Shown: positions 1 through 64,000 of the stretch, one piece after another
Layout: every line of letters starts with the position of its first letter
How positions within the stretch are numbered: position 1 is the stretch's first letter
Origin: a virus
Length of the DNA stretch: 64,000 nucleotides
Reading direction: 5' to 3' (one strand)
IMG/VR virus record: IMGVR_UViG_3300032401_000690
Coordinates: 64,001-128,000 of that record
Program-made: the position numbers and the translations under genes
The notes under the pieces: model-generated
What the model saw: the letters and a program-made list of their open reading frames with translations, nothing else
Told to the model about the DNA's origin: nothing
Databases searched by the model: none

Positions 1-1
1 A

Positions 2-652
2 CACACATATGGAGTATCTGGTGACTACACAATTACAATTACGGGAATTATAAATGGATTTAGGTTTAATAATGTTGGTGACAAATTAAAACTATTAAAT
101 GTTACACAATGGGGACCACTTAATGTTGGTAATCTTGGTAATTATTTTAGAGGTTGCTCAAATTTAGATTTAAGTAGTGTTTCGGATGTTTTAGATATGG
201 TTGGGACAACTAATTGCATTGAGTTCTTTAGAGGTTGTAGTTCATTAACATCAATAAATAATTTAGAGTTTTGGGATGTATCGTCAGTAATATTTATGAA
301 TGGTATGTTTAGTCAATGTACTACGTTTAATCATAATATCTCAACTTGGAATGTATCTTCAGTAACAAATATGAATAGTATGTTTGTTGTAAGCACATCA
401 TTTGATCAAGATCTAGGTTCGTGGGATGTTTCATTAGTAACCACTATGTTATTAATGTTTGGTTCGGCAACGTTATCAACACCAAATTACGATTCACTTT
501 TAAATGGTTGGGCATCACTCGGAGGTTCATTACAAAGTGGTGTATCGTTTAACGGAGGAAATTCTGTTTATACGATTGCAACATCCGGTGTTAGTAGAGT
601 ATACCTTACTGGTACCAAATTATGGACAATAAGTGATGGTGGTGGAATTTAA
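2..652 (+). CDS. 5'-truncated DUF285/BspA-like repeat protein (surface/adhesin-like), begins before the window
   Basis: Frame of ORF 197..652 is open back to base 2 (HTYGVSGDYTITITG...). It has three WxVSxVxxMxxMF repeats typical of DUF285. Confidence 0.7.
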   Translation, partial: HTYGVSGDYTITITGIINGFRFNNVGDKLKLLNVTQWGPLNVGNLGNYFRGCSNLDLSSVSDVLDMVGTTNCIEFFRGCSSLTSINNLEFWDVSSVIFMNGMFSQCTTFNHNISTWNVSSVTNMNSMFVVSTSFDQDLGSWDVSLVTTMLLMFGSATLSTPNYDSLLNGWASLGGSLQSGVSFNGGNSVYTIATSGVSRVYLTGTKLWTISDGGGI

Positions 653-704
653 ATTTCTTATTTAGTTTTTTAATTAGTTTTTTATTTTTATCTAAAACTA
701 ATTA

Positions 705-1952
705 ATGAAGATTTTTATTCAAATCGCTTCCTATCGTGATCCCCAACTTAACTTAACAATCAAAGATTGTATTGAAAATTCTAAACACCCAAAAAATTTA
801 GTATTTGGGATAACTAATCAATACCACCCTGACGATAATTTTAATATTGACGAATTCCAAAATGATAAAAGATTTAGGATAGAAAATGTTTTATATTCGG
901 AATCCAAAGGGGCTTGTTGGGCTCGGAATTTACTACAACAAAGATATGGTGGTGAAACGTACACACTACAAATTGATTCTCACATGAGGTTTGCCCCTAA
1001 TTGGGATGTTGAGATGATAAAAATGATTAAACAACTCCAAAAGAAGGGACATAAAAAACCTTTATTGACGGGGTATGTTTCTTCGTTTGACCCCGATAAT
1101 GATCCTGAAGGTAGGGTACAAGAACCTTGGAGAATGTCTTTTGATAGGTTTATACCTGAATCACCAATTTTTTTCTTACCCGAAGTAATTCCAAATTGGA
1201 AATCATTAACCGAACCAATACCATCAAGATTTTATTCCGCACACTTTTGTTTCACACTAGGACAATTTGCTTATGAAGTTCAGCATGATAAAAATTATTA
1301 TTTTCACGGTGAAGAAATATCCATAGGTGTTAGAGCATTCACCCACGGTTACGATCTGTTTCATATACATAAAGTTTTAATTTGGCACGAATATACCAGA
1401 AAAAATCGTATAAAATCTTGGGATGATGATAAGGTATGGTACGAAAAAAACAACAATTCACATTTAAGAAATAAAAAATTATTCTCAATGGATGGTGAAG
1501 TTTATAACTCAGAAGAATTTGGGATCTATGGTTTTGGAACTGAAAGAACATTAAAAGATTATGAACAATATTCTGGTGTTTTATTCTCAAAACGAGCAGT
1601 TCAACAATATACAATTGATAAACAATACCCCCCAAACCCATATACATACAACACAGAAGAAGAATGGTTAGATAGTTTTACGTCGGTATTCAAACATTGT
1701 ATTGACGTATCATTTAGTAGTGTTCCTGAAACTGATTATGATTTTTGGGTTGTAGCATTTCACAACGAAAAGGATGAAACATTACATAGACAAGATGCCG
1801 ATGTGAATGAAATAAACAGAATGAAACAAGACCCTGATGGATATTGTAAAGTATGGAGAGAGTTTAATACAACAGAAAAACCAAAGTATTGGGTTGTTTG
1901 GCCACATAGTTTATCAAAGGGGTGGTGCGAAAGAATAACAGGAAATTTATAA
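705..1952 (+). CDS. Glycosyltransferase, GlcNAc-transferase (Skp1-GlcNAcT/GT60-like) family
   Basis: IFIQIASYRD N-terminus, LQIDSHMRF (DxH), FHGEEI and WHEY motifs. Confidence 0.75.
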   Translation: MKIFIQIASYRDPQLNLTIKDCIENSKHPKNLVFGITNQYHPDDNFNIDEFQNDKRFRIENVLYSESKGACWARNLLQQRYGGETYTLQIDSHMRFAPNWDVEMIKMIKQLQKKGHKKPLLTGYVSSFDPDNDPEGRVQEPWRMSFDRFIPESPIFFLPEVIPNWKSLTEPIPSRFYSAHFCFTLGQFAYEVQHDKNYYFHGEEISIGVRAFTHGYDLFHIHKVLIWHEYTRKNRIKSWDDDKVWYEKNNNSHLRNKKLFSMDGEVYNSEEFGIYGFGTERTLKDYEQYSGVLFSKRAVQQYTIDKQYPPNPYTYNTEEEWLDSFTSVFKHCIDVSFSSVPETDYDFWVVAFHNEKDETLHRQDADVNEINRMKQDPDGYCKVWREFNTTEKPKYWVVWPHSLSKGWCERITGNL

Positions 1953-1955
1953 GGT

Positions 1956-2633
1956 ATGGAAATATTAGGAATTAAAATATCTAATAGAGGTTATTTTATT
2001 AATCTACCTGAAAGTATTGATAGATTGGAGAATGTTAATCAACAAATCATTAAATACGAATTAAAAAATTTAGAACGGGTTGAGGCAGTTACGGATCCTT
2101 GGCATCAAACATCTTGTACCAAAAGTCATAAAAAAGTTTTTGAGATTGCAAAATCAAGAAACGAAGAAATAATTACAGTATTTGAGGACGACTTTCAAAT
2201 TAACGATAAAATTAAATATTATAAAAATCAGGTTGATTTGTTACCAAAATTAGAAATGGTATTTAATGATTTAAAAATGGTTGAATGGGATGTTCTTTTG
2301 TTGGGTTGTAATCCAAAGTCGGATATCACCCCAATTACAAAACATTTAGGTGTTATTGATAAATGTTCTGGTGGGTGGGCATATATCATCAAAAAGAATG
2401 CATATGAATATATTCTAAATAATTTTGATTATAATAGAGATAGATTAGCAATTGATGATATTTTACCTTTATTAAACACTTGTGGGTTTAAAACAATAAC
2501 AACAATACCCATGTTGGTTCATCACGCAATTGGTTTTGAATCCACATTAGAACGAAAAGGCCCTGTTAATTACACCATTTGGATTGAGGGTAGTTGGGAT
2601 AAACATTATTATGGTATAACCAAAGAAATATGA
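1956..2633 (+). CDS. Glycosyltransferase family 25-like
   Basis: YFINL...DR, CTKSH, VFEDD, WDVLLLG, AYII and IDD motifs. Confidence 0.75.
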   Translation: MEILGIKISNRGYFINLPESIDRLENVNQQIIKYELKNLERVEAVTDPWHQTSCTKSHKKVFEIAKSRNEEIITVFEDDFQINDKIKYYKNQVDLLPKLEMVFNDLKMVEWDVLLLGCNPKSDITPITKHLGVIDKCSGGWAYIIKKNAYEYILNNFDYNRDRLAIDDILPLLNTCGFKTITTIPMLVHHAIGFESTLERKGPVNYTIWIEGSWDKHYYGITKEI

Positions 2634-4312
2634 TAACATTAGTAACAGGTTTATGGGATATAGGTAGAGGAGACCTTGATGAAGGTTGGTCAAGATCATA
2701 CCAACATTATTTGGATAAATTCAAAGAGTTGTTAAGTGTAAACAATAACCTCATCATTTTTGGTGATCAAGAGTTAAAAACTTTTGTGTCTCAACATAGA
2801 GACGATAATAATACCCAATTTATTTTGAGGGATTTAAGTTGGTTTAAAAATAATGAATACTACCCAATCATACAATCAATACGAACAAACCCAGAATGGT
2901 TTAACCAAGTTGGTTGGTTAGGTGGATCAACACAATCAAAATTGGAAATGTATAATCCTTTAGTTATGTCTAAAGTGTTTTTACTTAACGATGCAAAAAT
3001 ATTGGATAAGTTTAATTCTGATAAATTGTTTTGGATTGATGCTGGTTTAACAAATACCGTTCATCCAGGGTATTTTACTCACGATAAAGTATTGGATAAA
3101 ATTGATAAGTTATCTGATAAATTTTTATTTGTTTCTTTCCCATATGATGCGGAAACTGAAGTTCACGGGTTTAACTATAATGAAATGAAACGACTAACAA
3201 ATGCAACACCTAATATTGTTTGTCGTGGAGGATTTTTTGGTGGAGATAAGGATACAATATCACAAATGAATAGTTTGTATTATGGAATATTATTGGATAC
3301 CCTTAAACGGGGATTTATGGGAACAGAAGAAAGTTTATTCACAATACTTACTTATCAATATCCAAGTTTAATTGATTATTGTGAAATCAATTCAGATGGT
3401 TTAGTGTATAAATTTTTTGAGGATGTTAAAGATAATACAACAAATGTTAAAAATTTTAATTCAAACCCCATTGTTAATAAAACCAATAATAATAGGTTAG
3501 ACACTTCAAAAGTTGGTCTTTACGTTATAACATTTAATTCCCCAAAACAGTTTGAAACTTTAATTCAAAGTATGTTAGATTATGATCCTAATTTTATTAC
3601 ACGAACCAAAAAGTTTTTACTTGATAATTCAACCGACTTAACAACAACACCAAGATATATTGAACTATGTGATGAGTATGGGTTTGAACATATAAAGAAA
3701 GTTAATTTAGGTATTTGTGGGGGGAGACAATTTGTTTCAGACCATTTTAATGATTCCGATTTGGAAGTCGGAATATGGTCAGAAGATGATATGTTTTTTC
3801 AGAATAAACCGGGTGAAACTTGTCGTAATGGTTTTAATCGTTACACACCAAATTTATATCAAAAGTGTTTAGAAATATTAAAAAAAGAAAATTTTGATAT
3901 GCTCAAGTTAAATTTCACCGAATTTTACGGTGATAATTCAGTTTGTTGGCCGTGGTATAACACACCCCAAGATTTTAGACAAAAACATTGGACAAACAAT
4001 CCTACATTACCGGTGCAAGGGTTAGACCCTAACGCACCTTTAACAGAATTTAAAAATATTAAATCACATAAAGGTTTACCTTACGCGACAGGTGAAATTT
4101 ACTATTGTAATTGGACTCATTTTATTACAAAAGAAGGTAATCGTAAAATGTTCCAAGATACAAAATTCCAACATCCTTTTGAGAATACTTGGATGTCCCA
4201 CATTTATCAAGAAACCATAAAAGGAAAAATTAAGTCAGGATTGTTGTTATTAACACCAATAGAACATAAAAGATTTGATCACTATGACGGATCATTAAGA
4301 AAAGAATGTTAA
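2630..4312 (+). CDS. Two-domain glycosyltransferase (HtrL/YibB-like N-terminus plus GT-A fold C-terminus)
   Basis: TLVTGLWDIGR, FWIDAG, GGFFGG and MGTEE in the N-domain. YVITFN...LLDNS...WSEDD in the C-domain. Confidence 0.6.
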   Translation: MITLVTGLWDIGRGDLDEGWSRSYQHYLDKFKELLSVNNNLIIFGDQELKTFVSQHRDDNNTQFILRDLSWFKNNEYYPIIQSIRTNPEWFNQVGWLGGSTQSKLEMYNPLVMSKVFLLNDAKILDKFNSDKLFWIDAGLTNTVHPGYFTHDKVLDKIDKLSDKFLFVSFPYDAETEVHGFNYNEMKRLTNATPNIVCRGGFFGGDKDTISQMNSLYYGILLDTLKRGFMGTEESLFTILTYQYPSLIDYCEINSDGLVYKFFEDVKDNTTNVKNFNSNPIVNKTNNNRLDTSKVGLYVITFNSPKQFETLIQSMLDYDPNFITRTKKFLLDNSTDLTTTPRYIELCDEYGFEHIKKVNLGICGGRQFVSDHFNDSDLEVGIWSEDDMFFQNKPGETCRNGFNRYTPNLYQKCLEILKKENFDMLKLNFTEFYGDNSVCWPWYNTPQDFRQKHWTNNPTLPVQGLDPNAPLTEFKNIKSHKGLPYATGEIYYCNWTHFITKEGNRKMFQDTKFQHPFENTWMSHIYQETIKGKIKSGLLLLTPIEHKRFDHYDGSLRKEC

Positions 4313-4348
4313 AATGTATTATTGATATATTTATAGTAAAAACTATAA

Positions 4349-4765
4349 ATGGAATTCTACCTTAAACGAAATGCTACGTTACCCGTTTTAAAACTCCAAA
4401 TAACGAAAGACGGAAGAAGTGACTATAATAAATTTATGGATATGATCGAAACCTCGGCGATTTTCTTTTCTATGGTAAATACTGAAACGGGAATACCCAA
4501 GATCACAACAAGGGCTGCCGGGTTTGTTGAAAAAATACAACTTGAACCAAATGCAACACCCGAATATTATATCTATTATAAATTTACATCAAGGGATACA
4601 AATAAGGTTGGTAGATATGAAGGTCAATTCTTATTAAGAAATGATGAGGGAACATTAATTTTACCGATCAGAGAACAATTATTTATCAATATCCAAGAAA
4701 GTTTTATTGCTGATGACCTACCTTATGAGAGTTGTTATGTTATTGAATTTCCTTGTTGTAATTAA
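4349..4765 (+). CDS. Hypothetical protein, possibly BppU-like beta-sandwich virion protein
   Basis: ORF preceded by TATTTAT. YKFTSRDT..GRYEGQF pattern is reminiscent of BppU-like domains. Confidence 0.4.
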   Translation: MEFYLKRNATLPVLKLQITKDGRSDYNKFMDMIETSAIFFSMVNTETGIPKITTRAAGFVEKIQLEPNATPEYYIYYKFTSRDTNKVGRYEGQFLLRNDEGTLILPIREQLFINIQESFIADDLPYESCYVIEFPCCN

Positions 4766-4824
4766 AAACATTCACTAAAATCGGTATATTTATATAAAAA
4801 CATAAAACAAACAAAACAAAAAAA

Positions 4825-5061
4825 ATGAAAGTAGAAATTGCGAACCCAAAAACTATGGTTGTTGTTGCTGAACAAACAAAAACATTTAACTCATTAACAA
4901 TCAGACGTATGGTTGATTTCCCAGGACAAAAAAAGGTTATCGTTCATATTGAGGAAGCAAACGAACCTGTTGTATTATGGGAAGGTGCCTCTTATGACGC
5001 TATTGGTGAATGGACAAATGCTGATGTTATTGCTAAATTAAACACACTTTACACGGCATAA
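4825..5061 (+). CDS. Hypothetical protein
   Basis: 78-aa ORF with upstream TATTTAT and A-rich leader, and a downstream hairpin. Confidence 0.6.
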   Translation: MKVEIANPKTMVVVAEQTKTFNSLTIRRMVDFPGQKKVIVHIEEANEPVVLWEGASYDAIGEWTNADVIAKLNTLYTA

Positions 5062-5070
5062 GAAATATTT

Positions 5071-5107
5071 AATATCCCCCGATGTTATTTAATGTTGGGG
5101 GGATATT
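5071..5107 (+). terminator. Stem-loop, probable terminator
   Basis: AATATCCCCC...GGGGGATATT inverted repeat just after the 5061 stop. Confidence 0.55.
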
Positions 5108-5197
5108 GATAACCAACCTTTTTTATAATATATTTAAGTGTATAAGGTAAATGTCGGCAAGTACGACAGATAATGAACCAAACTTAAATATATTAAA

Positions 5198-8128
5198 ATG
5201 ATATCAGCAGAAGAAATTAAGGCCTTTCTTGAGGGGTCTGATCCTGAACAACACATTGTTTCAGTGGAATTTGATTACGCATCCAATTGTGTATATAAAA
5301 TCAAAGAAGTTCCCGGTCAAGGGAAAACAATACAAAAAGAAAGTTTTATTGCATTTGCTTGGGTAGGAGATCTACGTGGGTTAAATTTTTATGGTTCATC
5401 AAAAGATAACCAAAAAGAGGCGATGACCAAATATGGTATTGTGATTGAGAAATTACGAACCGATGGTAATGAACGATTAGAGAATGGTTTAACATTTTTG
5501 GTTAAGTCATTAAAAGGATATAGAGAACTTATACAATTCTTTAAAGATGGTGGTTTAGATCCTTGGGGTGAGAAATGTAAGGATAAGATAACGGTTTTAT
5601 CACCGGTGGAACAATACCTTGTTTCAAAGGAGAAAAGATTATTTAAGGGGTTTGAGGAATACAACGATATTACCAGATTTGGATTTGACCTTGAAACGAC
5701 CTCTTTGGAACCAAAGGATGGTCGTATCTTTATGATTGGGATGAAAACCAATAAAGGGTTCAAAAAAGTAATAGAATGTTCAAATGAAGATGAGGAGAGA
5801 CGAGGTCTTGTGGAATTCTTCAGAACAATAGATGAACTTAAACCATCAATTATTGCGGGATATAACTCAGCAAACTTTGACTGGTTTTGGATATTTGAGA
5901 GATGTAAGGCTCTGAATTTAGATATTAAGAAAATTGCAATATCATTAAACCCAAAGAAAACAATATCCCAAAAGGAATCAATGTTAAAACTTGCAAATGA
6001 GGTTGAAAGATTTAATCAGGTTCAATTGTGGGGTTATAATGTAATTGATATTATTCACTCAGTTCGTAGATCACAGGCAATCAATTCAAACATTAAAGAA
6101 GCGGGTTTGAAATACATCACAAAGTTTATTGATGCCGAAGCCAAAGATCGTATATATATTGACCACACAAAGATTGGTCCTATGTATGCCGACAAAGATG
6201 ATTATTGGCTAAACATAGAAAATGGTAATTACCGTAAATGTGGTATTGATTCCAAGATTGATGAGGTTTGTTTTAGACGAGGAGACACTTACATAAAAAC
6301 AACGGGGGATGATATTGTTGAGAGATATCTTGACGATGACCTTGAGGAGACATTGATTGTTGATGACGAATTTAACCAAGCAACGTTTCTATTGGCATCA
6401 TTGGTTCCAACAACTTATGAACGAGTTTCAACCATTGGAACTGCATCTCTTTGGAAGATGGTTATGTTAGCATGGTCATATAAACATGGGTTGGCAATTC
6501 CAAAGAAAGAAGAGAAAAGAAACTTTGTTGGTGGTTTATCACGTTTATTAAAGGTGGGATATTCTAAAGATGTATTAAAACTTGACTACTCTTCACTATA
6601 TCCATCAATTCAGTTAGTACACGATATATTTCCTGAATGTGATATTACAGGGGCAATGAAAGGATTTTTAACATACTTCCGTAATTCTCGTATTATGTTT
6701 AAGAATTTGGCGGCAGAATATAAAAACACCGATAAAAAGAAATCAACGTCTTATGACCGTAAACAATTACCTATTAAGATTTTCATCAACGCATTCTTTG
6801 GATCGTTATCGGCACCTCACGTATTTCCTTGGGGTGATATAAATATGGGGGAAGAAATAACCTGTACGGGGAGACAATATTTAAGACAAATGGTTAAATT
6901 TTTTACAAAACGAGGATATACCGCATCAGTGTTAGATACTGATGGTGTTAACTTTTCACTACCTGAAGGGGGTGTTGATGATAGGGTTTATATTGGGAAA
7001 GGAAATAACCCATTAATTAAAGAAGGTAAAGAATATACAGGATATGATGCGGATGTTGCAGAATTTAACGACATCTTTATGAAACGGGAGATGTTTTTAG
7101 ATTGTGATGGGACTTGGGATTCTTGTATTAACTTGGCTCGTAAGAACTATGCAACGATGGAACATAATGGTAAAGTTAAATTGACGGGTAATAGTATTAA
7201 GTCCAAAAAAATGCCAAAATATATTGAGAAGTTTTTGGATAAGGGTGTTAAACAATTACTTAAAGGTGAGGGTAAGGAATTTATTGAGTGGTATTATGAG
7301 TATATCCAAAAGATTTTTGATCAAAGAGTTCCATTGGCAGAAATTGCATCAAAGGCAAGAGTTAAAACAAGTGTTGATGGTTATATTACACGTAGTAAGC
7401 AAACAACAAAGTCGGGTAGTTTAATGTCCCGACAAGCGCATATGGAACTTATCATTAGAGATAAAATACAATCAAATCTTGGGGACACAATTTTTTATGT
7501 GAATAACGGAACTAAAGCGTCTCACGGAGATGTTCAGAAAGTTAATAAACCAAAGGCCGGTTGGAATAATGATCAGATAAATTTATTTTTTTCTGATTCT
7601 ACAAAATCTAAAGTATCTTTTAAAGAAAAGGAAACTTTTCTACTTAACAATGGTTGGGAGCAATCTTGGTCTGACGATAACTGGGTACGTAGTAATTCTA
7701 AGTATAAAGAGGCGAATAGTGGAACACCAACAGATATCGCATATAAAATGTCTAGTGCGGATTCTGTTGTTCAATTAAATTGTTATCGTATTGAACCATC
7801 TGATTTAGAAAACAACCCTGAGATGTTAGGTGAATATAATATCCAAAGAGCAATTGCAACTTTTAATAAACGAGTTGAACCATTACTAATTGTTTTTAGT
7901 AATGAGGTTAGAGATTCGTTATTAGTTAAAAATCCGGAGGATAGATGTTTTTATACTTCGGGGCAATGCGTATTAACAAATGGTAACCCATTTAAACCTG
8001 AAGATCAAGATGATTTGGTTGATCTATTAACTGTAACACCAGAAGAATTGGATTTCTGGACTAATGTTGGTATTAGCCCCGACCATATATATGACTTAGC
8101 GGAAAATGGGTGGGAAGAACATATATAA
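5198..8128 (+). CDS. Family B DNA polymerase with 3'-5' exonuclease
   Basis: ExoI FDLETT, ExoII GYNSANFD, and polymerase motifs LDYSSLYPS, KIFINAFFG, LDTDG and RKNY. Confidence 0.95.
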   Translation: MISAEEIKAFLEGSDPEQHIVSVEFDYASNCVYKIKEVPGQGKTIQKESFIAFAWVGDLRGLNFYGSSKDNQKEAMTKYGIVIEKLRTDGNERLENGLTFLVKSLKGYRELIQFFKDGGLDPWGEKCKDKITVLSPVEQYLVSKEKRLFKGFEEYNDITRFGFDLETTSLEPKDGRIFMIGMKTNKGFKKVIECSNEDEERRGLVEFFRTIDELKPSIIAGYNSANFDWFWIFERCKALNLDIKKIAISLNPKKTISQKESMLKLANEVERFNQVQLWGYNVIDIIHSVRRSQAINSNIKEAGLKYITKFIDAEAKDRIYIDHTKIGPMYADKDDYWLNIENGNYRKCGIDSKIDEVCFRRGDTYIKTTGDDIVERYLDDDLEETLIVDDEFNQATFLLASLVPTTYERVSTIGTASLWKMVMLAWSYKHGLAIPKKEEKRNFVGGLSRLLKVGYSKDVLKLDYSSLYPSIQLVHDIFPECDITGAMKGFLTYFRNSRIMFKNLAAEYKNTDKKKSTSYDRKQLPIKIFINAFFGSLSAPHVFPWGDINMGEEITCTGRQYLRQMVKFFTKRGYTASVLDTDGVNFSLPEGGVDDRVYIGKGNNPLIKEGKEYTGYDADVAEFNDIFMKREMFLDCDGTWDSCINLARKNYATMEHNGKVKLTGNSIKSKKMPKYIEKFLDKGVKQLLKGEGKEFIEWYYEYIQKIFDQRVPLAEIASKARVKTSVDGYITRSKQTTKSGSLMSRQAHMELIIRDKIQSNLGDTIFYVNNGTKASHGDVQKVNKPKAGWNNDQINLFFSDSTKSKVSFKEKETFLLNNGWEQSWSDDNWVRSNSKYKEANSGTPTDIAYKMSSADSVVQLNCYRIEPSDLENNPEMLGEYNIQRAIATFNKRVEPLLIVFSNEVRDSLLVKNPEDRCFYTSGQCVLTNGNPFKPEDQDDLVDLLTVTPEELDFWTNVGISPDHIYDLAENGWEEHI

Positions 8129-8129
8129 G

Positions 8130-8486
8130 TTAGTTTAACTTTAGACCATCAGAACTGATAATGTACCAATTTCCCTCAACAAAACTTAAATGGACACACG
8201 CACCTTTATCTAATTGTAGTTCGTCCCATTCTTCATCAATTTTACCTAAATCGGGTTTTATCAGGGTGGTAGTTAAAGATTTAATTATCACCGACTGATT
8301 TACCTCAGAATTTAATACAATTTCTGAAGATTCAATATCTTTTACGATCACCAACATTTCTTCACCTGTTGTGTAATTTTCCTCTTTAACCACTTTTTCG
8401 GTAACCACATTTTTAGATGGTATAACTACGTGGGTTTGATATCTAACCACATTTTTTCTTTGTGATATATTTTCTATTTTTATCAT
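8130..8486 (-). CDS. Hypothetical (beta-rich, possibly virion) protein
   Basis: 118-aa ORF whose start overlaps the upstream neck-like gene stop by 4 nt. Confidence 0.6.
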   Translation of the reverse strand: MIKIENISQRKNVVRYQTHVVIPSKNVVTEKVVKEENYTTGEEMLVIVKDIESSEIVLNSEVNQSVIIKSLTTTLIKPDLGKIDEEWDELQLDKGACVHLSFVEGNWYIISSDGLKLN

Positions 8487-9610
8487 ATTACATAAATTTG
8501 TCTTGGCATTGCTCGGAATTTTAATGATTTATTTAAATTCTCAGCAATTAATGCTTCTCGTTCCATTACTTTGTCAGGTCTTAACCTTGTTAATTTACCT
8601 TCCACTCCGATTAGTTCCTCAATTAATTTTGTTTTTTCATCTTTTCCTTCAGTTGCTAGTGATGCATAATCCATAGTTAATTCAGAGTCAGGTGTTTTTA
8701 AGTTACCACTATATTTACCTCTAACTTTAGCAAGTGTTTCTTTACAATATGCTATAAACCAATTTCTAACCCAAACTTGTGCAGGGTGATTTAGATCCGT
8801 CCAAGAGATACTATCTAAAGGAACGTCAGATGGTAATTTAATTATGTCGGGATTATCTTTTAAACATTTGTCTCTACCACCTTCAGTAGTGTCATAATAC
8901 CAATACCAAACTTTACCTCTTGTCATTGTTCCATTACCAAAATCAAATTTACCTCCGGGAGTATTCATTAAGTGAATTGCCTTTTTACCTCCGGGTAATG
9001 CGGTGATTCTATATGTTAAATCTCCGGCAATAACTCTTCTTTGGATATTAATTTCTTGTGCTCTTAATAACATATCAAATACGGGCATCATAAAATAACT
9101 TCCACCACTACCACCCATTTGTGCAAGACCTCCACCTCCTCCGAGACCTCCACCATATCCTAACGATCCGAACGACCAAGGATCAAACATTGTATTATTT
9201 AATGTTGCTGGTGTAAACCATAGAAGTTCATTAATTTCTCTACCTGCAGGTATTTCATAAATTTGTTGGTTATGAACTAATTGGATATAATCCTTTTTAA
9301 GTTCCCACTCACCACCGGCTTGTAGACCAACAATTTTTGAATATGCGTATGTGTATCTTGTTTCGTAATCTAAACTTTTAGTAACGAATGCTCTTGCAAC
9401 TGATTGTGTTTCAATATTTAAATTATGAAGACTTGTCCATTGAGATTCTATTAACCAATCTTGAACATATTGAGAATATTGGTCAATAGAGAATTCTAAC
9501 AACGTATCCATTTGTTCGTCCTCCAATTCTATACCTCTTAATGGGGCACCAAGTACGTGTTTAACTTGTGTGTATAGTTTGGATCTTTCTGGCTCTGGTA
9601 TGATTGACAT
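8483..9610 (-). CDS. Putative neck/head-tail adaptor protein (T4 gp13-like)
   Basis: N-terminal LGAP..IELEDEQ and C-terminal KETLAKVRGKY...EGKDE pattern of gp13-like neck proteins. TATTTAT upstream. Confidence 0.65.
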   Translation of the reverse strand: MSIIPEPERSKLYTQVKHVLGAPLRGIELEDEQMDTLLEFSIDQYSQYVQDWLIESQWTSLHNLNIETQSVARAFVTKSLDYETRYTYAYSKIVGLQAGGEWELKKDYIQLVHNQQIYEIPAGREINELLWFTPATLNNTMFDPWSFGSLGYGGGLGGGGGLAQMGGSGGSYFMMPVFDMLLRAQEINIQRRVIAGDLTYRITALPGGKKAIHLMNTPGGKFDFGNGTMTRGKVWYWYYDTTEGGRDKCLKDNPDIIKLPSDVPLDSISWTDLNHPAQVWVRNWFIAYCKETLAKVRGKYSGNLKTPDSELTMDYASLATEGKDEKTKLIEELIGVEGKLTRLRPDKVMEREALIAENLNKSLKFRAMPRQIYVI

Positions 9611-9664
9611 AGTGTTGGTTTTTATTATAAATATCCAACTAAATAAAAACTATTTATTTATGGG

Positions 9665-9753
9665 TTAAATTATAGGTTTCCTCCGACTGTTATTTTTATA
9701 TCATACGAGACACAACTGGTGGGTGTCCCCCCAAATTATAGGTATCTTCCAAC
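9665..9753 (-). CRISPR. CRISPR-like mini-array 3 (1 diverged 36-bp repeat, 1 spacer, 1 truncated repeat)
   Basis: Repeat 9718-9753, 30-bp spacer 9688-9717, degenerate partial repeat 9665-9687. Confidence 0.6.
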
Positions 9754-10007
9754 CATATACTGAGTATATCCCTTGTTTGTGAGTCATCTAACCCAAAAAT
9801 GTTTTTAAAAAACGACCAAAGTCTTTCTCTATTTATAAACACAAACCCATTTTTAATATTATGACGATAGAAAAATAACGGTCTTAGGTCTCTATCAACA
9901 TAAAATGTTTTATCACCTTTAACCTCCGGAGTTAAATCACCAAACTCTTTGTGTAACCACTTAAACACCAATCTGTCCCTACTACTTTCAGTTATTATTA
10001 TTTTCAT
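9696..10007 (-). CDS. Domain X protein copy 3 (unknown function); C-terminus encoded by repeat plus spacer
   Basis: Paralog of 10286..10624 and of the C-terminal domain of 10636..12129. Ends WLEDTYNLGGHPP-VVSRMI. Confidence 0.8.
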   Translation of the reverse strand: MKIIITESSRDRLVFKWLHKEFGDLTPEVKGDKTFYVDRDLRPLFFYRHNIKNGFVFINRERLWSFFKNIFGLDDSQTRDILSIWLEDTYNLGGHPPVVSRMI

Positions 10008-10014
10008 ATCATTT

Positions 10015-10370
10015 TAAATTATAGGTCTCTTCCAACCTTAGGTACGCTTGATTTGAATGGAAGAAACCATGTGTGAGTCCCCTCAAATTATAGGTCTCTT
10101 CCAACTTTTACTATTAATAAAAACATCCTATTCTGGGTGTGAGTCCCCTCAAATTATAGGTCTCCTCCAACTACGCCAAGCTTTGCAAAGGAGACCAAGT
10201 AGGTGTGAATCCCCTTAAATTATAGGTCTCCTCCAACTATAGAGAGAAAAGTAGAATAGCCCAAGTTGGTGTGAATCCCCTTAAATTATAGGTCTCCTCC
10301 AACGGAATTGGAAATGTAAAGGGTTGCCCAAGTTGGTGTGAATCCCCTTAAATTATAGGTCTCCTCCAAC
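10015..10370 (-). CRISPR. CRISPR-like mini-array 2 (5 full 36-bp repeats, 5 spacers of 30-33 bp, 1 truncated repeat)
   Basis: Repeats at 10335-10370, 10268-10303, 10202-10237, 10136-10171, 10070-10105, partial 10015-10036. Spacers 31, 30, 30, 30, 33 bp, all different. Minus-strand consensus GTTGGARGAGACCTATAATTTRAGGGGAYTCACACC. Confidence 0.75.
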
Positions 10371-10624
10371 CATATAGTCAGAATCTCCTTTGTTTGCAAG
10401 TAACTCAGACCAAAAATAGAATCAAAAAATACCCAAATTCTGTCGTAATTTATATAAACATCCCTATTTTTTGAATCCTGGTAATACACAAATAACGGTT
10501 TTCGGTCCTCATCAACATAATATGTTTTATCATCTTTAACCACCGGAGTTAGATCACCAAACTCTTTGTGTAACCACTTAAACACCAATCTGTCCCTACT
10601 ACTTTCAGTTATTATTATTTTCAT
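10286..10624 (-). CDS. Domain X protein copy 2 (unknown function); C-terminus encoded by repeat plus spacer
   Basis: MKIIITESS...WLEETYNLRGFTP-TWATLYISNS-VGGDL. Paralog of the neighbouring genes. Confidence 0.8.
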   Translation of the reverse strand: MKIIITESSRDRLVFKWLHKEFGDLTPVVKDDKTYYVDEDRKPLFVYYQDSKNRDVYINYDRIWVFFDSIFGLSYLQTKEILTIWLEETYNLRGFTPTWATLYISNSVGGDL

Positions 10625-10631
10625 ATCATTT

Positions 10632-10786
10632 TAAATTATAGGTCTCTTCCAACCAATTTACAGAAACTTGACGGTATATAATTGGGTGTGAGTCCCCTCA
10701 AATTATAGGTCTCTTCCAACGGGATTTGCATAATCACCTGCCCATGCACTGGTGTGAGTCCCCTCAAATTATAGGTCTCTTCCAAC
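10632..10786 (-). CRISPR. CRISPR-like mini-array 1 (2 full repeats, 2 spacers, 1 truncated repeat), translated as the end of the SOD fusion gene
   Basis: Identical repeats 10751-10786 and 10685-10720. Spacers 10721-10750 (30 bp) and 10654-10684 (31 bp). Partial repeat 10632-10653. Confidence 0.7.
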
Positions 10787-12129
10787 CATACCTTCAGAAT
10801 CTCCTGTGTTTGCGGGCGTTTCAGACCAAAAATAGAATCAAAAAATACCCAAATTCTGTCGTAATCTACATAAATAAACCCATTTTTTTCATCCTGGTAA
10901 TACACAAATAACGGTTTTCTGTTCTCATCAACATAAAAGGTTTTATCACGTTTAACTACGGGTGTTAGATTTCCAAACTCTTTGTTTAACCACTTTAATG
11001 CGGATTTAAATTTAGGATCAACCGATTCGTTAATTGATTCTTTTTTACTTGTTCTCAAGTCATAAAGACTAGTAACGAATTCCCAATTAATATGGTTCCA
11101 AAATTTATTAATATATTGGTCTCGTTTATTTTTATATCTTAAATAATATGCGTGTTCCCAAAGATCTAATCCAAGGATTGGATATCCACCATTAACATCA
11201 TTCATTAATGGGTTATCTTGGTTTGGTGTTGTAATAATTTTTAATCTATTAGTTTTTGTTAAAACCAACCATACCCAACCTGAACCAAAACTATCCAAGG
11301 CGGCCTTATTAAATTCTTCTTTAAAATTTTTAAATGATTTGTATTGGTTTGTTATTTTATCTAAAAGATCCCCTTTTAAAGTTTGTTTTTTTGGGGTTAA
11401 CATTTTCCAAAACAATGCGTGATTAAATGCACCACCGGCATTATTTCTGACCTTTGTATTAAATTTAGTGATAGTTTTAATGATGTCCTCAAGTTCTATA
11501 TCACCTTTTCTACTTGATAATGCATCATTTAATTTTTTAACATAACCTTTATAATGTTTGTTATAATGAACATCCATTGTTTCAGGATCAACAAATTGTT
11601 TTAATGCCGAATATGAATAGGGTAATTTCTCAATACCAATTTTTTTCATTTCGGTAATGAATTCTTTTTGAATGTTAATTTTGTCTGTTAATACGATTTG
11701 TTCTGTTAAGATATCAATTCTATTTGAAATGGGTTTTAACCCCTCATAAACAATATTAACCATTTCGGGGTGTTCTTTTTCAAACATTTTAATTAATCGT
11801 CCAGCACCAGCATTTGCTTCATCCTCATTTTTTCCACCAATATCTTGACCAATTTCCCGTTTTAATATGGTCATTTGATGTTCGTGAATCCATTCGTGTG
11901 CAAGAGTTCTTAAGATATCTCGGTTCAACCGACCTTTAGTTAAAATTTTAATACCAAACTCATCACTTCTACTACCAGTCGTCATTTGACCTGTGCGATC
12001 ACCCAAGAAAGAAACTAATATATCATTCTTTAATGGATATTTTTCATTTAAAAACTTAATAAATTTTTTGGCAAGATCCTTACTTTCTTGGGACATTGAG
12101 CATTTAATATGTTTAATAGATACTTTCAT
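10636..12129 (-). CDS. sod: Three-domain fusion: HExxH metallopeptidase-like domain + Fe/Mn superoxide dismutase + domain X
   Basis: TLAHEWIH...NEDEAN, then SOD motifs LPYSYSAL, HYNKHY, NHALFW, FGSGW, NQDNP, DLWEHAYY, then KWLNKEFGNLTP...WLEETYNLRGLTP. Confidence 0.85.
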   Translation of the reverse strand: MKVSIKHIKCSMSQESKDLAKKFIKFLNEKYPLKNDILVSFLGDRTGQMTTGSRSDEFGIKILTKGRLNRDILRTLAHEWIHEHQMTILKREIGQDIGGKNEDEANAGAGRLIKMFEKEHPEMVNIVYEGLKPISNRIDILTEQIVLTDKINIQKEFITEMKKIGIEKLPYSYSALKQFVDPETMDVHYNKHYKGYVKKLNDALSSRKGDIELEDIIKTITKFNTKVRNNAGGAFNHALFWKMLTPKKQTLKGDLLDKITNQYKSFKNFKEEFNKAALDSFGSGWVWLVLTKTNRLKIITTPNQDNPLMNDVNGGYPILGLDLWEHAYYLRYKNKRDQYINKFWNHINWEFVTSLYDLRTSKKESINESVDPKFKSALKWLNKEFGNLTPVVKRDKTFYVDENRKPLFVYYQDEKNGFIYVDYDRIWVFFDSIFGLKRPQTQEILKVWLEETYNLRGLTPVHGQVIMQIPLEETYNLRGLTPNYIPSSFCKLVGRDL

Positions 12130-12158
12130 TGTTTATAAATATCAATCAATCTATTCTT

Positions 12159-13922
12159 TTACATTCTTCTATTAATAGAATTTAACATTTCCTCAACAAT
12201 ATCCCCACCATTCTCAAGTAGATCATCACCCATAACGGTATTAATGATCTTTTTCTTGTGGTTTAAAATGTTATAAATTGCTCCCTCAATAGTATTTTCA
12301 AATAATGGATAATAAATTAACACATTATTTTTTTGACCATAACGATACGCCCTATCTTCTGCTTGAGCATGTTCGGCAGGAACAAAAGATAAATCATTCA
12401 TAATAACAACCTCAGCGGCAGTTAATGTTAACCCAACACCAGCAGCCTTTAAATTTCCAACGAACACCTTAATCTTATCGTTTTCTTGGAATTCATCAAT
12501 TGCGTGTTGTCGTTTTGGTTTTGAACAACTACCATCCAAATAAACGGATTGTTTCCCAAAATGATTATGTATTAATTGTAAGGTGTCAGTAAAGTTGGTG
12601 AATATAATAACTTTCTTACCCTGTTCAATAATATTCTCAACAATCTCAATAGTATGTTTTACTTTTTCGTTGGCAATAATTTTTCTAACCTTCATTAATT
12701 TACTGAACTGTATTGTAAGTGATGTAGATTCCTCCGACTTCTTTTCAAACCAATCATAATACTCACCCATCATCTCCTCATAATCTTTTGATTTTAAATT
12801 AAGATAAATTGGGGATATGATTTTTTCGGGTAGATCCAACACGTCGTCTTTTAATCGTCTCAACATTTGTTTTGATGTTCTATCTCTTAGTTCTTCCAAA
12901 TTAGACGCCCCCTGAACATTCCATATCTTTCTTTTACCCGCCATAAATTGATAACCCTGACAATAACGTATCGCATAAGCCATCCAATTCTGAGCAACGG
13001 GACTCTCAATAATATTTAATAAATTAAAATAATTCATTGGTCTATTGGTCATCGGAGTTCCCGTTAATAACCAAACCCTTTTAATTTTTTTAACAAATGA
13101 ATTGATGATTTTTGTTCGTTGAGCTTGGGGATTAGAGATCATATGAGCTTCATCCATTATAACCAAATCAAATTCAGAATTCTCCAATAAAGATTTCTCT
13201 TTTACCTTTGGATCATAAAAGTTTTTAAGGATGTCGTAATTAATGATTACAAAGTCGTGGTCAGTTGAAAACTTTTTACCCTCACAAATAAAAATACTAC
13301 GATCAGTGTAGTTCTCAATTTCTCGTTGCCAATTAATCTTTAACGATGCGGGACAAATAATTAATATCTTCTTAACACCAGTCTCTAATGCGGCAATAAT
13401 AGTTGCGGTTGTTTTACCCAACCCCATATCGTCAGCAAGAATAAATCTTCTTGACCCAACCAATTTCTCAATTGCCTCTTTTTGGTGATTAAGTGGTGGT
13501 CGGTTATCGTATTTGGAATAATCAACATCAACCTTCTCAATGGTGTGGGTTTTTATTAATGATGATTTAGGTACCCAAAATTCGGTTATCTCATCTTTTT
13601 CAAAAAACTTACCCCAAATATGATACGATTTTTCTTTCTCAACCAAAAGTTTTTCAATATAGATTTTATCTGGAACCTCTAAAAGGTATTTTTCTTCAGC
13701 AAATTTCTTTGCAAAGTAAGTGTCCAAATCAACCCACTTACGAGCAACTTTTGGTGTTACATCGTGATAGTTGTTAATATAATCAGATTGTGTTCTTGTT
13801 GGAAAGAATTTTTTATTCTTCTCTTTTTTTGTTTTTAACGAAAGGATATAGTTATTTGCCCCCGAGTAAACTTCAAGTAATTCTAATGCCTTATGTTCTA
13901 TCATTGTAGACGTGTTCTCCAA
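12159..13922 (-). CDS. SNF2-family (SMARCAL1/HARP-like) helicase/ATPase
   Basis: LADDMGLGKT, DEAH, LTGTP, AAGVGLTL and QAEDRAYRYGQ motifs. Confidence 0.9.
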   Translation of the reverse strand: MENTSTMIEHKALELLEVYSGANNYILSLKTKKEKNKKFFPTRTQSDYINNYHDVTPKVARKWVDLDTYFAKKFAEEKYLLEVPDKIYIEKLLVEKEKSYHIWGKFFEKDEITEFWVPKSSLIKTHTIEKVDVDYSKYDNRPPLNHQKEAIEKLVGSRRFILADDMGLGKTTATIIAALETGVKKILIICPASLKINWQREIENYTDRSIFICEGKKFSTDHDFVIINYDILKNFYDPKVKEKSLLENSEFDLVIMDEAHMISNPQAQRTKIINSFVKKIKRVWLLTGTPMTNRPMNYFNLLNIIESPVAQNWMAYAIRYCQGYQFMAGKRKIWNVQGASNLEELRDRTSKQMLRRLKDDVLDLPEKIISPIYLNLKSKDYEEMMGEYYDWFEKKSEESTSLTIQFSKLMKVRKIIANEKVKHTIEIVENIIEQGKKVIIFTNFTDTLQLIHNHFGKQSVYLDGSCSKPKRQHAIDEFQENDKIKVFVGNLKAAGVGLTLTAAEVVIMNDLSFVPAEHAQAEDRAYRYGQKNNVLIYYPLFENTIEGAIYNILNHKKKIINTVMGDDLLENGGDIVEEMLNSINRRM

Positions 13923-13972
13923 AATAGTTAGTTTGTGTTAATAATAATCAATAAATAGATATTTATCAATAT

Positions 13973-14935
13973 ATGAGTAAATTTGAATTATATGGTTTGT
14001 ATTGTCCGTTAACCAACGAAATAAAATATGTTGGTATAACAAAAAATGGATTAAATAAAAGATTAAATAGTCATTTAAGAAAACCAACTAACGAATTTAT
14101 TGGTAAATGGTTTAAAGATTTAAAAAACAATAATAACAGACCAATTATTAAATTAATAAAAGAGTGTGACTCTTACGAAGATTTATTACTTTCCGAATAT
14201 AATGAAATAAAAAAACTTAGGGAATTAAAAATAGATATTTATAATTTAACTGACGGTGGGGATATTAATCCAATGTTGGGTAAATCACACACTTCCGAGT
14301 CTAAACTTAAAATGTCTTTATTCCATAAGGGGAAAATAATAAGTGACGAACAAAGACAAAAACAAAAAGAAACGTTAAATAGGTTGTGGTCAAATAAATT
14401 ATGGTCTGAAAAAATGAAACAAAAAATGTCGGAAAATACATCGGGGAGTAATAACCCAAATTGGAAGGGAGGGGTAACTAATGAGAAATGTTTATGTGGT
14501 AATAAAAAGAGTTTTGGTAGAAAAACTTGTATGTCTTGTAGGGACGTAAATGGAATTAAAAATCCGTTTTTTGGTAAAAAACACAGCGAAAAAACATTAA
14601 ATATATTAAGAGAAAAAAGTAAAAAATATGGGAAGGAAAACCCTAATTTCAAATACGATATTAATGAAGAAGAATTATATAATTTATATATTAAAAATAA
14701 TAAAACAGTAGTTGAGATTAGTAATCAATTTAATTGTGCGATAAACACAATAAATAAAAAATTAAGACAATATAATATATATAAACCAAAATCTAATATT
14801 TATAATTTAGTGATTGATGATGTAAAAAATTATTTACTAAATAATTTAAACTATATTCAGATTGGTTATATCTATGGGTGTAGTAATAAAATTATACATA
14901 AATTTGTAAAAAAACATAACTTATATGTCAAATAA
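13973..14935 (+). mobile_element. Free-standing GIY-YIG homing endonuclease with NUMOD3-type DNA-binding repeats
   Basis: LYGL...YVGIT...RLNSH...E...N GIY-YIG core. NUMOD3-like MLGKSHTSESKLKMS and FFGKKHSEKT. Very A-rich. Confidence 0.8.
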
Positions 14936-15441
14936 TAAAGTGCCTATATCAAGGCTTGGTAAGTTCTTCTCCGAAGAAGATTTTTTTTTTAGAGGTGGCC
15001 CTTGGTCAGGAATGGTTACACGGTGATATGAATTTTACGTGTGTCCTTTATCGTATTGATAGATATAAAACAAAAACTGACGATGTTTATGGTGAAGCCC
15101 TTGAAGATGGTATAAAATATTTACCACCCGTTGAGTTTAATGGTTATGTTCAGATCACTGCCCCTGAAAATAAACTTATGGGATCCACTCGTATTGAGCA
15201 AATGGAACCAGGAAATATTAAAGTATCTGTTTATCAAAAAACATTGGATGATTTGGGTATTGATATTAGTTTTGGGGATTATATTGGTTATTATGAAAGT
15301 GAAACGGTAGTTAGATACTATACGGTAAATAACGATGGTCGTGTTATTTCGGATAACAAACATTCGTATGGGGGCTATAAACCATTTTATCGCACTATTA
15401 GTGCATCACCTGTTGGTCCAAACGAATTTAGAGGATTATAA
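14925..15441 (+). CDS. Putative head-closure/neck protein (gp14-like), frameshifted at T10 (14981-14990)
   Basis: ATG 14925 reads MSNNKVPISRLGKFFSEEDF. Removing one T joins it to the 14956..15441 frame (LEVALGQEW...DDVYGE). Located before tail genes. Confidence 0.55.
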
Positions 15442-15452
15442 TATATATTAAT

Positions 15453-16490
15453 ATGGGATTACCTAAAAAAATAAAAAAGACATTACCATTAACACAACCA
15501 AGAACTTTATATCCTAGAAGACAGGAATTAAAGGAGATGATTGAACGCGATGGAACTTATCTTCCCAAATCATTACTTCACGCAGATCTTGATCGTGGAT
15601 TTTTGGATTTTGTTAGGGATGAATTAAAATGTGTTGTTGAGGGAAAAACGGTTCCAATGGTTGATATTTTAATATCCACACAAAATTGGTCTCAATTTGT
15701 TGAAACTTGGGATTTCCAAAATATTGATAAAAATACCGAACCACCCCTTATTACTGTCATTAGAACACCTGAAGTTAAATACGGAACAAATCCGGCATTA
15801 AGGTATAATATACCAAATAGAAGGCAATATTATTATGCTCAAGTACCAACTTGGGATGGTCAAAGACACGGTATGGATATCTATAAAATACCACAACCCG
15901 TTCCTGTTGATATAAAATATACTGTTGCAATTATTTGTAATAGAATGAGAGAACTCAATAAGTTTAACCAAATCATATTGGAGAAATTCTCATCAAGACA
16001 AGCATATCAAAACATTAAAGGACACTACATTCCAATTGTTAACGACGATATAACAGACGAATCAGTGTTAGATCTTGAGAAAAGAAAAGTATATATTCAA
16101 AAATACACATTCACAATGTTGGGATTTTTAATTGATGAAGATGAGTTTGAGGTTCAACCTGCGGTTACAAGAATTTTTCAAATGTATGAAGTTGATACAC
16201 AAATAAAAAAGAAACGACAAAAAAGGGAAGAACCAAATATACCATCGGATTATATTCCAACATATCCATCAGGAGTAACGGAATCTATCCAAACCTTTGA
16301 ATATACTGTTAATTTAACTTTAGGTGAAACAACTAATGTTGATAATTTTAGTGTATACATTAATGGTGACTATTATGGTGATAATATTGAGTTTATACAA
16401 ATCAATACAAATGATGTATTAAGGATAACAGTTGTTAAACCAAACGAGTCTGATGGTACCAAAATTATATATAACCAAGAGTTATTATAA
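15453..16490 (+). CDS. Putative tail completion/sheath terminator protein (gp15-like)
   Basis: PVPVDIKY...ELNKFNQIIL pattern and position directly before the sheath gene. Confidence 0.5.
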   Translation: MGLPKKIKKTLPLTQPRTLYPRRQELKEMIERDGTYLPKSLLHADLDRGFLDFVRDELKCVVEGKTVPMVDILISTQNWSQFVETWDFQNIDKNTEPPLITVIRTPEVKYGTNPALRYNIPNRRQYYYAQVPTWDGQRHGMDIYKIPQPVPVDIKYTVAIICNRMRELNKFNQIILEKFSSRQAYQNIKGHYIPIVNDDITDESVLDLEKRKVYIQKYTFTMLGFLIDEDEFEVQPAVTRIFQMYEVDTQIKKKRQKREEPNIPSDYIPTYPSGVTESIQTFEYTVNLTLGETTNVDNFSVYINGDYYGDNIEFIQINTNDVLRITVVKPNESDGTKIIYNQELL

Positions 16491-16655
16491 TCAATCTTCC
16501 CCATAAATATCTTTTTTCTCCTTACACTTTTCAAATATAAGGTTTTCCAAAAAACGATACATTTTGATCCCACGTTTATCACAATAACGTTTTAAAACTT
16601 CGTGCGACTCAACTGAAATCTTTAAATTCTTTATTTTTTTAACATCTTCACTCAT
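16491..16655 (-). CDS. 54-aa putative ribbon-helix-helix DNA-binding protein (missing from the ORF track)
   Basis: ATG at 16655: MSEDVKKIKNLKISVESHEVLKRYCDKRGIKMYRFLENLIFEKCKEKKDIYGED*. TATTTAT on the minus strand at 16692-16698. Confidence 0.65.
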   Translation of the reverse strand: MSEDVKKIKNLKISVESHEVLKRYCDKRGIKMYRFLENLIFEKCKEKKDIYGED

Positions 16656-16774
16656 AGGTAGAAAAAAGGTAGAATAAAATCATACCATAATATAAATAGT
16701 TTCATATAAGTAAAGTTTTTGCTTAAAACTCCAATATTTATATAATAAAATAAATCTATAAACAAACAAACAAA

Positions 16775-19700
16775 ATGGCAACTAACAGTAAAGTATTTGT
16801 ATCACCAGGTGTATATACTTCAGAAGTAGACTTAAGTTTCGTTGCACAAAGCGTTGGTGTTACCACTTTAGGTATTGTGGGGGAGACTTTAAAAGGACCT
16901 GCTTTCGAACCAATCTTTATCAGAAACTTTGATGAATTTACGGCTTTTTTTGGTGGAACATCTGCTGAGAAATTCGTAAATACTCAAATCCCTAAATATG
17001 AAGCGGCTTACATCGCAAAATCATATTTACAACAATCTAACCAATTATTCGTAACAAGAGTATTGGGATTATCAGGTTATGATGCAGGACCATCTTGGTC
17101 TATCGTAACTGTGGCAAACGTTGATCCAACAACAATCGGATTTGATTGTGCTAGTGGTGAGACAGTAGATTGTAACTTTGTATGTACATCAGCACATACA
17201 TTTGATATTAATGTTGATTTTACGGGATGTACTAATAACATATCATCTGTAGGATTTACAAGTAACTTCCCAAGTCAAATTCAATCAATCTTAAATAATT
17301 CTTACCAACAATTTAATGGTGGGACATCAACTTTAAATGATGATATAACAGGAACAATATATGATATCATCACATTAGATAATCCTGGCGCAGGTCAAAC
17401 AGTAATTGATTATTTCGGTTCTATTGATACCGATGATTATAATGTTTTACATCCAATTTTTTCTGCTGGAACTGAGAATAATAATTTTAGTGTTCCCTCG
17501 GTCTCTTTAGATGCAACTAATCTTGAATCACCATTAAATGATTCTTGGTATTATGCATTATTTGATAATACAGGAAATGGTAATTATACAGGTTTCTCAT
17601 TCTATTCTTATGTAACGGGAACAACTGCCACATCAACATCAAGTAATTGTGCGTCATTCTACTCACTTAGTGTTGGAGGGTCGGTTACTTCATTTGATCC
17701 TATTGTTTCAGGAGGTACAGGTTATACGGCATCAACAACAGGTTTAACAACAGTTAACATAAGTGGTGTTGGTTCAGGATTAACGGTAGATGTGTCAGTA
17801 AGTGGTACTGGTGTTGTTACAGGGGTTACAATTAATTGTGAAGGTTCAGGGTATGAATTGGGAGACATTGTTCAGATAGTTCAGCCAGGTTCAGGTGGAG
17901 ATGCGACCTTATCGATTATTGTCGGTGCAACTACTAATGGTATCATTAATTATAATACAAATACAATAAATGTATGTTTACCATCTGGGACATCAACTTG
18001 TGTATTATCTACGTTGGTTCCTACATTCAGTGCTTGTACGAGTGGTGTTAGTGTTAATTCAGTAATACAATCAAGTGGTGGAACCGCAAATAATTTCACG
18101 TCAGGTTCAGTAACATATGTGTTAACATCTGAAGATAGTACTTTAACAACAACTTGGACGGTTAATGTTCAAATAAATGATCCTTGTAATCCTTGTTCTT
18201 TCGCTAGTGGTGGAACACAAAATACAGGAGAAATAACAACTTGTTATTCAGGTCAAGTAGTAGGTAAATTATATCTATATACAGGTAATTCATTTACTGA
18301 CTATGATGATATGGTAGTTGGAACATTAAGATCAAGAGGTATATCTGATTATGTTGATGGTACAAACCCAACATATGAAATAACAGGAGTTACTGATGTA
18401 ACACTTGATATGACAGGACCTTACTCAGGAGTTGCAAAAAATCCTTATATGTCATTTGTTGTAAATGCAACAAATTATGAAGGAACTAATTATTCTTTTG
18501 AAACTTCTTTCACTGCGAGTGATGCTAAATACATACCTAAAGTGTTTGGAACTTCCAATTTTGGAAAACCAAGAAACGTTGTTCCATTAATGATGGAAGA
18601 AAGATTCCAAAACTTGTTAAATTACGCATACAAGAAAGGATACATTAGAGGTTTAAGTAATAACCTAATTTCTTTGAATTCTGCTCAAAGTGAAGAATCA
18701 ACATCAATTGGATGGTACTTGGATAAATACCAATCACCAAGTTCTCCTTGGGTTGTATCTGAATTAAGAGGTACTAAAATTTATAACTTATTTAAGTTCT
18801 ATACTATATCAGATGGTAATACGGCAAATACTGAAGTTAAAATATCAATTTCTGATATATCATTCGCAAATCAAACATTTACTGTATTGGTTCGTGATTA
18901 TTATGATAACGATTCTGCACCTACAGTATTGGAGAAATTCACAAACTGTACGTTGGATCCAAGTCAAAATAATTTCATTGCGAAGAAAGTAGGAACACTT
19001 GATGGTGAATATGAATTGAATTCTAAATACATAATGGTTGAAATGAATGAAGATGCTCCGGTAGATGCGTTACCTTGTGGATTTGAAGGATTTAACTTTA
19101 GAGAGTATTCAGGAGCAATTCCTCCATTCCCAATTTATAAAACAAAATACGATTTCCCAGGTGAAGTAATTTATAACCCACCATTCGGTTTACCTACAGG
19201 TGGAGACAATTCTACAACAACAGGTGGTGATAACATAAGAAGAACTTATCTTGGGATGTCAAATTTCTGGGGTTATGATAGTAACTTCTTTGAATATAAA
19301 GGTAAAAGAAACCCAATTTCATCTTGTAATTTAGAAGGTGGTGAGTGGTCTTACAGAACAAAAGGTTACCATATGGATAAAAACGCAAGTGGTCTTACGA
19401 TCTCAAGTGCGTTTGCTACAAGTGGGACACCAAGATTCTTTGTTGGAGACGCACCATTTGCATCTGAACCAACAAGTGAGTTAAGTCCTTATTATAGAAT
19501 ATTCTCAAGAAAATTCACTTTGTTTGTACAAGGAGGATTTGACGGATGGGATATCTATAGAGAATTTAGAACTAACGGTGATAAATATGTTTTAGGTAGA
19601 ATAGGTTTCCTTAATGGGGCTTGTCCTACAGATAGATACCCAACGGCATCTGGATGGGGAGCGTTTAAACAAATCTCTATTGGTGATGGAACACGTACTT

Positions 19701-20599
19701 GGGCAAATACTGACTACTACGCATACTTGTTAGGTATTAGAACATTCTCTAACCCTGAAGCAGTTAATATTAACGTATTTGTTACTCCGGGTATTGATTA
19801 TATTAATAACTCTGATTTAGTTGAATCAGCGATTGATATGGTTGAGAACGAAAGAGCGGATTCGTTGTATATTACAACAACTCCAGATTACAACTTGTTC
19901 TTACCAACAACAACAGGTATTGATGGATTAATCTACCCACAAGAAGCGGTTGATAATTTAGATGGTACGGGTATTGATTCCAACTACACGGCAACTTACT
20001 ACCCTTGGGTATTAACTCGTGATAGTGTTAATAATACACAAATCTACATTCCACCAACTGCTGAGGTGACGAGAAACTTAGCATTAACCGATAATATCGC
20101 GTTCCCTTGGTTCGCAGCGGCGGGTTACACTCGTGGTATTGTAAATGCGGTTAAAGCACGTAAGAAGTTAACTCAAGAAGATAGAGATACACTTTACCTT
20201 GGAAGACTTAACCCAATTGCTACCTTCTCTGATGTTGGTACCGTAATTTGGGGTAATAAGACACTTCAATCAAGAGAATCAGCACTTGATAGAATCAACG
20301 TAAGAAGATTGTTATTACAAGCACGTAAGTTGATATCTTCAGTTTCAGTTAGATTGTTGTTTGATCAAAATGACGAACAAGTAAGACAAGATTTCTTAAA
20401 TGCGGTTAATCCAATTTTAGACTCTATCAGAAGAGACCGAGGTTTATATGATTTCCGAGTAACAGTTTCAAGTGATACTGCGGACTTAGACAGAAATCAA
20501 ATGACGGGTAAGATCTATATCAAACCAACTCGTTCGTTAGAATTTATTGATATAACGTTCTATATTACACCAACAGGTGCATCGTTTGAGAATATATAA
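16775..20599 (+). CDS. Contractile tail sheath protein, enlarged by inserted domains
   Basis: N-terminal SPGVYTSEVDLS. C-terminal WFAAAG..RG, WGNKTL, RINVRRL, IKPTRSLEFI. Confidence 0.95.
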   Translation: MATNSKVFVSPGVYTSEVDLSFVAQSVGVTTLGIVGETLKGPAFEPIFIRNFDEFTAFFGGTSAEKFVNTQIPKYEAAYIAKSYLQQSNQLFVTRVLGLSGYDAGPSWSIVTVANVDPTTIGFDCASGETVDCNFVCTSAHTFDINVDFTGCTNNISSVGFTSNFPSQIQSILNNSYQQFNGGTSTLNDDITGTIYDIITLDNPGAGQTVIDYFGSIDTDDYNVLHPIFSAGTENNNFSVPSVSLDATNLESPLNDSWYYALFDNTGNGNYTGFSFYSYVTGTTATSTSSNCASFYSLSVGGSVTSFDPIVSGGTGYTASTTGLTTVNISGVGSGLTVDVSVSGTGVVTGVTINCEGSGYELGDIVQIVQPGSGGDATLSIIVGATTNGIINYNTNTINVCLPSGTSTCVLSTLVPTFSACTSGVSVNSVIQSSGGTANNFTSGSVTYVLTSEDSTLTTTWTVNVQINDPCNPCSFASGGTQNTGEITTCYSGQVVGKLYLYTGNSFTDYDDMVVGTLRSRGISDYVDGTNPTYEITGVTDVTLDMTGPYSGVAKNPYMSFVVNATNYEGTNYSFETSFTASDAKYIPKVFGTSNFGKPRNVVPLMMEERFQNLLNYAYKKGYIRGLSNNLISLNSAQSEESTSIGWYLDKYQSPSSPWVVSELRGTKIYNLFKFYTISDGNTANTEVKISISDISFANQTFTVLVRDYYDNDSAPTVLEKFTNCTLDPSQNNFIAKKVGTLDGEYELNSKYIMVEMNEDAPVDALPCGFEGFNFREYSGAIPPFPIYKTKYDFPGEVIYNPPFGLPTGGDNSTTTGGDNIRRTYLGMSNFWGYDSNFFEYKGKRNPISSCNLEGGEWSYRTKGYHMDKNASGLTISSAFATSGTPRFFVGDAPFASEPTSELSPYYRIFSRKFTLFVQGGFDGWDIYREFRTNGDKYVLGRIGFLNGACPTDRYPTASGWGAFKQISIGDGTRTWANTDYYAYLLGIRTFSNPEAVNINVFVTPGIDYINNSDLVESAIDMVENERADSLYITTTPDYNLFLPTTTGIDGLIYPQEAVDNLDGTGIDSNYTATYYPWVLTRDSVNNTQIYIPPTAEVTRNLALTDNIAFPWFAAAGYTRGIVNAVKARKKLTQEDRDTLYLGRLNPIATFSDVGTVIWGNKTLQSRESALDRINVRRLLLQARKLISSVSVRLLFDQNDEQVRQDFLNAVNPILDSIRRDRGLYDFRVTVSSDTADLDRNQMTGKIYIKPTRSLEFIDITFYITPTGASFENI

Positions 20600-20614
20600 A
20601 CTCACTAACAACAT

Positions 20615-20653
20615 AAACAAAATCCCCCTAACATTAGGGGGATTTTGTTTTTT
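20615..20653 (+). terminator. Intrinsic terminator after the sheath gene
   Basis: AAACAAAATCCCCCTAA-ca-TTAGGGGGATTTTGTTT perfect inverted repeat followed by a T run. Confidence 0.85.
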
Positions 20654-20715
20654 ATAATAATTCGTTATATTTATAATGTAGATACGTATTAATAACATAT
20701 ATAAATATTTTACCA

Positions 20716-22236
20716 ATGAAAATAGAACTTAAATGTACCCATTGTAATCAATTATTCACAACGGATTATAAACACAGAGATAAACAATTTTGTGATAGAA
20801 CTTGTTATTTTAATTATGCAAGAGAAAATAAATTACTCGGTAAAACAAAGGATCCTAATGTTAGAGAAGAAAGAGAGTGCGTTCAATGTGGAATTAATTT
20901 TACTGAAAGAATAAAATATGAACGTAAACTATGTTCCAATGAGTGTAGAGAAAATTGGCAATTAATTGAATCTAATAAAAACAATAGAATAGATAAATCA
21001 AAAAAGAAACTATTGGAAAAATATGGTGTTGACTCAATATTCAAATTAGATGATTTTAAAAAAAATAAATCTCCAAGGTTTTTTGAAAAATATGGTGTTT
21101 ATCACCCAATGCTTGTACCAAAATTTGTTTCAAAACTTCAAGACACAATACGGAAAAAACATTTAATTAATTTAATACCAAAATTAGAAGATAAAAAAAT
21201 TGAACTATTAGATGATTATGTGACAAATAAATGTGGTAGTACTTCATATGTGTACAATTTTAAATGTAAGATTTGTGATAATATCTTTAGTAGTACCGTA
21301 ATGGGTTCGGGTAAAATCCCCATATGCCGTAAATGTTATCCAATAATTAAAAATTCAAATTTAGAACAAATCATTAAAGATTTTTTAAATAAAAAAAACA
21401 TTAAACACATAGATGGTGATAGGACAATATTAGAAGGGAAAGAAATTGATATTTTTTTACCTGAATTTAATTTAGGTATTGAAATTAATGGTAATTACTT
21501 TCATTCAGAGTTAGGTGGGGATAAAACAAAATTTTACCACATTAATAAAACAACTTTATCAAATAATAAAAACACAACATTAATACATTTTTATGAAGAT
21601 GAGATATTGTTAAAAACGGATATTGTGATTTCAAAATTATCAAGTAAATTAAATTTAAATAACACAATTTACGGTAGAAAGTGTGTTATTAAAGAAATCA
21701 CTAAAAAAGAATCAACTTTTTTTTTAAATGAAAATCATTTACAAGGTAATACAATTGATAAAATTAGATATGGACTTTTTTATGAAAATAATTTAGTGTC
21801 GGTAATGACGTTTGGTAAAAAAAGAAAATCGTTAGGAAATAAAATTAAAAATGATGGGGAATACGAGTTGGTTAGATTTTGTAATAAAAAATTCATAAAT
21901 GTGGTGGGGGGATTTTCAAAAATTTTAAAACATTTTATAAAGTTACATTCCCCAATCAAAATAGAAACTTTTGCCGATATTCGTTGGTCAGGGGTTAACT
22001 CATTAAAAACAGTTTACCACAAAAATAATTTTACATATGTAAGACAAACACCACCCAATTATTGGTATATTAAAACGGATAAATATATTAATAGACAACA
22101 TAGATTCTCATTTAGAAAAGATGTATTAGTAAGAGAGGGGTACGATAAAGAATTGACTGAATGGGATATTATGAAATTAAAAGGTTATGATAGAATATGG
22201 GATTGTGGGTCATTAAAATATGAACTTATTTTATAA
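20716..22236 (+). mobile_element. Putative homing endonuclease (Zn-ribbon repeats, PD-(D/E)XK/Vsr-like core, C-terminal GNAT/Mom-like domain)
   Basis: CxxC repeats, KYGV repeats, EIDIFLP...IEINGNYFH core, YELVRFC...VVGGFSK...IWDCG. Inserted between sheath and tube. Confidence 0.65.
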
Positions 22237-22241
22237 TTAAC

Positions 22242-22271
22242 AAAAAAGGGAGACAAGTTCTCCCTTTTTTT
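22242..22271 (+). terminator. Intrinsic terminator
   Basis: AAAAAAGGGAGA-caagt-TCTCCCTTTTTT. Confidence 0.8.
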
Positions 22272-22292
22272 ATTTATATGATATTTATTAAT

Positions 22293-23192
22293 ATGAATTA
22301 TAAAATCTTAACCAGACAAATCATTACCGAAATGGTAAATGAAATAGAAGAAAAACAATATGTTTTAAAGTATTATGCTTTTGATTGGGACGATAATCTA
22401 ATGAAAATGCCAACACAAATTGTTCTAAAGAATGAAGAAGGTAATGAAGTTGGTATGTCAACTGAAGACTTTGCGGAATATAGAACCGAGATTGGTGAAA
22501 AACCATTTAATTATAATGGTGAGACTATTATTGGTTTTGGTAATGATCCGTTCAGATATTTTAGAACTGCGGGTGATCAAAAATTCTTACGTGATATAGA
22601 AAACGCACCATTAGTAAGAGGTCCTTGGATGGATTTTGTTGAGGCGATTAACAACGGATCAGTATTCTCAATTATTACCGCTAGAGGTCACAACCCAAAT
22701 ACCCTTAAAAAAGGTGTGTATAAATTAATAATGATGGGTCGTGGTGGTTTAGATAAAGAACAACTAGTTGATAGTTTAAATATTTATAGACAAAAAATGG
22801 GACTTAAACCAATGTCTGATGAAAATACCTTAATTAAAGATTATTTAGATAGATGTAAATTTTATCCGGTAAGTTTTGGTGAAGGATCTGCAACCAACCC
22901 TGAAGAAGGTAAAGTTCGTGCAATGGAAGAATTTATAAGTTATGTGAAAAGATTATCACTTAGATTACAGAAAAAAGAATATCAATTTGTAAATGATGTG
23001 AGTAATAAATTTGTTCCAGTTTCACCTATGGTAGGATTTTCAGATGATGATATAAGAAATGTTGATGTTATGAAAAAACATTTTGAAAAAGAACCAGATA
23101 ATATATTAAGAACTTATCATACTAAAGATGATGAAAAAACTATGATAGAGCAACTAATTAATAGAACAATATTAAAAATTAAGTCAAAGTAA
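22293..23192 (+). CDS. HAD-superfamily phosphatase-like protein
   Basis: AFDWDDNL (motif I), IITARG (II), K, GFSDDD (IV). Start moved to ATG 22293, after TATTTAT. Confidence 0.65.
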   Translation: MNYKILTRQIITEMVNEIEEKQYVLKYYAFDWDDNLMKMPTQIVLKNEEGNEVGMSTEDFAEYRTEIGEKPFNYNGETIIGFGNDPFRYFRTAGDQKFLRDIENAPLVRGPWMDFVEAINNGSVFSIITARGHNPNTLKKGVYKLIMMGRGGLDKEQLVDSLNIYRQKMGLKPMSDENTLIKDYLDRCKFYPVSFGEGSATNPEEGKVRAMEEFISYVKRLSLRLQKKEYQFVNDVSNKFVPVSPMVGFSDDDIRNVDVMKKHFEKEPDNILRTYHTKDDEKTMIEQLINRTILKIKSK

Positions 23193-23260
23193 ATAGAAAA
23201 ATTATTACTCCGGTATATTTATAATAAAAACAATAAACTAAAAATTAAAATAAAAAAATT

Positions 23261-23749
23261 ATGGCTGATTTATTAATGAAAATGCCAGTTCCTTACGAAC
23301 CGAAAAGACAGAACCGATTTATAGTAAGATTCCCATCATCGTTGGGGATAAACGAGTGGTTTGTTGAAAGTGCTGCAAGACCATCAATTAAAATCGGTTC
23401 AACAGAAATTCAATTCCTAAATACTTCAACATTTGTTGCTGGTAGATTTAACTGGGATCCAATTACTGTTAAATTCCGTGATCCAATTGGACCATCTGCT
23501 TCTCAAGCATTAATGGAATGGGTTCGTTTATGTGCTGAATCTGTTACGGGACGTATGGGATATGCCGCAGGATACAAGAAAAATGTTGACATTGAGATGT
23601 TAGATCCAACAGGTGTTGTTGTTGAGAAATGGATATTAGAGGGTACATTCTTAACAGATGTGAATTTTGGTTCATTAGGTTATAGTACTGACGCATTGGC
23701 TGATATTAGTGCAACTTTACGAATGGATCGTTGCATCCTCGTGTATTGA
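23261..23749 (+). CDS. Tail tube protein (T4 gp19-like)
   Basis: EPKRQNRF..., W.PITV.F.D, LMEW, YKKN, MLDPTG...EKW. 162 aa, in the sheath-tube module. Confidence 0.85.
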   Translation: MADLLMKMPVPYEPKRQNRFIVRFPSSLGINEWFVESAARPSIKIGSTEIQFLNTSTFVAGRFNWDPITVKFRDPIGPSASQALMEWVRLCAESVTGRMGYAAGYKKNVDIEMLDPTGVVVEKWILEGTFLTDVNFGSLGYSTDALADISATLRMDRCILVY

Positions 23750-23767
23750 AATTTATACTTAAAAATA

Positions 23768-23810
23768 ATAAAAACCTGCAAGATTTACAATAGTCTTGTG
23801 GGTTTTTTAT
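23768..23810 (+). terminator. Intrinsic terminator after the tube gene
   Basis: AAAAACCTGCAAGA...TCTTGTGGGTTTTTT stem with G-U pairs. Confidence 0.65.
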
Positions 23811-23854
23811 TTACTATGGTCTAATGTGAATTATTTTTTAATAAAAAGAATTAT

Positions 23855-24619
23855 ATGGAAAATGATGCGTCACAATATGGACAAATGGATTTTAATTTAC
23901 CACACGATGTGGTACAACTTCCTTCAAGAGGAGTATTTTATAAATCTAAAAAGAAAAGTGTAAAAGTTGGATACTTAACGGCATCTGATGAAAACATTTT
24001 ATCAAATATAAATTCCAACAAAACAATTAAGGAATCAATAGTTTTACCATTATTAAGAGGTAAAATATATGAATCTGATCTTAGGCCCGAAGATTTGTTA
24101 GATGGTGATGTTGAGGCGTTGTTATTATATCTAAGAAATACTTCATTTGGTCCTGAGTATGTTGTGACACTTAAAGATCCTGGAACGGGAAAAGAATTTG
24201 AGGCAACAATTCTTCTTGACGAATTAAATATTCAAAAAACTGAAGAACAACCTAACGATGAGGGTTATTTAAAAACTACTTTACCTAGAAGTAAGTCAAG
24301 TGTTACTTTGAAGTTTTTAACTATGAGAGAAAATATTGAGATTGATCACATTCTTGAGTCGTATCCTTCAGGGATTATACCACCAACGCACACATTAAAA
24401 TTAAGTAAAATGATTGTTGATATTGATGGTAATAGTGATAGAGGTGATATCTCAAAATTTATTGAAACAATGCCAATTATGGATTCAAAACATATTAAAA
24501 AATTTATGTCCAATAATGAATCTAGATTAGATTTAAATAAAGAAGTTATCGCCCCATCAGGAGAAAGAGTGAACGTAAGTATCGCTTTTGGGGTGGAGTT
24601 TTTTCGGCCTTTCTTCTAA
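23855..24619 (+). CDS. Baseplate hub assembly / tail assembly chaperone (T4 gp26-like)
   Basis: VQLPSRG..Y, LTASDENIL, D..ALLLYLR..SFG and FFRP end. Lies between tube and tape measure. Confidence 0.7.
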   Translation: MENDASQYGQMDFNLPHDVVQLPSRGVFYKSKKKSVKVGYLTASDENILSNINSNKTIKESIVLPLLRGKIYESDLRPEDLLDGDVEALLLYLRNTSFGPEYVVTLKDPGTGKEFEATILLDELNIQKTEEQPNDEGYLKTTLPRSKSSVTLKFLTMRENIEIDHILESYPSGIIPPTHTLKLSKMIVDIDGNSDRGDISKFIETMPIMDSKHIKKFMSNNESRLDLNKEVIAPSGERVNVSIAFGVEFFRPFF

Positions 24620-24758
24620 TCACACCGCACATATATTAGATGAATATTATCTATTAGCAAAAATTTTGAGAACTTCTTATACCGAATTTATGAAAATGCC
24701 AACATATATTCGTAGATATCTTATTGATAAAATTGTTGAGGAACATAAAAAACAATAA
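24600..24758 (+). CDS. Chaperone extension ORF, probably reached by +1 frameshift
   Basis: Open +1 frame FFGLSSNHTAHILDEYYLLAKILRTSYTEFMKMPTYIRRYLIDKIVEEHKKQ*. No early ATG. Starts at GAG TTT TTT CGG. Confidence 0.55.
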   Translation, partial: FFGLSSNHTAHILDEYYLLAKILRTSYTEFMKMPTYIRRYLIDKIVEEHKKQ

Positions 24759-24790
24759 GAAAACTATTTATTGTAAAATATTGATTATTT

Positions 24791-26590
24791 ATGATGGCAG
24801 ATGAAAAGGCTCCCAGTGTTGATTCAGGAAATGATTACCTAGGATTTGATGTTGTTTCACAACTAAGTACATTATGGCAAAAACCCACAAATGTACTTAA
24901 TCAAATTGGAACTGTTATGGAGGGTGCTTTAAAAGCAATACCCAAAGCCATTGCGGATTTAGATTCAAAATCGGCAGTTTTAATAAATGCTCTTGGTGTT
25001 GGTAGTGGTAGAGGTGCGGAATTAACACAAACACTTGCTAGGGCAATTCCACAATATTTAGAATTAGGTTTAAAATCTGGTAAAGTTGTTGAAGATCAAC
25101 AAAAATTAATTGAGGCATTTAATGTTAATTTAAGATTGACTGATAAGCAACTTGTTGAATTGGCAGCAACGGCAATGGTTACGGGTCAGGCTGGTGAATT
25201 AATGGGTAAAAGTTTCATGGATGTTGGTATTCCATTATCAATGGTTGGTGATAGAATGAAAGAAGTTGTTGAGGTTGCAAACCAAGCGGGGGTAACTGTT
25301 AAGTCAGTTTCGGCTGGTGTTGTTAAGAATCTTGACAAAATGAATATCTACAATTTTGAAGGTGGTGTTAAAGGTTTGGCAAAAATGGCGGCACAGGCAT
25401 CAAGGTTAGGTATTGATATGGAAAAAATATTCACTGTTACTGAGAAGGTATTTAATCCTGAAGGTGCTATTGAGATGGCGGCCGGACTCCAAAGATTAGG
25501 TGTTACATCAAGTGAAATGTTAGATCCATTGAGATTAATGGATTTGGCTCAAAATGACCCTGAAGAATTACAAAATCAAATTGTTAATCTTGGTAAAGAA
25601 TTTACTGTTTTTAACAAACAAACCAACTCATTTGAAATATTACCAGGGGCTAAGAGAAGAATGCAGGAAATTGGTAAGGAACTTGGTATGACAGGTGGGG
25701 AATTCCAAAAAATGACTCTTAATGCCGCAAATTTTGATATGAAATTAAAATCAATCAAATTTGCTACTGGAGTAAAAGATGAGGATAAGGAATTAATTGC
25801 GACTATGGCACAGATAAATAAGTCGGGTGTTGCGGAGATTAAAGTTCGTCAAATGGTTACCGATAAGGAGGGTAAAGAAACTTGGACGGGTAAATATGAT
25901 GTAAAAGATGTTGATAAACTAACTCCTGGTGATATAGAAGCATTAAAAGAGGAAGAAATGCTTCAGGGAGCAACTATGGAAGATATTGCTAAACAACAAT
26001 TATCGCAATTAGTAACATTAAATGGGGCAATTGATAGATTAGGTGGTAGTGTTGCTTATGGTGTTGCGGGAAGTAAAACTGTTCAGGATAAGTTTAAAGG
26101 TGGAGTAAAAGAGGCAACAGAGGGAATAAATAAACTTAAACCATCTGTTACTACCGAAACTGTTGGTGATAATTTAGATGGTACTATGAAGTCAATAATG
26201 AGTTATATAGATACATTAAATTTAAATATGGGTACTATAACTACAGGTTTAGGAACTATTTATGACTATGTTAGTGATTATATTAAGGATCTTGGGGTTA
26301 AATTCCCAACATTAACAACATCAACCGCGACACCGGCAGGAACTACAACAAGTTCTGCAAGTAGTTTAGCGGCCGCTGCCGGAACCACTACACCTCCACC
26401 ACCAACAACAACGACAAATATTGCAATGACACATACATTTGATTTTAAAAATTTACCATCAAATGCTAATACTGCGGATATAAAGACAATGGTAGAGAAG
26501 GCAATAGTGGATGGTTTTAAAGATATCTCACAAGATCAGGCTCAAAACATTATTAAAGTTGGTAGTGGGTCTAATTATGGTTTAACCTAA
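24791..26590 (+). CDS. Putative tape measure protein
   Basis: Ala/Gly/Met/Lys-rich helical protein directly after the chaperone. Confidence 0.6.
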   Translation: MMADEKAPSVDSGNDYLGFDVVSQLSTLWQKPTNVLNQIGTVMEGALKAIPKAIADLDSKSAVLINALGVGSGRGAELTQTLARAIPQYLELGLKSGKVVEDQQKLIEAFNVNLRLTDKQLVELAATAMVTGQAGELMGKSFMDVGIPLSMVGDRMKEVVEVANQAGVTVKSVSAGVVKNLDKMNIYNFEGGVKGLAKMAAQASRLGIDMEKIFTVTEKVFNPEGAIEMAAGLQRLGVTSSEMLDPLRLMDLAQNDPEELQNQIVNLGKEFTVFNKQTNSFEILPGAKRRMQEIGKELGMTGGEFQKMTLNAANFDMKLKSIKFATGVKDEDKELIATMAQINKSGVAEIKVRQMVTDKEGKETWTGKYDVKDVDKLTPGDIEALKEEEMLQGATMEDIAKQQLSQLVTLNGAIDRLGGSVAYGVAGSKTVQDKFKGGVKEATEGINKLKPSVTTETVGDNLDGTMKSIMSYIDTLNLNMGTITTGLGTIYDYVSDYIKDLGVKFPTLTTSTATPAGTTTSSASSLAAAAGTTTPPPPTTTTNIAMTHTFDFKNLPSNANTADIKTMVEKAIVDGFKDISQDQAQNIIKVGSGSNYGLT

Positions 26591-26643
26591 TGTTGGTTAA
26601 TAAAAAAAATACATCTAAGGTATTTATAAGATAAAGGTTAAAT

Positions 26644-29600
26644 ATGTCAGATAGTATATTATCATTTGCGTCATCGTCATCATTTAGAAACAAATTAATT
26701 GCGAGGAATTTAGCACCTTATCAGGTGCAAGGTGCGTATACTGCCCCTTCTGGAAATGTAACTTATGAGGCAACACCATTAGCGGATAGTAATGTAATTG
26801 ACTCACCTGATACGTTAATTTCAACAAATCAAGGGGCAAATCAACTTTATACGTTAAATGAGTATGGTCCTGAAGGTGGGTATAGTGGAAAATATAATGT
26901 ACCGGGAGCACCTTACCCTGTTGAACCAAATAAAGGACCTTACGATCCAAATGATACGATATTAGATTTAATTAACGAATTTTATATTGATACCGCATAT
27001 ATTCAAAATAAATATGGACCTGAAGGTGGGTATAAAGATTTGGTCGTTGTTACAGATGTTATTACATCAGGTAAGATGTATTTACCATATTGGGATCCAT
27101 CAATTTTTGTTCCATCATTTTATTCTCCGTATGAAATATTAAGTAGTAGTAATCCAAATGGATCTAGTGGGTCTTTATCACAAGATTCATATCTTGCAAA
27201 GATTGGAGCGGCACAACTAAAGGGGTATTTTGAGGATAGGATTGCATTAGAAATCCAACAAATGACAATTGGGTCAATTAATTTGGATACGTTGTCTGAT
27301 CCGTTCAGTGCGAGTTTATTGGCATCAGGACAACAACCATTTTTCATTAAAAATTGGAAAATTACGGTACCTGAAAGTCCGGTATTTGCCGCAATATCAT
27401 TTGCAAATAGATTAACGGGGACATATTTTCCTGTTTCATTTATTCCTGGTGATTATTTTGATGAGAATGATCCTGTTGGTAATGTTCCATCATCATTAAA
27501 TACGGCTAATAATTTAACGGGTGGTGCTTTAGGACCTATATTAAATAAATTTAGAAATCCGTCAGAGATATTTTTGGCAAATACGGGTAATGGACAACAA
27601 TCAGTATTGTTTGCAACATTAGATTATAATATATATAGACCACAATACCAAAAGAACCTCATCCAAGGGGTGTCAAGTGCAATCAATAACTTATTTGGTG
27701 GAGGGTCGGCATCTGTTGGTGGTTATTATGTTGGTAGTGTTGATTCGGAACCAAGTCAAATTACAACACCCGCAAATGAAGTTGCCGTTGATAGATTTGG
27801 TAAACAGGTTGGAACTATTGTTTATGGTCCTGATGAACTTGCCAAACTATATGAAGGCAATGAGGATAAAATAAATTTTGGATTAAAGGCGAAATCATAT
27901 ACTGATGGTGATGGTACGGATGGTAAATTTGTATGGACATCACCAAAATATAAAGACAATGCAGGATTTAAGGTTGGACCTGGTGGGCAGAACTTCCAAA
28001 AAGATGAAGAGTTTAACATTATTGAAAGTCAATACGGACAAAACCTTTCAACGGGTATAGAATATAAGGGAGGATCTATTTTAGATAACACCCAACGAAT
28101 TGTACAGGCCGCGGACAATGTCCAAGGTGCAAAAAGATTAAAACACGTTGGTAACGCAATTAATCAAGTGTCAAAAGTATTCAACGATGGATATAAAGAG
28201 ATGACTAAAGGATCACAAGTTATTGCATATTACGATCAAAGTACGGGTGAAAATACAATTGGTGTTAGTGGTTTTGAAGTTGGTAAAGAATATTGTAGAG
28301 TATTCCAAAAAGACACACCATATTTAACATACGCCGATTTACAAAAAACTGATGGTATAACAACATCAGGTAGAAAGTTTAGTTATTCTATCTTTGATAA
28401 TACCTATAACTTGAATATTGCACCAATAAGAAATCCGGGATCAACAAATATTGTTGATGGTAAAGTTAAAAAATATATGTTCTCATTGGAGAATTTGGCG
28501 TGGAGAACATCAGATCAACCAGGTTTTACATATGATGATTTACCTACTTGTGAAAAAGGTCAAAATGGGGGTAGAATAATGTGGTTTCCACCTTATGATA
28601 TAACATTTAGTGAGGATAGTAAGGCAAATTGGAACCCTACATCATTTTTGGGTAGACCTGAACCAATATATACCTATAAGAATACGACAAGAACGGGAAG
28701 TTTAAGTTGGAAGATAGTTGTTGATTCACCCGCGATGATGAACACAATTGTTGAAAAACAATTAGCAAATAGAAGTTCTCAAGAGATAAATTCTATTATG
28801 GATTCATTTTTTGCGGGATGTGTTAAATACGATATCTATGATTTGGCAGCAAAATTTAATACAATACCGACAAGTGAGTTATATACATATCAACAAATAC
28901 TTAATGACCCAAGATTAACACCTGAAGAATATAATAATATAATAAAAGAAGTTCCGGTGGATAAGGAAAGTGGTACGGTTACTGCTCCTGGTAAAGGAGC
29001 TGACGATGGTCCTGGAACTAAAACCGACAATAAAGATACGGTAGTTGCGAATGCTACTGATCCAATATCATTAGATGTGTTAAATGCATATTTAGGTTAT
29101 GGGTTTTATTTTGAAAATGATTCACCATATTATAATCCAAACATTAAAAACCCTTCGGCTGATGATGAATGGAAAATTCAAGGACCATTAGGAAGACCAC
29201 CGGCATCACAAGTTGATGGATCATCATTCACTTATGTTGATTACTATAATTATTATATTGGATTACAGGGGACATATAATACTAAGGCACCTGAAATTGT
29301 TTGGGCATCAACTGGATCAACTTTAGATCAAGGAACAACATTTACTAAAAGTGCTATTGACCCATTCTTTTCTGATGTTGTTAAATATAATTTTGAAACA
29401 TTACAAAAGGATTTTATTACATCATTAACAAAAATTCTTGTGGATATGAAAGGTAGTGTTACTATTACGATGGAAGGATCCGCATCACCAATTCAAAATG
29501 AGACCTATAATAAATTTCTTTCTGATAGAAGAATTAATTCAGTTATTGCGTGGTTAGCAAGTTTAGATTTTGGGGAACTTAAAGGTCAAAAATATATTGA

Positions 29601-31743
29601 TGATAAAAAATTAAATGTTATAGCATCAAGTTTGGGTGAAGTTGCAAATGTTACACCAAAAACAAAAAATGGTCCTTTTTCGTCAATTAATTGTCACGAA
29701 AATGTTCGTAACGATAGTAAAACCGGAAAGGTTGTTAATACTGGTGGTCAGTGGTATTCGGCACCGGCAATGGCTTGTAGAAGAGTTTATATTAAGACCA
29801 TTGTTGCAACCGGAATACCTGAAAGTCCTGTTGTTGATGATCCTGTTGTTATTGAACCAATACCTGTCGTTGTTATTGAGGGTACAGTAATAGGTAATAC
29901 AGACCCGATATATGTACCCCCACTTAAAGTTGCTCCAGTACCTGATATTAAACAATCGGTTAAAGATGGGATATCAAAAAAAGTATTGAGACATATGTTT
30001 TCTGAATGTGATTATTTTGAGGTAATAAAGGAAACTAACCCTATGGTGTTTGATAGTATTAAAGATAAAATTAAATACTTTAATCCGGCATTTCACTCTA
30101 TGACACCTGAAGGTTTAAATGCTAGATTAACATTCCTTAATCAATGCATGAGACCGGGTCAAACAATACCTGTTATTGGTCCTGATGGTAAACCAAAGTA
30201 TAACGATGCGTTAAATACATCGTTTGGTGCACCACCCGTTTTGGTATTAAGAATTGGGGATTTTTATAATACAAAAATTATACCTAACTCACTTGGTATT
30301 ACATTTGATCCGTTGGTATTTGATATTAACCCTGAAGGTATTGGTGTTCAACCGATGATTGCAAAAATTAGTTTGGGGTTTGATTTTATTGGTGGTCACG
30401 GAATTGCGGGACCTGTTAAGGAACTTCAAAACGCATTGTCTTTTAATTATTATGCGAATACCGAAATATATGATGAAAGATCGGTTGCAACGGAGAATAC
30501 TTCTGAACGAGATAATACTTTAGTGAAGGCAATTATTAAAGATGGGTCAGTTAATGGTAATCCACTTATGGCAAACCAAGTTGATAATCAAATTCCACAA
30601 AAGGGTGGAAGTACTGTTGGTACCATATTATCAACAACAACATCATCTGACGGATCTTTTGCTGAAGGAGATATTGAATATAAAACATTAATGAGTGATT
30701 TATCAACAGGAACTCAAACTTATTTTAAAACAATATTTAATCAGTTGAAAACACTTACTTCAACCACAAATGGCGGTATAATGTCATTATCAAGTACTGA
30801 TATGGAATTTAATAATGGTGTTTTTAATGAATATGATGCGGTACCAACTAATGTGGATATATACGGTAAGTCAAATAGTGTTGAAAAATACATTGAAAGT
30901 TTGGTTAAACAAACAAAAAAAGATGTTAATGATGAGGTGTCTCCGATAATTTCTGATATTGTTGGTAGTAGTAAGGGTTATCAAAGTTCATTAAAAAGAG
31001 AACTTAAAGACAATATGGGAAAAGAGGTTGAAAAGGCGGAAACTGAATTAAATGGTATTGTTATTGGACCAATAAATGAAATGACTTCCTATCAAGAAGG
31101 GTTTAATTATACGTTAAGAAAGTTGGACGTAATATGTGATGGTATTGACGGTATTAAATTGGGTACGGGAGATTATAAAGTTTATTCGTTAAGTGGTGAT
31201 AGTGTTATAAGTAATATAAAGGATGTATATGTATTTACCGCTGGAACACAGATTACAAGTTTTTTAAATGATTTTCTAAGAGATAAACTTTTTGAAAAAT
31301 TAGTATATAAAAAAGATGAAAATAATTTTGTTGGGATTACCGCAATGTCGATTCCTGAAAGTAGATTTTATATGGCAATGTCCCACATATTTTTGGATGA
31401 TAATAAATATAATGCATTTGTTACGTCATTAACGACAAGTAAAAAAATTAAAGAATCTGAAACAACAATTGTTGATGATATAAAAAAATATTGTGAAATT
31501 TTTAAGGTTAAATGTAAAGCAGAACACGATGCTGAAATAAAATTATTTAATGATATAGAAACATCTGAAGAGTATAAAAAATATGAAACCTTTAAACTTG
31601 TGGAGTTTGATAGTAAAGTACAATATACTACAGAAAAAACCGGAAATAATTTACAGAAGATAAATAGAATTAAAAATTTATATCTTGATGTGAATGTTAA
31701 GACAAGTAATAAAACATATAATGGTAAAGTTAAATTTAATTAA
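26644..31743 (+). CDS. Large tail/baseplate protein with an internal OmpA-C-like domain
   Basis: 1699 aa. WFPPY...FLGRPEPIYTY tube-initiator-like motif. ITMEGSAS...YNKFLSDRRINSV...RRV OmpA-like motif. Confidence 0.55.
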   Translation: MSDSILSFASSSSFRNKLIARNLAPYQVQGAYTAPSGNVTYEATPLADSNVIDSPDTLISTNQGANQLYTLNEYGPEGGYSGKYNVPGAPYPVEPNKGPYDPNDTILDLINEFYIDTAYIQNKYGPEGGYKDLVVVTDVITSGKMYLPYWDPSIFVPSFYSPYEILSSSNPNGSSGSLSQDSYLAKIGAAQLKGYFEDRIALEIQQMTIGSINLDTLSDPFSASLLASGQQPFFIKNWKITVPESPVFAAISFANRLTGTYFPVSFIPGDYFDENDPVGNVPSSLNTANNLTGGALGPILNKFRNPSEIFLANTGNGQQSVLFATLDYNIYRPQYQKNLIQGVSSAINNLFGGGSASVGGYYVGSVDSEPSQITTPANEVAVDRFGKQVGTIVYGPDELAKLYEGNEDKINFGLKAKSYTDGDGTDGKFVWTSPKYKDNAGFKVGPGGQNFQKDEEFNIIESQYGQNLSTGIEYKGGSILDNTQRIVQAADNVQGAKRLKHVGNAINQVSKVFNDGYKEMTKGSQVIAYYDQSTGENTIGVSGFEVGKEYCRVFQKDTPYLTYADLQKTDGITTSGRKFSYSIFDNTYNLNIAPIRNPGSTNIVDGKVKKYMFSLENLAWRTSDQPGFTYDDLPTCEKGQNGGRIMWFPPYDITFSEDSKANWNPTSFLGRPEPIYTYKNTTRTGSLSWKIVVDSPAMMNTIVEKQLANRSSQEINSIMDSFFAGCVKYDIYDLAAKFNTIPTSELYTYQQILNDPRLTPEEYNNIIKEVPVDKESGTVTAPGKGADDGPGTKTDNKDTVVANATDPISLDVLNAYLGYGFYFENDSPYYNPNIKNPSADDEWKIQGPLGRPPASQVDGSSFTYVDYYNYYIGLQGTYNTKAPEIVWASTGSTLDQGTTFTKSAIDPFFSDVVKYNFETLQKDFITSLTKILVDMKGSVTITMEGSASPIQNETYNKFLSDRRINSVIAWLASLDFGELKGQKYIDDKKLNVIASSLGEVANVTPKTKNGPFSSINCHENVRNDSKTGKVVNTGGQWYSAPAMACRRVYIKTIVATGIPESPVVDDPVVIEPIPVVVIEGTVIGNTDPIYVPPLKVAPVPDIKQSVKDGISKKVLRHMFSECDYFEVIKETNPMVFDSIKDKIKYFNPAFHSMTPEGLNARLTFLNQCMRPGQTIPVIGPDGKPKYNDALNTSFGAPPVLVLRIGDFYNTKIIPNSLGITFDPLVFDINPEGIGVQPMIAKISLGFDFIGGHGIAGPVKELQNALSFNYYANTEIYDERSVATENTSERDNTLVKAIIKDGSVNGNPLMANQVDNQIPQKGGSTVGTILSTTTSSDGSFAEGDIEYKTLMSDLSTGTQTYFKTIFNQLKTLTSTTNGGIMSLSSTDMEFNNGVFNEYDAVPTNVDIYGKSNSVEKYIESLVKQTKKDVNDEVSPIISDIVGSSKGYQSSLKRELKDNMGKEVEKAETELNGIVIGPINEMTSYQEGFNYTLRKLDVICDGIDGIKLGTGDYKVYSLSGDSVISNIKDVYVFTAGTQITSFLNDFLRDKLFEKLVYKKDENNFVGITAMSIPESRFYMAMSHIFLDDNKYNAFVTSLTTSKKIKESETTIVDDIKKYCEIFKVKCKAEHDAEIKLFNDIETSEEYKKYETFKLVEFDSKVQYTTEKTGNNLQKINRIKNLYLDVNVKTSNKTYNGKVKFN

Positions 31744-31745
31744 TA

Positions 31746-32069
31746 ATGGCATTACAATATTATAATAGATACAATCAATTTTTACAAGATGGACAACAAA
31801 CAGTTGTTCCTTATATTAACTTGCCGATAAAATCGTCTGATAAACTCTATATATATAAAGTTGGAATTTCAAGGTTGGATAAAGTATCTCAACAATTTTA
31901 TGGAACACCCTTTTTTGGTTGGTTAATACTACAAGCAAACCCACAATTTACGGGTTTTGAGTTTAACATACCTGACGCGGCTATCTTGACAATTCCATAT
32001 CCTTTGTTAAGTTCATTACAAGACTATAAAAATACATTAGAAAATCATTTCTTCTACTATGGCAGATAA
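31746..32069 (+). CDS. LysM/gp53-like baseplate wedge protein
   Basis: RLDKVSQQFYG....WLILQANP...LTIP. Confidence 0.7.
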   Translation: MALQYYNRYNQFLQDGQQTVVPYINLPIKSSDKLYIYKVGISRLDKVSQQFYGTPFFGWLILQANPQFTGFEFNIPDAAILTIPYPLLSSLQDYKNTLENHFFYYGR

Positions 32070-35000
32070 CGGGGAAAATATATTAGTAGAGTTTGATTAC
32101 CAAAACATTACAGTAATAGATCCAAATAAAATTATTGATAAAGATGGTAAACCACAACAAAGACTCATAAATCACGAAGATCTCGTTATGTATGCTAATT
32201 TGGAGTGCACGGTACTACCAAGAACAAAATTGGCACTTGGGGCACCATTAAGTGATACAATTAGAACTGTTTCAGTTGCAAGTATGAACTTCTTGAATCC
32301 TGGAAATAAAACTTTTTTGGATGACGATTGGTCGGACGAAATTACCGGTAAAAACACCCTACAAGGTAAAGGGGTTAATCAGAAAAAATCTAATATCATA
32401 CCGGGAAATACTTCAAATATTGATAAGAGTGATGATTATTATATAACCCAAACATTGGTTTCAAACGGTAATCCCGGAGCGGTAGATAATGGTTTATTGG
32501 GAATTACACAAATTAATATAAGTTATAGTACGGATTTTATGCCCATAATTGATGTTACATTGGAAGATGTTAAAGGTCGGGCATTGTTTGAGGGTGGAAA
32601 TAATTCACCATATGCAGCATTTTTCCAATTACCATATCCACTATTTTATTTAACAATAAAGGGTTATTTGGGTAAAGCGGTTAGATTACCATTAATGTTA
32701 GTTACATTTAATGCCTCTTTTGATCCTGGTTCAGGAAACTTTAGGGTTCAGTTAAAATTATATACATATAAGTATACTATTATGTCCAGCGTAAATTGGG
32801 GTGGAATGATGGCGGCACCATTAATGTATCAATCAAATGTTAAAACAAAACAAACTACTACCACAAAAAATGGTAATGGTAATGATAAGGTTACAAGTTC
32901 TTGGTCAAGTACTGGTTTTGCAAAAATGAAAGAACTTTACGCGACATATAAATCCAAAGGATTAATTGACGATGGTTTTCCTGAAATAACATTACAAGAA
33001 TTAAAGGTTAGATTAGATACATTCCTTAAAAATATAATTGAGGAGTATTCAAAAACAAATATGGATGTTCTTAATAAACTTGAAGAATATGCAAAAAATC
33101 TAACAGAATACGAACAAAAAGTTTATATATATTCTGGTGAAGATGCTTGGGCAAAAAAATATTTAGATTTTACTGATGTTTTTATTACAAAACCAACTAA
33201 CACTCAAAAAGATGGTCTTACATTATATAAATTTAAAAAAGAATATGATACTGCAGAAAAGAGACAATTAGCCTTAACGGTATTAGACGGACTTGTAATA
33301 TCTTATAATGGGTTACTTAAGGGAAATGCGACACTTGGTGATAATAAACCAAATAGTATTCCGGTGAATATTGTTTTAGATTTGAAAAAAAATGTTAGTA
33401 CATTTTACAGTAATGCGACAGTTACGGATATTGATTTAGTTAAAACATATTTCACAAGATCAAATAAAAAAATAACGGAAGAAGAAAAAGCAACATTTGA
33501 GGCAAAAGTAAAACTTGAATTTAATTCAAGTCAATTATTTTTCTTTGAGGGTAAAGGGTCATTTATAGATCAAACATCCACAATAGCCGAAAATTTTCAA
33601 ATACAAAAACAAAAGATTGAGGAAGGTATTGCTAAAGATTTAACTAACAAGATTGGTGCAACCTTTAAATCTGACGGAAAAGGTGGTGGAAGTGGTGGTA
33701 TTGGTTTTGCTCCAACCATTAGAAACGTTCTTGCGGTGTTTTTTGCACAAGGTGAGGCATTTTTACGCTTACTTGATGATGTTCATACAAAGGCGTGGGA
33801 TCTTAGAGATAGTCCATTAAGAAAAAATGCAATACTATCTAATTCATCTACCGTTAATAGTGTTGACCTTAAAGATTTAAGTATTGAAAAAACACCAATA
33901 TACCCTTGGCCTCAATTGATTGTTGAAAACAATCTAAAAGAAGATGGGGAAAGGTTTGAATTAATGTATCCGGGACATCCATCAATTGCAACAAAAGTAA
34001 GAGCGTTTTCTCCTGAAATATGGCCTGAAGTTCAGTTTGTTGAGGAGTTTATTAAAGGAACTGTTGAGAGATCGGTTAAACAGGATTTCCCTGGGTCAGT
34101 TACAAATTCAGAAACAAAACCAAGTAGATTAAGTTTTAATGCTATTGAATTCCCAATTAGTAATGAAGTATATCAAAATACGGAAGAAGTTAAATTTTTC
34201 TATGAGATTTATGAAAGAATGTTATTGAACTCATTCTACAGTAAATTAAGTAGAGATTCAAATATTGATTTTAATATGAAGGAATATTACGCAGAATGTG
34301 AAGTATTAGATATTATTACTGCGTTGGGGTCTGATAACCCTTATTTAACAAAAAAATTAAAAGAATATAATTTAACTTCAGGTTCGTATTTAGCGTTCTT
34401 AAAACACATATCAAACGAAGGGTCGGGAGAATCTTGGCAAAACTTTGTTAGAGGAGAATTTAACACATCATATATAAAAAATGAAGTTAATAGTTCTTTT
34501 GGGTTATTAAGTGGGGACATTATTGATAATGATAAATCAATGCCATTACTATCGTTAAAGGATGTCTCACAATCTACAGAATATTTTGGAGATAATAATA
34601 ATATTGAAAATTATGATTTTACCGACCTATATCCTATAACAAATTTGGGGTGGGATAACACTTATTTGGCAAACGCAAAGGGAATACAAAAAGCTGAAAA
34701 CATATTTAAAACAACACAAGTTTTAGAATATAATAACACTAATAAAATTATCACAAATTATTTAAATAAGGGTAAGGGTAAAGATCCTATCACAAACTTC
34801 AACTACAAACCGGCAATTTTTAGTCAAACAATAGATTTTACACTATTAGATCTAAAGGTCTTTTATAAAAATAGGAAATTTGAAGATCAATTTATTACGG
34901 AAGGAAACATATATTATTCTAATTATGAAAACAAATTAGATGCCGATCAAACTACATCTATGTTAAACACTCCTTATTTTGTTAATGCAATACAACAAGG

Positions 35001-38000
35001 TGTATATAATTTTAGGTATAAGTCAAACGATCAATCACCATATAAATCTGCGGCATTTTTATTCTTGAATAGTTTGCCGTTGGCAACTCTTAAGGAAAAA
35101 TATAAGGAATATGGGGATAACGCAAGTACCAAGGAACTTGATTATATTATATCAACATTTAAGAAATTTGGTGCGGTTCATGAATTACCATATGCTTGGA
35201 TATTAAAATATGGGTCAATTTGGCATCGTTATAAAACGTGGAAGGAAACGGGTGTTGATATATTAAGTGAGGTATGGACGGACTATAATTATGCTTATAA
35301 TTACGACCCAACAAATAGTGCTACAACAAAAAATTATACGGTAACAATAAATGGTGTTACTAAAGAAATTATCTTACAAGATAATTTTACAAGTGGTCTT
35401 TTAACTCAAACAAAAATAAATCCTGGGTTTTACCCAAGGACTATTGATGATTTTAATGTTTTTTTACAGGGACAAAAAGTGTTCGGGGCAATACCACAAT
35501 TAATAAATGGTACTTGTACTGTAAGTGGAACAACACTTGAAATTACATCAATTAATTCCAACGATATTTTTACTGGTGCCGTTTTATCGGGGAGTGGTTT
35601 ATCTATTGGTACAACAATATTAGATCAATTAAATGGAACTGCCGGTGGTATTGGAACATATGTTATTAGTCCATTACAGACTTCAGGAACAACACAATTT
35701 GTGGTAACCAATAACAACGCAAATGGATATACTAGTGGTGAAATACAAGGTGCGATTGATAACGGACTATCGTTGGTTAATACAACAGATTCTGTAATAA
35801 CTAAAACTCCAGGTTTTGATCTTGGGTCTATAACTAGAGGTTTAAGTATAACACCTTGGAGTTGTTATGTTGCAACAACTGATGGTGAATCAATATATCC
35901 TATGCCGTCATTTGGATCTACGATAAATCAAACACTTGTTGAATGTTTTAGACCTAATGGAACACTGAAGACTGAAGTTTCAAATAATGGTGCGATGTAT
36001 AACGGTTCGGTTAGGACATTTTGGAAAGCACCCAATTATGGGTATTTTGATAATTCAAGATTATCAATACCATCACCAGATAGTTATTTAAAGGAAGTAT
36101 TTAACGATGTTGCAATACAACAAAACTTCTCAATTAATGGGGAAACAAATAAATATTCAACAATAAGTGAATTATTTACAACCTTTAATAAAGAAATATT
36201 AGATATTCTTGAAACTGAATTTTTAAATTTTAGTAGATCAGAATATGATTATAACTCAACTTTATCTTCAAATGATGAACTTGACTCAAGTAAACAAAAT
36301 AAAAATTTCCAATCTTTGATGAGGGTTGTTATGAAATTACCAAAACCATCACCAACTAGTACAAATGGTAATTCTATTGTAAAAGAAATACAGGAAAATC
36401 AAATAACTAATTTTACTAGTTATTTAACTACGTTTATGGAATATAAAGTTGTAATGAAGTATGGTAACCCATCAAATTACGATAAAAAATTATTCTATAC
36501 ATTCTCTAATCAATTTATTATTGACCCATATTCTTATCAGGGTTATAATCAAAACTCACCAAATAGTTTACCAACTGCGGGTGGAACTTTAACGTTATCT
36601 CAATCTAAAACGCAATATCCTGAAACGTGGAAAACTTTGGAAACATATATTGGTTTTTCTGAAATACCTGAATTAGTATATTCTGATAATGGATCTTATA
36701 TTACTGACTTTTTTGTTGATATTGATGTTGAATTTAGTGAGAACAATATAAAGAATTTTGCACCAATTATTAAAATGTATGCAACTCAGAAACTACAAAA
36801 TAGTGCAATCACTAAGGTTGAGTTTTATAGTTTAATGGATACCTATCTTACAAAAAACACAACATATTTAAATACTGTCTTGGATTTAGAATTAACTAGA
36901 TTGAGAAAAGAGTTACCTACCATTGAAATAACCAGTGCGGATGGTAATGTTAAGTCGGATCTTGAAGGTGAACAAACTAGATATGAATTGTGGGATTTAT
37001 TTAAAACAATAAACGATACTTGGATTTCAGGGGCTGACTTTAAAAGTAAAACATTATTTGAAGATGTTTTAATAATGGATAGGGCAAGTAGGGATGTTGG
37101 TCAGAAAGTGTTTGTAGATATTTTTATGTTAAAGAATTTAATGGAAAACGCTAATTATGCAAATAAATTACTTGATATTGTCCAATCAATTTTAACTGCT
37201 AATAATTTTGTAAACTTTACATTACCTGCTTATGCCAATTTCTATAATGTAAAAGATGTGAGTAAAAATCCATCACCAAAACCTGAAGGAACACTAGAAT
37301 TTGCAAACACTTTATTTGGGACATTTTTAGATGTTGATTATAGAGAAACATCGGCAAAGTTTCTTTGTTTGTATAGTAATCCCCCAAGTAAACATTTGGC
37401 GATGAATGAAAATACTGATTATAGATATAGGGACGATGCGTTTGATTTAAGGAGAGCAACTGATAATCCTTTGTTGGAAAATCAAGATGGTAAAACTAAT
37501 TGGGATAAATCAAATAAGGTAGTTGGGTTTAATGTTGATATTGGACCACAAAATCAACAAATATTTAAACAGATTGATATTTCTCAAGACCCGGGATTAC
37601 CAACAAGTGAGTCGTTAGAGGTATTAAACCAAATGGCGAATTTAGATCAAAATAGAGGTGGGTATACACAAAGTGTTTCATTATATAACTTATATAAAAA
37701 TAGAAGTTATAGGTGTAGTATTGATATGATGGGTAATGCTCTTATGCAACCTATGATGTATTTTAATTTACGAAATGTTCCTATGTTTAGTGGGCCATAT
37801 ATGATCACTAAAGTTTCTCATAGAATAGGTTTAGATGGGTTTGATACAACAATAGAAGGTCAAAGACAACCATTCTATAGTATTCCTAAAATTGAGTCAT
37901 TTATACAGTCGTTAAGTACAAAAATACTTTCAAACATTAGAGAGAAAGTAGAACAAAATAATAAGGAGATAAATGCGACAACAACAAATGTTATTAGTCA

Positions 38001-38628
38001 AACAAATAATGTTGTGAATAATAGTAATATGACTGTTGGTTTAAGTCCAAATCAAGAATGTAGTGATAATTTAAATTCTGATTATAAAAATAAAAATTAT
38101 GTAACGGCAACACCACAAAAAAACACAATTACAATTAAAGAAGCAATAACATTAATTAATAAGAAAATTAATGAGTTAAACCCACCAAATAAAGAAGATT
38201 TAGCGTTATTAATTTATTCCATAATGTCATTAAGGTTAAGTACTAAATTTAGTGGTTATGGTAATAATTATGGTGTTATACCATTAACATCATCATATGG
38301 TGGTTCAGATGTTAGTTTTAGTAAGACATATTTCTGTGATACTAATAAAACTCCAATAGTTATTTTTAATACTCCTGATTTATTTATGGATTTTATGGTT
38401 AGTAAATATGGTACTCAGATGGTGGCATTAAACGCTTATTTATTGAATTTTACGACTTATCTTGATCCCCAACAATTGGCTAAAGCGATTGTTAAATTCT
38501 ATGTTATTAATTTCCCATCAATAAGTGATAATAATGTATACGACAAATTACCTGAAGATGATAAAATTAAATATGAGAATATTGTTATTAACGCAATTAA
38601 GGAATATAGGTTAAATGTGGGTCAATAA
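32059..38628 (+). CDS. Very large baseplate hub-like virion protein
   Basis: 2189 aa. C-terminal MMGNALMQP...GPYMITKVSHRI...TTIEG resembles gp27/VgrG-type hub ends. Position after the LysM gene. Confidence 0.55.
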   Translation: MADNGENILVEFDYQNITVIDPNKIIDKDGKPQQRLINHEDLVMYANLECTVLPRTKLALGAPLSDTIRTVSVASMNFLNPGNKTFLDDDWSDEITGKNTLQGKGVNQKKSNIIPGNTSNIDKSDDYYITQTLVSNGNPGAVDNGLLGITQINISYSTDFMPIIDVTLEDVKGRALFEGGNNSPYAAFFQLPYPLFYLTIKGYLGKAVRLPLMLVTFNASFDPGSGNFRVQLKLYTYKYTIMSSVNWGGMMAAPLMYQSNVKTKQTTTTKNGNGNDKVTSSWSSTGFAKMKELYATYKSKGLIDDGFPEITLQELKVRLDTFLKNIIEEYSKTNMDVLNKLEEYAKNLTEYEQKVYIYSGEDAWAKKYLDFTDVFITKPTNTQKDGLTLYKFKKEYDTAEKRQLALTVLDGLVISYNGLLKGNATLGDNKPNSIPVNIVLDLKKNVSTFYSNATVTDIDLVKTYFTRSNKKITEEEKATFEAKVKLEFNSSQLFFFEGKGSFIDQTSTIAENFQIQKQKIEEGIAKDLTNKIGATFKSDGKGGGSGGIGFAPTIRNVLAVFFAQGEAFLRLLDDVHTKAWDLRDSPLRKNAILSNSSTVNSVDLKDLSIEKTPIYPWPQLIVENNLKEDGERFELMYPGHPSIATKVRAFSPEIWPEVQFVEEFIKGTVERSVKQDFPGSVTNSETKPSRLSFNAIEFPISNEVYQNTEEVKFFYEIYERMLLNSFYSKLSRDSNIDFNMKEYYAECEVLDIITALGSDNPYLTKKLKEYNLTSGSYLAFLKHISNEGSGESWQNFVRGEFNTSYIKNEVNSSFGLLSGDIIDNDKSMPLLSLKDVSQSTEYFGDNNNIENYDFTDLYPITNLGWDNTYLANAKGIQKAENIFKTTQVLEYNNTNKIITNYLNKGKGKDPITNFNYKPAIFSQTIDFTLLDLKVFYKNRKFEDQFITEGNIYYSNYENKLDADQTTSMLNTPYFVNAIQQGVYNFRYKSNDQSPYKSAAFLFLNSLPLATLKEKYKEYGDNASTKELDYIISTFKKFGAVHELPYAWILKYGSIWHRYKTWKETGVDILSEVWTDYNYAYNYDPTNSATTKNYTVTINGVTKEIILQDNFTSGLLTQTKINPGFYPRTIDDFNVFLQGQKVFGAIPQLINGTCTVSGTTLEITSINSNDIFTGAVLSGSGLSIGTTILDQLNGTAGGIGTYVISPLQTSGTTQFVVTNNNANGYTSGEIQGAIDNGLSLVNTTDSVITKTPGFDLGSITRGLSITPWSCYVATTDGESIYPMPSFGSTINQTLVECFRPNGTLKTEVSNNGAMYNGSVRTFWKAPNYGYFDNSRLSIPSPDSYLKEVFNDVAIQQNFSINGETNKYSTISELFTTFNKEILDILETEFLNFSRSEYDYNSTLSSNDELDSSKQNKNFQSLMRVVMKLPKPSPTSTNGNSIVKEIQENQITNFTSYLTTFMEYKVVMKYGNPSNYDKKLFYTFSNQFIIDPYSYQGYNQNSPNSLPTAGGTLTLSQSKTQYPETWKTLETYIGFSEIPELVYSDNGSYITDFFVDIDVEFSENNIKNFAPIIKMYATQKLQNSAITKVEFYSLMDTYLTKNTTYLNTVLDLELTRLRKELPTIEITSADGNVKSDLEGEQTRYELWDLFKTINDTWISGADFKSKTLFEDVLIMDRASRDVGQKVFVDIFMLKNLMENANYANKLLDIVQSILTANNFVNFTLPAYANFYNVKDVSKNPSPKPEGTLEFANTLFGTFLDVDYRETSAKFLCLYSNPPSKHLAMNENTDYRYRDDAFDLRRATDNPLLENQDGKTNWDKSNKVVGFNVDIGPQNQQIFKQIDISQDPGLPTSESLEVLNQMANLDQNRGGYTQSVSLYNLYKNRSYRCSIDMMGNALMQPMMYFNLRNVPMFSGPYMITKVSHRIGLDGFDTTIEGQRQPFYSIPKIESFIQSLSTKILSNIREKVEQNNKEINATTTNVISQTNNVVNNSNMTVGLSPNQECSDNLNSDYKNKNYVTATPQKNTITIKEAITLINKKINELNPPNKEDLALLIYSIMSLRLSTKFSGYGNNYGVIPLTSSYGGSDVSFSKTYFCDTNKTPIVIFNTPDLFMDFMVSKYGTQMVALNAYLLNFTTYLDPQQLAKAIVKFYVINFPSISDNNVYDKLPEDDKIKYENIVINAIKEYRLNVGQ

Positions 38629-38683
38629 TCTACCAACACATAAATTTTTTAATACTTAATGATATTTATATAAAAAAGAAATT

Positions 38684-38908
38684 ATGAACACTAAATTAAT
38701 ATTAGATAACTACTTGGGTAAAAACACAAGAGTTACAGAAAAAGACAAAGGAAATGGTTATAAAGAAGTTTGTGACCTTGATAGTGGAGATTGCTACACA
38801 ATTAGAATGAAAGATGGTTTAATTGAGAGAGTTGACAATACTATGAATACAAATAAAAAAATCCAAGTAGAGACTAAAACAGGTATTAAACAATTATTAA
38901 ACGGATAA
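38684..38908 (+). CDS. Hypothetical protein
   Basis: 74-aa ORF with TATTTAT upstream. Confidence 0.6.
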   Translation: MNTKLILDNYLGKNTRVTEKDKGNGYKEVCDLDSGDCYTIRMKDGLIERVDNTMNTNKKIQVETKTGIKQLLNG

Positions 38909-38912
38909 TAAA

Positions 38913-39563
38913 ATGAGTGTAGATAAAAAGATTTTAGAGGAAATTAAGAGATATAATTCTATTAATAGTTATATTATGGAACAAGACATTCCTGATTTAC
39001 CACCACCATTACCGGGAGATGTGCCACCGGCACCTGATGCGGCACCATTACCGGGAGATATACCACCTGCACCTGACGCGGCAGCACCTGTACCACCTGT
39101 AGGGCCAACACCTGAACCTATTGACATTGCAAATGATCCTGATGTTGAAGAAGTTGGTAAAGAGGAGGACGAAAAAGAAGATATTGAGATTACTGATTTG
39201 GTAAAATCACAAAAAAATATTGAGGATAAACAAGAGGAATATTTTAATAATTTATTTGGCCAACTTGAGAATATGGAATCTAAGTTGGGTGAAATGGATA
39301 AAATTATGAATGCTCTTAATGCTCTTGAGGTTAAAGTTGAAAAAATGAGACCTAAAACCCCACAAGAAAAATTAGAATTAAGAAGTTTGGATTCAGGACC
39401 GTTTAATCAAAAACTATCAGATTTTTTTATTGACAAAGAAGAAGATATGGAAAAATCGGGAAAAAATGAATATGTTTTAACATCGGATGATGTTGAGGAC
39501 TTTTCACCAAACGAAATTAAGGGAACTTTTAATTCCTACGATGATGATGATATGATGCCGTAA
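38913..39563 (+). CDS. Hypothetical acidic, Pro-rich/coiled-coil protein
   Basis: Pro-rich segment, acidic tracts and a heptad-like stretch. Confidence 0.65.
   Translation: MSVDKKILEEIKRYNSINSYIMEQDIPDLPPPLPGDVPPAPDAAPLPGDIPPAPDAAAPVPPVGPTPEPIDIANDPDVEEVGKEEDEKEDIEITDLVKSQKNIEDKQEEYFNNLFGQLENMESKLGEMDKIMNALNALEVKVEKMRPKTPQEKLELRSLDSGPFNQKLSDFFIDKEEDMEKSGKNEYVLTSDDVEDFSPNEIKGTFNSYDDDDMMP
39004..39083 (+). repeat. 39-bp coding tandem duplication (PLPGD[VI]PPAPDAA x2)
   Basis: caccattaccgggagat at 39004 and 39043. Confidence 0.8.
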
Positions 39564-39565
39564 TT

Positions 39566-39590
39566 ATAAAACCACAAAATGTGGTTTTAT
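39566..39590 (+). terminator. Stem-loop, probable terminator
   Basis: ATAAAACCACA-aaa-TGTGGTTTTAT. Confidence 0.6.
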
Positions 39591-39603
39591 TTACGACAAC
39601 AAG

Positions 39604-39632
39604 TTGACAACACACAATTTTCTATTTATACT
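39604..39632 (+). promoter_or_regulatory. Sigma70-like promoter for the replication block
   Basis: TTGACA-17 bp-TATACT, 30 bp upstream of the SSB start. Confidence 0.6.
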
Positions 39633-39661
39633 TTCTATGTAAACTTTTAATTAATATATAT

Positions 39662-40525
39662 ATGGCGACAACAAATGTTTTAGATGCGGTTTTGGCTCAG
39701 TATGAAAGCTCAAAACAAGGTGGTTCTTCTAACACCACAAAAATGTCTCAGGACGAAAGAATGAAAAAATATTTCGCGGCTATCCTTAAGGATAACGAGA
39801 AACAAGGTCAGAAACGACTTAGAATATTACCAACAACTGATGGGTCTTCACCTTTCAAAGAAGTATGGTTCCACGAACTTAATGTGGATGGTAAATGGCA
39901 AAAATTCTATGATCCAGGAAAAAATGATAATGAGAGATCACCATTGAATGAGGTTCACGAAGAACTTATGTCAACGGGTAAAGAATCTGACAAAGAAATG
40001 GCACGACAATATAAAGCTCGTAAGTTTTATATCGTTAAAGTAATTGATCGTGATAACGAACAAGACGGAGTTAAGTTTTGGAGATTTAAACACAATTACA
40101 AACAAGAAGGGATCCTTGATAAAATTATTCCAATTTGGAAAGCAAAAGGTGATGTTACCGATTCTGATAAAGGTCGTGATTTAATCTTGGAACTTACCAA
40201 AGCAAAAACTCCAAAAGGGGCGGTATATACAGTAATTCAAACTGTAATGTATGATGACCCAACACCAACTCACGAAGATGTGGAAACAATGAACACTTGG
40301 ATCAATGATGAATTGACTTGGGAAGATGTTTATTCTAAAAAACCAATTGAATACCTTGAAGCGTTATCAAGAGGTGAAACTCCACGTTGGGATAGTGAAA
40401 AAGGTGGTTACGCCTATAGTAATGATGTTGTTGCAGAAACTTCTATTGGGGGATCAAAACAAGAGTCAAAGACTACTGTTGACCCACAAGCAAATGAAGA
40501 GGTTGACGAGGAATTACCATTCTAA
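39662..40525 (+). CDS. Single-stranded DNA-binding protein (T4 gp32-like)
   Basis: RLRILP, FKEVWFH, VIDRD...GVKFW, GRDL, and acidic C-tail DEELPF. Adjacent to the recombinase. Confidence 0.75.
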   Translation: MATTNVLDAVLAQYESSKQGGSSNTTKMSQDERMKKYFAAILKDNEKQGQKRLRILPTTDGSSPFKEVWFHELNVDGKWQKFYDPGKNDNERSPLNEVHEELMSTGKESDKEMARQYKARKFYIVKVIDRDNEQDGVKFWRFKHNYKQEGILDKIIPIWKAKGDVTDSDKGRDLILELTKAKTPKGAVYTVIQTVMYDDPTPTHEDVETMNTWINDELTWEDVYSKKPIEYLEALSRGETPRWDSEKGGYAYSNDVVAETSIGGSKQESKTTVDPQANEEVDEELPF

Positions 40526-40548
40526 AAAAAAAAGAACCTAAATGATAG

Positions 40549-40579
40549 GCACCGATTTACAATGTCGGTGCTTTTTTTT
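40549..40579 (+). terminator. Intrinsic terminator
   Basis: GCACCGA...TCGGTGC followed by T8. Confidence 0.75.
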
Positions 40580-40605
40580 ATCTTTTAAAAAACAAACAAA
40601 TTATT

Positions 40606-41595
40606 ATGGCAATAAAAAAGAAAGAAATATCCTTGGATGCAATCAAGGGTAAATTCTCAACAAAAACAAAGTATAAACCAGAAAGTTTTTATAATTGTGG
40701 TGAGGCGTTTATGGGGGCTTGCGGACTACCCGGACCTGTAATGGGGGGTATAAATATGTTCTTGGGGCATTCAAATGCTGGAAAGACAACGGCAATGATC
40801 CTTGCGGCTGCGGACGCTCAGAAAAAGGGTCACTTACCAGTTTTTATTATAACGGAGAAGAAGTGGAGTTTTGAGCATAGTGTGGAATTGGGGTTACAGG
40901 CTCAAAAAAATGCGGATGGAACTTGGGATGGGGACTTTATATTTAACGATTCGTTTGATGTTATTGAACAGGCAACGGACTTTATTAACAATATTTTAGA
41001 CGAACAAGAGAAGGGTAACCTCCCTTATAACTTATTGTTTTTGTTTGATAGTATTGGGTCAGTTCCGTGTCAGATGACTTTTGACGGAAAGGGTGGGTCC
41101 ATGCACAACTCAAGAGTTCTTGCGGATAAAATAGGTATGGGGATACATTCCAGAATTTCTAAATCTAAAAAAGAAGATTATCCTTATTATAATACTTTAG
41201 TTATAGTTAATCAACCATGGGTCGAGTTACCGGACAATCCATTTGGTCAACCTGAAATTCGAGCCAAAGGTGGTATAGCAATATGGTTGGCGAGTAGTTT
41301 AATATTCTTATTTGGTAATCAGAAAAAAGCTGGTATCAGTCATATTGATGCAACTAAAGACGGTAGAAAGGTGTCATTTGCAATTAGAACAAAGATATCT
41401 ATTTTGAAAAATCACGTAAATGGTCTCGGTTACAAGGATGGTAAAATAATTGCAGTACCGCAAGGGTATATTGAAGACACAAAAGAGGCTTTAGATAATT
41501 ATAAAAAAGAATATTCGGAGTATTGGGCAACAAAATTAGGTTATTCGGAATATTCTTTGGATGAATATACTAATGACATTGACCCTGAAGAATAA
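40606..41595 (+). CDS. recA: RecA/UvsX-like recombinase
   Basis: Walker A GHSNAGKTT, Walker B LFDSIG, IVNQ, AKGG and KNHV. Confidence 0.8.
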   Translation: MAIKKKEISLDAIKGKFSTKTKYKPESFYNCGEAFMGACGLPGPVMGGINMFLGHSNAGKTTAMILAAADAQKKGHLPVFIITEKKWSFEHSVELGLQAQKNADGTWDGDFIFNDSFDVIEQATDFINNILDEQEKGNLPYNLLFLFDSIGSVPCQMTFDGKGGSMHNSRVLADKIGMGIHSRISKSKKEDYPYYNTLVIVNQPWVELPDNPFGQPEIRAKGGIAIWLASSLIFLFGNQKKAGISHIDATKDGRKVSFAIRTKISILKNHVNGLGYKDGKIIAVPQGYIEDTKEALDNYKKEYSEYWATKLGYSEYSLDEYTNDIDPEE

Positions 41596-41648
41596 AAAAA
41601 ATTGTTAATGGGACACTCTTTTACTTGATTTGACGATATTTATATGAT

Positions 41649-42536
41649 ATGTGTGATTGTAAAGAAACTATTGGCCATAAAACTTCTTGTTTTATTAAAT
41701 GTGATGAATGTGATAAAATTATTAAATATAAGGCTTTATCTACATATAAGACATCCATTAGACGAAGTAAAACTTTTGGGTTATGTTCGTCTTGTTTAAA
41801 GAATGGGGAAAGAAATCCGTTCTTCAATAAGAAACACACTAAAGAATCCATGGTTAGGATGGTTAAAACCTCAAATAATAGTGAAGAAAGAAAAAAATAT
41901 TACGAAAAAATAAGGTCAGAAGAATATAGAAAATATTTAAGTGATTGGATGAAAAAAAATAGTCCGATGAGAGGTAATTCATATTATAAAATATGGGTTC
42001 AAAAATATGGTGTCGATAAGGCCGATGAAATGAATAAAGAGTGTTCGTTAAAAAAATCGGTTAAAGGGGAAAAAAATTATTGGTTTGGTAAAACCCCCCC
42101 CTTTGGTTCTGGAAATGGTTGGTCAGGATGGTACAATGGGTGGTATTTTAGAAGTTTATTGGAGTTGTCGTATATGGTCAACGTAATAGAAAAATATGGG
42201 TTTAATTGGGAGACGGGAGAATCTAATAAATTTAAAATTGTTTTTAAACATAAAGATGTGGTGAAGAATTATTTTCCGGATTTTGTATTAAATAATAAAT
42301 ATATGGTTGAATGTAAACCAAAAAGATTATGGAATACCGATTTAATTATAAATAAAAAAAACGCAGCTGAAGAATTCTGTCAAAAAAATGACTTAATCTA
42401 TAAGTTAAGAGATATACCAAAAATGTCTGATGATGAGATATTATCATTATATGTAAATGGGGAATTAATTTGGATAGAAAGATACCGAATAAAATTCCAA
42501 GATAGAATTTTAAAAAAGAGTAACAAAATATTGTAG
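41649..42536 (+). mobile_element. Putative homing endonuclease (NUMOD3-like repeats + TnsA-like PD-(D/E)XK domain)
   Basis: NPFFNKKHTKES, FRSLLEL, YFPDF...VECKP. Confidence 0.65.
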
Positions 42537-42558
42537 TAACAATTATAAAAAAATTTAA

Positions 42559-43578
42559 ATGACCAAAACACTTATTGTTGATGGTAACAACTTATTAAAA
42601 ATTGGATTTCACGGAGTTAAGGATTTCTATAATGATGGGGAACACATTGGTGGGACTTGGCATTTCCTTAACACAATCCGTAAATTTTTAGAGGAAACTA
42701 ACTTTAACAAAGTTATGGTTTTTTGGGATAGTGATACAAACTCAACCCAAAGAAAATTAATATACCCCAAATATAAGATGAATCGTAAATCTTCTCCTGA
42801 TAATATGGAGAAGACAGATTCATTTAACAAACAAAAAACAAGAGTTAAACAATATCTTGAAGAGATGTTTATAAGACAATTGGAGGTTGAAAATTCGGAA
42901 GCGGATGATCTTATTGCCTATTACTGTCAGATCTCTTTAGATGAGGTTAAAACGATATTCTCGTCCGACAAAGACTTAACTCAATTAATATCAGAAACGG
43001 TAACAATATATTCCCCCAACCTAAAGGCATATTATAAGTTTGGTGATAACATTAAGTTCAAAGACTGTTTAATTCCCCATTATAATGTTAAAACATTTAA
43101 GATTGTTGCTGGTGATACATCAGACAACATTGATGGTATTAGTTTAATGGGTGAGAAAACTTTAGTTAAATTATTTCCTGAAATACTTGATTCGGAAATA
43201 AGTTTTACAGATATTTTAACAAGAGGTAAGAAATTATTGGAAGAACAAGGTAAAAGTGTTGTTTTAAATAATCTAATAAGTGGAAAAACGAAGGAGGGTA
43301 TTCTTGGGGAAAAGTTCTACGAAATAAACAAGATATTGGTTGATTTATCTGAACCACTTATAAGTGAAGAGGGTAAGGAGATGGTTAAACAATATTATTC
43401 AGAAAGTTTAGATCCTGATGGAAGGGGTTATAGAAACTTAATGAAGATGATGATGTCGGACGGATTTTTTAAGTATTTACCAAAACGTGATGACGCTTGG
43501 GTTGGATTTATAAAACCATTTTTAAAATTAACAAGAAAAGAAAAAACAATTTACAAAAACAAAAAAACAAATTTATGA
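42559..43578 (+). CDS. 5'-3' exonuclease / flap endonuclease (T4 RNase H-like)
   Basis: LIVDGNN, YKMNR, EADDLIA, SSDKDL, GDTSDNIDG. Confidence 0.9.
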   Translation: MTKTLIVDGNNLLKIGFHGVKDFYNDGEHIGGTWHFLNTIRKFLEETNFNKVMVFWDSDTNSTQRKLIYPKYKMNRKSSPDNMEKTDSFNKQKTRVKQYLEEMFIRQLEVENSEADDLIAYYCQISLDEVKTIFSSDKDLTQLISETVTIYSPNLKAYYKFGDNIKFKDCLIPHYNVKTFKIVAGDTSDNIDGISLMGEKTLVKLFPEILDSEISFTDILTRGKKLLEEQGKSVVLNNLISGKTKEGILGEKFYEINKILVDLSEPLISEEGKEMVKQYYSESLDPDGRGYRNLMKMMMSDGFFKYLPKRDDAWVGFIKPFLKLTRKEKTIYKNKKTNL

Positions 43579-44024
43579 GAGATCAAGATTTTACAAAAGT
43601 GGAATTCCTTTTAAAGTGTAATGAGAACATCGTTGTTCAAAGATTCTTTAATGTTAGGGGTTTTAATCCTGAATCAAAAAATTCATTAGATGTTTATAAC
43701 TATATTGGAGACTTATGTCGTCAATTGACTTATAATATGAAGATGAGAACTGTTGTCTATATGATGGACAACCAATATGAAATTCAGGAAAATCCTGACA
43801 TCTTAAACACATCAAATACGGATGGTGAAGAGAACTTTAATTTAATAATTAGGGTTGGGGATATGACAATTTGTCATAGAGTGTTTGATGCAAAAGTGTA
43901 CCCACCAAAGGTAAGATACACCGTAGACCTACGTCCGCAACTAAAAGGTATACTATCTGACTTGACTGACATTTTTTCAGGCAAAAATTTTAATACGGAA
44001 TATGGCGGATTTAGTTTAGTTTGA
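43575..44024 (+). CDS. Hypothetical protein
   Basis: Start reassigned to ATG 43575, which overlaps the upstream stop (ATGA). Confidence 0.65.
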   Translation: MRDQDFTKVEFLLKCNENIVVQRFFNVRGFNPESKNSLDVYNYIGDLCRQLTYNMKMRTVVYMMDNQYEIQENPDILNTSNTDGEENFNLIIRVGDMTICHRVFDAKVYPPKVRYTVDLRPQLKGILSDLTDIFSGKNFNTEYGGFSLV

Positions 44025-44057
44025 TAGTATTTATCTTTACGAACGAATAAAAAACAT

Positions 44058-45437
44058 ATGGCGACAAACAAAAATTTTGATTATTTAGGGAATAATTTTC
44101 AGATTCAGTTATTGAATCAAATCATTTTGGATAAAGAATTTTCACACTCAATTATTGATGTGATTGAGTCTAGTTATTTTGAAAACAAATATTTTAAAAT
44201 AATTATCCAGATGATCAGAGAGTATTATAAAAAATACGATCACACACCATCATTTGACACATTAGAACAAGTGGCAAAATCCGAATTACAACAAGAGATT
44301 GCATCCAAGATTGTTTTGGATATGATTGGTAAAATCAAGGATGCACCTATTGACGGGGGGGATTTTGTTCAAGACAAGGCACTTAAGTTTTGCAAACAAG
44401 AGGAAGTAATTAAAGTTATGGGTAAGGCTCAAAAAATCATTGATGGTGGTGAATTTGAGAGTTATGAGACCATAGAACAAATGTTTAGAGAAGCATTACA
44501 AGTAGGTGAAAAAAACACAAATTTGGCAAGTGTTTTTAGTAACTTGGATCAAGTATTAGATGATGACTACAGACACCCCATACCGATGGGAATACCTGGT
44601 ATTGACAGGTTGTTAAAGGGTGGTTTGGCTAAAGGTGAGATTGGAGTTATTTTGGCACCGACTGGTGTTGGTAAATCAACTCTATTAACTAAGATTGCTA
44701 ATCACGCATTTAACTTGGGGAACAATGTAATACAGATCTTCTTTGAAGATAATCCAAAGATTATTCAGAGAAAACATTACACATTATGGACTAAAATTCA
44801 CCCGGACGAATTATCAGAAAAAAAGGATGAGGTTATCCGAAGAGTTAAGGAGATTGAGGATTCTATGCCGAACAAATTAATTATGCAAAAGTTGCCCTCA
44901 GATACGGTTACAATGCTTCAAATTAAGAACCAACTCAGAAAGTTAATTGCGGATGGTACCAAGATAGATATGGTATTATTGGATTATATTGATTGTGTTG
45001 TTCCGGATAAGAATTTGGGTGATGAATGGAAGAGTGAAGGATCTGTAATGAGAGGTTTTGAATCAATGTGTCACGAACTTGACCTTGTTGGTTGGACTGC
45101 AACACAAGGAAACAGAAGCTCAATATCATCTGAAGTGGTTACAACAGATCAAATGGGTGGTTCCATTAAGAAGGCACAAGTTGGTCACGTAATTATCTCA
45201 GTTGCAAAAACATTACAACAAAAAGAATTAAAATTGGCGACAATAGCAATTACTAAATCAAGAATTGGTGATGATGGTATTGTCTTTGAAAATTGCAAAT
45301 TCGACAACGGTATGTTAGAAATTGATACCGAAAGTTCTATGACATTTTTAGGTGTGGAGGAACAAAAAGAAGACAGACAACGTCAACGAGTAAAAGAGTT
45401 GATGGAAAAAAGAAAACAAAAAGAACAAATAAATTAA
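44058..45437 (+). CDS. dnaB: Replicative DnaB/gp41-like helicase
   Basis: APTGVGKS, LLDYID, WTATQGNR, KSRIG. Confidence 0.9.
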   Translation: MATNKNFDYLGNNFQIQLLNQIILDKEFSHSIIDVIESSYFENKYFKIIIQMIREYYKKYDHTPSFDTLEQVAKSELQQEIASKIVLDMIGKIKDAPIDGGDFVQDKALKFCKQEEVIKVMGKAQKIIDGGEFESYETIEQMFREALQVGEKNTNLASVFSNLDQVLDDDYRHPIPMGIPGIDRLLKGGLAKGEIGVILAPTGVGKSTLLTKIANHAFNLGNNVIQIFFEDNPKIIQRKHYTLWTKIHPDELSEKKDEVIRRVKEIEDSMPNKLIMQKLPSDTVTMLQIKNQLRKLIADGTKIDMVLLDYIDCVVPDKNLGDEWKSEGSVMRGFESMCHELDLVGWTATQGNRSSISSEVVTTDQMGGSIKKAQVGHVIISVAKTLQQKELKLATIAITKSRIGDDGIVFENCKFDNGMLEIDTESSMTFLGVEEQKEDRQRQRVKELMEKRKQKEQIN

Positions 45438-45452
45438 ACAATTAACAAAACT

Positions 45453-47312
45453 ATGGACGCATCACAACAGATTTTATCGGATCTAACGGTTTATATGAAG
45501 TACGCAAAATTTGTACCAGAATTAAATAGACGTGAAACTTGGGGAGAATTAGTAACCCGAAACATTAATATGCACATTAAGAAATACCCATCACTTGAGA
45601 GTGAAATAAGAGAGGTATATAAGTTTGTGTATGACAAAAAAGTATTACCATCAATGAGATCAATGCAATTTGGTGGAAAACCAATTGAGCTCTCACCTAA
45701 CAGAATTTTTAATTGTGCGTATTTGCCAATTGACAATTTGGAATCGTTTTCCGAATCAATGTTCTTGTTATTAGGTGGGACAGGTGTTGGGTACTCAGTA
45801 CAAAAACACCACGTAGATAAACTTCCTGAGATTAGAAAACCAAACCCAAACAGGTTTAGAAGATTTTTAATTGGGGATTCTATTGAAGGGTGGTCAGACG
45901 CAATTAAGGTTCTATTCAAATCTTATTTTGGAGAACAATTATCAACACCTGATTTTGATTTTTCCGATATTAGGCATAAAGGATCTAGGTTAATCACATC
46001 TGGAGGTAAAGCCCCTGGACCCCAACCACTTAAAGATTGTTTACACAAATTAAAAAGTATTTTAGAGTCAAAAGAGGATGGTGATAAATTAACAACCATT
46101 GAGGTTCATGACATTATTTGTCATATAGCTGACGCAGTCCTTAGTGGAGGGATTAGAAGAGCGGCACTGATCTCACTATTCAATGCTGATGACCAAGAAA
46201 TGATTTCTTGTAAAACGGGTAATTGGTGGGAAACAAACCCACAAAGAGGGAGAGCGAACAACTCGGCAACATTGTTAAGGCATAAAATAACTCAAGAGTT
46301 TTTTATGGGACTATGGAAACGTATTGAGGCTTCAGGAGCGGGTGAACCAGGAATTTATTTCACAAATGATAAAGATTGGGGAACAAATCCTTGTTGTGAA
46401 ATTGCTCTCCGACCAAATCAATTTTGTAACCTATGTGAGGTAAATGTTTCGGATATTGTGTCTCAAGAAGATTTAAATAATCGTGTTAGAGCTGCGGCAT
46501 TCATTGGAACATTACAAGCGGGTTATACTAACTTCCATTACTTAAGAGATATTTGGAAAAGAACAACTGAGAAAGATGCGTTAATTGGTGTTTCTATGAC
46601 AGGAATTGGATCAGGAGTTGTTTTAGGTTATAATATGAAAGAAGCCGCAAAAATCGTTAAAGAGGAAAATGAACGAGTTGCAAAATTAATTGGTATTAAT
46701 AAATCGGCAAGAACAACAACTGTAAAACCTGCGGGGACAACATCATTAACATTGGGGACATCATCAGGTATTCACGCTTGGCACAATGACTACTACATTA
46801 GAAGAATCCGTGTTGGTAAAAATGAATCAATTTATGGGTATTTAAGTGAAAATCACCCTGAATTAGTTGAGGATGAATTCTTTAGACCCCACGATACTGC
46901 GGTCATATCAATCCCACAAAAAGCACCTGAAGGGGCAATTTTAAGAACTGAAAGTCCATTCCAACTATTGGAAAGAGTTAAAAAAGTAACTCAAGAATGG
47001 GTAAGACCGGGACATAGAGGGGGTTCAAATATGCATAATGTATCAGCAACAATCAGTTTGAAACCTGAAGATTGGGAATTGGCTGGGGAGTGGATGTGGA
47101 AAAACAGGGATTATTACAATGGTTTGTCTGTTTTACCTCACTCCGAACATACTTACATACAAAGTCCTTTTGAGGATTGTGATGAAGAAACATTTGATAG
47201 GTTAAATATGTCGTTAACCAATATTGACTTAAGTAAAGTTATTGAGTTGACAGATGAAACGGATTTAAGTGAGAGTTTAGCGTGTTCGGGAGGTTCATGC
47301 GAGATTTTATAA
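45453..47312 (+). CDS. nrdJ: Class II (adenosylcobalamin-dependent) ribonucleotide reductase
   Basis: FNC, GGTGVG, TNPCCEI, CNL, TTVKPAGT, C-terminal CSGGSCE. No beta-subunit gene nearby. Confidence 0.85.
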   Translation: MDASQQILSDLTVYMKYAKFVPELNRRETWGELVTRNINMHIKKYPSLESEIREVYKFVYDKKVLPSMRSMQFGGKPIELSPNRIFNCAYLPIDNLESFSESMFLLLGGTGVGYSVQKHHVDKLPEIRKPNPNRFRRFLIGDSIEGWSDAIKVLFKSYFGEQLSTPDFDFSDIRHKGSRLITSGGKAPGPQPLKDCLHKLKSILESKEDGDKLTTIEVHDIICHIADAVLSGGIRRAALISLFNADDQEMISCKTGNWWETNPQRGRANNSATLLRHKITQEFFMGLWKRIEASGAGEPGIYFTNDKDWGTNPCCEIALRPNQFCNLCEVNVSDIVSQEDLNNRVRAAAFIGTLQAGYTNFHYLRDIWKRTTEKDALIGVSMTGIGSGVVLGYNMKEAAKIVKEENERVAKLIGINKSARTTTVKPAGTTSLTLGTSSGIHAWHNDYYIRRIRVGKNESIYGYLSENHPELVEDEFFRPHDTAVISIPQKAPEGAILRTESPFQLLERVKKVTQEWVRPGHRGGSNMHNVSATISLKPEDWELAGEWMWKNRDYYNGLSVLPHSEHTYIQSPFEDCDEETFDRLNMSLTNIDLSKVIELTDETDLSESLACSGGSCEIL

Positions 47313-47333
47313 TTAATTAACATTATGTAAATT

Positions 47334-47363
47334 AAAAGGAATACGTATTCGTATTCCTTTTTT
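47334..47363 (+). terminator. Intrinsic terminator
   Basis: AAAAGGAATACG-tatt-CGTATTCCTTTT. Confidence 0.8.
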
Positions 47364-47397
47364 AATTATTGGTGATATTTATAATAAAACACCAATA

Positions 47398-47904
47398 ATG
47401 TTATTAAAGGAATTGGCAATTAGAAAAGAAAAACTTGTAAAAGGAAAAAACAGGTATTATCTTTATATTTTTAAATGTGGGTGTGGTAAAGAACTATTGG
47501 TACAATCTTCAGCATTAAAAACACATTCTGGAAAATGTATAAGATGTGCGCAACTTAAAGAACCTTATAAGTACATTTATAATGAATTAAAATTACATAA
47601 AAGAAATGATACTAAGGTTGAGTTAACATTTGAGGAATTTCTTGATGTAATTAAAGTAAGGGACTGTCATTATTGTGGTGAGGAGTTAAATTATGAAGAA
47701 TATTCTAGAGTTTGGGGGAAAATAAATAGTAGGGCTCACCAATTAGATAGAAAAGATAATAATTTGGGGTATAGTAAGGAAAATGTTGTTACTTGTTGTT
47801 GGGAGTGTAATAGGTTAAAATCTAACAGATTTACTTATGAAGAGTTCATTCAATTATCGCCCATCTTAAATAAAATACGAATTGAAAAGAAAGAATTAAA
47901 ATGA
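47398..47904 (+). mobile_element. HNH homing endonuclease-like protein
   Basis: CHYCG...LDRKDNNLGYSKENVVTCCWECNRLK. Confidence 0.8.
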
Positions 47905-48122
47905 TGGTAACAAAAGATTGGATATATGATTTATATGTGGAGGAGATTTCAAAAAAGAAGTCTCCCCCACTTGATTATTATAAAAATAAGGATGGTAATA
48001 TCGTTATGACCGAAGATTACCACAAAAAAAGGGGTTTCTGTTGTGGATCAAAATGTTTGCATTGCCCTTACGACCCAATTTATACTAAATATAGTACAAG
48101 AGTTAATGAATCACGATTATAG
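47901..48122 (+). CDS. Small Cys-rich protein (DUF5522-like)
   Basis: VMTEDYHKKRGFCCGSKCLHCPY. Confidence 0.65.
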   Translation: MMVTKDWIYDLYVEEISKKKSPPLDYYKNKDGNIVMTEDYHKKRGFCCGSKCLHCPYDPIYTKYSTRVNESRL

Positions 48123-48134
48123 TCGTGATTTTTT
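48108..48134 (+). terminator. Intrinsic terminator
   Basis: AATCACGATT-at-AGTCGTGATT followed by a T run. Confidence 0.6.
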
Positions 48135-48171
48135 ATTTATATAAAATATCCGAACATTATATTTATTAGAT

Positions 48172-48630
48172 ATGGCAAATGGAATAACATATGGAATAAA
48201 TTTCCCCTTTTTAGATTCTTACGTTGGTAAGTATTTGGATTGTTCTGATACATCGGATGAAGAGATTAGAAGTAGTTTGGTTCATCTATTATTAAGTCGT
48301 AAGGGTACGAGGTATTTTTTACCTGACTTTGGTAGTAGATTATATGAGTATTTATTTGAACCACTTGATGGTCCGACATTTAATGAGATGGAGTCTGAGA
48401 TTAGGGATTCGGTTCAAAAGTATATGCCGGGGATCTTAATTAGTAGTATTAAGATAACGGACGCATCTATGGGTGAGGAAGATAAGGGTTCTTATGTTAA
48501 TGGTGATGGTAAAAAGGAATTTACTGTTCCCAACATTGGGCAATTGGAGCACACGGCAAAAATAAGAATTGATTATAAAAACACCAATAACACATTCGAT
48601 TCAAGTGATTTTGTAATTATCAATATTTAA
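48172..48630 (+). CDS. Baseplate wedge protein gp25-like
   Basis: IRSSLVHLLLSRKGTRYFLPDFGSRL..YLFEP. Confidence 0.9.
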   Translation: MANGITYGINFPFLDSYVGKYLDCSDTSDEEIRSSLVHLLLSRKGTRYFLPDFGSRLYEYLFEPLDGPTFNEMESEIRDSVQKYMPGILISSIKITDASMGEEDKGSYVNGDGKKEFTVPNIGQLEHTAKIRIDYKNTNNTFDSSDFVIINI

Positions 48631-48636
48631 TAGAAT

Positions 48637-50475
48637 ATGGCAAATAAAAAAATATCTTATACGACTAGGGATTTCCAAGGGATAAGAACTGAGTTAATAA
48701 ATTTTACGAGAACTTATTATCCTGATTTAGTTCAAAACTTTAACGATGCTGGGGTATTCTCGGTATTATTAGATTTAAATGCTGCGGTGACGGATAACTT
48801 ACAATTTAATATTGATAGAAGTATTCAGGAAACTGTATTACAGTATGCGCAACAAAAATCGTCAATTTATAACATTGCAAGGACTTATGGTTTAAAGATT
48901 CCGGGATTAAGACCTTCTGTTGCTTTGGTTAACTTTTCCATTACGGTACCGGCTTTTGGTGATAGAGAAGATTTAAGATATTGTGGTATATTAAGACGAG
49001 GATCTCAAGTAAATGGAGCGGGACAACCATTTGAAACGGTTTATGATATTGATTTTTCTTCTGCGGTAAATGCTGAAGGGTCGCCAAACAGATTAAAAAT
49101 ACCTAATTTTGATGCTACTGGTAAGTTATTAAATTATACGATTACAAAAAGGGAAGTTGTTGTTAATGGATCAACAAAGGTTTTTAAACGTGTTATTACA
49201 CCGAATGATGTTAAACCATTCTTTGAATTATTTTTACCTGAGAAAAATGTGTTAGGAATCACAAGTGTCTTACTTAAAGATGGGACACAATATACAAGTA
49301 CACCACAACCTCAAGAGTTTTTAGGGTTGGCTGATAGATGGTATGAAGTCCAAGCGTTGGTTGAGGATAGAGTGTTTGTTGAGGATCCTACAAAAGTTTC
49401 GGATCAACCGGGAATTAAGGTTGGTAGTTATATACAAACAATTGATAAGTTTATTAGTGAATATACACCTGAAGGTTTCTTAAAAATGACTTTTGGTGGT
49501 GGTAATGTTTCTGCTGACGAACAATTACGAGAATTTGCTAGAGATGGTTATCCACTTGATCTTAGTAAGTATATTAATAATTTGGCTTTAGGTTCTTCAC
49601 TTAAGTCAAACTCAACATTGTTTATACAATATAGAGTTGGTGGTGGTCAAGCAACCAATTTGGGGGTTAATATTATTAATCAGATTGGAACTGTTTCATT
49701 CTTTGTTAATGGTCCGTCTGAGTCTATTAATACTACTGTTGTTAATTCATTAAGATGTAATAACGTAACTGCGGCGATTGGTGGGGCAAATGCTCCTACC
49801 ACAGAGGAAGTAAGACAATATGTGACATATAACTTTGCTGCACAGAATAGAGCCGTTACAGTTAATGATTATGAATCTATATTACGTAATATGCCTTCAC
49901 AATATGGGGCACCTGGTAAAGTATCGGTAACTGAAGAAAATAATAAGATTAAAGTTAAGATGTTATCATATGATTCAAATGGTAAATTAACTGAGGTTAT
50001 ATCAAACACACTTAAGAATAATGTTGCAAATTATTTATCAAACTATAGAATGATAAACGATTATATCTCAGTTGAAACTGCAAATGTTATTGACTTGGGA
50101 GTAACGATTGATGTTGTTTTGGATGCAAGTCAAAACCAAGGTGCGGTTATTACAAAAATAATTGATATTGTAACAACTTATTTTAGTCCTTTACAGAGAC
50201 AGATGGGACAGAATGTTTATGTGTCGGAAATTAGACGATTAATTCAAAGTGAGAATGGTGTTATAAGTATTTCAGATATGCAATTCTTTAATAAAGTTGG
50301 TGGTCAATACTCTTCATCACAGACATCTCAACCATATTCGGATGTTGCAACAAAACAAATAGGGTTAATTGCTGATACCATATTTGCTGAACCAACACAG
50401 ATTTACCAAGTTAAACTACCGAATAAGGACATTAATGTTAGGGTTTTGAACTTTTCTACGGTCAATTTCTCTTGA
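48637..50475 (+). CDS. Baseplate wedge protein gp6/J-like
   Basis: YTTRDF..IR, SIYNIAR..G, QYRVGGG, GGA...EEVR, QNRAVT..DY. Confidence 0.9.
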   Translation: MANKKISYTTRDFQGIRTELINFTRTYYPDLVQNFNDAGVFSVLLDLNAAVTDNLQFNIDRSIQETVLQYAQQKSSIYNIARTYGLKIPGLRPSVALVNFSITVPAFGDREDLRYCGILRRGSQVNGAGQPFETVYDIDFSSAVNAEGSPNRLKIPNFDATGKLLNYTITKREVVVNGSTKVFKRVITPNDVKPFFELFLPEKNVLGITSVLLKDGTQYTSTPQPQEFLGLADRWYEVQALVEDRVFVEDPTKVSDQPGIKVGSYIQTIDKFISEYTPEGFLKMTFGGGNVSADEQLREFARDGYPLDLSKYINNLALGSSLKSNSTLFIQYRVGGGQATNLGVNIINQIGTVSFFVNGPSESINTTVVNSLRCNNVTAAIGGANAPTTEEVRQYVTYNFAAQNRAVTVNDYESILRNMPSQYGAPGKVSVTEENNKIKVKMLSYDSNGKLTEVISNTLKNNVANYLSNYRMINDYISVETANVIDLGVTIDVVLDASQNQGAVITKIIDIVTTYFSPLQRQMGQNVYVSEIRRLIQSENGVISISDMQFFNKVGGQYSSSQTSQPYSDVATKQIGLIADTIFAEPTQIYQVKLPNKDINVRVLNFSTVNFS

Positions 50476-50549
50476 TGATTTATTTTTGAGATAAAAGAAT
50501 TATTTTTTGAAAATAGGAAATAAACTATTTATCAAAAAAAGAATTATTA

Positions 50550-53500
50550 ATGCCAAAATCATATAGAATAAGGACTCAACCTGGCGTTGACAAATCAATA
50601 CAAATTAAATTAGATCAGGATTTTGAATTCTTGGAGATCTTATCTCTAAAGATACTTCAAAGTGACATCTATACTCGTTTGTGCTCCGATTATGGGGTGG
50701 TTGTTGGTAGAGTTTTAACGAATGGTGGAACTGGACTACCAAATGCGAAAGTATCGGTATTCATCCCAATAAGTGAGGTGGATCAACAAAATCCAATTAT
50801 TTCCGAATTATATCCTTATACATCTTTAGAAGATTTAAATGTTGATGGGTATAGATATAACTTATTACCATATAAACCATCATATACAGGTCATGCAGCA
50901 ACAGGGACATTCCCTGAGAGAGATGATATTTTAACTGATTTTTCATTGGTTGAGGTTTATAACAATTATTATAAATTTACAACCAAAACAAATGAGAGTG
51001 GTGATTATATGATATTTGGTGTTCCAACAGGGAGTCAGACCATTGTTATGGATGTTGATCTTTCGGATATTGGGTGTTTTTCATTGACACCACAAGATTT
51101 GATTAATTCTGGAGTTGCGGGAGAAGGACAGTTTGATGGAAACAAATTTAAAACCTCAAGTAACCTTCGTGAGTTACCACAAATTATTAATTTAAATAAA
51201 ATTGTTGAAGTCCAACCATTATGGGGGGAACCTGAAGTTTGTTTGTTGGGAATTACAAGAGTTGATTTTGATTTAACTGCATCGTCAAACATTAATATCC
51301 AACCAACCTCAGTTTTTATGGGGTCTGTAATTTCAACTGCTAATGAAGATTCTCTTAAGAAAAGTTGTAAACCAAAATTAAACACGGGTAATATGTGTGA
51401 TTTGGTTGCTGGTCCCGGACAAATATTGGCAATCAGACAAACAATTAATGTTGATGCGAATGGTGATCCGGTTCTTGAAACTTATAAGATAGAACAAGAT
51501 GGTAAGATAATTGACGGTGATGGTACGTGGTTAATAAACTTACCAATGAACTTGGATTATATTACAACGAATGAATTCGGGGAACAAGTTATCTCTAATA
51601 ACCCTAAAATAGGTATTCCGACAAAGGCAAAATATAGATTTAAAGTTAAGTGGCAAAACGAACAAGGATTACAAAATAACTTTATGAGGGGTAATTACTT
51701 AATACCTAATGTAAAAGAACATGGGTGGGATAGTACTAACCCAGATTATGATCCATTTGACCCAACACTTGGTAGTGTATATGGGTTGGATATTCTTGTT
51801 GGATCAACACAAATGTCACAAATATTTCCTAAAGGTGGTTTAATATATAATAGTAGTGTTAATTCTAATGATTTAAGTATTTTAATTGGTGGTGTTCCGT
51901 ATTATGGTAGTTTAGATAGTATACCTCTAACTGGGTCAACAAATATTGTAACGTTAATATCAAATGCTATTGATGTGACTCAACAACAAACATTTTATTT
52001 TACTTTTTTACAGGATCCATATTTTACGGTATTAAAATCGTATGCGTTTAGTTTAGATTGGGATGATTATTACGATAAGGTATCAGCAATTAATTGTGAG
52101 GATACTTTTTATGAGTTTAATTATAATAAAGTTTATACTATTGCATCATTTATTGATAGATATAAAAATGGTAGAAATAGGGCGAGACATCTTGGGATTA
52201 AAGAAATAACTGATAGGTCTTGTCAGAGTGAGAATAATAAAATGCCTGTAAATGATGTTGTTAGAAATTTTGATTTTTTATTTTTCTTATTTTCATTATT
52301 AATTGCAATTTTATCCCCAGTACTTGCGATTGTTATAGTCTTTAATCACATATTGGCTTGGATATATCCTATTATTGTTAAAATAAATAACTTTATTATT
52401 AAAATTGTTAATGGTTTAATTTATGATTTATGTAAAGGGTTAAATGCTCTTAGGACTGCGGCAAATAAGAAAGAATGTAAGAAAGATGCTTTGGAATATA
52501 TGTCCGATGAAAATCCATTTAAACGATTATCATTACCTATGTTAACGTATCCCGATTGTGAAGCTTGTAGTTGTGATGATAAAGGTTTGGTAACGGAAAA
52601 TAGTGTTGCTGATGGTTTAAATGCCGCGGCTTTAAGTGTTAATTTATCGTTATTATCTGATTTGGGGTCAATAGAAAGTTATAGTTCTTTCACACTTGAT
52701 ACTGCGTTAGATCCTTGTACTGGTTTGCCATTTCCTAACCCACCTGATCAAACGGATTGGGATCAAGGAGTACAACAAATATTTGCGGGAACTTCAAATC
52801 CTGCTCAAGTTTATTATAAAGTACCTATTTGGGAAGAGGTAGGACCTAACGGAGTGACTCCTACTTCAGGTCAATTTTTTAAAAGATTTGGTGATGGTAT
52901 GACACTTGGTCAGTCTATGAATATGGCTAATTTAAGAGCAAGATATTCTGATGCGACCGCTAGAAATAGAATTACAATAACTCCTAACCCATTATTAGGT
53001 GGTGATTCATATAAAGATTTATCTATGATTATATTAGTTGATGCGGGAACTACCGCACAATTAACTGGTAATTTAATAACATTTAATGATCCAGAACTTA
53101 ATTCTGACCCAAATACTACGGGAGGAACTGAAAATCAGTTTGGTGGTAATGGGATTACAGGTATAACATTGGGAACTAGTACATATACGGTACCTTTAAT
53201 TTATATGGATGATTCGGGTGTTAATATAACATCAAATATAAAAGTTGTTAGTAGTGAAAGTGAAAAAGAATACTTATATAAGTCGGGGTTAGAATATTTT
53301 CAAGTAATTACTGGATATACGTGGGATCAACTTACAATACCAGGTCCATTACAACCAATAGGTAGTTATGTTGGTAGTTCAGTAATAAATTCGGGGGTTT
53401 TATATAAATATTTTTTACAAAATGAAATAAGTTATGTTAGTGCTTTAGCAGGATCACACTCTCCACCTTGGTATTGGTTTAATAGTTATCAACAACAAGA

Positions 53501-55781
53501 AATTTTAATTTTAGTAAGAGGTGTTGATCCATATACTGAAAAACAAGAAATAAAATATGATTTATCAGAATTATTTGGGCAACCATTAAATACCCTAACA
53601 GTGACTGGTGAATATTATTTAAATATACCAATACAACAGAATGATGGTGGGTTATATAGTTATGATCAAAAAACACCACAAACCCATGCAAATGCCAATA
53701 GTAACTCTAACACATTTTTATTTCACAAACCAATTGGGTTTACTGTGGATCCATTGGCGTTTACCGGATTCACCACCAATTCACCACAATATTATACATC
53801 AACAGATAGGTCTACTTTAAACTATATACACGGATCATATGATTCAGTCACTATGTCAGGTTGGATAGATATTGATGGTAGAATTACAGATGGTAATACT
53901 CAATTACAAAATTTTAGATGGAAAAGTACTGTTGGTCCATCTGGTGCAATAATTTTAAATGAATATATTGGAAGAGTTGATGGTGGATCATTCACAGTAA
54001 CAAATGGTAATCAATATTCTTGTTATGATGGGGGACTTGGAATTTTAGCCCTGTCTGGGTACCCACTATTTACACCACTTAGTCCGTTAGCGAGATGTTA
54101 CGCACCTGCTTATAGTGTCAATGCGAACGGTAATACACCATTAATGACAAACATGAATTCAAGTGAATATTTAATATTTAGATCTGATAGGTTACCAACA
54201 TCAGATCAAACGGATACGCTTGGTTATAATTCATTCCCATTACATCAAAATAATAATTTTTCATTTTACACCATATCACCTGAAGGTGGTGTTGTTAATT
54301 ATAATATTTCTGCGGGTGGTGTTGCAGGTTTTAATGATTTGGATGCTATTGGTGATTTAGGGACGGGTAATACTGCAAATTTGGTTAATACCTTCAGTTG
54401 TGAAGGTATGGTACCATTAGGTTGTTATTCAGGTGTGGGAACTAACTTTGGTATTGAGGATCCTTGTACTGATAATCAAACGGGTAAAAACGGACAAAAT
54501 CAAAGAGTTTATAATGGGTGTTATTATTTTGTTGATGATAAACTAATTAAAACAATTAAGGATGATTTAAAATTCCTTGCAGAATGGAGAACAAGATTTA
54601 GAATTATATTTGCTGCGTGTAGAGGGGTTTTCGGACATATGTTTCAAAACAATTGGATTAATGGTGTGTTATATATGCCATCATTTAATAAACAAACAAG
54701 ATATAATATTGTTGGAATACCTAGTTATAAATATTGTAAGGATGTTGTGGTATTTAACGATATTAGTAATAATTTCTACTATAGAAGTTCTCCATACGCT
54801 GACGATATTGGTCAATTTATTGGAGCTCCAAGACCAACCGCATCAAACTTACTAAATATTTCATTTGCGGGGGATGATGAGTCTGCAAATAAAAGACAAA
54901 TTCTATTCCCAACAACAATTATGGATTTGGGTAATAGGGATGAGTTTATTGCTGAAGTATGTGGTGATCCTGATTTTTCTAGTAGATATCTTGGGAATTC
55001 ATTTAAAAGTACATCTTATCAAGATAGTTCAGATTTATTACAAATGGCAATTATTTCTAGAATTGTAAACTCAACATTTTTACAACAAGTATTGTCGGTA
55101 CAAGAAGGTGGTATTGAACAATTTTTTAGTAGAGAAGGGGATAGAATTGATGGTGATATTGCACAATCATTCTCAATTAATTCAGAATATCAGGTAACTC
55201 CATTTATTGGGGGTAACTATGATGATAATTATGTGTTTATTGGTGGTGATAATAGTAATGAACCTGTGTTTGGTATCTTCTACGTTAGTGATGAGAATGA
55301 GTATAAAAATAGGAGAGGATTATCTCCTGGTATTAATATTTACAGTTTTAGTACCGCACCTCCGCTACAAACTTTTTATGGTTATCCGAACACACAAGAA
55401 GTTCCATTATATAAGTGGCAAATATCACCTAATAACACAATATTTGGTGATCAAACAAATGAGTGGATGACTAATAATACTGGTAACCTTACCGGTAATG
55501 GTTTCTATAGTCAAAAATATCAAAGTTTGGATGTGGTTAATGATGATTATTTTAAGACATCATTAATGTCTACAACATATCCGAACATTTATTATGGATA
55601 TATAACAAATTTTGATTCAACACCGTCACCAGTAACACCACAACCATACGTGAATATATCACCAATAGTTGCAAATCCTGTTGTTGTGGGAGCTCCAAAT
55701 TATTTTTATTTTGGTTTAAAAAATGGTAAAACCGCATTAAATAGGTTTATAAAAATATATATAGATACAACCGCAGAATAA
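50550..55781 (+). CDS. Large virion/baseplate-associated protein with an internal hydrophobic segment
   Basis: 1743 aa. N-terminal transthyretin/carboxypeptidase-regulatory-like beta domain (GRV...LPNAKVS...TNESGDY). Context within the baseplate module. Confidence 0.5.
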   Translation: MPKSYRIRTQPGVDKSIQIKLDQDFEFLEILSLKILQSDIYTRLCSDYGVVVGRVLTNGGTGLPNAKVSVFIPISEVDQQNPIISELYPYTSLEDLNVDGYRYNLLPYKPSYTGHAATGTFPERDDILTDFSLVEVYNNYYKFTTKTNESGDYMIFGVPTGSQTIVMDVDLSDIGCFSLTPQDLINSGVAGEGQFDGNKFKTSSNLRELPQIINLNKIVEVQPLWGEPEVCLLGITRVDFDLTASSNINIQPTSVFMGSVISTANEDSLKKSCKPKLNTGNMCDLVAGPGQILAIRQTINVDANGDPVLETYKIEQDGKIIDGDGTWLINLPMNLDYITTNEFGEQVISNNPKIGIPTKAKYRFKVKWQNEQGLQNNFMRGNYLIPNVKEHGWDSTNPDYDPFDPTLGSVYGLDILVGSTQMSQIFPKGGLIYNSSVNSNDLSILIGGVPYYGSLDSIPLTGSTNIVTLISNAIDVTQQQTFYFTFLQDPYFTVLKSYAFSLDWDDYYDKVSAINCEDTFYEFNYNKVYTIASFIDRYKNGRNRARHLGIKEITDRSCQSENNKMPVNDVVRNFDFLFFLFSLLIAILSPVLAIVIVFNHILAWIYPIIVKINNFIIKIVNGLIYDLCKGLNALRTAANKKECKKDALEYMSDENPFKRLSLPMLTYPDCEACSCDDKGLVTENSVADGLNAAALSVNLSLLSDLGSIESYSSFTLDTALDPCTGLPFPNPPDQTDWDQGVQQIFAGTSNPAQVYYKVPIWEEVGPNGVTPTSGQFFKRFGDGMTLGQSMNMANLRARYSDATARNRITITPNPLLGGDSYKDLSMIILVDAGTTAQLTGNLITFNDPELNSDPNTTGGTENQFGGNGITGITLGTSTYTVPLIYMDDSGVNITSNIKVVSSESEKEYLYKSGLEYFQVITGYTWDQLTIPGPLQPIGSYVGSSVINSGVLYKYFLQNEISYVSALAGSHSPPWYWFNSYQQQEILILVRGVDPYTEKQEIKYDLSELFGQPLNTLTVTGEYYLNIPIQQNDGGLYSYDQKTPQTHANANSNSNTFLFHKPIGFTVDPLAFTGFTTNSPQYYTSTDRSTLNYIHGSYDSVTMSGWIDIDGRITDGNTQLQNFRWKSTVGPSGAIILNEYIGRVDGGSFTVTNGNQYSCYDGGLGILALSGYPLFTPLSPLARCYAPAYSVNANGNTPLMTNMNSSEYLIFRSDRLPTSDQTDTLGYNSFPLHQNNNFSFYTISPEGGVVNYNISAGGVAGFNDLDAIGDLGTGNTANLVNTFSCEGMVPLGCYSGVGTNFGIEDPCTDNQTGKNGQNQRVYNGCYYFVDDKLIKTIKDDLKFLAEWRTRFRIIFAACRGVFGHMFQNNWINGVLYMPSFNKQTRYNIVGIPSYKYCKDVVVFNDISNNFYYRSSPYADDIGQFIGAPRPTASNLLNISFAGDDESANKRQILFPTTIMDLGNRDEFIAEVCGDPDFSSRYLGNSFKSTSYQDSSDLLQMAIISRIVNSTFLQQVLSVQEGGIEQFFSREGDRIDGDIAQSFSINSEYQVTPFIGGNYDDNYVFIGGDNSNEPVFGIFYVSDENEYKNRRGLSPGINIYSFSTAPPLQTFYGYPNTQEVPLYKWQISPNNTIFGDQTNEWMTNNTGNLTGNGFYSQKYQSLDVVNDDYFKTSLMSTTYPNIYYGYITNFDSTPSPVTPQPYVNISPIVANPVVVGAPNYFYFGLKNGKTALNRFIKIYIDTTAE

Positions 55782-57523
55782 TGGGAATTGATAACAGTAC
55801 AAACATAGTATTAGGGTCTTTGAGATATAAAACATCTCCAAACGTCTCTATGTTTGTAAATGTCCCTATGGAACAAACGCAAAAAGAATTAATTGAGTTT
55901 GATAGGAGTGTTGATTTGAACTTACAACAAGTATTTCTTGATGAAAGAGAGGGATCTAATATTTTTAGACCCGTAACTAAATTCACTTATATTTTTAAAA
56001 ATCAATATGATGGGTTGGCAATATATCCACCATTTAGGAATAATTTATATTATACTGACGCTATTAACAATGCGATTAGTGCAACAACAAATCCGTCATT
56101 ACCTTGGCAAGGATATCCCCAATATTTTGAGTTTGATTTTATTCGTAACGACAATAATAATGTTGGGTATACTCAACCACCTAATAATCACTTAACGTTT
56201 GTTAATAAGAGTGCAAGTACGTATAATTGGACTCATTATATGAGTTATGCGTATGATAATGTGTATGACCGACAAATGGTGGCTATAGATCAAGAAACTT
56301 TGGCTAGTTGGTCTTGGGTTGCGTCTGATGGGTTACCATTTATAATAAAAGTGGGTAATGATAATAAGAAAAGGGTAATATCTTTTAGATGTGTTATGCC
56401 TCACGGATTATCGGTTGGTGATTCGGTTTATTTATCGTTTGATTATAATGGAGAATACTTTTTCCAAGTTAGTAGTTTGGGTGATGTTGGTTTTGGGAGT
56501 GAGGAATTTATTTTTAACATTTCAAATGTTGGATATACGGGAACTACGTTTAATCAGGGTGTTACTGGAATTTTTAAAAGACTTATTAGTAAGGCGAATT
56601 CGGGTGAAACAATGTCAACATATTATGTTAGAAGAAATAAGATTTTAACAAATGTTAATGATTCTCAACTAATTAAGGCTGGTTTTGAGCAAAATATTTT
56701 TAATTCTAAAATAAAATCTGAACCTGCGGTATTAACACCGAATAATTTGGCGAGAACATCTATTAAAGAGGGTAGTCAAGCCTATACTCTATCATTTAAC
56801 GATGACATTGATATTACGGAATTGATTGATAATCAAAAAAGACCATTATCTGAATTATTTTTCACAACAATATGGAAAGGTTATTTTGGTTGGACAAACC
56901 CATTAAAAAAGGGGTATGAGTTTAATTTACCACTTTATAATAATATTCCAAGTCCTTGGTGGAATGTTGCAAATGTAAATTCAGATTCTGGAATACCAAC
57001 GGGAACATATAATAGTCAAACTATACCACCACAAGGGCCTTTTACTTATCAACAAGATCTAAATATTGGGGACATTGTTGATGGTGATTATTGTGAATAT
57101 AATGGGTATGATCAAACAGAAAGAGTTATTTCAAACTTAAAACATAAATTTACCTTTAATAATTTATTTTTTACTTTGGATACTATTGCCCCACAGAATA
57201 ATCAATTTGGGTATTATTATAGACCACATAATCCGATTGTTATAAGAAGATTTTCGGATTATATTGAGGAGGGAAGTGCAACTAATGTTGTAGGGATACC
57301 TAATTATGCATTTTATTCTAACTTATCTAATAGTTTTAGGTGGAGAGATTTATATCCTTATGGGTTTATTGATGCCGATGGAATTGGTGTTGATTATCCA
57401 TTTATGAATGGAAAACAATATCCATTTGTTAATACGATATTTAGGTTGATACCTGAAGGTACGAAAACTGCAAATCAATACATAAACGAAATTGTTGAAC
57501 CTGTTATAGATGAGTGTGAATAA
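55781..57523 (+). CDS. Hypothetical virion protein
   Basis: Translationally coupled ORF within the baseplate operon. Confidence 0.55.
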   Translation: MGIDNSTNIVLGSLRYKTSPNVSMFVNVPMEQTQKELIEFDRSVDLNLQQVFLDEREGSNIFRPVTKFTYIFKNQYDGLAIYPPFRNNLYYTDAINNAISATTNPSLPWQGYPQYFEFDFIRNDNNNVGYTQPPNNHLTFVNKSASTYNWTHYMSYAYDNVYDRQMVAIDQETLASWSWVASDGLPFIIKVGNDNKKRVISFRCVMPHGLSVGDSVYLSFDYNGEYFFQVSSLGDVGFGSEEFIFNISNVGYTGTTFNQGVTGIFKRLISKANSGETMSTYYVRRNKILTNVNDSQLIKAGFEQNIFNSKIKSEPAVLTPNNLARTSIKEGSQAYTLSFNDDIDITELIDNQKRPLSELFFTTIWKGYFGWTNPLKKGYEFNLPLYNNIPSPWWNVANVNSDSGIPTGTYNSQTIPPQGPFTYQQDLNIGDIVDGDYCEYNGYDQTERVISNLKHKFTFNNLFFTLDTIAPQNNQFGYYYRPHNPIVIRRFSDYIEEGSATNVVGIPNYAFYSNLSNSFRWRDLYPYGFIDADGIGVDYPFMNGKQYPFVNTIFRLIPEGTKTANQYINEIVEPVIDECE

Positions 57524-58328
57524 ATATAAAATAGTAAGACCAACTACTGATCAACATATTGATATACCAATTGAAATTAAATGGGATTTTTCTGGTAGGG
57601 ATGATAGTATTGATGATTATCAAGAAAAGATGGTTAAAGAGGTTACAGGATCTGCTAATGATTTTGAAATTGATAGATTTACACATAACGAATATACTGA
57701 AATTGGTGTTGATAAAACTTCCATTAATTATGAGTTTAATTTTTATGGTGGTGTTCCGGCAAATGTTACATCATCAACAATAACTGATTGGGTTAATTCA
57801 TATATTACTGAGGGATTTACAAGTAATGAAATTTATTATTATGAACCCCAATTTACAAAATCGTTCTTCAAGTTAGATTTTTATGACACAAAGGATTTAA
57901 AAACACAAAAAAACTATTTTACAATAATATTACCGGTACAACAGGGATTTTTTGAACTTGCATCAATATCTCAATTAATACCTGATGTTTATATTAGAAA
58001 ACCACAATTTAGGTTGGATTATATTGGAGATAAAGAAGGGTTTTACATTTATTGGTTACGAAAAAAAGATTATATAGACATTAACGAATTTTTTATGTCT
58101 GCAAAATTCTTTGATGCAAAACTTGGGGTATATGTTAAAATGACAAATGTACCACAATCAACAATTAATAACCCATTCACATTTAATGGTGATAATTATT
58201 TTTATTATCAGGTTAATTTGGATTATACAACAAAAACCTATGAGGCATATACAACTTCAAACTTAGTTCAAAGAGTTGGAACCGATAGTTTACCAATAAA
58301 ATGGTATGAATATGTAAACCCTGAATAA
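57510..58328 (+). CDS. Hypothetical virion protein
   Basis: Overlapping ORF in the same operon. Confidence 0.55.
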   Translation: MSVNKYKIVRPTTDQHIDIPIEIKWDFSGRDDSIDDYQEKMVKEVTGSANDFEIDRFTHNEYTEIGVDKTSINYEFNFYGGVPANVTSSTITDWVNSYITEGFTSNEIYYYEPQFTKSFFKLDFYDTKDLKTQKNYFTIILPVQQGFFELASISQLIPDVYIRKPQFRLDYIGDKEGFYIYWLRKKDYIDINEFFMSAKFFDAKLGVYVKMTNVPQSTINNPFTFNGDNYFYYQVNLDYTTKTYEAYTTSNLVQRVGTDSLPIKWYEYVNPE

Positions 58329-58329
58329 T

Positions 58330-59502
58330 ATGGAAGAACAAAAGTATTATTTTACAGTATCTCCTGAGAATATAATTGGGGATCTTCTTACCGTAAATTG
58401 GACGGGTGGGACTGATATTGCTTATAATGTGGATCCTTGTTGTCCAATAACAGGGATAACAGAAACAACGACAACGGGAACTGTTGGTGTTTATACTGGG
58501 ATGACATATGTGTTATCGGGTGGAACAAATGGTGAATCATTATTAACGGGACTTACAATTCCAATAATGATAACACAAACTGCGGTTGATATTGGTTATT
58601 ATTCGGTTTTTGATGGGGCAATAATCCAAAAAGATGTTATTACAAATTTCTTATTTTCAGCAACAACTGGAAGTCCATATACCTATTATTTTTATAACAC
58701 TTCAGATGTTGAATTAAAAAAGTTTCTTGAGGTGACAACCTTTAAAGTTGATTGGGGGGATTTAACAACAATAGAGACAATTACAGGTGTTGCGCCATTA
58801 TCACATAATTACCCATTAGGTAATAATCAATATGTTATTACGATGACGGCAACATCACCTTGGGGCATATCAACAATATCAAAGACAATAACCGTTCCAT
58901 TTACGAATGTCCCAATATTGAACCCATCGGGTAATGCAACATTCACTCCTGCGGGAGGTAGTTGGGCATCAACACAATTTAATTATAATTATATCTACCC
59001 ATATGATGAGGGGATGGACATAAACGATTACTATAGTTATAACTACGTTCCTGTCCCATTTATTGTCTCAGGATATACACAATCATCAATAAATGATTTG
59101 GCTCAATATGGTCCAAAATATACCTTAATTGATGGTAAATTTAAAGTTGGTGTTCAAGTTACTGGTACCTCAAATAGTGTTGGTACTTATTGGGGTCCAG
59201 ATCCAACAAACACGTATGTGTCATATACAATAGATGGTATTGATTATTATGATTATGAGGATGGAACAACATTATATGTTCTTCCCTCTTCAGGTTTCAC
59301 TCCTGATGACTTAATATTATCGGCAATAACTAAAAATGAGGCATTGTTAAATGTTATTGATCAACCCGAAGTCCAAACAGATGTATTCATTGAACGGGGT
59401 AAAAATTCGGCATTGGAACGAGTACAAAGACTTGGGGAAGTAGATAATGTTGGGGGCCTAATTAAGTACGGGTATGGATTTTTTAATGTTGAAAAACAAT
59501 AA
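58330..59502 (+). CDS. Hypothetical virion protein with a PKD-like domain
   Basis: VDWGD...SHNY...YVITMT PKD-like motif. Thr/Gly-rich. Confidence 0.55.
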   Translation: MEEQKYYFTVSPENIIGDLLTVNWTGGTDIAYNVDPCCPITGITETTTTGTVGVYTGMTYVLSGGTNGESLLTGLTIPIMITQTAVDIGYYSVFDGAIIQKDVITNFLFSATTGSPYTYYFYNTSDVELKKFLEVTTFKVDWGDLTTIETITGVAPLSHNYPLGNNQYVITMTATSPWGISTISKTITVPFTNVPILNPSGNATFTPAGGSWASTQFNYNYIYPYDEGMDINDYYSYNYVPVPFIVSGYTQSSINDLAQYGPKYTLIDGKFKVGVQVTGTSNSVGTYWGPDPTNTYVSYTIDGIDYYDYEDGTTLYVLPSSGFTPDDLILSAITKNEALLNVIDQPEVQTDVFIERGKNSALERVQRLGEVDNVGGLIKYGYGFFNVEKQ

Positions 59503-59521
59503 TTTTAAGTATTTATTGAAT

Positions 59522-60451
59522 ATGAGTTATAATAAGAACTGTGGTAATTGTGGTAAGATCCAAACCTACACAACTAAAGGTAGGTTAGATTGTTCTATCC
59601 GAGAAAATTGGGTGTGTAATAGTTGCTCGTCAACTCATATGAAAAAAATATATGGTGATGATGTTATAACTAATGTGGTTGACTTATATGTTAATGGTAA
59701 TAGTTTTAGTAAAATAAGTTTAATATTAAAGATTAAAAGAGATAATGTTAAAAATATTTTAATTGAAAAGAATATTTGGGTTGAAAATAGGGACGATATT
59801 AAAAAAGAATTTAATGATGTTGATATTGAGAATATTATTAAAAAATATAATAGTGGGTTGTCGGTGAAAAAAATATCTAATTTATATGGTGTTAGTGTTG
59901 GACCAATTAAAAGAATTTTAAAAAATTCAAATTTATTAAGAAAAGGTCTTAGTGATGGTAAAAAAATTGTATTATCAGATGAACAGATATTACTTATTAA
60001 GGATTTATATTTAAATGAATTTAAAAATTGTGAAGAAATTAGTTATCAATTAGGTTTAACAAAATCATTTGTTGATAAATATTTGCGTAATTGTGGGTAT
60101 AGAAGGAATAAAAGTGAGGGGGTTTCAGTTGGATCCATATATAAATATCACGGTATTAAATATAACGAATATTTAAAAATTATCCCCGATTTGGATAAAT
60201 ATAAACTTGATGTCTCAAAAATGACTCGTCAACAACCAATACATAATTTATTGAATTACGATAAAAGAGGAAATTCGGGTGTTGAAGGGGCATATCACTT
60301 AGACCATAAATTCTCAATATCAGAAGGGTTTAAAAATAGAATACCTCCCGAAATAATTGGTGGTATAAAAAACCTTGAATTTATTACTTGGGAGGAAAAT
60401 ATAAAAAAAAGAACTAATTGTTCAATAACAATAAATGAACTAATAAATTAA
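59522..60451 (+). mobile_element. Putative homing endonuclease (HTH repeats + HNH-like C-terminus)
   Basis: CxxC, three HTH-like repeats, YHLDHKFSI...NLEFITWEENIKK. Start at ATG 59522, after TATTTAT. Confidence 0.6.
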
Positions 60452-60454
60452 ACA

Positions 60455-61363
60455 ATGGCAACTGGCGTTTATGGTACAATTCGTGGGAGCGATGTCTCTC
60501 CAGCGGATGTTGATATAATAATGAATTACACTCCAAGTAGGGATCAAACAGATAATTTTGTATTAACAAAATTGGATGCTAATAGTATATTAAGACCTTA
60601 TTTTAATAACAATCAAACGGGAGGTAATTCAGGTATTGAGATACTTGGTGGTATGTATAATTTAAAATTACCGGCAGACCAATTTAATAAAATAGGGATT
60701 TATACTCTATATATTAGACCTGCAGAGATTAGAACAAAGATTACTGATTGTGGTATTTTATCCGCATTACCAAATGTTAAGGGTATTGTTATTGATTTAA
60801 ATAATGTTCCAACTCAATTTACAAATAAATTCACAAATCAAGGTTTGGTAGGGTTTAGAGTTGAGTATTTAAATGACGATGGATCTAAAATCCCAAATTT
60901 CTTTAGGGTTATAACCTCATCATTTTATTGTGAACCTGTAATTCAGAATTTAACGAATACTTCGCAACAATCAATTAGATATAGATATACTGAGGGAACT
61001 ACAAACATTATGTTCTGTACGTTATCACCATCGTCATCTCCAACTAATAAACCAAATGCGACACCATATATTGGGCAACCTGATCAAAATATTATTATAA
61101 CAAATACATTTTTTAACCCAATAACCACAGAAATTGAAATTGTTGAACACGATATTTCTACATTGGCAATTGCGTTATATGGTAATCAAACTAAGTCTAT
61201 TGATGATGGTATTTACACTATTTACGATAGTAATAATAACATCTACAAACAATATAACTTATATGAAATTAGAGATCAATTTAGTGATCTTCTTTATGAA
61301 GTTAGACAAGATAGAAATAATAATATTGATTTTACTAAAAACTTTACAAATATAACAGGATAA
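60455..61363 (+). CDS. Hypothetical virion protein
   Basis: 302-aa ORF in the structural module. Confidence 0.55.
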   Translation: MATGVYGTIRGSDVSPADVDIIMNYTPSRDQTDNFVLTKLDANSILRPYFNNNQTGGNSGIEILGGMYNLKLPADQFNKIGIYTLYIRPAEIRTKITDCGILSALPNVKGIVIDLNNVPTQFTNKFTNQGLVGFRVEYLNDDGSKIPNFFRVITSSFYCEPVIQNLTNTSQQSIRYRYTEGTTNIMFCTLSPSSSPTNKPNATPYIGQPDQNIIITNTFFNPITTEIEIVEHDISTLAIALYGNQTKSIDDGIYTIYDSNNNIYKQYNLYEIRDQFSDLLYEVRQDRNNNIDFTKNFTNITG

Positions 61364-64000
61364 TGGCGGTTACAAAATATACTTGTCCACCACAAACTGC
61401 TAGCGGGGAGGGGACTTTTTCTGATAACCTAGTTGGTCTACAGTTAGTTAGTGGGGGAGGTTTTACTCAAGGTAATTTTGAATTTACAACGGGATTAACT
61501 GAAAAAACCAATAGAACATTTAGTATTGGGTCGTTTTCAGATCCTATATCGTTAGAGACACTTAATATTGATGATATTGCTCAATCAAAACTGTTGGTTG
61601 CAAAAAACTTCCAAGTTTACCCTAACTACGATTTAAGTGAGATAACTAATTTTACGTTATTCGGATCTTTATCAAAACGATTATCTGTTTCTGTAAGTAA
61701 AATAATTAACTTTTTCCCTGGTGGGATGGAAGTATTCTCATCAACAACAACGTTTGATGTAACAAAAACTGCGGATAACATATCATATGATTCTGTTGCG
61801 GATGAAACGTATCTTGAGATTTGCGCAAGTGTTGTTAGAAACCCATTTGATCTTGATTATACGGTTAATTCAACAAGAAACTTATTATTAAAGGAGATTG
61901 TTGTTTCTCCATTAAGAAATTTCTCAGTTGAGTATCAAAATTATTCTCTTTTTGTGAATGGTATTGAGTATGAGATTGTGACTTTTACACCACTTAATGA
62001 TGGTGATACGACATTAAAATTTTATATTAGTGGAAACCCTTTTTCGGGACAAAGTTTTAGTCATGATACCTTATTGATAAGACCAACTGATTATTATGTT
62101 AATAAAGTTTTTAATGAGAATTTTGATCAAGTAGAGAACTTTTTATTAAATAGAGAGGTAAGTCCAATTTATACCGCATATTTTAACACTCCTGTTGAGA
62201 GAGACAATGGAACGTATGTTTTCAGTTATGAAATTTTAACCTTTCCTGTGAATGGTGTTTGGAATTTAGATATTTCGGGAATACCATTTAACTCTTATTT
62301 AACTAAATTAAGTAATATTGCTAATAGTTTAGATTTATATACGACGAACTTAATATCAAGATTTTTAACTGCGGGAGCAATTAAAGAATTTGATACTCAA
62401 GATCAGAAAGTTGATAAAATATTACAAATTTATGGTAGAAGTTTTGATGAAACTAAAAAATTCATCGGGGCATTGGCATTTATGAATTCCGTTCATTATA
62501 ATGTTGGTAATGATATTCCTTCACAACTACTTAAAAATTTAGCACAGACATTGGGTTGGAATAATAATATATCGCCAATCACTAACGAACAATTATTAAG
62601 TTCAGTTTTTTCTGCGGGTGAAAACACATTTACTGGGTTATCTAAAGGACAAACACCTGAAGAGTTAAACTACCAATACTATAGAAATTTAATATTAAAC
62701 TCCGCTTATTTATTCAAGTCAAAAGGGACAAGAAAATCTATTGAGGCATTGATGAGGTTAATTGGAGCCCCAGATGCGATAACAGAATTTAATGAATATG
62801 TATATGTTGCCGATCAAAAAATTAACTTAAGTCAATTCGGTGAGCAATACGCACAAATATCAGGAGGAACATATGTTCAACAAATTCCGATATTAGATGT
62901 TTCGGACATTTACTCAATTATGGGTAATCAATATACAGGATTTACAACTTCATCACAAATTCAGGATGTTTCGGTTACAGTTTTGGACTATCCAATAGAT
63001 AGTTTCGGTTTCCCAAGTATGCCTGCGGTTAGTGATAGTTTTTATTTCCAAATTGGTGGAGGGTGGTTTGAATCGACACCACAACATAGAATGCCACAAC
63101 AGATTGACTTAACGAATAGTGTATTTACGGGTCAAAATCCTGATTATCAAACAGTATTACAACCATTTAATTATGGTGATGAATACTTACAAAGATATAG
63201 GGATTTTCCATATATGGATCTTGGTTTTAAACTAAAAAAGATCGCAGATAATAAGAAAAGTTGGATTGATGGTGGAAATACATTACGAAAAAGTTCTGAT
63301 GGTAATTTCAACGCATATTATAATACCGGTGATGATAGGTTGGTATTAAATGTTAAAAATGTTGATATATTTATGAATCCTGGTCAAGGATTAGCCTACG
63401 ATGTTTGGTATATGTCAAGAACATATAATTTCCCAATTCCTGAAGAGGGTCTTAATTATGTTGTTCCAACATATTGTGATCCAAACCCAAATACACCATA
63501 TCCACAAAGAGGGGGTATAGATTGGACGGTTATAATACCAAAACCAAAACAAAAGACATTTTTTGAGTTTGCTCAAAGTTTTTGGCATAACACAATTAAT
63601 GTTAGAAATAGACAATATATTACTGATGGTAAGACGGGTGGTTATCCGACCTTACAATCTATTTATTGGAAATATTTAGAATCAAGACAATTAGCCGGTA
63701 TAGACAACGATAATTTTACATATCAAACAATGATTGATTATGTAAATGGGTTGGGGGATTATTGGATTAGATTGGTGGAACAAATGGTTCCGGCAACAAC
63801 GATTTGGAATGCTGGTGTTAAATATGAGAACTCTATCTTCCATAGACAAAAATTTGTATGGAGAAGACAAATGGGTTGTCAACTTGTTCCGGTACCTTGT
63901 AATCCTTGTCAGTTAGTTGCTCAATTATTTGCATATGATTGTCCGATACAATCAACAAATTGTCCTATTTATCCTTGGGGATCAAATCCACTTATCACTT
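61363..64000 (+). CDS. 3'-truncated large baseplate protein (gp7/P2 gpI-like), missing from the ORF track
   Basis: ATG 61363 (MAVTKYTCPP...) overlaps the previous stop, and the frame appears open to the window end. LAQTLGW and LFKSKGTRKSIE motifs. Confidence 0.7.
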   Translation, partial: MAVTKYTCPPQTASGEGTFSDNLVGLQLVSGGGFTQGNFEFTTGLTEKTNRTFSIGSFSDPISLETLNIDDIAQSKLLVAKNFQVYPNYDLSEITNFTLFGSLSKRLSVSVSKIINFFPGGMEVFSSTTTFDVTKTADNISYDSVADETYLEICASVVRNPFDLDYTVNSTRNLLLKEIVVSPLRNFSVEYQNYSLFVNGIEYEIVTFTPLNDGDTTLKFYISGNPFSGQSFSHDTLLIRPTDYYVNKVFNENFDQVENFLLNREVSPIYTAYFNTPVERDNGTYVFSYEILTFPVNGVWNLDISGIPFNSYLTKLSNIANSLDLYTTNLISRFLTAGAIKEFDTQDQKVDKILQIYGRSFDETKKFIGALAFMNSVHYNVGNDIPSQLLKNLAQTLGWNNNISPITNEQLLSSVFSAGENTFTGLSKGQTPEELNYQYYRNLILNSAYLFKSKGTRKSIEALMRLIGAPDAITEFNEYVYVADQKINLSQFGEQYAQISGGTYVQQIPILDVSDIYSIMGNQYTGFTTSSQIQDVSVTVLDYPIDSFGFPSMPAVSDSFYFQIGGGWFESTPQHRMPQQIDLTNSVFTGQNPDYQTVLQPFNYGDEYLQRYRDFPYMDLGFKLKKIADNKKSWIDGGNTLRKSSDGNFNAYYNTGDDRLVLNVKNVDIFMNPGQGLAYDVWYMSRTYNFPIPEEGLNYVVPTYCDPNPNTPYPQRGGIDWTVIIPKPKQKTFFEFAQSFWHNTINVRNRQYITDGKTGGYPTLQSIYWKYLESRQLAGIDNDNFTYQTMIDYVNGLGDYWIRLVEQMVPATTIWNAGVKYENSIFHRQKFVWRRQMGCQLVPVPCNPCQLVAQLFAYDCPIQSTNCPIYPWGSNPLIT

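Follow-up and report, generated by a model that had tools for sequence, protein, structure and literature searches.

CRISPR-type arrays with type VI-B-like repeats embedded in the 3' ends of small giant-phage genes: a possible decoy of host Cas13b

The arrays described here lie on a 144-kb contig (49% complete) of a giant phage from sediment or freshwater. The window, the whole stretch of DNA analysed (64,000 nucleotides), is a part of this contig. The phage is T4-like and encodes SprB-repeat proteins, features that hint at a host in the Bacteroidota, probably Flavobacteriales-like. Three tandem units, each composed of a gene carrying a small domain (hereafter X) and an array, occupy the minus strand of positions 9666-10786. 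Their components and the gene carrying the first X copy are as follows.

10636-12129, minus strand: 497-aa ORF in which an HExxH-like motif lies in the N-terminal region, residues 167-353 form a Fe/Mn superoxide dismutase and about residues 376-466 make up domain X copy 1; the ORF continues through array 1.
10632-10786, minus strand: array 1, with full repeats 10751-10786 (the first, closing X copy 1 in frame) and 10685-10720, spacers 10721-10750 and 10654-10684, and truncated repeat 10632-10653.
10286-10624, minus strand: ORF of domain X copy 2, 112 aa; a predicted helix (residues 75-90) closes the fold and its last residues are encoded by the first repeat.
10015-10370, minus strand: array 2, with full repeats 10335-10370, 10268-10303, 10202-10237, 10136-10171 and 10070-10105, five spacers and truncated repeat 10015-10036.
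9696-10007, minus strand: ORF of domain X copy 3, 103 aa.
9666-9753, minus strand: array 3, with degenerate repeat 9718-9753 (4 mismatches), 30-nt spacer 9688-9717 and truncated repeat 9666-9687.

The window thus holds eight 36-nt full repeats, three 22-nt truncated repeats and eight mutually unrelated spacers (30 and 31 nt in array 1; 31, 30, 30, 30 and 33 nt in array 2; 30 nt in array 3), and its re-examination returned the same coordinates and counts as an earlier reading made from the sequence alone. All three gene-plus-array units listed by this sequence-only reading are present, but it overlooked a fourth at the contig end, 70 kb away on the plus strand (contig positions 143,790-144,147), where the contig stops within the third repeat of the unit. 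It likewise passed over the protein-coding character of the first repeat, the polarity of array growth and the signal of a translation frame in the spacers. The ORFs in the window terminate inside the first or second repeat-spacer unit. In array 2 the three repeats nearest the gene match the first exactly, while the two distal ones represent an older variant. The single spacer of array 3 is conserved in many relatives. Spacer 10721-10750 does have the 50% G+C that had been read as a sign of GC-rich spacers; this enrichment is not general, since the mean over 59 family spacers is 33% compared to 31.7% for the genome. Megablast of 25 kb of the window against a phage collection gave no match.

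In each of the four units the first repeat constitutes the in-frame 3' end of the domain X of about 86 aa. It is read as the last 12 codons and is followed by a variable tail. All of the arrays examined (41/41) begin where an X domain ends and in its reading frame, in line with the strict one-gene-one-array link that had been proposed. A 21-mer of the same repeat occurs with a 66-nt period in 26 other IMG/VR loci. Both observations place the association of gene and array far beyond chance. Half of the spacers disrupt the reading frame, for which reason an interpretation of the 66-nt period as a protein repeat was discarded. Domain X is predicted to adopt an alpha/beta fold of 86 aa in which the end of the helix spanning residues 75-90 (pLDDT about 90) is encoded by the first repeat. 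All homologs share one terminal motif, after which the tail is hypervariable, and X is often a C-terminal appendage of unrelated enzymes. As to whether X homologs elsewhere are accompanied by arrays, the 41 arrays are all located at X ends; most of the distant paralogs carry only a single gene-embedded repeat, arrays being sporadic among them. The whole cluster is absent from the corresponding site of a complete relative, G006. Domain X belongs to no family of Pfam or PHROGs and has no match in the PDB, either by sequence or by fold (best Z 4.2; Foldseek E above 0.1), while its matches in BFVD and the ESM Atlas are uncharacterised phage proteins only. The sequence-only reading did not recognise the architecture as one already described; similarly, a small phage gene whose last 12 codons form the first VI-B-like repeat, with no cas gene, was not found in the literature searched. 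To our knowledge, no other CRISPR-type array has an expressed, protein-coding leader and first repeat.

The phage repeat is identical at 27-28 of 36 positions to the repeats of Flavobacterium columnare CRISPR-2 and F. branchiophilum CRISPR-5 to -7 (taken from PMC5395568), a score reached by none of 2000 shuffles. The F. columnare locus is of type VI-B (PMC8092290), and the likeness to Cas13b repeats named in the sequence-only reading holds against these real repeats. There is no likeness to the II-C and V-A repeats of the same bacteria. The geometry also corresponds: VI-B arrays have a 36-nt repeat, a 30-nt spacer and a 66-nt period (10.1101/092577), as do the phage arrays, whose family includes 116 unique spacers, 28-33 nt long apart from one of 39, with a mode of 30. 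The leader-to-GTTG orientation is likewise that of VI-B arrays. The window repeats, however, end in CACC and not CAAC (two distant variants do end in CAAC), and are predicted to form a weak hairpin (-3 to -7 kcal/mol compared to -11 to -12 for real VI-B repeats), which renders binding by Cas13b uncertain. Nor is there a leader-repeat hairpin: 12.0 bases of the first repeat pair with the upstream 80 nt, versus 12.1 with shuffled upstream sequence (n=52). A match to the Rfam family CRISPR-DR8 (22 bits against a cut-off of 39, opposite strand) was rejected.

PADLOC found no cas gene in the window, as had been stated for these 64 kb, or in the 144-kb contig (G000), where it returned no Cas effector or Cas1 and its Cas-labelled matches are only weak and generic. 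One of these is a WYL domain, located in an ORF of 143 aa well away from the arrays; a Cas12u3 match (E = 4e-4) was not reproduced. Cas13b and Cas13d family searches of this contig gave no match, nor did Cas1, Cas13a, Cas13b and Cas13d searches of the relatives G001, G006 (100% complete), G007 (89%, with an array) and G008 (100%). The Cas13b family NF038190, absent from the control genomes and so searched without a positive control, matched nothing in G000 or these four relatives. On the other half of G006, PADLOC results are dominated by methyltransferase families and are uninformative on Cas. [quoted passage not shown]

Strict and loose patterns of the phage repeat identified no array in 185,579 GTDB species representatives; arrays are often missing from metagenome-assembled genomes. 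With the loose pattern, the only matches were 3 single ones, as expected by chance. No cognate host array is therefore known. Spacer matches in phages, to be sought according to the sequence-only reading, did not appear either. None was obtained in 50,697 phage genomes or in the PLSDB plasmids, or in an exact scan of IMG/VR with two spacers. By local BLAST, first 59 and later 116 spacers were compared with the contig, three relatives of 100-158 kb, a complete 304-kb relative and all loci; no protospacer was revealed in these sequences, which include 1.3 Mb of related phages.

The first repeat is constrained at the nucleotide level. Among 105 different first repeats, the choice of synonymous codons is fixed against genome usage: TTG (96% vs 16% in the genome), AGG (98% vs 12%), ACC (65% vs 12%), GAG (76% vs 26%) and ACA (94% vs 49%). 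Codon 8 nearly always has G as its third base, be the encoded residue Arg, Lys, Glu or Gly, the four commonest. Since codon choice preserves the repeat nucleotides in all these variants while third positions upstream of the first repeat are saturated, the pattern implies that selection acts on the repeat look-alike itself. A GG core is found in 55 of 57 first repeats with arrays compared to 21 of 38 solitary ones; arrays thus occur where the look-alike is intact. Two traits by which an RNA anti-CRISPR is recognised are observed here, a repeat look-alike in a phage without cas genes and its conservation at the nucleotide level.

Over 6.1 kb, three phages from separate metagenomes share 99.9% identity, and they differ by a single 67-bp unit of repeat plus spacer beside the gene; for this one event gain and loss are not separable. 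Repeats further from the gene show more mismatches to the first repeat. Unit gain or loss is therefore polar and occurs at the gene-proximal end. The fragmented contigs of four sediment runs include one extra repeat-flanked spacer, in run X1. Among public sequencing runs, none of RNA is listed as containing the stretch. Arrays of relatives reach 8 repeats. Half of the units end in the 22-nt truncated repeat and some arrays in a complete one. With loci picked for open arrays left out, stop codons in the frame of the X ORF are present in 26 of 99 spacers, whereas 47.7 are expected from shuffles (0/3000 shuffles as low); in the other two frames 36 and 44 of the 99 contain a stop. This depletion points to selection on translation. 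The spacers at the first position, always translated, show it less strongly (stops in 19/56) than later ones (7/43). Spacer lengths are multiples of 3 in 50 of 99 cases and their scatter is above that of host VI-B arrays.

We tentatively propose, with a probability of roughly 0.4, that the gene end mimics a host Cas13b repeat, that host Cas1-Cas2 extends it in trans and that the resulting RNA occupies host Cas13b. The 3' end of the X gene would be a phage-borne look-alike of a host type VI-B (Cas13b) repeat, with the X coding sequence in the position of the leader. In the infected host, a member of the Bacteroidota and probably Flavobacteriales-like, a spacer integrase, presumably that of the host, would take the gene end for the end of an array, insert about 30 nt of DNA beside the gene and duplicate the repeat, so that the X gene would stay intact while the array extends outwards from it. 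The phage would keep the look-alike under nucleotide-level selection. The transcript of X and its array could then be bound by host Cas13b as a surplus, non-protective crRNA-like RNA, diluting the host's own guides and acting as an RNA decoy from which the phage may benefit. In F. columnare, type II-C Cas1-Cas2 fills the cas1-less VI-B array in trans (10.1101/092577; PMC8092290; PMC5395568). Moreover, an extra non-protective crRNA produced from the first repeat sequesters Cas13b and lowers phage defence (PMC13187072), and the phage "leader" shows no hairpin that would block such a first-repeat RNA. Besides the missing cognate array and the weak hairpin with its CACC end, two points weaken the decoy proposal. 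A pure decoy needs no spacers, yet the spacers are depleted of in-frame stops, and the 22-nt truncated repeat could not complete a spacer-then-repeat crRNA. A broader scheme is conceivable but rather doubtful, in which a bacterial CRISPR spacer integrase writes about 30 nt of foreign DNA into the repeat-mimicking end of a phage gene and the product has a dual use, as self-renewing decoy crRNAs and as new protein tails, across a large jumbo phage family.

The depletion of in-frame stops makes rewriting of the protein tail the main rival to the decoy, although we regard it as somewhat unlikely. Spacer capture would here modify the C-terminus of X, each 30-nt insert adding about 10 new residues after the last helix, for example to escape a host sensor or protease. 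That the first repeat encodes part of the predicted folded domain, and that homologs share an end motif and then diverge into hypervariable tails, would fit this explanation. Only about half of the spacers preserve the frame, however, and the window ORFs stop within one or two units. It is also the always-translated first spacers that are the less depleted of stops, and avoidance of untranslated RNA, with its transcriptional polarity, in an operon of tandem units could produce the same bias. Domain X has in addition no assigned function. The arrays might instead be near-neutral, functionless scars left by off-target integration by host Cas1-Cas2 at an X end resembling the host repeat by chance. 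Their sporadic distribution, the many distant paralogs with a gene-embedded repeat only, the lack of the cluster in G006 and the loss of units by recombination between repeats, as the single event in the 99.9%-identical phages may represent, are compatible with such a by-product. Codon choice that retains the repeat nucleotides across 105 variants next to saturated third positions argues against it, as do four units in one genome and the long arrays of relatives, and this origin appears unlikely.

The sequence-only reading supposed that phage guide RNAs hijack or decoy a host Cas effector, a choice on which we can only infer. In the case of hijacking, working crRNAs would turn host Cas13b against the transcripts of rival phages or of the host itself, as proposed for virus-borne mini-arrays. 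The spacers are indeed diverse and turn over, and arrays ending in a complete repeat imply that full spacer-then-repeat units exist; but the spacer searches described above gave no match, and the collateral RNase activity of Cas13b would also halt the resident lytic phage, which leaves hijacking quite improbable. An autonomous phage system, with an unrecognised effector using the array RNAs, seems the least probable of all. The contig is only 49% complete and X is strictly linked to arrays, so that the effector could be X or be encoded in the half of the genome that is not sequenced. Complete and near-complete relatives nevertheless have no Cas1 or Cas13 match, and the largest ORF in the half of G006 outside the coverage of this contig is 812 aa. 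Domain X is very small, shows neither a nuclease fold nor a known RNA-binding fold and is often appended to unrelated enzymes. The earlier suggestion that it might be a compact RNA-guided effector is unsupported, considering an 86-aa domain without a known fold whose distant paralogs mostly carry a single repeat.

These arrays would represent the first case of the RNA-targeting VI-B type carried by a phage, and hundreds of gene variants conserve the arrangement of a protein-coding leader and first repeat. Should the RNA occupy Cas13b, it would constitute a new kind of type VI anti-CRISPR. If the integrase is that of the host, CRISPR adaptation would act on the genome of an infecting lytic phage and be inherited. 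If the tails matter, they would reveal a new route to protein diversification. Each of these readings is testable in F. columnare, an organism with working laboratory systems for VI-B and II-C adaptation.

The VI-B arrays of Flavobacteriales (F. columnare CRISPR-2) and the phage arrays share a 36-nt repeat, 30-nt spacers and about 75% repeat identity, including a GTTGG start, a U-rich middle followed by a G-rich run and an ACA-N-C end. They also share leader-side addition of units, the same orientation and a lack of cas1 and cas2 genes adjoining the array. Unlike the VI-B arrays, those of the phage are carried by a lytic jumbo phage without cas13b and have a protein-coding leader and first repeat; their repeats have a CACC 3' end, a weaker hairpin and no leader-repeat hairpin, and their spacer lengths scatter more.

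Mini-CRISPR arrays of viruses and the Cas-less arrays of huge phages, reportedly described by Medvedeva and by Faure in 2019 and by Al-Shayeb in 2020, are, like the present ones, short viral arrays without cas genes that are presumed to use host Cas proteins. They are intergenic, with repeats near-identical to those of a known host array and spacers directed against related viruses. In contrast to them, the present phage array is fused to a gene, and searches found no host array or target. RNA anti-CRISPRs (Racrs) arise from solitary repeat units. The viral Cracr arrays treated in one preprint are of types V-A, I-B, I-C, I-E and I-F and not of type VI or from Bacteroidota (bioRxiv 10.1101/2024.10.29.618823). 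Both correspond to phage repeat look-alikes, sometimes stacked in arrays, that compete for Cas proteins, as proposed here. Unlike the X arrays, Cracrs are not described as embedded in coding sequence or as growing by polar spacer gain (10.1101/2024.10.29.618823). Finally, host arrays suppress the Cas13b-occupying RNA of their first repeat by a leader-repeat hairpin (PMC13187072). The phage units show no such hairpin but share the layout of this RNA, a non-spacer sequence preceding the first repeat, as in the transcript that joins X to its first repeat.

Domain X occurs only four times in the phage contig, and all four copies carry an array. The sequence-only reading had described three tandem units with eight 36-nt repeats, three truncated 22-nt repeats and eight unrelated 30-33-nt spacers, all of which are present at 9666-10786 (minus strand). 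The units and their surroundings are:

10636-12129, minus strand: ORF of 497 aa, with X copy 1 as C-terminal module of a protein with Fe/Mn superoxide dismutase
10632-10786, minus strand: array 1
10015-10370, minus strand: array 2
9666-9753, minus strand: array 3
contig 143,790-144,147, opposite strand to the window units: fourth unit, same layout; the contig end falls inside its third repeat

The three proximal repeats of array 2 are identical to the first repeat and the two distal ones represent another variant. Many units close with a 22-nt truncated repeat that directly abuts the start codon of the next X. At 10193-10334 (array 2), the three consecutive spacers following repeats 1-3 begin with the same 7-9 nt (A/T-ACTTGG-G/T-C) and diverge completely beyond. 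These common starts are unexpected if spacers are independent and may stem from related targets having been sampled at homologous sites, or from a repeat duplication that was imprecise. A contig from the public sediment-metagenome run X1, compared with window 10334-10653, carries an extra 29-nt spacer between repeats, absent from the window; other array variants therefore exist in the population.

In each unit the first repeat lies in frame at the ORF end, where it completes a Trp codon by its final base and then adds 12 codons (Leu-Glu-Glu-Thr-Tyr-Asn-Leu followed by Arg-Gly-x-Thr-Pro). Both other reading frames of the repeat are interrupted by stops, so that a 30-nt spacer results in read-through into the next repeat, and spacers of 29, 31 or 32 nt terminate the protein after a few codons of that repeat. 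Three parts are fused in the 497-aa ORF: 150 N-terminal residues with an HExxH-like motif, the Fe/Mn superoxide dismutase and domain X. Among relatives, X is also attached to other proteins (450-590 aa). At L019:3651-5900 (minus strand), in one relative, the truncated terminal repeat is in frame with the next X domain, giving ORFs of 452 and 591 aa with several X domains linked via array remnants. The confident AlphaFold model of X (pLDDT 84, from 54 sequences) predicts a small alpha/beta domain. Residues 75-90 form its last helix, the end of which is encoded by the repeat. Its fold showed no resemblance to solved structures (best Z 4.2), and its matches in BFVD and the ESM Atlas are exclusively uncharacterised phage proteins.

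The arrays are of CRISPR type according to four lines of evidence: geometry, homology, nucleotide-level constraint and dynamics. Type VI-B arrays have the same repeat length, spacer mode and period. The resemblance to Cas13b repeats that the sequence-only reading had proposed held on alignment of the window repeat and the commonest variant: 27-28 positions are identical, with two one-base gaps, to F. columnare CRISPR-2 and F. branchiophilum CRISPR-5 to -7 (sequences from PMC5395568; the F. columnare locus is classed as VI-B in PMC8092290). None of 2000 shuffles reached the VI-B alignment score, and II-C and V-A repeats of the same bacteria scored at shuffle level against the phage repeat.

In a set of 105 distinct first repeats the choice among synonymous codons is fixed, contrary to the phage's own usage, and third positions just upstream are near saturation.

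Codon usage in first repeats and in the genome
TTG (Leu, codon 1): first repeats 96%, genome 16%
GAG (Glu, codon 3): first repeats 76%, genome 26%
ACC (Thr, codon 4): first repeats 65%, genome 12%
AGG (Arg, codon 8): first repeats 98%, genome 12%
ACA (Thr, codon 11): first repeats 94%, genome 49%

Codon 8 nearly always has G in third position, for Arg, Lys, Glu and Gly (its four commonest residues) alike. Binomial p-values of this bias are inflated because the variants are mutually related; its direction is uniform. The core is kept far better in array-bearing first repeats than in solitary ones, with GG at positions 25-26 in 55 of 57 and 21 of 38, respectively.

The arrays are also dynamic. 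Three contigs of different metagenomic origin share 99.9% identity over 6.1 kb; what separates them is exactly one 67-bp repeat + spacer unit adjoining the gene. Loci with a common downstream flank have wholly different spacers. In arrays with at least three repeats, mismatch to the first repeat increases along the array, being 0.4 for the second repeat and 1.4 for the third. In the complete relative G006 (304 kb), 35 bp at 204,900-204,935 replace the whole X-array cluster (window 9634-11075), which is therefore accessory. In three other relatives (G001-G003) a deletion between repeats has removed X copies 2 and 3, and the cluster is an indel hot spot.

The first 21 nt of the repeat recur at a 66-nt period in 26 more IMG/VR loci, and all 41 arrays examined begin with a repeat that forms the end of an X domain in frame, including those where X is fused to larger proteins. 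A word-based search identified 163 X homologs (60-94% identity), all with the same terminal motif and a hypervariable tail; a profile search gave 822 clusters at 50% identity. Among distant members the repeat has variants of its own that change together with the protein C-terminus, but its 36-nt length, G-rich core and ACA-N-C end are retained, as is the 66-nt period. Where distant jumbo phages have 13-16 X paralogs, arrays are few and most copies have the gene-embedded repeat alone. Of the 196 X domains in all DNA fetched, which is redundant, a first repeat can be recognised in 189, and 133 have one or more further copies downstream.

The window covers 64,001-128,000 of the contig (144,147 bp, IMG/VR virus, CheckV completeness 49%), in which Pfam matches to Gp23 capsid, Gp20 portal, prohead protease and family B DNA polymerase identify a T4-like phage. 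Its complete relatives measure 296-304 kb, making it a jumbo phage. It encodes SprB-repeat proteins (Pfam), a trait of Bacteroidota. The stretch is present in public sediment, freshwater-sediment, wetland and soil metagenome runs. Outside the window, about 30 kb from the arrays, a 143-aa ORF (contig 43,499-43,786, minus strand) matches WYL-domain models (E about 1e-7); WYL proteins are found alongside some CRISPR and other defence systems. In L071:6600-10900, part of a jumbo-phage contig of 262,770 bp, tRNA gene clusters come after an X-array unit.

An autonomous phage system is the least probable explanation. PADLOC scans of 111 ORFs spanning 144 kb found no Cas effector. Family searches, in which none of the 14 control genomes provided a positive control for Cas13, found no Cas1, Cas13a, Cas13b or Cas13d in the relatives G001, G006 (100% complete), G007 (89%, with array) and G008 (100%), and no Cas13b or Cas13d in the phage contig. 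G006 is syntenic with the contig, and the largest ORF in its part beyond the contig does not exceed 812 aa. Spacers matched nothing in any set searched, and working guides against competitors or the host are quite improbable. The repeat architecture was not found in GTDB species representatives with a strict or loose pattern.

Diversification of the protein tail is an unlikely explanation, though less so. In-frame stops (continuing the X ORF) occur in 26 of 99 unique spacers, loci picked for open arrays being left out, against 47.7 expected from shuffles (0 of 3000 as low); the other two frames have stops in 36 and 44. This depletion is real and stronger in later than in first spacers, and the frame is broken by half of the spacers. 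The depletion could also correspond to avoidance of untranslated RNA in tandem operons. That the arrays are a near-neutral off-target scar is rather improbable.

In the best-supported account, the X gene end would be kept as a look-alike of a host Cas13b repeat and lengthened in trans by a host integrase; in F. columnare, II-C Cas1-Cas2 can serve a VI-B array that lacks cas1 (PMC8092290). The likeliest benefit, tentatively, may be that of an RNA decoy, because surplus first-repeat crRNA sequesters Cas13b and weakens defence (PMC13187072).

Cas-less arrays in phages and anti-CRISPR RNAs based on repeats are already known. The viral Cracr arrays described in bioRxiv 10.1101/2024.10.29.618823 are of types V-A and I, and the literature searched contained neither a VI-B-type phage array nor an array fused to coding sequence. 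Compared with VI-B arrays, the CACC end of the window repeats breaks one terminal-stem pair and their predicted hairpin is weak. In host VI-B arrays a leader-repeat hairpin blocks the first repeat (PMC13187072), whereas none was found in the phage units. Spacer lengths are more scattered than in host arrays and, unlike canonical VI-B arrays, many phage units end in the 22-nt truncated repeat. The orientation, from leader to GTTG-first repeat, is that of VI-B arrays (PMC8092290).

Follow-up and report, generated by a model that had tools for sequence, protein, structure and literature searches.

Repeat arrays that begin inside a conserved protein domain: putative Cas-less, type VI-B-like CRISPR arrays of a T4-like jumbo phage

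In the 64,000-nucleotide stretch of DNA analysed here (the window), which comes from a large uncultured phage, arrays of 36-nt repeats begin inside protein-coding genes: the codons (W)LEETYNLRGxTP of a domain of about 100 amino acids, here called X, are at the same time the first repeat of the array. On balance we favour the reading that these are real CRISPR arrays of a type VI-B-like kind in a T4-like jumbo phage that has no cas genes; they would grow at the gene end, and their spacer-coded protein tails would be filtered by translation.

Three modules of this kind lie in tandem on the minus strand (9665-12129; Table 1), and a fourth is found 80 kb off on the opposite strand, at genome positions 143.7-144.1 kb. 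The repeat GTTGGAAGAGACCTATAATTTGAGGGGACTCACACC and its variants are present in the window as 8 full copies and 3 copies cut to 21-23 nt, and the first 21 nt of the repeat give 11 matches where 0.01 are expected. The repeat-to-repeat spacing is 65-69 nt, and the spacers, each of them unique, are 28-33 nt long. The 497-aa ORF runs through repeat 1, spacer 1, repeat 2 and spacer 2 of array 1. Its superoxide dismutase (SOD) part is recognised by Pfam (Sod_Fe_N, E 7.5e-21; Sod_Fe_C, E 1.1e-39) and no family could be assigned to its N-terminal part; among the N-terminal partners of X, Pfam finds a family for SOD only. The same SOD-X fusion is present in a complete relative, G002. Promoters and terminators were predicted no more often than in shuffled sequences. 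Among the candidates that we dropped were integron attC sites, for which the spacers are much too short, a homing-endonuclease site behind the repeat, which leaves the 30-nt ruler unexplained, and TIGR-Tas arrays, which differ in geometry.

Table 1. Genes, repeats and spacers of the three tandem modules in the window
Feature	Position	Strand	Description
497-aa ORF	10636..12129	-	Translation; N-terminal part with HExxH, then Fe/Mn superoxide dismutase, then domain X (X1)
Array 1 repeat 1	10751..10786	-	Doubles as codons LEETYNLRGLTP of X1
Array 1 spacer 1, 30 nt	10721..10750	-	Read as VHGQVIMQIP
Array 1 repeat 2	10685..10720	-	In frame, spacing 66
Array 1 spacer 2, 31 nt	10654..10684	-	Protospacer in unrelated phage
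Array 1 terminal repeat, cut to 23 nt	10631..10653	-	Next X gene's ATG directly after
X2 gene, 112 aa	10286..10624	-	Translation; domain X and tail TWATLYISNSVGGDL
Array 2	10014..10370	-	Five spacers of 30-33 nt
Array 2 full repeats	10335-10370 (coding), 10268-10303, 10202-10237, 10136-10171, 10070-10105	-	
Array 2 cut repeat	10014-10036	-	
X3 gene, 103 aa	9696..10007	-	Translation; decayed repeat codes LEDTYNLGGHPP, tail VVSRMI
Array 3, remnant	9665..9753	-	Degenerate repeat 9718-9753, spacer 9688-9717
Array 3 cut, degenerate repeat	9665-9687	-	

A preliminary description made from the letters of this DNA had claimed that the first repeat of every array is coding and that the spacers form alternative C-terminal tails, and the translations bear this out. 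The first repeat is in frame with the upstream ORF in all three genes, as LEETYNLRGLTP in the 497-aa ORF, LEETYNLRGFTP in the 112-aa ORF and LEDTYNLGGHPP in the 103-aa ORF, and the tails listed in that description were recovered when the spacers were translated. The GAA/GAG and TTG/TTA variants of the repeat are synonymous, and the CTC/TTC variant gives L or F. The truncated repeats at 10632 and 10015 both end ...AATTTAAAATGATATG, so that the ATG of the next gene stands directly after them. Beyond the window, among 68 IMG/VR loci, each of the 46 arrays with at least two repeats starts at the C-terminal end of an X homologue, and always in this frame.

The repeat-coded residues also belong to the domain fold in the structure that AlphaFold predicts for X (pLDDT 91, pTM 0.82; for X2, pLDDT 91 and 87.5), which agrees with the claim of a truly coding repeat. 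In this model a helix (75-90) and a strand (96-100) take in the repeat-coded residues 86-97 and the tail residues +1 to +3, so that the repeat closes the final helix and opens the final beta-strand; pLDDT drops from 94 in the part up to residue 100 to 62 thereafter. The motif W-L-x-E-x-Y-N-L is present also in X homologues without arrays, which are basal and interspersed in the X tree, and this bears on the age of the motif. X, about 100 aa long, has no nuclease motifs and no known fold: Pfam and PHROGs contain no family for it, fold searches gave nothing convincing (the Foldseek E values were 0.1 or worse and the VIA-align Z scores 4.3 or lower), the ESM Atlas returned viral hypothetical clusters only, and homologues are absent from GenBank phages (50,697 records). 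P0096, a eukaryote-like TPR protein, matched X by motif only and was dropped. In the literature that we searched, an overlap of a repeat with a protein end is not described.

The spacers carry a clear coding imprint. The 46 arrays of the related contigs, with a spacing of 65-68 nt, contain 93 distinct and mutually unrelated spacers of 28-33 nt, and so show the generic geometry of CRISPR arrays (36-nt repeats, unique spacers tightly limited in length). In the first 15 nt of these 93 spacers there are 4 stops in the protein frame, while 26.7 +/- 4.2 are expected from column-preserving shuffles, none of which (0 of 5000) was as low. The bias is the same for first spacers (2 of 37 stops) and later ones (2 of 34 stops), and 58 of the 93 spacers give a hydrophobic tail residue +2, compared with a background of about 41%. 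Thus the spacers do read as tails, with about 5 sense codons kept in the frame of the repeat whatever the position in the array; past codon 5, stops occur at chance frequency. A cellular Cas13b array used as control has no such bias (stops by phase 6, 8, 14). The tails look filtered by translation.

From the imprint one may also argue that the protein is the selected product, the arrays storing alternative C-termini of X, by capture or recombination, with no guide RNA involved; a new tail of about 10 aa might, for instance, escape or engage a variable host factor. We regard this as unlikely, and equally so the version in which spacer capture by a CRISPR adaptation machine is a protein-writing device whose random 30-nt pieces give X ever-new C-terminal peptides. 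It is in line with such a library that the later spacers, which are not translated at present, keep their first five codons open as the first spacers do, that the array is never found apart from X, and that whole arrays are read in frame in some relatives (L042, L048 and P0064, the last with five X domains within one 760-aa ORF). However, polarised capture together with a folding filter accounts just as well for the imprint on later spacers, and the constraint ends after about 5 codons: 16 of 46 tails stop within spacer 1, and 23 where repeat 2 is frame-shifted. The spacings of 65, 66, 67 and 68 nt occur 14, 32, 20 and 8 times in the related arrays, indicating that the reading frame is not kept.

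The origin of one spacer also speaks against a protein library. The spacer at 10654-10684 is identical over 29/29 nt, and 30/31 over its full length, to a site in two contigs (L115 and L116) that have nothing else in common with this phage. The protospacer lies inside a 147-aa ORF adjoining an endolysin gene; the spacer is a verbatim piece of another phage's gene, and its frame there differs from the tail frame. For the CRISPR reading this single case is less favourable in other respects. The protospacer is in sense orientation, which would not allow pairing with the target mRNA if the array is transcribed together with X, although a single case cannot decide this point; the spacer also precedes a cut repeat, a unit that a Cas13b crRNA (spacer, then full repeat) could not use. 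A foreign source was found for one of the six window spacers tested; the other five have no exact match in IMG/VR, which also weighs against CRISPR arrays. Spacer 1 of array 1 (10721..10750) has no match in IMG/VR or in metagenome contigs, and another window spacer matched, in metagenome contigs, the same array only. GenBank phages (50,697 records) contain no spacer source, and in 401 Flavobacteriaceae genomes a BLAST search with the two window arrays recovered only short stretches of 19-27 nt, at chance level.

Spacers turn over between relatives, in arrays of up to 8 repeats. In a near-identical metagenome contig, L117, array 2 is identical and the gene-proximal spacer of array 1 is missing, so that its X1-type gene carries the trailer spacer only; this would be expected of growth at the gene end, but a deletion between repeats could look the same as a gain. 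In other metagenomes different spacers stand between the same repeats. Trailer spacers are common to L018 and L011, the X3 spacer is kept in four related contigs, and only two of the 93 distinct spacers are common to more than one locus, always at the same trailer position. The preliminary description had proposed a cassette-type system in which recombination between repeats swaps tails onto X. Its coding repeat and its tails stand. All stored units are readable as tails, for about five codons, and the spacer after the gene differs between populations, a point in favour of a tail library. The swapping is not supported: relatives carry new spacers and not reordered ones, and none of the 93 is reused in another order or position. 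With a foreign spacer, no reordering and a constraint that ends after about 5 codons, the tails look like filtered by-products of spacer capture, and this is more likely than a purpose-built library.

As for the repeat itself, no base-pair covariation was found, and so the preliminary description survives the refutation test that it had set. The pair 2-35 of the VI-B end stem (GUUG/CAAC) is broken in 46 of 51 distinct repeat variants, and the consensus repeat folds at -0.21 kcal/mol; the lost stem and the lack of covariation count against CRISPR arrays. The repeat variants differ only conservatively in the amino acids that they encode, which, with the lack of covariation, would suit a tail library. 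Yet the repeat is constrained at the nucleotide level: the entropy of 4-6-fold codons is 0.15 within it and 0.50 upstream (p 0.005), indicating reduced synonymous variation, and the codons TTG (45/45), AGG (39/39) and ACA (35/35) are fixed beyond what the protein needs.

This reduced variation bears as well on a further explanation, under which the arrays are functionless scars: during infection a host Cas1-Cas2 would mis-insert spacers (ectopic integration) at X 3' ends that by chance resemble a host repeat beside its leader, and the phage would keep the insertions that break nothing. We hold this to be quite improbable. It would account for the repeat always being the local variant of the X 3' end, with no single consensus across lineages, for decayed remnants such as X3, for array presence changing at least 3 times on the X tree, and for the lack of an effector and of covariation; the translation filter is, moreover, the only selection clearly seen. 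But arrays are the rule and not the exception, since most X ends carry one and a single complete genome has at least 8 loci, and they persist across X lineages sharing only about 40% identity. In many arrays the terminal repeat is cut at one common site, which simple duplication by integration does not predict.

No Cas13b, Cas1, Cas9 or Cas12/TnpB was found above cut-off in this record (G000, 49% complete) or in the 100%-complete, 296-kb relative G002, which has at least 11 X genes; the controls were positive. A complete genome without cas genes is also what a tail library would predict, and that we identified neither an effector nor an adaptation enzyme, in phage or host, is a point against CRISPR arrays. 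The commonest families that PADLOC listed for 96 large G002 proteins, via an alignment, were methyltransferases.

Judged by its letters, the repeat seems nearest to the type VI-B (Cas13b) class. It is identical, ungapped, to a verified Bergeyella VI-B repeat at 24/36 positions, a figure biased upward since that repeat was found by a pattern drawn from the phage repeat. The Bergeyella locus has a 36-nt repeat and a spacing of 66, its Cas13b scores 837 bits (NF038190) and matches PDB 6AAY, and it carries Csx27; a literal search for its repeat in the literature gave no match. Rfam gave nothing at the gathering threshold and, at a loose threshold, CRISPR-DR8 only (22 bits; cut-off 39). The phage repeat pattern gave two single matches and no host array in 185,579 species genomes, which speaks against the CRISPR reading, and no array in 401 Flavobacteriaceae genomes. 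One of the two single matches lies in a Flavobacterium bin, on a phage-like contig of 1.8 kb. The repeat lineages diverge at up to about 40% of positions, so a single host effector could hardly read all of them.

The likely hosts are Bacteroidota, probably freshwater ones, and this group carries VI-B systems; array transcripts might load or titrate a Cas13b-type effector of the host, with spacer content mattering little. Such decoys or regulators would be in keeping with the Cas-less, multi-copy layout and the likeness to the VI-B repeat, and phage repeat mimics are documented (PMC10651486; 10.1101/2024.10.29.618823). We consider this very unlikely: known decoys are solitary repeats or fixed mini-arrays, whereas the spacers of this phage change between relatives and one of them has its match in a rival phage, the VI-B end stem is not kept, and no host with this repeat was found in the two genome sets above.

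Under the favoured reading, that of Cas-less VI-B-like arrays, the protein-coding gene X would serve as the "leader" of the array, its last 12 codons being the first repeat. New spacers, at least some of them taken from other phages, would enter at the gene-proximal repeat, and each would thereby become the tail of X. We infer that a host adaptation complex inserts them in trans, as for VI-B arrays. The survivors would be insertions that give about 5 sense codons and a hydrophobic residue at +2, which completes the beta-strand, and the coding imprint would stay on spacers that are later pushed down the array. The array RNAs may direct a host effector at phages that compete with this one, or may act as its decoys.

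CRISPR repeats and leaders are generally taken as non-coding. Here a putative CRISPR repeat forms part of the structure of a protein and is conserved throughout a family of uncultured jumbo phages, and one sequence would have to answer three demands, namely protein fold, repeat recognition and spacer insertion. The imprint would be a readable record of spacer entry at the gene-proximal end, and the arrangement suggests a possible route for the birth of new arrays inside genes. It also raises the questions of who inserts spacers into a phage genome without cas genes, and of whether phages use host effectors against rivals. If the tails were the selected product after all, this would be a new way to diversify a protein and the first known use of CRISPR adaptation for that purpose. 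New in this study are the imprint with its hydrophobic +2 residue, the unbiased Cas13b control, the absence of covariation, the foreign match, the L117 difference and the cas-less complete relative.

Among known systems, the type VI-B arrays of Flavobacteriales (Bergeyella zoohelcum G035; F. columnare) likewise have a 36-nt repeat and spacers of about 30 nt. They share with the phage repeat the GTTGGAA 5' end and the ...TTTG.AGGG... core, their repeat direction is also that of the upstream gene, and no cas1/cas2 adjoins the array. The F. columnare VI-B array gains spacers in trans via type II-C Cas1-Cas2, and this capture from dsDNA is not strand-specific (PMC8092290). Unlike VI-B loci, the phage has no cas13b or csx27 anywhere, its leader is a coding gene whose first repeat is translated, its repeat ends are not complementary, its terminal repeats are cut to about 22 nt, and its spacers, unlike those of the cellular array, bear the imprint of a reading frame.

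Cas-less arrays and mini-arrays in viruses and huge phages, solitary repeat units such as the Racr RNA anti-CRISPRs (PMC10651486), and crRNA-like regulators of phages (10.1101/2024.10.29.618823) also have CRISPR-type repeats without effector or adaptation genes, and presumably depend on host proteins, as here. These elements are non-coding, whereas the arrays of this phage are always fused to the conserved domain X and are many per genome, with spacers filtered by translation.

In experiments with E. coli, ectopic spacer integration reportedly founds new arrays; these are rare events, not known outside laboratory E. coli. In such "neo-CRISPR" arrays a stretch of local sequence turns into the repeat and is copied again at every insertion, so that the repeat is a local gene variant, as in the phage. 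The difference is that the state is conserved here across a phage family, and that the recipient sequence is essential to a protein fold.

In TnpB/IscB, the 3' end of the nuclease ORF and the scaffold of the omega-RNA overlap. There too the 3' coding end of a gene supplies the constant portion of a guide-like RNA, and the variable portion follows immediately downstream; X differs in that it has no nuclease motifs, that multi-spacer arrays stand in place of one guide, and that there are no transposon ends. Finally, the phage genes share with cassette-type antigenic variation (pilE/pilS, vlsE) and diversity-generating retroelements a constant body and a variable C-terminal segment that differs between populations. 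The phage spacers differ from these systems in that they are not homologous variants of each other and one is foreign DNA, that silent-copy donors are not apparent, and that the constraint covers about 5 residues only.

The three modules stand in tandem on the minus strand of the window, which has a G+C content of 31.7% and covers bases 64001-128000 of a linear IMG/VR record of 144,147 bp (CheckV completeness 49%). The surrounding genes encode a family-B DNA polymerase, a head-tail adaptor-like protein, an SNF2 helicase and a homing endonuclease. In each module, the array opens with a copy of GTTGGAAGAGACCTATAATTTGAGGGGACTCACACC, the 36-nt repeat, which supplies the codons after a conserved Trp of the C-terminal domain X and is translated as LEETYNLRGLTP, LEETYNLRGFTP and LEDTYNLGGHPP in the three modules. 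Spacers measure 30-33 nt and number 2 in array 1, 5 in array 2 and 1 in array 3. The last repeat of each array is uniformly shortened to about 22 nt, and twice the start codon (ATG) of the following X gene comes immediately afterwards. Such a cut repeat would be enough for a type II-like crRNA and too short for a Cas13b crRNA. The details of modules, repeats and tails listed in the preliminary description were all correct.

Features of the module block and its surroundings
Feature	Position	Strand	Description
Homing endonuclease gene	13973-14935	+	NUMOD3/HNH type; neighbour of the SNF2 helicase gene; lies immediately upstream of the module block
Module 1	12129-10636	-	497-aa ORF: unknown N-terminal part with HExxH motif, Fe/Mn superoxide dismutase, ~95-aa C-terminal domain X
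Modules 2 and 3		-	Stand-alone X genes (112 aa and 103 aa)
Fourth module	End of record	Opposite to modules 1-3	
Starts and linkers before X	10604-10624; ~11040-11060	-	
TATAAT hexamer (example)	10768-10773	-	Perfect; codons Tyr-Asn
Spacer with foreign match	10654-10684		
First three spacers of array 2	10172-10334	-	Spacers 1-3 share the 5' end (A/T)ACTTGG

In the module 1 ORF, the N-terminal part fused to superoxide dismutase (~150 aa) carries its HExxH motif as AHEWIHEH, and the whole fusion with X recurs in G002, a complete relative (L047:4648-6180), as well as in the library protein P0090. Small X genes start with MKIIITE↓S, and the linkers that precede X in fusion proteins are INE↓S, LNE↓S or FTE↓S (also P0018 and P0026). 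These resemble the Leu/Ile-x-Glu sites cut by T4 prohead protease; conceivably, X is freed inside the head and then injected.

Among 1.84 billion proteins searched, 328 cluster representatives match X at E <=0.001; X belongs to no Pfam or PHROG family, and no homologue was found in 50,697 GenBank phages. In 68 IMG/VR loci we found 46 arrays with at least two repeats, all of which (46/46) open in the same frame at the C-terminal end of an X homologue. The repeat is coding, as first proposed. Repeat lineages follow the local protein variant (LDEVYNLRGVTP, LSEAYNLRGVTT, VEERYNLRVTT, VEEHYKVGVTTT), and G002 (296 kb, 100% complete) contains at least 11 X genes, and repeats at no fewer than 8 dispersed loci. 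The motif W-L-x-E-x-Y-N/G-L is kept in homologues without an array, which are basal and interspersed in the X tree (at least three changes of array presence); therefore, the coding motif looks older than the arrays. A relative with whole arrays translated is P0064 (760 aa), in which five X-like domains in one ORF are each followed by one or two in-frame repeat-spacer units (VLEEHFKSKGVTP plus 10 aa), with eight spacers free of stops. A 1825-bp contig of a Flavobacterium-labelled metagenome bin (L091 / G001:C129) has a phage-type X end and two LDEVYNLRGVTP-type repeats, a weak pointer to the host group unless the contig was misbinned.

The AlphaFold2 model of X (90-sequence alignment; pLDDT 91, pTM 0.82) resembles no solved structure in a fold search. 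The repeat-coded WLEETY closes its final helix (75-90), and in the full-length model the final strand (96-100) comprises the repeat-coded T-P and the first three spacer-coded residues, with pLDDT 94 through residue 100 and 62 afterwards. As modelled, the 36-nt repeat encodes part of the X fold.

The main new result is a reading-frame imprint on the spacers. In the first 15 nt of 93 distinct spacers, stop triplets number 35, 4 and 32 by phase, and the depleted phase is the continuation of the protein frame, where 26.7 +/- 4.2 are expected from column-composition-preserving shuffles (0/5000 as low as 4). The bias is alike in first (2/37 stops) and later spacers (2/34) and is gone beyond nt 15. 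Of the 93 spacers, 58 have a hydrophobic second tail residue, most commonly F, L, I or W, compared with a background of about 41%. As a control, a cellular Cas13b array with 30 spacers showed no such bias (6, 8 and 14 stops by phase). The imprint matches the predicted strand: the protein needs a few extra residues, with one side chain facing inward. The simplest account is that every spacer once held first place in its array and, being translated, survived a folding filter. In array 2, spacers 1-3 start with AACTTGGGC, AACTTGGGC and TACTTGGTC and give tails TW..., and one L014 spacer begins the same way; either Trp is favoured at the second tail position, or units were duplicated as repeat plus 9 nt.

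The arrays truly capture spacers. One spacer of the window is identical over 29 nt (30/31) to a site within a 147-aa ORF, read there in a different frame, which adjoins an endolysin gene on two small phage contigs sharing nothing else with this phage. Relatives with 92-98% identical flanks have wholly different spacers, and other lake and sediment metagenome contigs carry other 28-30-nt inserts between the same repeats; spacers are read as tails, and the tails vary in populations, as had been proposed. In metagenome contig L117, array 2 is identical in all five spacers, and a free-standing X1-type gene is followed by the trailer spacer only (tail NYIPSSFCKLVGRDL), the window having one extra spacer on the gene-proximal side. 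The few spacers common to different loci are always trailer ones. These observations fit polarised insertion at the gene end, though deletion between repeats would equally produce the L117 picture. The suggested swapping of cassettes between repeats was not supported, since nothing is reshuffled and one spacer is foreign DNA. A purpose-built tail library for X is unlikely for the same two reasons; moreover, the constraint reaches no further than about five codons, 16 of the 46 tails terminate within spacer 1 and 23 in a frame-shifted repeat 2, and repeat spacing is not kept in frame. We therefore favour, with modest confidence, CRISPR-type capture with translation-filtered tails. That the arrays are functionless scars of ectopic integration seems less probable still, and decoy RNAs are the least probable reading.

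For 51 distinct repeats, the consensus fold amounts to a stem of 3 bp (-0.21 kcal/mol), and these repeats show no base-pair covariation (score not above shuffles); it was the presence of such covariation that had been named beforehand as counting against the cassette model. Inside the repeat, several degenerate codons are frozen (TTG 45/45, AGG 39/39, ACA 35/35), and normalised entropy of 4-6-fold codons is 0.15 compared with 0.50 upstream (p 0.005); downstream repeats that are not translated remain identical. Therefore, either a non-protein reader of the DNA or RNA exists, or the copies homogenise each other. Every full repeat contains a perfect TATAAT hexamer; repeat-borne promoters are known in type II-C arrays, and a promoter scan found no excess over shuffles.

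In the literature on phage repeat mimics and mini-arrays, only non-coding elements are described (PMC10651486; PMC10120712; 10.1101/2024.10.29.618823), and we came across no account of a first repeat being translated. The phage repeat pattern forms no array in genomes of 185,579 species. Among 401 Flavobacteriaceae-family genomes, a pattern search picked out a single cellular array with a repeat of this shape. It belongs to a VI-B locus of Bergeyella zoohelcum type that encodes Csx27 and Cas13b (NF038190, 837 bits; identical to PDB 6AAY) and has 33 repeats with a spacing of 66. This repeat and the phage one agree at 24 of 36 positions, a figure biased upward because the search pattern favoured likeness, and the VI-B-type end stem is disrupted at pair 2-35 in 46 of the 51 phage repeats. 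A single interval of 185 nt stands among 30 of exactly 66 nt in the cellular VI-B array of the Bergeyella-type genome G035 (L114:8347-10547), so this array is interrupted or includes a longer unit. Neither this record nor G002 encodes Cas13b, Cas1, Cas9 or Cas12/TnpB. VI-B arrays are known to gain spacers via Cas1-Cas2 of a co-resident II-C system (PMC8092290), and similar action in trans on the phage-borne array would therefore be plausible.
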